This document shows, in pieces, positions 1-18,925 of a DNA stretch of 18,925 nt; position 1 is the first letter of the stretch; each line of letters starts with the position of its first letter. The notes beneath the pieces were generated by a model. That model searched no databases and was not told where the DNA came from. It saw only the letters and a program-made list of their open reading frames with translations. Made by a program: the position numbers and the translations under genes. Origin of the DNA: a virus. Taxonomy: Duplodnaviria > Heunggongvirae > Uroviricota > Caudoviricetes. Location of the stretch: IMG/VR virus record IMGVR_UViG_3300037419_001521. One strand, 5' to 3'.

Positions 1-2
1 AG

Positions 3-569
3 GATGAGAGCGTCGCTGACGGCCGCGCCAAGCTGGACCAGGCTATCGCCGACTACCGCGCGCAGTGCCCCGGCGGCGACGTCACCGTGATCGGTCATTC
101 CGAAGGCGCTGAAGTTGCCGGTGACGAAGCCGCGCAGGCTGATCATGTCGTCACCTACGGCGACCCGCGCACGCCCGGCGGTATCTACTCGGCGCTCCCC
201 GGCATCTTCCCCGGCGCATCCAACAGTGGCCCGCGTGAGACCGCCCCGAACGAAAAGCGCGTCTGCCACCAGTACGACGGTATCTGCGACGTTCCTGCGC
301 CGTGGAGTGATCCGGCTGGCTTCGCGCAGGCTTTCCAGGGTTATGCGACCGGCTGGCACGGCTACGCGCCCGGTGAGGCTGACGGTGTGCCCGAGGGTTC
401 CACGGCTGTAGTACCGATGCCGGTGCCGAACGCGAGCATCCCTGATTCGACGCCTACCGGTATTCCGGCCCTTCCGCCGGTCAGCTTGCCGCAGTGGACT
501 CCGGGACCTCTGCCGAGCATTCAGGACCTCGACCCGATCATCAGCGGCATCCAGGGGCTCATCAAGTGA
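3..569 (+). CDS. Cutinase/PE-PPE-like alpha/beta serine hydrolase (5' truncated; possible LysB-like esterase) with Pro-rich C-terminal tail
   Basis: The frame is open from the window start: DESVADGRAKLDQAIADYRAQCPGGDVTVIGHSEGA. It has the GxSxG nucleophile (GHSEG) preceded by CP, then YGDP, CHQYDGICD (catalytic Asp region with a Cys pair) and WHGY (candidate catalytic His). Confidence 0.8.
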   Translation, partial: DESVADGRAKLDQAIADYRAQCPGGDVTVIGHSEGAEVAGDEAAQADHVVTYGDPRTPGGIYSALPGIFPGASNSGPRETAPNEKRVCHQYDGICDVPAPWSDPAGFAQAFQGYATGWHGYAPGEADGVPEGSTAVVPMPVPNASIPDSTPTGIPALPPVSLPQWTPGPLPSIQDLDPIISGIQGLIK

Positions 570-799
570 CCTACCACGACCCGCACAGCACTGCCGATAT
601 CAACCATCGTTTCGATTTCCATCCGGCCACGACCGAAGAAAAGCGCGGCGAGCACGGCAGCGTCCGTAACGCCTGCAAGGAACTCGCACATATGTTCGAT
701 CGTGATCTGCCGCCCGGCCGTGAGAAGTCGCTGGCGATCACCAAGCTCGAGGAAGCGATGTTCTGGGCCAACGCCGGTATCGCTCGATTCAGGGATTGA
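566..799 (+). CDS. 77-aa protein resembling the Acb2/Tad1 hairpin family (candidate nucleotide-signal sponge)
   Basis: GTG start overlaps the upstream TGA (GTGA). C-terminal PGREKSLAITKLEEAMFWANAGIAR resembles the RExxxAxTxxEEAxMW helix of Tad1-like proteins as I recall it. Confidence 0.6.
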   Translation: MTYHDPHSTADINHRFDFHPATTEEKRGEHGSVRNACKELAHMFDRDLPPGREKSLAITKLEEAMFWANAGIARFRD

Positions 800-804
800 T
801 TCGG

Positions 805-996
805 ATGCATGACGAAGTCCTCGACGAGCTGAAGGTCATCCGGGAAACTCTCGAACGTTTGTTCGAACTGGTGTCTCTTCAGGCTGGCGCAGAGGTCAAG
901 GCTCCGGCGGAGATGCATTTTCACGTGCAAGATGTCTCGACGGCGATGCGGAATTGGAAAAAGCACCAGCAGAAAGACCCCTGGAATCTTTTCTGA
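805..996 (+). CDS. Hypothetical protein (63 aa)
   Basis: Fills the gap between neighbours with ATG at 805; helical N-terminus DEVLDELKVIRETLERLFELV; no recognised family. Confidence 0.6.
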   Translation: MHDEVLDELKVIRETLERLFELVSLQAGAEVKAPAEMHFHVQDVSTAMRNWKKHQQKDPWNLF

Positions 997-1010
997 TTGA
1001 GGAGTAGCGC

Positions 1011-1289
1011 GTGGCGTCGGATGAACTGAAAACCCGGCGCTGGCGCGATCTCTGCGAACGACTCAAACGAGAAATGCCCCCGATCTGCCATTACTGCGGC
1101 GGCGATATCGATCTCACGATTTCCGGTCGCGAAAAATGGGGCTGGACAGCAGATCATCTGACTCCCCGGCATGAAGCTCCGCACCGGACGTTCGATCCGA
1201 CGAATATCGCGCCTGCGCACAATTGGTGTAATTCGACTCGCGGCGGTGCGGTGGTGCAGAACGTGAATACATCGCAGAAGTGGGGATGA
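1011..1289 (+). CDS. HNH endonuclease (phage packaging-associated type)
   Basis: CHYC...ADHLTPR...NIAPAHNWCNSTRG zinc/HNH pattern; GAGGAG RBS before the GTG start. Confidence 0.9.
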   Translation: MASDELKTRRWRDLCERLKREMPPICHYCGGDIDLTISGREKWGWTADHLTPRHEAPHRTFDPTNIAPAHNWCNSTRGGAVVQNVNTSQKWG

Positions 1290-1292
1290 CGG

Positions 1293-1574
1293 ATGGCCGA
1301 CGAATTCCGGAAGAACCCCGGCGACGTTCTGGATTACACGTGGGATTGGTCGCAGTGGCTGACCGGCGGTGACACTATCGCTTCGTCGTCGATGGCTGTG
1401 ACGTCTACCGCGACGAATATCACGCTGGTTTCGAATACGTTCAGCGCGACATATACGACGGTGTGGGTGTCCGGCGGCACTATCCCGAATTATTACACGA
1501 TTACCAACACGATTACGACTGTTGGCGGCCGAACGCGAGCACGTTCAATTCGAATCATGGTCGCGAATCAGTAA
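1293..1574 (+). CDS. Putative fibre-attachment adaptor protein
   Basis: KNPGDVLDYTWDWSQWL...TVWVSGG...Y.ITNTITT.GGRT.RS matches, from memory, the KDPxxxLDYxxDWxxWL family annotated as phage fibre-tail adaptor. Confidence 0.65.
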   Translation: MADEFRKNPGDVLDYTWDWSQWLTGGDTIASSSMAVTSTATNITLVSNTFSATYTTVWVSGGTIPNYYTITNTITTVGGRTRARSIRIMVANQ

Positions 1575-1589
1575 AAGGAAGGTTCTTTT

Positions 1590-2180
1590 ATGGCTGGCGA
1601 CGGCGTCAAGTGGGATATGCATGCCCGCGTTATCAAGTACGAACCGGAGACGGTCGAGCGGCTGACGGCCCAGATGGGGCACGAACCGAGCGCGTTTCAC
1701 CTCCGGCACCTCGAGGAAATCGGCCTTCTCGAGCCTGACGATATTGTCGAGGTTCCCGGCAACCTGCTCGTGACGACCGGGCTGAACCGGATCACGAACC
1801 TGATCATCGGCGGCGGCGGTACTCCTCTCGCGCACGCGAATGCGATTGTCGGTGTCGGCACCAGCTCCACGGCCGCGACGGTTTCCGATGTAGCGCTGGG
1901 TAGCGATGGCACCGCGAATGCGTATTACCAGCAGGCCGATTCGGGTTACCCGACGCAGAGCAATGGCACCATTACCTGCAATGCGACTTTCCAGACCGGT
2001 AATGCGAATTTCGCGTGGAATGAATGGTGCTGGGCGGACGGCTCGGGAACAATCACTGCTGGCACGACTCTCGCTTCCGTGGCGACTTCGCCGGTTATGT
2101 TGAATCACCGCATTCAGAGCCTCGGCACGAAGGTTTCCGGCGCTGTCTGGACGCTCTCCGCGACACTGACCCTGAGCTAG
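1590..2180 (+). CDS. Putative virion protein, tail-collar-fibre N-terminal-domain-like
   Basis: NLLVTTG...GVGTSSTAA..D..L...ATF..G.ANFAWNEW pattern resembles the base domain of phage fibres; strong RBS (AAAAGGAAGG). Confidence 0.5.
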   Translation: MAGDGVKWDMHARVIKYEPETVERLTAQMGHEPSAFHLRHLEEIGLLEPDDIVEVPGNLLVTTGLNRITNLIIGGGGTPLAHANAIVGVGTSSTAATVSDVALGSDGTANAYYQQADSGYPTQSNGTITCNATFQTGNANFAWNEWCWADGSGTITAGTTLASVATSPVMLNHRIQSLGTKVSGAVWTLSATLTLS

Positions 2181-2211
2181 ATAACGATTTTATAACGGCG
2201 GGGGTGGTTCG

Positions 2212-2649
2212 ATGCCTCTAGCCATTCGTGGCGGCGCGTATGCCAGTGCGGGTGTCACCGGTGGTGGTGTGTCGGCGAAGCAGCTCTCGCTCAATACCAT
2301 CGATTCCACAAACTATCCGTATACAGCTGCGATTGTCAGTGGCGGCTTGGTGGTTCGCGGCGCTGGGCCGATTGTGGTTACCGCTCGCGCGACGATGAGT
2401 TCGGGCACGATCACCGCGCAGTTGCGCATCGGCGGCACCACGGTAGCCACTGGCAATACCGCACTTCAGTCGAATATCACCTATATCTACAACGCCCACG
2501 ACGGCGATCAATTGCAGCTATGGGAGACAGACAGCGGATCGGGTGTTTCTCCGACCTCCGGCGGTATATCGAATGTCTACATCCATTACGACGTGCTGAC
2601 CGATCTTAGTCCTATCAACGGCTCCGTCATGCGTGCCGCACTATTCTAA
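2212..2649 (+). CDS. Hypothetical beta-rich (Gly/Ser/Thr-rich) putative virion protein
   Basis: Fits between neighbours; beta-strand-like composition; short C-terminal peptide SVMRAALF. Confidence 0.55.
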   Translation: MPLAIRGGAYASAGVTGGGVSAKQLSLNTIDSTNYPYTAAIVSGGLVVRGAGPIVVTARATMSSGTITAQLRIGGTTVATGNTALQSNITYIYNAHDGDQLQLWETDSGSGVSPTSGGISNVYIHYDVLTDLSPINGSVMRAALF

Positions 2650-2667
2650 ATCCGAGAGGTTCCCTTT

Positions 2668-3174
2668 ATGGCTGCCCCATGCTTTATTGCGTGGAACGGC
2701 GCGACCAACGCACTGACTGCGCCACTGGCCGCTGTTTCCGTTTCGTCGAGCACTACGAAGACGCTATTGCAGATCGTGCCCGCGTCGAACCAGAAGATCC
2801 GCATCATCGAGTGGGGCTACAGTTTCACCGCCGCGCCGACCAACAACGTACAGATGGAATTGGTGGAAACAGGCTCGGTCGCTGCTACCGTGACCGCGCT
2901 GGGTTCTTCGAGTGTGGTCGCCTACAACGACGCTACCGGCGGCACGACCGGCGTTCAGTTGTCGTCCTCGGCGAGTGGTTACACCGCTACGGCTGAAGGC
3001 ACTATTACCTCGACGCGCCTGCTCGATTACCAGTACGAAAACGGATTGTATTTCAAGAAGCAATTCCCGCTGGGTCGCGAGCCGGAGATCGGTACGGGCA
3101 AGGTTCTGCGCATTCGTGCCACCACCGGTGCCAGCTCGGCCAGCATTTCGGCGTACGTGGTCTGGGAGGAATAA
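2668..3174 (+). CDS. Hypothetical beta-sandwich putative virion protein
   Basis: GAGAGG RBS; alternating hydrophobic strands (KIRIIEWGYSF, LRIRAT, AYVVWEE); no enzyme motif seen. Confidence 0.6.
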   Translation: MAAPCFIAWNGATNALTAPLAAVSVSSSTTKTLLQIVPASNQKIRIIEWGYSFTAAPTNNVQMELVETGSVAATVTALGSSSVVAYNDATGGTTGVQLSSSASGYTATAEGTITSTRLLDYQYENGLYFKKQFPLGREPEIGTGKVLRIRATTGASSASISAYVVWEE

Positions 3175-3199
3175 GCAGAGCCCGTCCGGGAGGTAATCA

Positions 3200-3859
3200 A
3201 TGGCCCGGATAGGTCGCTCCCGTCCCGTATCGAACTACAGACCGCTTCACGCCCTCCTAGCCGGTCCCCCGCCCGACGCTGATACCGGCGCAGGTGTCGA
3301 TTCCGCCAGTGTCGTCGCTGTCCTTACCGACGTTGATACCGGCGCGGGCGTAGATACCGGCCAGATCAACCAGTCGGGCACTGACACTGGGACGGGCGTA
3401 GATACCGCCACGGTCATCCAGGCAGGCTCTGATACGGCCTCCGGTGTAGCCGACGCTGGCTCGGTTGGCGTCACTGTGACGGATTCCGAGCAGCTGACCA
3501 CCGAAGATTCGGCGACCTCGCCGTCCGGTTCCGACACCGGTTCCTTCGCGGAATCAGCTGGACTGCTGTTCGTCATCGAAGGCTCGGACACCGCAACCGG
3601 CGCGGATTCTGCCAGCGTTTCGCAGCACATCACCGGCGCTGATACCGCCACGGGAACCGACACCGCGACCGTGTTGGTGCAATCCGCCGATACTGCCGTC
3701 GCGAAGGACAACGCACCCTTCCTGATCATCAACGGCCGGATCATCGGTCCGAGGGTGTGCCTGGTCGCGGCGGATGTTCGGAAATTCAAGGTCCCGGCCG
3801 AGGTTCGGATTTGCAAGCCCCGGCAGGTGAGCAGGGTGTATCAAGTGAGGCCGGAATGA
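3200..3859 (+). CDS. Repeat-containing putative fibre protein
   Basis: GGGAGG RBS; about nine 16-18-aa DTxxGxD repeats; C-terminal R-x-x-x-V-x-A periodic segment. Confidence 0.7.
   Translation: MARIGRSRPVSNYRPLHALLAGPPPDADTGAGVDSASVVAVLTDVDTGAGVDTGQINQSGTDTGTGVDTATVIQAGSDTASGVADAGSVGVTVTDSEQLTTEDSATSPSGSDTGSFAESAGLLFVIEGSDTATGADSASVSQHITGADTATGTDTATVLVQSADTAVAKDNAPFLIINGRIIGPRVCLVAADVRKFKVPAEVRICKPRQVSRVYQVRPE
3275..3709 (+). repeat. Tandem 48/54-nt coding repeats (16/18 aa, consensus xxDTxxGxDxAxV)
   Basis: Units DADTGAGVDSASVVAVLT, DVDTGAGVDTGQINQS, GTDTGTGVDTATVIQA, GSDTASGVADAGSVGVTV, TDSEQLTTEDSATSPS, GSDTGSFAESAGLLFVIE, GSDTATGADSASVSQHIT, GADTATGTDTATVLVQ, SADTAVAKD. Confidence 0.85.
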
Positions 3860-4251
3860 AAGACGACGCTGAATACGCCGAGCAGAAATCCCTCACCGAA
3901 GAGGTCGAATCCGGCGACACGCGCCGCAGTTTGATTGCTCTGCGAGATTACGTCGCGCACGAACTCGAAGGCAATCGGTGCCAGAAATGCGCGATGAGTC
4001 AGCTTCGCACAGGTGATACCGCCGCGTTGGTGTTGCGCCTCCAGAAGATTATCGAAGATATTGCCGCCCTGCCGCCCGATCAGGACGAAGAAGCCGAAGC
4101 GAACAAGGGGGTAGTCAATCTTGCCTCCATACGCAAGCGCAGAGATCCTGATCGGGGACCAGCACCCAAGGTTTCTGACGATTCCGGACTCGGCACGAAG
4201 GCTGCCAAACGAGTACAAGGCGGTAGACAGCCGCGCTTCCGAGGCGATTGA
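3856..4251 (+). CDS. Terminase small subunit (probable)
   Basis: ATG overlaps the upstream stop (ATGA); lies directly before TerL; helical GDTRRSLIALRDYVAHELE...DTAALVLRL pattern like actinophage small subunits. Confidence 0.7.
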   Translation: MKDDAEYAEQKSLTEEVESGDTRRSLIALRDYVAHELEGNRCQKCAMSQLRTGDTAALVLRLQKIIEDIAALPPDQDEEAEANKGVVNLASIRKRRDPDRGPAPKVSDDSGLGTKAAKRVQGGRQPRFRGD

Positions 4252-5701
4252 TCTCGCGCGTCACGCCGGTCTGGAATTGGACCCGTGGCAGTGCCTGGTT
4301 CTGGAACACATGCTCGCGATCCGCGACGAAGAATATTGGGACGAAATCAACGGCCGGTGGGAGAACCAATGGGCCGCTGCTGAATTCGGCTGCGTGGTAG
4401 CCCGCCAAAACGGGAAAGGAAGTATACTCGAAGCCCGCGAACTGGCTGGTCTGTTTCTCTTCGGCGAGAAGGAAATAATCCATTCCGCGCACCTTTTCGA
4501 CACTTCGCAGAAGCATTTCGAGCGCGTTCGCCGCCTGATCGAAGACACCCCCGACCTGCGGAGTGAAGTCCTTCAGATCAAAGCCGGGCACGGCCAGGAA
4601 GGCATCTACCTACGGTCAGGCCAGAAACTGATCTTCAAAGCGCGGTCCAATCATGCCGGTCGTGGTTTCTCGGCTCCGCTGGTTGTGTATGACGAGGCGA
4701 TGGCGAACTTGAATTCGTCGATCATTGAAGCGTCGATGCCGACGGTGTCCGCGCAGCCGAATCATCAGATTATTTACGCCGGGTCGGCCGGTACCGCTGA
4801 ATCCGAGCACTTCGGTCGCGCCCGCAATCGGGCCATGAAGGTCATCAACGGCGAGAGTCGCGAAATCCGGTTCGGATGGGCTGAATGGTCCGCTGAGCTG
4901 TGCAGTTCGTATTGCCCGCCTGATTGCGACGAGCACGACAATCCCGACGACCCGAAGACGTGGGCGAAAGCCAACCCCGCGCTCGGTATCCGTATCTCCG
5001 AGGAGTACATCCGCGAGACCGAAAAGAAGGCCATGTCTCCGGCCGGTTTCGCGAAAGAGCGCTTGTCTGTAGGTGATTGGCCCACCGAGGACGGCGGCTG
5101 GCGTGTCATCCCGAAAGATACCTGGGAGGGTCGCCGCGACGAACTTTCGCAGTTGAAGGGCAAGTTCTGCCTCGCGATCGACTGCGCCCCTGATGCCACC
5201 TTCACGTGCATCACCGCTGTCGGTGCGAATGACGACTCGCAGATCCACGGCGAAATCACCGGTAGTGACGCGCTGTTCGATTACAGGCCCGGCATCAAGT
5301 GGGCGGTCGAGCGGATCACCGACATCTGGAAGGCCAACCGGCCCGAATTCGTGGTCATCAACCCCGCGACACCAGCCGGACGCCTGATCCCCGAACTCGA
5401 ATCGCGCGGCATCAAGGTCGAGACCGTCACTTCGCGTGAATATGCGCAGGCGTGCGGCGATATCAAGGATGCGGTGGCCCCGAAGGCTCGTGAAGCCGCT
5501 GCATTCGTGCATATCGATCAGTCGCCATTGAATATCGCTGTCGCTAATGCCATCACCCGCCGCGTGCAGGAGTTGTGGGCGTGGGACAAAACCGAGGCGG
5601 CTGCCGATATTACGCCGTTGACGTGCATGACGCTCGCTTTCTACGGGTTCAAGAAATACATCTTCCGTAAGACTTCCGCGCCGTGGGTTTATCGCCGCTG
5701 A
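4121..5701 (+). CDS. terL: Terminase large subunit
   Basis: LDPWQ, Walker A VARQNGKG, Walker B LVVYDEA, ANPALG, C-terminal nuclease region (LAIDCAPD...DITP); TTG start after AAGGGGG. Confidence 0.95.
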   Translation: MPPYASAEILIGDQHPRFLTIPDSARRLPNEYKAVDSRASEAIDLARHAGLELDPWQCLVLEHMLAIRDEEYWDEINGRWENQWAAAEFGCVVARQNGKGSILEARELAGLFLFGEKEIIHSAHLFDTSQKHFERVRRLIEDTPDLRSEVLQIKAGHGQEGIYLRSGQKLIFKARSNHAGRGFSAPLVVYDEAMANLNSSIIEASMPTVSAQPNHQIIYAGSAGTAESEHFGRARNRAMKVINGESREIRFGWAEWSAELCSSYCPPDCDEHDNPDDPKTWAKANPALGIRISEEYIRETEKKAMSPAGFAKERLSVGDWPTEDGGWRVIPKDTWEGRRDELSQLKGKFCLAIDCAPDATFTCITAVGANDDSQIHGEITGSDALFDYRPGIKWAVERITDIWKANRPEFVVINPATPAGRLIPELESRGIKVETVTSREYAQACGDIKDAVAPKAREAAAFVHIDQSPLNIAVANAITRRVQELWAWDKTEAAADITPLTCMTLAFYGFKKYIFRKTSAPWVYRR

Positions 5702-5712
5702 AAGGTTTGTTC

Positions 5713-5868
5713 GTGAAGCAAGTTCAGCCTCTGGTGGCGGTGATCATTTTCCTTATCGGGTATCTGATGGTCGCGACAGGCGGTTTCCTGCTGTTCGGCC
5801 CGATTCCATTGATTCCGCTCGGTGTCGTCTTGGCCGTTACGGGCATTTTGATCGACATAAAGGAGTGA
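5713..5868 (+). CDS. Small two-helix membrane protein
   Basis: Two hydrophobic stretches (LVAVIIFLIGYLMVATGGFLLFG; IPLIPLGVVLAVTGILI); GAAAGG RBS before the GTG; lies between TerL and portal. Confidence 0.7.
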   Translation: MKQVQPLVAVIIFLIGYLMVATGGFLLFGPIPLIPLGVVLAVTGILIDIKE

Positions 5869-5872
5869 CGAT

Positions 5873-7378
5873 TTGCCTAGTCTATGGTCACGCCTGACGC
5901 GTCGATCGAAGCGCGATATGGGGGCCGTCGCCGATCAGAACGCGCTCGCGGAGTATTTCACTTTCAACGGCGGCGCTTATCCGATCGGCAGTTACGGCGG
6001 CATCTATCCGTTCGTCACCTACGACAACAACGGGCCGCTGAAGCAGGAAACGATCCCGAACGATTTCGAAGGCTATGTCAACAACGCTTTCAAATCCAAC
6101 GGTGTCGTTTACGCGGTCTGCATGGTCCGTCAGCATATCTTTTCCGAAGCGAGGTTCGCTCTCCAGCAGTTCAACGGCGAGCGCCCCGGGGATTTGATCC
6201 GTCGCGGAAACACCCTCAAGATCCTTGAAACGCCTTGGCCGAACGGGACTACCGGCGAATTGCTGGCCCGCGCGATCCAGGACGTCGATTTGTGCGGCAA
6301 TCATTACGTCGTTCGCGAAGACGGCCCGCGTGGTCCGAGGTTGCGGCGGTTGCGCCCCGATTGGGTGACGATCGTCCTGACCAAAGATCCCAGCCAGGCG
6401 CTCAAGTCGGATATCCAGGGCTATATCTACAAGCCCGGCAATACCGAAGACAGCTCGAAGTGGGAGCTTTTCCCGATCGACGGCAGTAACGGCATTGTCG
6501 CGCATTGGTCGCCGACTCCGGACCCTTCTGCTCAGTATCGCGGCATGTCGTGGCTGACTCCGGTGATCAAAGAACTCATCGCCGATGAAGCGGTTTCGAC
6601 GTACAAAGTCAACTACTTCAACAATTCCGCAACCCCGAATCTAGCGGTCAGTTTCGACCCGTCTGTGACTCGCGAGCAATTCATTGAGTTCATGGAAGTG
6701 ATGAACGGGACGAAGCACGGTCTGGGTCATGCTGGTGAAACGTTGTACCTCGGTGGTGGCGCGCAAGTCGAACCTATCGGCGCGAAGATCCATGAAATCG
6801 ACTTCTCGAAGCTGACTTCTATTACCGAGCTTCGGATCTGCGCAGCTGCTCGTGTCCCTCCGACTGTTGTCGGTCTCACCGAAGGTATGCGCGGCTCGGC
6901 GCTGAATCAAGGAAATTTCGACGCCGCGAAGGAAATGCTCGCGAATGCGACGATGCGTCCGTTGTGGCGGAGTTTGTGTGCCGCGTATTCGGTGCTGGTC
7001 GATGTTCCGCCTCGGATGCGGCTCTGGTACGACGACCGCGATATTCAGTTCCTGCGCGACGACCGGCAGAAGCTAGCGGAATTGCAGCACACCGAAGCCA
7101 CCACGATCGCCCGGCTGGTTCAGGACGGTTTCACTCCGGAATCTTCCGTGGCTGCCGTTATTCAGCAGGATTGGCGCTTGCTCGAACACACCGGGCTCTA
7201 CAGCGTGCAGCTTCTGCCTCCGACTATTTCTCACACTCTCGGTGGGCTTCCGCAAGCTGACGATCCCCTCGCAAAAGCGCCCGCACCGAAAACCGATCCC
7301 GGCCAGACGCAACAGCCGGGCGGTTATTCCTCTCAGTCGCATCCACCTCCTCCCCCATCTGATGACGGCGGCGACTAA
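5873..7378 (+). CDS. Portal protein (HK97 family)
   Basis: Position after TerL; RRLRPDWV, YRGMSWLTP, NSATPNL, ICAAARVPP motifs; AAGGAG RBS before the TTG; Pro-rich C-terminal tail. Confidence 0.92.
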   Translation: MPSLWSRLTRRSKRDMGAVADQNALAEYFTFNGGAYPIGSYGGIYPFVTYDNNGPLKQETIPNDFEGYVNNAFKSNGVVYAVCMVRQHIFSEARFALQQFNGERPGDLIRRGNTLKILETPWPNGTTGELLARAIQDVDLCGNHYVVREDGPRGPRLRRLRPDWVTIVLTKDPSQALKSDIQGYIYKPGNTEDSSKWELFPIDGSNGIVAHWSPTPDPSAQYRGMSWLTPVIKELIADEAVSTYKVNYFNNSATPNLAVSFDPSVTREQFIEFMEVMNGTKHGLGHAGETLYLGGGAQVEPIGAKIHEIDFSKLTSITELRICAAARVPPTVVGLTEGMRGSALNQGNFDAAKEMLANATMRPLWRSLCAAYSVLVDVPPRMRLWYDDRDIQFLRDDRQKLAELQHTEATTIARLVQDGFTPESSVAAVIQQDWRLLEHTGLYSVQLLPPTISHTLGGLPQADDPLAKAPAPKTDPGQTQQPGGYSSQSHPPPPPSDDGGD

Positions 7379-7399
7379 GGCTGCGCAGTAAGGCATTTT

Positions 7400-10123
7400 A
7401 TGAAGAAACATCAAATGATTTGCACTCGCAGCGTCGACTTTCTACCGATTACGGCCGATGACAACACCCAGAGCGACGGCCGCACTCTCGAGGGTTACGC
7501 TGCGGTCTGGAATTCCCCGACTGAAATCAATTCCTGGGAAGGCCGCTTCGTCGAGCAGATCGCTCCAGGCGCTTTCCGGAAAACGTTGGCGGAACGCAAG
7601 CCCGTCATGCAGTACAACCACGGTCATGACGCGCGGGTGGGCACGGTTCCTATCGGTGTCTATACGCAGATCACCGAGGACGAAAGAGGTCTGCATGTAG
7701 TCGGCCGTCTTTTCGATAATGCGGTGGTCGAGCCGGTCCGTCAGGCGATTGAAGCTGGCGCTGTCTCGGGTATGAGTTTCGCTTTCGAAGTTGTCCGCGA
7801 CGAGTGGACCGACAATGCCGGAAAGCCGGTCAGCGAAGACGAACTCTATCGACTGCTGTACGAACCGCGCGACCGTGGCCCACTTCAGCGCACCATCCGC
7901 GAAGTCAGGCTCCGGGAAGCCGGTCCGGTCCTCAATCCGGCGTATGCCGACACCTCTGTGGGTGTGCGCAGTGCTGACGAGCTGTCCGATGCTGAGCGCG
8001 AAGCTATTGCCGCTGAATACCGCCGGACGATGGCCGAAGTCGACACCGCTGTCCGCGAGACCGAGCAGGCGCAGACCGACCTCACCGACGCGCACCGCGA
8101 AGCGGCCGAAACCATCGAGGAAATCCGCGAAGAGATCGATCCGCCGGTCGTAGAGGAAACCCGCGACGCGCCGATCACCGACCTCGACAAATACGACCTC
8201 GATGGCGACGACACCGGACCGGTCGAATACGAACAGTCTCACGTTGACGGCGTAATTAATCCCGAGGCCGACGACGAGGACCACCTTTTCGAAGACGGCA
8301 TGTGTGTCACTTGCGGCACCAATCATATGCGGTCCGATGACAAGCCGTACGGCGACGTTTCTTACGCCGACCCGAAGAACGGCAAATACCCGATCGATAC
8401 CAAGGCTCACGTTCGCGCGGCGTGGTCCTACATCAATATGCCGAAGAACCAGAAGAGCTACAGCTCCGACGAGCTTTCGGCAATCAAGTCGAGGATCAAG
8501 GCTGCGGCCAAGAAATTCGGCATCGAAATTAATGACTCAGAAGAGAAATCGGCGGAAGTCAGCGCCGTCCATCGCGACACCCTGACCGACCAGCCGGAAA
8601 TTCCCGAAAGCGACGCCGCCCTCGAGGGCACCTTGCAGACACGGGAGTCCCCCACCGAAAAGGAAATTCGAGCCGACGAGGCTCCCGTAATTGTTAGGAA
8701 GAGGATCTTGACTCTCACCGAACTGCGTCAGCGGCTGGCGGAAATCGACGCCCGTACTGACGAAATCAACACCGAATACCGCGACGCCGAGCTGTCGGCC
8801 GAGATCGAAACCGAGTTTGCCGAGCTGCGCGACGAGCGCCCGAAGATCGAGGCTCGTATCGAGAAGATTCTGGCGCGTATGGCCGAGCTGGAGGGCGCTG
8901 CTGCCGACACCGGCCGGACCGAGCGTACTTTCTCGAGCGCGCCGTCTGCTCCGCGTAAGCCGGAGAACATCTACGACCTGGGCGAGATTCGCGCTGCGGC
9001 CCACGGCGAGGAGGACTACCTGGGCCTGGTGCGTGACAACGCCAAGCGTGCGATCGAGCGCGGCCAGTACTCCCGGATGGCTTCTCGTGAGGATGCTCAG
9101 GGCCACGCCGAGATGCTGCTGGACACCATCGACGATGAGACCGGCACCCTCGCGCATCGGTTCCTGAAGACCGGTTCGCCGCTGTATGAGCGGGCCTGGT
9201 CGAAGGCGGTTGCTGCGGGTACGCCTCAGCTGCTGTCGGGTGAGGAGTACCGCGCTCTGAGCTTGGGAACTGACGGTAGCGGTGGGTATGCCGTGCCTTT
9301 CCAGCTGGACCCGTCGGTGATCCTGACCTCGGCTGGCGTGATCAACCCGCTGCGTGACATCTCTCGCGTCGAGCAGATCGTCGGCAAGGAGTGGATGGGT
9401 GTCGTGTCGGCGGGCGTGAGTGTGTCGCGTGCTGCTGAAGCGGCGGAGGCGTCGGATAACAGCTTCACGCTGACTCAGCCGACCGTCCGTACCAACAGGG
9501 TTCAGGGCTTCATTCCTTTCTCGTACGAGCTGGCCGAGAGCTGGGCTCAGGTGCGTAACGAGATCACCCGCGCTCTGGTTGATGCCAAGGGCCGGGAAGA
9601 GGCGAACAGCTTCATGAACGGGGATGGGACCGGGTTGAACGCCGGTGGTGTTATCGGCACTCTGTCGGGTGGTTCGCTGGTTGCTGCGACGTCGGGTCAG
9701 GCATTTACTGCCGCTGATGTGTACCACCTCGAGGAGAGCCTGGACCCGCGCTGGCGCACCCCGGATGCGAAGTTCATCGCGCATCGTGCAATTTACAATA
9801 AAATCCGCCAGTTCGATCAGTATGGCGGCGCTCAGTTGTGGCAGCGTATTGGCGCTGGAATGCCCGCTGAATTGCTGGGTTACTCGGCGCTGGAGTCTTC
9901 GGTGATGGATTCCACTCACGCTACCGGCGATTTGTTCCTGCTGTTCGGTAATTTCCAGCAGTTCCTTATCGTTGATCGAATCGGGATGAGCGTTGAGTTG
10001 ATCCCCCAGGTTTTTGGTGCTAACCAGCGGCCTACCGGTCAGCGAGGAATTTACGCCATCTGGATGAACAACTCGGCCGTTCTGGTTCCGGGTGCGTTCA
10101 AGGCCCTTCAGGGCACCGCCTAA
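7400..10123 (+). CDS. Fused prohead protease / acidic linker / YADP domain / major capsid protein (907 aa)
   Basis: About 7475-7972: HK97-type protease (TLEGYAAVWN, YNHG, GMSFAF, GPVLNPAY). 8336-8533: KPYGDVSYADP..KYPID domain. From 8708: coiled-coil scaffold then HK97-fold capsid (GSGGYAVPFQLD). No stop between the parts. Confidence 0.92.
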   Translation: MKKHQMICTRSVDFLPITADDNTQSDGRTLEGYAAVWNSPTEINSWEGRFVEQIAPGAFRKTLAERKPVMQYNHGHDARVGTVPIGVYTQITEDERGLHVVGRLFDNAVVEPVRQAIEAGAVSGMSFAFEVVRDEWTDNAGKPVSEDELYRLLYEPRDRGPLQRTIREVRLREAGPVLNPAYADTSVGVRSADELSDAEREAIAAEYRRTMAEVDTAVRETEQAQTDLTDAHREAAETIEEIREEIDPPVVEETRDAPITDLDKYDLDGDDTGPVEYEQSHVDGVINPEADDEDHLFEDGMCVTCGTNHMRSDDKPYGDVSYADPKNGKYPIDTKAHVRAAWSYINMPKNQKSYSSDELSAIKSRIKAAAKKFGIEINDSEEKSAEVSAVHRDTLTDQPEIPESDAALEGTLQTRESPTEKEIRADEAPVIVRKRILTLTELRQRLAEIDARTDEINTEYRDAELSAEIETEFAELRDERPKIEARIEKILARMAELEGAAADTGRTERTFSSAPSAPRKPENIYDLGEIRAAAHGEEDYLGLVRDNAKRAIERGQYSRMASREDAQGHAEMLLDTIDDETGTLAHRFLKTGSPLYERAWSKAVAAGTPQLLSGEEYRALSLGTDGSGGYAVPFQLDPSVILTSAGVINPLRDISRVEQIVGKEWMGVVSAGVSVSRAAEAAEASDNSFTLTQPTVRTNRVQGFIPFSYELAESWAQVRNEITRALVDAKGREEANSFMNGDGTGLNAGGVIGTLSGGSLVAATSGQAFTAADVYHLEESLDPRWRTPDAKFIAHRAIYNKIRQFDQYGGAQLWQRIGAGMPAELLGYSALESSVMDSTHATGDLFLLFGNFQQFLIVDRIGMSVELIPQVFGANQRPTGQRGIYAIWMNNSAVLVPGAFKALQGTA
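8708..10123 (+). other. Probable internal in-frame TTG start giving stand-alone major capsid precursor (471 aa)
   Basis: AGGAAGAGG at 8696-8704 precedes an in-frame TTG ACT CTC ACC GAA CTG CGT (MTLTELR...). Confidence 0.55.
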
Positions 10124-10139
10124 TCAACTAAGTGGAACG

Positions 10140-10200
10140 AAGGTCGACGACCCGGTAACGAATCCTCCGCGTTGGGTCCCTAGCGAGGATTGACCTTTTT
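10140..10200 (+). terminator. Structured element followed by a U-tract after the capsid gene (terminator/attenuator-like)
   Basis: AAGGTC (10140-45) pairs with GACCTT (10192-97), which runs into TTTTT; internal AATCCTC/GAGGATT and GACCC/GGGTC pairings. Confidence 0.5.
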
Positions 10201-10219
10201 CCATTGAAAGGACGGTTTT

Positions 10220-10468
10220 ATGTCTGATCGCATTTTTATCGCCAAGCACGCTTTCTGGTACCACGACGAGAAGGGCGATCACAAATTCGTCGGCACCGGC
10301 ACTCGTGTCCGCGAAGGTCATGCGCTGCTGGCCGGTCGTGAGCACCTTTTCCGCGAAGATGACGTTCTCGAGCCCGACGCTCCCGCTGTTGCCGTGAAGG
10401 CCGCCAAGCCCGCTGAGGACGAAGCTGCCGAACCTGCGCGTCGCGGTCGTCCCCGTAAGGCTGACTAA
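10220..10468 (+). CDS. Small post-capsid protein with basic RRGRPRK tail
   Basis: GAAAGGA RBS; position after the capsid gene; AT-hook-like GRP core at the C-terminus. Confidence 0.8.
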   Translation: MSDRIFIAKHAFWYHDEKGDHKFVGTGTRVREGHALLAGREHLFREDDVLEPDAPAVAVKAAKPAEDEAAEPARRGRPRKAD

Positions 10469-10490
10469 TCCCCGAAGGCGGTGATCACAA

Positions 10491-11132
10491 ATCTACGGTG
10501 ACAATTACTGCACGATCGACGATCTCAAAGCGTACATGCACCTCGACCCGAGTGACACCGCTTTCGATGCAGCTCTGAATACCGCGATCAATTCCGCGAG
10601 TCGGGAAATCGAGAACTATTGTTCGCGCCAGTTCAACAACGATTACGACGCGAATGATGTGCAGGCTGCTCCGATCACGCGGGTGTACAAGCCTACAGCG
10701 ATTCGGTTGGTGCTGGTCGACGACTTCTACACCACGGATGATCTCGTTATCCGTCATCGCACGATCACCGGCGGCCTGAGCGATCCCTGGACTGCGAACA
10801 CCTATTACGAGCTGGAGCCTGTCAACGGTGTCGTGAACGGTGTTCCGGGCTGGCCGTACCGGCGGTTGATTCTGCCGTACTGGCGCTACCTGTGGAATAT
10901 CTCCCGGATCGAGATCACCGCGCATTGGGGATGGGCTGCCGTTCCTGAAGCCGTGAAGCAAGCATGTCTGGTTGTGGCCGCGCAGAACTACAAGCTCGGT
11001 ACTGCCCCGTTGGGTATTTCCGGCACGCAGCTCGGCGGTGGTCACGGTTTGCCGTCGATGCGTATGCACGATATGCCGAACGCCGCTGAAATTCTCGAGC
11101 CGTACCGTTCTCCGCATCCGATGGTCGGGTAA
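10491..11132 (+). CDS. Head-tail adaptor (SPP1 gp15/HK97 gp6-like); apparent ATC start
   Basis: YCTIDDLKAYM N-terminal motif, A.NSASREIENYCSR, WGWAAVPEAVKQACL. The first ATG is at 10536, but the motif begins upstream of it. Confidence 0.8.
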   Translation: MYGDNYCTIDDLKAYMHLDPSDTAFDAALNTAINSASREIENYCSRQFNNDYDANDVQAAPITRVYKPTAIRLVLVDDFYTTDDLVIRHRTITGGLSDPWTANTYYELEPVNGVVNGVPGWPYRRLILPYWRYLWNISRIEITAHWGWAAVPEAVKQACLVVAAQNYKLGTAPLGISGTQLGGGHGLPSMRMHDMPNAAEILEPYRSPHPMVG

Positions 11133-11136
11133 TCCT

Positions 11137-11553
11137 ATGACGTATTCTCTCGACGATATACGCACCGCGCTGAAGACGACGATCAGAAACGCCATTCCCG
11201 GCTTGATCGTGTATCGGTCGGTAGAGGAAATGACCGAAGTCCCGTGCGCGATTCTCGAACCGAAGTACGCGGATTTCAACGGCGCTATGAATCGCGGCGA
11301 CGACGTCTGGCATTTCGACTGCTACATCATGGTTTCCCGGACCGAGCCGTTCTACGCCTACAAGAAGCTGGACTCGTATATCACCGGAAAAGGCCCGACA
11401 AGTATCCGAGAAGCTATTTACAACACGCCGAACCTCGGGCTGGACGATTCTGTTCTCGCGTATTGCTACGGGATGAAGGGTTACGGCGGTTCGTTCAATT
11501 CGGCGGCTATCAATCATATCGGTGCCGTGTTGATGATCACCGTGCACCACTGA
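11137..11553 (+). CDS. Putative tail terminator/completion protein
   Basis: ATG 4 nt after the adaptor stop; size and position between adaptor and tail tube; LDDIRTAL...PCAILEP pattern. Confidence 0.65.
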   Translation: MTYSLDDIRTALKTTIRNAIPGLIVYRSVEEMTEVPCAILEPKYADFNGAMNRGDDVWHFDCYIMVSRTEPFYAYKKLDSYITGKGPTSIREAIYNTPNLGLDDSVLAYCYGMKGYGGSFNSAAINHIGAVLMITVHH

Positions 11554-11579
11554 ATTCTTTCGAAAGGTGAGCCGAATAA

Positions 11580-11912
11580 ATGGCCGCTCTTACTGTTCAG
11601 AACATCGTCGACGCTGGTACCAAGCCCACGTTTTCCGCTGCGTCGACCGCTGACACCGCCGTGATCGGAAATGGCAGCAACACTTTCGTCGTATACAAGA
11701 ATGCCGACACCAGCGCGCACACCCTGACCATCACGGTCGCGGGAAATACGTCCTACGGTGTGGCGAATCCGCAGAAGACCGTCACTATCGGTGCGAATAC
11801 GGGCGAGGTGTGGGTTCCGCTGCGTAAAGCGTACGACGACGGCACCGGAAAGGCGCTGCTCGGCCTTGATGCGGCGACGAGCGTCACTGTGGCGGTGGTC
11901 AAGGTTGGTTAA
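11580..11912 (+). CDS. Small beta-rich putative virion (decoration-like) protein
   Basis: GAAAGG RBS; Thr/Ala/Val-rich beta-sandwich-like sequence; function not assignable. Confidence 0.65.
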   Translation: MAALTVQNIVDAGTKPTFSAASTADTAVIGNGSNTFVVYKNADTSAHTLTITVAGNTSYGVANPQKTVTIGANTGEVWVPLRKAYDDGTGKALLGLDAATSVTVAVVKVG

Positions 11913-12204
11913 TCCTCATGCCGAACGCTGGGAGGAAATCCGCCGCGCGAACCGTGATCAAGGATTGGCGACACGGCTTTTCCGGGTGGTCGGTCCGCAT
12001 GCGATCTCGGGGAAATGTACGGGCGAGACGGTCGAACTGGAAAGCACCCGGGCCCAGGCCGACGCCTTAATCCGCGCTGGTCACCTCGAAGAGATTCCAT
12101 TCGAAGCCGTCAGCGACGACACGTCCGATGTCGAAATCGCTGAAACGCCGGAGGAAAACGCTCCGGAAACAACTCCTAAGCGTGGGCGCAAAGCCCAATC
12201 GTGA
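11905..12204 (+). CDS. Hypothetical protein with acidic linker and basic tail (KRGRK)
   Basis: TTG start overlapping the upstream gene end (start position uncertain); ADALIRAGHLEEI motif; layout similar to the 10220 protein. Confidence 0.6.
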   Translation: MVNPHAERWEEIRRANRDQGLATRLFRVVGPHAISGKCTGETVELESTRAQADALIRAGHLEEIPFEAVSDDTSDVEIAETPEENAPETTPKRGRKAQS

Positions 12205-12242
12205 CCCTACACCCCATTCTAGTTTCAGAATAGAGAATACCT

Positions 12243-12662
12243 ATGCCTAACAAGTTCATCTTGCGGGATTGCTCGATCACCGTCAATGGCGTCGATTTTT
12301 CCGACCACGTTTCCAGCGTCGAGATCTCGCTCAAGAAAGCGTCGGTCGACACAACCAATTTCAGCGGGGGTGGAAAGGAGCAGCAGGCCGGTCTGAAGGA
12401 AGACGAGTTCACTATCGACTTCCAGCAGGACTTCAATGCCGCCGAGGTCGATGCAACCCTGTGGCCGCTGTACGACGACGAGACCGAGTTCCAGGTTGTG
12501 GTCAAGCCTACCAGCTCGGCCGTGTCGGCGACAAACCCGTCGTTCACCGGTACCTGCATCCTGCTCGAGTACACCCCCCTGACCGGCAAGGTTGGCGATC
12601 TGTCGACCACGAAGGTCAAGTTCCCGAGCCAGCGCTCCGGTATCGCCCGCGCCACCAGCTAG
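12243..12662 (+). CDS. Major tail (tube) protein
   Basis: ITVNGVDFSDHVSSVEI...DTTNF...GLK...TIDFQQDF...NPSFTG...G.VGDL tail tube pattern; strongly biased codons. Confidence 0.8.
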   Translation: MPNKFILRDCSITVNGVDFSDHVSSVEISLKKASVDTTNFSGGGKEQQAGLKEDEFTIDFQQDFNAAEVDATLWPLYDDETEFQVVVKPTSSAVSATNPSFTGTCILLEYTPLTGKVGDLSTTKVKFPSQRSGIARATS

Positions 12663-12664
12663 TC

Positions 12665-13192
12665 ATGTCCGAACACGACGCCCGGATGGAATTCTCCGTC
12701 GAGGGCTACGAAAAGTTCGGTGACGTCGCTCGCGTGATGGGCCGCGTCGATCGCAATTTCCCGAAGTGGATTCAGCAAGAGATCAAAAGGGAAGCCAAGC
12801 AGCTCTCCGCCGAGGCCAAGAAGTCGATTCAAGGCCAGCGCGCCGGGAGTAAGAAGCAAACCGGCATCCTGAACACCATCGCGGCCGGTATCGGCACCGA
12901 AGAGATCTCCGAGGACGACGAATTCGGCTGGATGGTCACCACGTCGATGCCGGAAGAGAACGAACAGTATCTCCCGCGCGGTTTCGATACGTCGTGGGGT
13001 GGCTTCAATCACCCGGTCTTCGCCAAGAAGGACACGCCTCGCTACTTGCGTAAATGGGAGCACCAGGACGGCAAGTACGACTGGTGGGTTCGTGTCATGG
13101 GCAAGGCGCAGCCGGATCTCGAGCCGAAACTTCAGGACGTCCTCGACAGGGGCGCTAAAGAGATTGCGGCGGCAGCCCAAGAAAAAGACTAG
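12665..13192 (+). CDS. HK97 gp10-like tail/neck completion protein (probable)
   Basis: ATG 2 nt after the tail tube stop; EFSVEGYEKF...helical...HPVF...W pattern; the long upstream extension in the ORF track overlaps the tail tube gene and is not credible. Confidence 0.55.
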   Translation: MSEHDARMEFSVEGYEKFGDVARVMGRVDRNFPKWIQQEIKREAKQLSAEAKKSIQGQRAGSKKQTGILNTIAAGIGTEEISEDDEFGWMVTTSMPEENEQYLPRGFDTSWGGFNHPVFAKKDTPRYLRKWEHQDGKYDWWVRVMGKAQPDLEPKLQDVLDRGAKEIAAAAQEKD

Positions 13193-13218
13193 GGGCTCTT
13201 GACGGAGCCTCGATAAGC

Positions 13219-13260
13219 GGTACGGACGGGATTTCTTTGCGGGCCGATCCCGTCCGTACC
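13219..13260 (+). promoter_or_regulatory. Perfect 14-bp inverted repeat (hairpin) in the 130-bp gap before the chaperone gene
   Basis: GGTACGGACGGGAT (13219-32) / ATCCCGTCCGTACC (13247-60), 14-nt loop; only a weak pyrimidine tail follows. Confidence 0.8.
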
Positions 13261-13322
13261 TCCATTTCATTCTAGCCCGCTGATTCAAGTCCCGCACAAG
13301 CTTTGAAAGGCTCGCAAAAACA

Positions 13323-13721
13323 ATGGCACTGCTCAATCGTGATCAGATTCTCGCCGCCGAGGACCGCAAGAGCGTAGAGGTCGACGTCCCCGAGTGGGGC
13401 GGTTCGGTCCTGGTTCGCACCCTGTCCGGCCGTGAGCGCGACGAATTCGAGTCCTCGACCGTCCGTACCCGTGGCGGCAAGCGCGAAGAGAACTTCGCTA
13501 ATTTCCGCGCCCGGCTGGTCGGTCTGTGCATGGTCGACGAACACAACCAGCGTCTGTTCAAGACCCGCAACGAAATCGACATGCTCGGCAACAAGTCCGT
13601 CGCAGCGCTCCAGCGTGTATTCAACGCCGCGCAGAAGCTCAACGGCATGAGTGACGAAGACGTCGAGGAGCTGACCGAGTCTTTCGACGAGACTCCCGAC
13701 GCGGATTCTATTTTCGACTAG
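13323..13721 (+). CDS. Tail assembly chaperone (lambda gpG analogue)
   Basis: VDVPEWGGSVLVRTLSGRERDEFE...RARLV...RLF motif; position between tail tube and tape measure. Confidence 0.88.
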   Translation: MALLNRDQILAAEDRKSVEVDVPEWGGSVLVRTLSGRERDEFESSTVRTRGGKREENFANFRARLVGLCMVDEHNQRLFKTRNEIDMLGNKSVAALQRVFNAAQKLNGMSDEDVEELTESFDETPDADSIFD

Positions 13722-14029
13722 CACTCGCGCTCGGGAAGACGGTCGAAGAACTACTTCAAACCACTTCCTCTTACGAACTCGCGGAGTGGCGAGCATACGA
13801 ACAGGCAACCGGCCCCCTCGGCAGCGCCTATTCCGACGACATGCTCGCCCACATCCACGAAAAACTCCAAGAGCTGCTGTTTCTCACAGGCAGTATGTGG
13901 TCCGCCGATGGCGAAAGCCCCGTCAAGCCGGTGTATCAGGTTCCGCGTCCTGCCGACATTTTCAAGCCCACCGAGGCCGAGGACGTCAGTGAGGACGTTG
14001 CTGAACTCAGCGCTCAATTCGACGAGTAG
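13712..14029 (+). CDS. -1 frame extension of the tail assembly chaperone (gpGT analogue)
   Basis: The -1 frame is open 13655-14029 and reads FRLALALGKTVEELL..SSYELAEWRAYE..GPLG, with no ATG/GTG/TTG before 13841. Confidence 0.75.
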   Translation, partial: FRLALALGKTVEELLQTTSSYELAEWRAYEQATGPLGSAYSDDMLAHIHEKLQELLFLTGSMWSADGESPVKPVYQVPRPADIFKPTEAEDVSEDVAELSAQFDE

Positions 14030-14061
14030 AACCGGCCTGCCCATTTTGAAAGGACGCCTTC

Positions 14062-14457
14062 GTGGCCAACCAAATCATTGATGTGACCCAGGCCGGTCCT
14101 GCCGTCTATATTCTCAATTCCGCGTCGCGCACCGCAACCCCTGACACGTTCGAAATCCAGGGTATCGACCGTTACAGCGGCCTCGTCGTGGTCTGCGACG
14201 TCACTGCGATCACTTCCACTCCGTCGATCACTGTCGCGGTGCAGGGCGTCGATCGCAAGTCCGGGAAGACCTGGACGATTCTGACTTCGGCGGCTATCAC
14301 CGCGACCGGCACCACGGTTCTGAAGATCCGGCCGGGTATCGCCGCGTCGGCGAATGTTGCCGCCTCTGACGTCCTGCCGCCTTTCACGCGCATCGCGGTC
14401 ACCCACAGTAATTCGAACGCGATCACGTATTCGGTGGCGGCGTATCTGACCAACTAA
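14062..14457 (+). CDS. Beta-rich (jelly-roll-like) putative virion protein
   Basis: GAAAGGA RBS before the GTG; SASRTAT...DVTA..TPS.T..QG.D..SG...ITYSV strand pattern. Confidence 0.7.
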   Translation: MANQIIDVTQAGPAVYILNSASRTATPDTFEIQGIDRYSGLVVVCDVTAITSTPSITVAVQGVDRKSGKTWTILTSAAITATGTTVLKIRPGIAASANVAASDVLPPFTRIAVTHSNSNAITYSVAAYLTN

Positions 14458-14479
14458 AGATCGGCGAGGGCGAAATCAG

Positions 14480-17400
14480 ATGGCAACGGTAAAGACTTCG
14501 CTCGATTTCTCCATCACAGCCAAGTACGCAGGTACCGCCGCGATGGAAGCGGCCCGGAAGGATTTCCAGAAGACACGCGACGAGCTGCGCGCGATGGCCA
14601 AAGAAGGCATCAACATCCGCGTCGGCCTCAACGGGCTTGCAGAAGACAGAGCTGAAATCGCCGCGCTGACCAACAAGGTCCACGACGTTCATCTCCGCGT
14701 TGTCGCCACCGGTCTCGCTGATGCCGAAGAGGCTATCAACCGGATCGCGCGGCCCCGTACGGTCAAGATCGTCGCTGTCGCTGATGTCGCGCAGGCCGAA
14801 GAGGACATCCGCAACGCCACCCGGACTCGTGTCGGGCTCATCGAATACCGGGGTGACGCAACCGAGGCCACCGAAGCTGTCAAGGAAGCAGCCCGTACGC
14901 AGACCGCGCATGTCGTAGCCGAGGCCGATGGTGTGGCCGCCGCGAAAGCGAAGCTCGACGAACTGTCCCGGCCCCGTGTCGCGACGGTCACGACCGCAAT
15001 TGCCATCGACAACGATTCGCAGAAGCAGCTCAATGCGCTGAAGGCCGCGTACGACAAGGCGGTCAATGAAATCCGCGCCGGGCGCGACGAGCAGATCCGG
15101 GAAATTCGCCACAAGCTCGCGAACGACAAGCTGGCGGTGCCCGACGCGTTCGGCAAAGCGAAATACACCGCCGCCGGGCAGCGCGCTATCGCTCAGAAGC
15201 GCCTCGATCTCAACGGCGAGGCTCAGCAGGTTATCGAGTCGATCAAAGCCGATGCGGCGCGGCAAATTGCGATGGCGAAAGATCTCGCGCGATCCGGCGG
15301 CCTCGATATCTCCACCGACAAGAAAACCGCGCAAGCGGATCTGAAAGCGCGCACCGCAGCGGAGCGTCAATACGACAAGCAACGCCAGGATGCGGCGAAA
15401 CAGGCTCAGCGAGAATTCGATAAAGCGCGCGATCTCAGTAACGCCGCGCAAGAGAGGGCCGCCAAGTCGCAGCTGCGCAATCAAGCCATCGGCATCAAAG
15501 ACGAGATCGGCGACCTGATGAAGGGGCACGTTCTCAAGCTCGATGTCGACAAGGCGCGGGCAAAAGCTGAAATCGATGCGGCCTTCCCGCGTAAGCGGAC
15601 GGTGGAAATCCAAGCCATTATTACGCGCGGGAAGCAGGATCTCGATTCCGCCGACCGTGAGCACAAAGCGCAGCTCGGCCAGATTCAAAGGTCCGCTGAT
15701 CGCGGAATCGGCCGTGCGCTGGACGCTCGAGATCAGACCGTCTCCGCTGGTGGCAACCGCGCCCTGGCCGACCGTGACGCGCGCAACGAAATTACGAGGA
15801 TTCGCGCCGAAGCAGACACCGCCGCCGCGCAGGCGCAACTCGATCACTTGAAGCGTCAACAGAATGTGGTCGTCAAGGCGCAAGCCGATATCGCGGAGGC
15901 GAAGGCAAAACTCGATTCACTGCGTAAGCCGATCGATGTCAAGGCCAATAAGGGTGCGATCGACGCCATCACGTCCGCTGCTGGCAAAGCGAAGACCTCG
16001 GTGACGGAGCTGGCTGCCGCGATGGCGTTGGTCAGCGTCGGTGCCGGTGCTCTGGGCGCTGTCGCGCTCACCGGTCTGGCTGGTGGTGTCATCGCTGCCG
16101 GTGGTGCCGCTATGGCGATCAACCAAAAGCTGACCGTGTCGCACCGCGAAGCGATGGACGCCGCGAAGATGCAGGCCGAGCAGGCTAAGCGCGACGTCAT
16201 CGAAGCCAACCGCGAAATCGCAACCACCGCAATCGAATCCGGCCAGAAGCAGGCCGCCGCTCAGCACGACGTGGCGATTGCCCAGCGCGATGTTGCCGAC
16301 ACGGCCATCGAATCGGGTCAGCGGATCGCGGCTGCGCAGCACGAAGTGGCCATGGCCGACCGAGGTGAAGAGGATGCCCGACGCTCCCTGACCGATGCCT
16401 ACCGCGATGCACGCCACGAACTCGAGGATCTGCAACTCCAGCTCGAAGCCGCGCCGGTCAATGAGCGTGGTGCGGAGCTGCGGTTGCGTCGCGCCCGGCA
16501 GAACATGATGGACCTGTACAAGTCGGGTCGCCCGGTCACGGTTCTGGATATCCAGGAGCACCAGCAGGCGATCGATGAAGCGCAGGTCGGTCTCGACGAG
16601 GTCCGCGAGCGTAACCGGCAGTTGCAGGACGATGCTGCTGTTGCCGCTCAGCGTGGCGTCGAAGGCAACGAAAAGGTTATCAAGGGTAAAGAGGGCCTGG
16701 CCGACGCGACTTATCAGGCGCAAATTTCTCAGCAGAATTTAGCGAATACGCAGCGCCAGACGTCGGAACAGATGGCCGATGCCGCTTATCGGGAACACAT
16801 CGCTCAGCAGAATCTTGCGAATACTCAGCGCGAAACTGCGGCAGCTCAGCAAAAGGCTGCGGAAAATCTTACCGTTGCTCTGGCTGAGCAAGCTCGCGCG
16901 AATTCCGAATTGGCGAAAGCAGCCCATCAGGCCAATACCGCTATGACGCAGTTGTCGGCGATGTTCGCTGATCTGGCTGCGCCATTGAAGGGTCCGTTGC
17001 ATGACGCGATGGAGTCTTTCAAAAAGCAGTTCATGGACCTGAAGCCGGTTATTCAGATCGGTTTCCAGTCCGCTGCTGATGACGTGCAGCCTTTCACTGA
17101 TGCGTTGACCGGTTTGATGCTCGGACCTGTTCCGGGTGTTACCAGCGCGCTTGCGAAGTCGCAACCTACAGTTCTCGGTTTCCGCGACGGTATGCGCACA
17201 CTGGGTCTCGATATCGGCACGATGTTCGATAAAATGTCGAACGGTGCCGAGGGTTTCGGCGATATGTGGCGCATTCTGGGAACCCAGCTCGGCACTTTCC
17301 TCATCCAGATCGGCGATTTCGCGGGTCGTTATGCAGGTCCGGCGTCGCAAGCGCTGGGTTCTTTGCTCGACGGCGTGAATAAACTGGCGGCGGGATTCCT

Positions 17401-18925
17401 GAACGGGCTCGGCCCCGTGATGCAGAATCTGCCGGATATCGCTGGCCGTATCAATATCGCGATGGGCGACGTCGGCAATATCTTGCAGCAGGTCGTACCC
17501 GCTCTCGGTCGCTTGGTGACAGCACTGGTAGACGGTTTGGGTCAGGCGTTCCATACGCTTTCTGGACCGTTGGCGACCACGCTGGTAAATATTCTCGACA
17601 GCCTCACCGGAATTGTTGTCGGATTGTCCGGACCGGTGAACGACCTGGCGAAGGCTTTCGGCGCGGTTTTGGATTTCCTCGGCCCGTTGGTGCCGTTGAT
17701 TACTCCGCTGGTCGTCGGTTTCGCCGCGTTCCAGTACATCGGTAAGCCGGTATACGGAGCGCTCCAGTCGATCAAGGAACAGGGTACCGGCGTTCTCGGG
17801 ATCTTCGGTAATCCGTGGGTCACAGGGTTTGCGGTCGCCACTGGCGCTGTTCTGGCGTTCACCGAATCTGCGGGCAAGGGTGCGGCTGCCGTTCAGCGGC
17901 TCAAAGACAACACTCAGGCCCTGCTCGACGCTCGATACGAAGCCGACAAGGCCCTCGAGCAGTCCGGCGGCGCGCTCAACGACAGCGTGATCAACGGCCA
18001 GGCGCAGATTCTGGACCAGTACCGCCAGCAGATGAAGACCAGCGCCAACGATACGCCTGGTTTCCTCGACAAGGGTGTTGCCGGTCTCGGCGCGATCGGG
18101 CAGAAGTTGTTCGGTGCCGGTGGTGGTATTGCGAACGACGAAGGTATTCGCGAAGAGGCCAATACGCACGCCAAGGCCGTCCGGGACGCATTCAGTGATC
18201 TGGGGTTGAACAGCGAGCAGATCGTCAAGATCTACACGGGTTCGAAAAAAGATTACGACGCCATGATCGACCGCCTCAAGGGCATGGGCGACGGCGGAAA
18301 AGAAGCGGCTACCGAACTAGGCCGTCTGCGCGGCGAATGGGCTCTGGATTCAGTTTCCGTTTCTCCGGTTACGGCGGCGATGAAAGATCTCGCCGATAAG
18401 AACAAAGACGCTCAGTCTGCGATCAGCGCCGCGACGGATGCCTTGGAAAAGCAGCGGCAAGGCGGCCTCACTCTCGAGAATGCGCAGCTGAAGCTCAACG
18501 AAGCCATTTCGGGTCTCAGCACGAACGCGCAGTCGGCTTCGGGTGCGATGGTCGACGCCAATGGCGTTATCGATACCACGAGCCAGAAGGGTCAGGCGCT
18601 CTACAACCTGCTCAACCAGCAGTTGGCACCGGCTTGGGAAACGTTGACCACTGCCGTTTATCGGGATGCGATTCAGCACGGCCAGACGGCCGATCAGGCG
18701 CAAGCCGCCGCGCAGCGGGCATCGGATGGTGTTCGCGATTCGGCGATGCGGCAGATCCAGGCGATGGGCTACACGCAAGAGCAGGCCCAGCATTTGCTTG
18801 ATCACTACAACCAACTGTCGGGCAATTTCAAGGCCGTCATGACGTTGAATGCTGATCAGGCCAGTGGCGAGCTGGATAAATTGCAGACCAAGCTCGATCT
18901 GATCATGAAAAAGCTGGATGGCGAC
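14480..18925 (+). CDS. Tape measure protein (3' truncated, at least 1482 aa)
   Basis: ATG at 14480 (MATVKTSLDFSITAK...); absent from the ORF track because it has no stop in the window; I read no stop in this frame to the window end. Ala/Gln-rich helical sequence with hydrophobic Gly/Ala segments; long antisense shadow ORFs lie over it. Confidence 0.93.
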   Translation, partial: MATVKTSLDFSITAKYAGTAAMEAARKDFQKTRDELRAMAKEGINIRVGLNGLAEDRAEIAALTNKVHDVHLRVVATGLADAEEAINRIARPRTVKIVAVADVAQAEEDIRNATRTRVGLIEYRGDATEATEAVKEAARTQTAHVVAEADGVAAAKAKLDELSRPRVATVTTAIAIDNDSQKQLNALKAAYDKAVNEIRAGRDEQIREIRHKLANDKLAVPDAFGKAKYTAAGQRAIAQKRLDLNGEAQQVIESIKADAARQIAMAKDLARSGGLDISTDKKTAQADLKARTAAERQYDKQRQDAAKQAQREFDKARDLSNAAQERAAKSQLRNQAIGIKDEIGDLMKGHVLKLDVDKARAKAEIDAAFPRKRTVEIQAIITRGKQDLDSADREHKAQLGQIQRSADRGIGRALDARDQTVSAGGNRALADRDARNEITRIRAEADTAAAQAQLDHLKRQQNVVVKAQADIAEAKAKLDSLRKPIDVKANKGAIDAITSAAGKAKTSVTELAAAMALVSVGAGALGAVALTGLAGGVIAAGGAAMAINQKLTVSHREAMDAAKMQAEQAKRDVIEANREIATTAIESGQKQAAAQHDVAIAQRDVADTAIESGQRIAAAQHEVAMADRGEEDARRSLTDAYRDARHELEDLQLQLEAAPVNERGAELRLRRARQNMMDLYKSGRPVTVLDIQEHQQAIDEAQVGLDEVRERNRQLQDDAAVAAQRGVEGNEKVIKGKEGLADATYQAQISQQNLANTQRQTSEQMADAAYREHIAQQNLANTQRETAAAQQKAAENLTVALAEQARANSELAKAAHQANTAMTQLSAMFADLAAPLKGPLHDAMESFKKQFMDLKPVIQIGFQSAADDVQPFTDALTGLMLGPVPGVTSALAKSQPTVLGFRDGMRTLGLDIGTMFDKMSNGAEGFGDMWRILGTQLGTFLIQIGDFAGRYAGPASQALGSLLDGVNKLAAGFLNGLGPVMQNLPDIAGRINIAMGDVGNILQQVVPALGRLVTALVDGLGQAFHTLSGPLATTLVNILDSLTGIVVGLSGPVNDLAKAFGAVLDFLGPLVPLITPLVVGFAAFQYIGKPVYGALQSIKEQGTGVLGIFGNPWVTGFAVATGAVLAFTESAGKGAAAVQRLKDNTQALLDARYEADKALEQSGGALNDSVINGQAQILDQYRQQMKTSANDTPGFLDKGVAGLGAIGQKLFGAGGGIANDEGIREEANTHAKAVRDAFSDLGLNSEQIVKIYTGSKKDYDAMIDRLKGMGDGGKEAATELGRLRGEWALDSVSVSPVTAAMKDLADKNKDAQSAISAATDALEKQRQGGLTLENAQLKLNEAISGLSTNAQSASGAMVDANGVIDTTSQKGQALYNLLNQQLAPAWETLTTAVYRDAIQHGQTADQAQAAAQRASDGVRDSAMRQIQAMGYTQEQAQHLLDHYNQLSGNFKAVMTLNADQASGELDKLQTKLDLIMKKLDGD
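16226..16846 (+). repeat. Two separate 75-nt (25-aa) tandem duplications in the tape measure gene
   Basis: TAIESGQKQAAAQHDVAIAQRDVAD/TAIESGQRIAAAQHEVAMADRGEED at 16226-16375; LADATYQAQISQQNLANTQRQTSEQ/MADAAYREHIAQQNLANTQRETAAA at 16697-16846. Confidence 0.85.

Follow-up and report, generated by a model that had tools for sequence, protein, structure and literature searches.

The window, that is, the whole 18,925-nucleotide stretch of tailed-phage DNA that was analysed, carries at its 5′ end a small gene at 566–799, placed between an esterase gene and the packaging and head genes. The genes and features, all on the + strand, are as follows.

3–569, +, esterase gene with PE-PPE and cutinase alpha/beta-hydrolase matches, cut at the window start
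553–557, +, AGGGG, Shine-Dalgarno-like run 8 nt before the GTG, from reading of the sequence; putative function
566–569, +, GTGA, overlap of the start codon of the small gene with the stop codon of the esterase gene, from sequence and ORF coordinates
566–799, +, coding sequence of the putative sponge (ORF list; Pfam PF24729, E 2.9e-23; >1,050 homologues with the start kept)
608–622, +, codons of R15-F16-D17-F18-H19, putative part of a dinucleotide pocket (conservation and dimer model)
617–787, +, stretch matching the hairpin profile, residues 18–74, with helices α1 (24–47) and α2 (52–74) (Pfam alignment and AlphaFold2)
653–667, +, codons of H30 to R34 in helix α1, proposed phosphate and ribose contacts (invariance, HMMER and dimer model)
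719–742, +, codons of R52 to T59 (REKSLAIT), predicted equivalent of an Arg/Thr pair (HMMER alignment to CbTad1 and spacing in PaMx33)
796–996, +, 66-aa ORF, with a TTG start overlapping the stop codon of the small gene and an alternative ATG at 805
1011–1289, +, HNH endonuclease
1293–3859, +, Gp77-like adaptor and other small genes
3757–4251, +, small terminase
4121–5701, +, large terminase
5873–7378, +, portal
7400–10123, +, protease–capsid fusion

The ORF at 566–799 is genuine and encodes 77 aa from a GTG start, the TGA stop being included in the coordinates. Its translation reads VTYHDP...GREKSLAITKLEEAMFWANAGIARFRD followed by the stop, and the protein ends in ...IARFRD, where the sequence-only reading had given ...IAR as the C-terminus. 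The GTG at 566 is supported as the start, since close homologues begin with MTYHDP or MSYHDP at the same aligned position. This codon overlaps the TGA stop of the esterase gene (567–569), and the AGGGG run on its 5′ side is a putative ribosome-binding site; with this overlap and this spacing, the translational coupling to the esterase gene that had been proposed earlier for the 77-aa ORF is plausible. A promoter and terminator scan of positions 1–1700 returned nothing above shuffled expectation.

The product of the upstream gene was assigned as a lysin-B-type esterase on the basis of its PE-PPE and cutinase family matches. The gene has a GC content of 68%, its neighbours having about 58%, and its only phage relatives, at about 32% identity in tblastn, were found in large Rhodococcus erythropolis phages; it lies far from the lysis cassette. 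The 66-aa ORF at 796–996 gave no PHROG match and only a sub-threshold match to DUF883. It was considered as a conserved partner of the small gene and rejected, as two other phage lineages have an unrelated gene in its place. Within the block of small, structural-looking genes 5′ of the terminase, positions 3200–3859 (+) encode a 219-aa protein with repeated D-T-G/A-x-G-V/A-D units and no family match; Rhodococcus phage Madraxi likewise carries minor tail genes 5′ of its terminase. The large terminase has its closest relatives in Rhodococcus equi phages, at just 46% identity. The 907-aa ORF at 7400–10123 (+) combines a prohead serine protease (Peptidase_S78), DUF6582 and an HK97-type major capsid domain, and an open frame of >1,482 aa (14480–18925, +), which runs past the window end and gave no Pfam match, is by its position probably a tape measure or large tail protein.

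The 77-aa protein was matched by Pfam PF24729 (Acb2/Tad1, hairpin domain) at 82.3 bits, the curated gathering cut-off being 27 bits, with profile positions 2–58 of 58 aligned to residues 18–74; no other Pfam family matched at E up to 1. PHROG 1454 (function unknown) was matched at E 1e-34, so that the family signal is far above chance, whereas NCBIfam and PADLOC gave no match. In a word-indexed protein search, 1,050 relatives were collected with an E threshold of 0.001; those listed are nearly all 70–100 aa long, every one carries a precomputed PF24729 assignment, and their source phages and prophages belong to Mycobacteroides, Mycolicibacterium, Nocardia, Rhodococcus and Gordonia. Overall, the relatives of 70–80 aa number >1,000, in phages and prophages of Mycobacterium, Gordonia, Nocardia, Rhodococcus and Streptomyces. 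An exhaustive search of 50%-identity representatives at the same threshold returned 2,961 clusters. In the phage collection, copies occur in 321 records (Mycobacterium 193, Paenibacillus 59, Gordonia 40, Streptomyces 10), the best relative being gp62 of the M. abscessus prophage prophi91-3 (84% identity); Mycobacterium phage Xandras gp101 has 45% identity. The nearest virus record, an 11-kb fragment, lacks a copy, a result that carries no information.

NCBI or UniRef already lists several relatives as "Acb2/Tad1 domain-containing protein" or as "DUF7681 family protein", and PF24729 phams have been noted in cluster A mycobacteriophages (2026 preprint); the family membership of close relatives is thus public knowledge. 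By its sequence, the protein is clearly an ordinary, intact, short Acb2-type member of a very large catalogued family. A match to the Acb2/Tad1 hairpin profile, which the sequence-only reading had named as the test of its candidate sponge, was therefore obtained. Its comparison of the second helix with the Tad1 pattern RExxxAxTxxEEAxMW was likewise borne out, as HMMER aligns this helix with sREnacalThvEEAlmW of CbTad1.

The placement of the gene was compared between phages. Against catalogued phages, the first 5 kb of this otherwise novel phage gave a nucleotide match only in the small gene itself, with 77–92% identity to Gordonia phages, and the homologue of Gordonia phage Remus is surrounded by genes of nucleotide metabolism and replication. 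Two other uncultured lineages carry the homologue, as in the window, just 5′ of a small gene that is followed by an HNH gene and terminase genes; the Acb2-like genes in other lineages occupy positions 4001–4237 (L002–L005) and 4001–4234 (L006). Such scattered placement is in keeping with a mobile accessory gene. An Acb2-like gene followed by a small gene, an HNH endonuclease gene and the terminase is met in three otherwise dissimilar phage lineages, which suggests that a spot by the packaging module is preferred for insertion of the Acb2-like gene.

The monomer was modelled with AlphaFold2 from 40 homologues (mean pLDDT 89, pTM 0.78). The model consists of two long antiparallel helices (24–47 and 52–74), preceded by a short N-terminal helix (6–15) and a loop that bears F16-D17-F18-H19-P20. 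The earlier description as a two-helix protein of 77 aa was thus correct in length and one helix short. Two long antiparallel helices are the build described for Acb2 proteins (Huiting 2023; Cao 2024; Hadary et al. 2025). A Foldseek search of the monomer against the PDB gave no match at E 0.001 or better, T4 Vs.4 standing third at E 1.8, and VIA-align returned generic helical bundles at Z 5–7. T4 Vs.4 was the only fold match with notable identity (30% over 56 residues, rmsd 3.2), at a Z of 5.8 that is no better than those of unrelated helical proteins; monomer fold searches cannot, on this model, separate the hairpin from other helical proteins. The profile of the 40 homologues was compared with the sequences of solved structures, where it reached Acb2_43 (9PTQ) at E 6.9e-9 and Tad1 (7UAV, 8KBx) at E 4.7e-4; hhalign to Acb2_43 gave 97.3% probability. 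PaMx33 Acb2 and T4 Vs.4 were not detected by sequence in this search at E up to 1. Together with the PF24729 match, the hits to Acb2_43 and Tad1 support the candidate Acb2/Tad1-like sponge of the sequence-only reading.

Oligomer modelling had been proposed earlier as a check on the sponge idea and was carried out for the homodimer, using two copies of the protein with one 3′3′-cGAMP riding along, the ligand being unscored. The dimer reached an ipSAE of 0.55 (runs 0.58, 0.55 and 0.53), compared with 0.00 for the best of three controls, a score that may partly reflect memory of the solved Acb2 and Tad1 complexes. In a calibration on solved structures, 20 of the 30 proteins solved as homo-pairs attained this mark, as did 1 of the 23 solved as single chains. 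The partner pLDDT was 91, and the contacts agreed to 100% between runs. A homodimer is thus supported by the model, with an interface that is two-fold around F66/E63 and in which segment 8–18 packs on α1 and α2 of the partner. F16–F18 are placed beside H30, G31 and R34 of the partner chain; this is the arrangement to be expected if the N-terminal motif and the basic residues of α1 were to form a composite pocket like that around Y11/K26 of PaMx33.

Conservation was assessed in two alignments, one of the 40 close homologues (A1) and one of 67 divergent representatives of clusters at 50% identity or less (A2). R15, F16 and H19 are invariant in A1, and H30 and R34 are the only two invariant residues in A2, where F16, H19, A41, P49, R52, T59, E62, W67, N69, A70 and A73 are kept in at least 90% of the representatives; R52 and T59 reach 90% or more in both alignments. 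In the HMMER alignment, checked with four residues that the Tad1 structure paper names (chain-index offset 1), R52 and T59 correspond residue for residue to R90 and T97 of CbTad1, which coordinate the cA3 phosphates and help form the hexamer (Tad1 structure paper). The cA3 site of PaMx33 Acb2 (R67/T74) likewise has Arg and Thr seven residues apart, the spacing that is found between R52 and T59. These two residues are predicted to be equivalent to the Arg/Thr pair with which Acb2 and Tad1 bind cyclic trinucleotides.

F16, F18 and H19 together with H30 and R34 are candidates for a second pocket; these conserved residues come together between the two chains of the dimer model. In PaMx33 Acb2, the cyclic-dinucleotide pocket is built from Y11 and K26, contributed by two protomers. 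As the window protein does not align to PaMx33 Acb2, the equivalents of Y11 (F18 or H19) and of K26 (R34) are guesses. The motif R15–H19 would form part of the dinucleotide pocket, and H30 and R34 are proposed as candidate phosphate and ribose contacts. The suggestion that the N-terminal RFDFHP motif contributes to the pocket, made earlier from the sequence, agrees with the conservation of F16 and H19 in A2 and with the modelled contacts of F16–F18 to R34 of the other protomer. The invariant and near-invariant residues (F16, H19, H30 and R34 on the one hand, R52 and T59 on the other) provide a mutational map of the two proposed pockets in the actinophage clade.

The protein is probably a short, homo-oligomeric anti-defence sponge of the Acb2 family, most likely directed against CBASS signals. 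It would assemble into the hexamer of the family (a trimer of dimers) and sequester nucleotide signals of host immunity uncleaved, so that the defence effector would never be switched on. Cyclic dinucleotides (3′3′-cGAMP, cUA) would be held in pockets at the dimer interface, between F16/F18/H19 of one chain and H30/R34 of its partner, whereas R52 and T59 would line two three-fold pockets for cyclic trinucleotides (e.g. cA3).

The preference for CBASS draws on published tests, in which 46 Acb2 homologues were challenged with seven systems (Hadary et al. 2025, bioRxiv 10.1101/2025.08.24.671296, Table S2). Of the 84 Acb2, Tad1 and Tad2 proteins tested, 65 acted on one system or more, and a CBASS was inhibited by the majority of the Acb2 proteins. 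Among the homologues tested there, three share the N-terminal motif of the window protein.

Acb2_35, motif RFSFHPA, 52% identity, blocked the 3′3′-cGAMP CBASS of E. albertii in plaque assays
Acb2_44, motif RFTYHSP, 42% identity, blocked both a cUA and a cGAMP CBASS
Acb2_4, motif FTYHQP, blocked a cGAMP CBASS

The different ligand considered in the sequence-only reading is not indicated, since the CBASS systems that these three relatives inhibit are ordinary ones with cGAMP or cUA as signal. No inhibition of Thoeris or Pycsar is recorded for any of them; in the case of Acb2_35 and Acb2_44, however, transformation with type I Thoeris failed (Hadary et al. 2025).

On the host side, 17 of 201 genomes sampled from the order to which the lysogen Mycolicibacterium sphagni belongs (presumably Mycobacteriales) contain CD-NTase (SMODS) genes, as do 2 of the 14 lysogens with a homologue. 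CBASS-type signalling therefore exists among the kinds of bacteria that carry the gene and is not common there. Against the anti-CBASS reading, a protein needed early in infection would hardly be expected to be encoded between a lysin-B-like gene and the packaging genes. Furthermore, the tested relatives are no closer than 52% identity, and the sponge activity of the window protein itself is a prediction. As ligand specificity within the Acb2 family switches repeatedly and the tree is poorly resolved, binding of CBASS signals is put no higher than reasonably probable, and 3′cADPR is given a minor share.

Sequestration of 3′cADPR (gcADPR), instead of or besides CBASS signals, would make the protein an anti-Thoeris sponge like Acb2_43 or Tad1, which is considered unlikely. 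It is favoured by the best solved match, Acb2_43 (PDB 9PTQ), a hexameric 3′cADPR sponge that inhibits type I Thoeris and not CBASS (Hadary et al. 2025), and by the family profile, which matches Tad1 too. R34 aligns in HMMER with K19 of Acb2_43, a contact of the 3′cADPR diphosphate, and F16-D17-F18-H19 resembles by eye the strand F2-D3-T4-H5, in which H5 anchors the ligand; the hhalign match to Acb2_43 did not extend into the N-terminal motif, so this FDFH/FDTH equivalence stays a by-eye one. Moreover, type I Thoeris was inhibited by 10 of the 46 Acb2 homologues (Hadary et al. 2025). Conversely, the contacts T4, L6, V7 and K55 of Acb2_43 are replaced by F18, P20, A21 and A70 (the first three paired by eye only), the gcADPR residues, β-sheet and C-terminal lid of Tad1 are missing, and the relatives with an aromatic-His-x-Pro motif are recorded against CBASS and not against Thoeris. 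A search for the ThsA SLOG domain (PF18185) found none in the 201 genomes, and as control genomes also gave no match, this result is silent on Thoeris.

It is judged rather improbable that the protein binds a signal outside the tested panels, such as the signal of a Pycsar or type II/IV Thoeris system, a second messenger peculiar to mycolic-acid bacteria, or the cyclic oligoadenylates made by type III CRISPR. The actinophage clade, with its R-F-x-F-H...H30...R34 pattern and extra N-terminal helix, would then be tuned to a signal that none of those panels contained. Type III CRISPR occurs in mycobacteria, and the R52/T59 site also fits cA3 from such systems. The clade has an invariant set of its own (R15, F16, H19, H30, R34) and an N-terminal helix that is absent in Acb2_43, and a CD-NTase is present in just about 8% of the sampled genomes of the order mentioned, yet 321 phage records hold the gene. 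A 2025 micropublication calls the role of the protein in mycobacteriophage infection unknown. Against this, there is no positive evidence for any other ligand, and the motif-sharing relatives act on ordinary CBASS in E. coli. If the clade were tuned in this way, the protein could be used as bait for the discovery of the signal.

That the protein is no sponge at all but a hairpin with another role, e.g. a structural or regulatory small protein sharing a common scaffold, would fit the abundance of helical hairpins, the generic helical matches of the monomer fold searches and the position among late genes, but is very improbable in view of a sequence match to a specific family (of the order of E 1e-23) with the ligand-site residues R52/T59 kept, the activity of most tested family members (Hadary et al. 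2025) and the scattered positions in unrelated phages, which fit an accessory counter-defence gene.

As one further member of a very large anti-defence family, the predicted anti-CBASS sponge carries little weight alone. Laboratory-tractable relatives are available in Gordonia phage Remus (gp51), Mycobacterium phage First and prophage prophi91-3 (gp62), and with these it could be tested whether cyclic-nucleotide immunity matters in mycolic-acid bacteria.

Among the known systems, Tad1 (CbTad1; PDB 7UAV, 8KBE–8KBH) is homologous in its C-terminal hairpin, over residues 6–70 in the profile match given above. The N-terminal antiparallel β-sheet and the C-terminal lid of Tad1 are absent from the window protein: just 17 residues stand ahead of the hairpin match, predicted as helix and loop, and the chain stops 3 residues past the last helix. 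The residues of the gcADPR/dinucleotide pocket of CbTad1 (F82, N92, R109 and R113) correspond to F44, K54, G71 and approximately F75 and are not kept, F44 being variable across the family. A truncated Tad1 was rejected because of the missing β-sheet, lid and gcADPR-pocket residues. Of the minimal sponge lacking the N-terminal part of Tad1 that had been envisaged earlier, the lack of that part stands, whereas the protein is a normal short Acb2-type member and not a Tad1 that lost its N-terminus.

Acb2_43, the nearest solved relative, has a similar length (75 aa) and shares the helix PxGREKSxxxTKLEEAMF; unlike the window protein, it has N- and C-terminal β-strands and lacks the N-terminal helix. 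With the founding anti-CBASS sponges, PaMx33 Acb2 (PDB 8H2J) and T4 Vs.4 (PDB 7UQ2), the window protein shares the proposed mechanism and the overall build. Acb2_35, Acb2_44 and Acb2_4 come from outside the lineage of the window phage. Acb2_35 differs in having H for E53 and H-R for F66-W67, positions that are invariant in the clade of the window protein. The identities of Acb2_35 and Acb2_44 to the window protein span nearly the full length. All three, like the window protein, have 67–79 aa, an N-terminal R-F-x-(F/Y)-H-x-P motif and an Arg on α1, and they share with it the helix GRE(K/Q)(S/A)LAxTKLEEA(M/V)FWANAAIAR.
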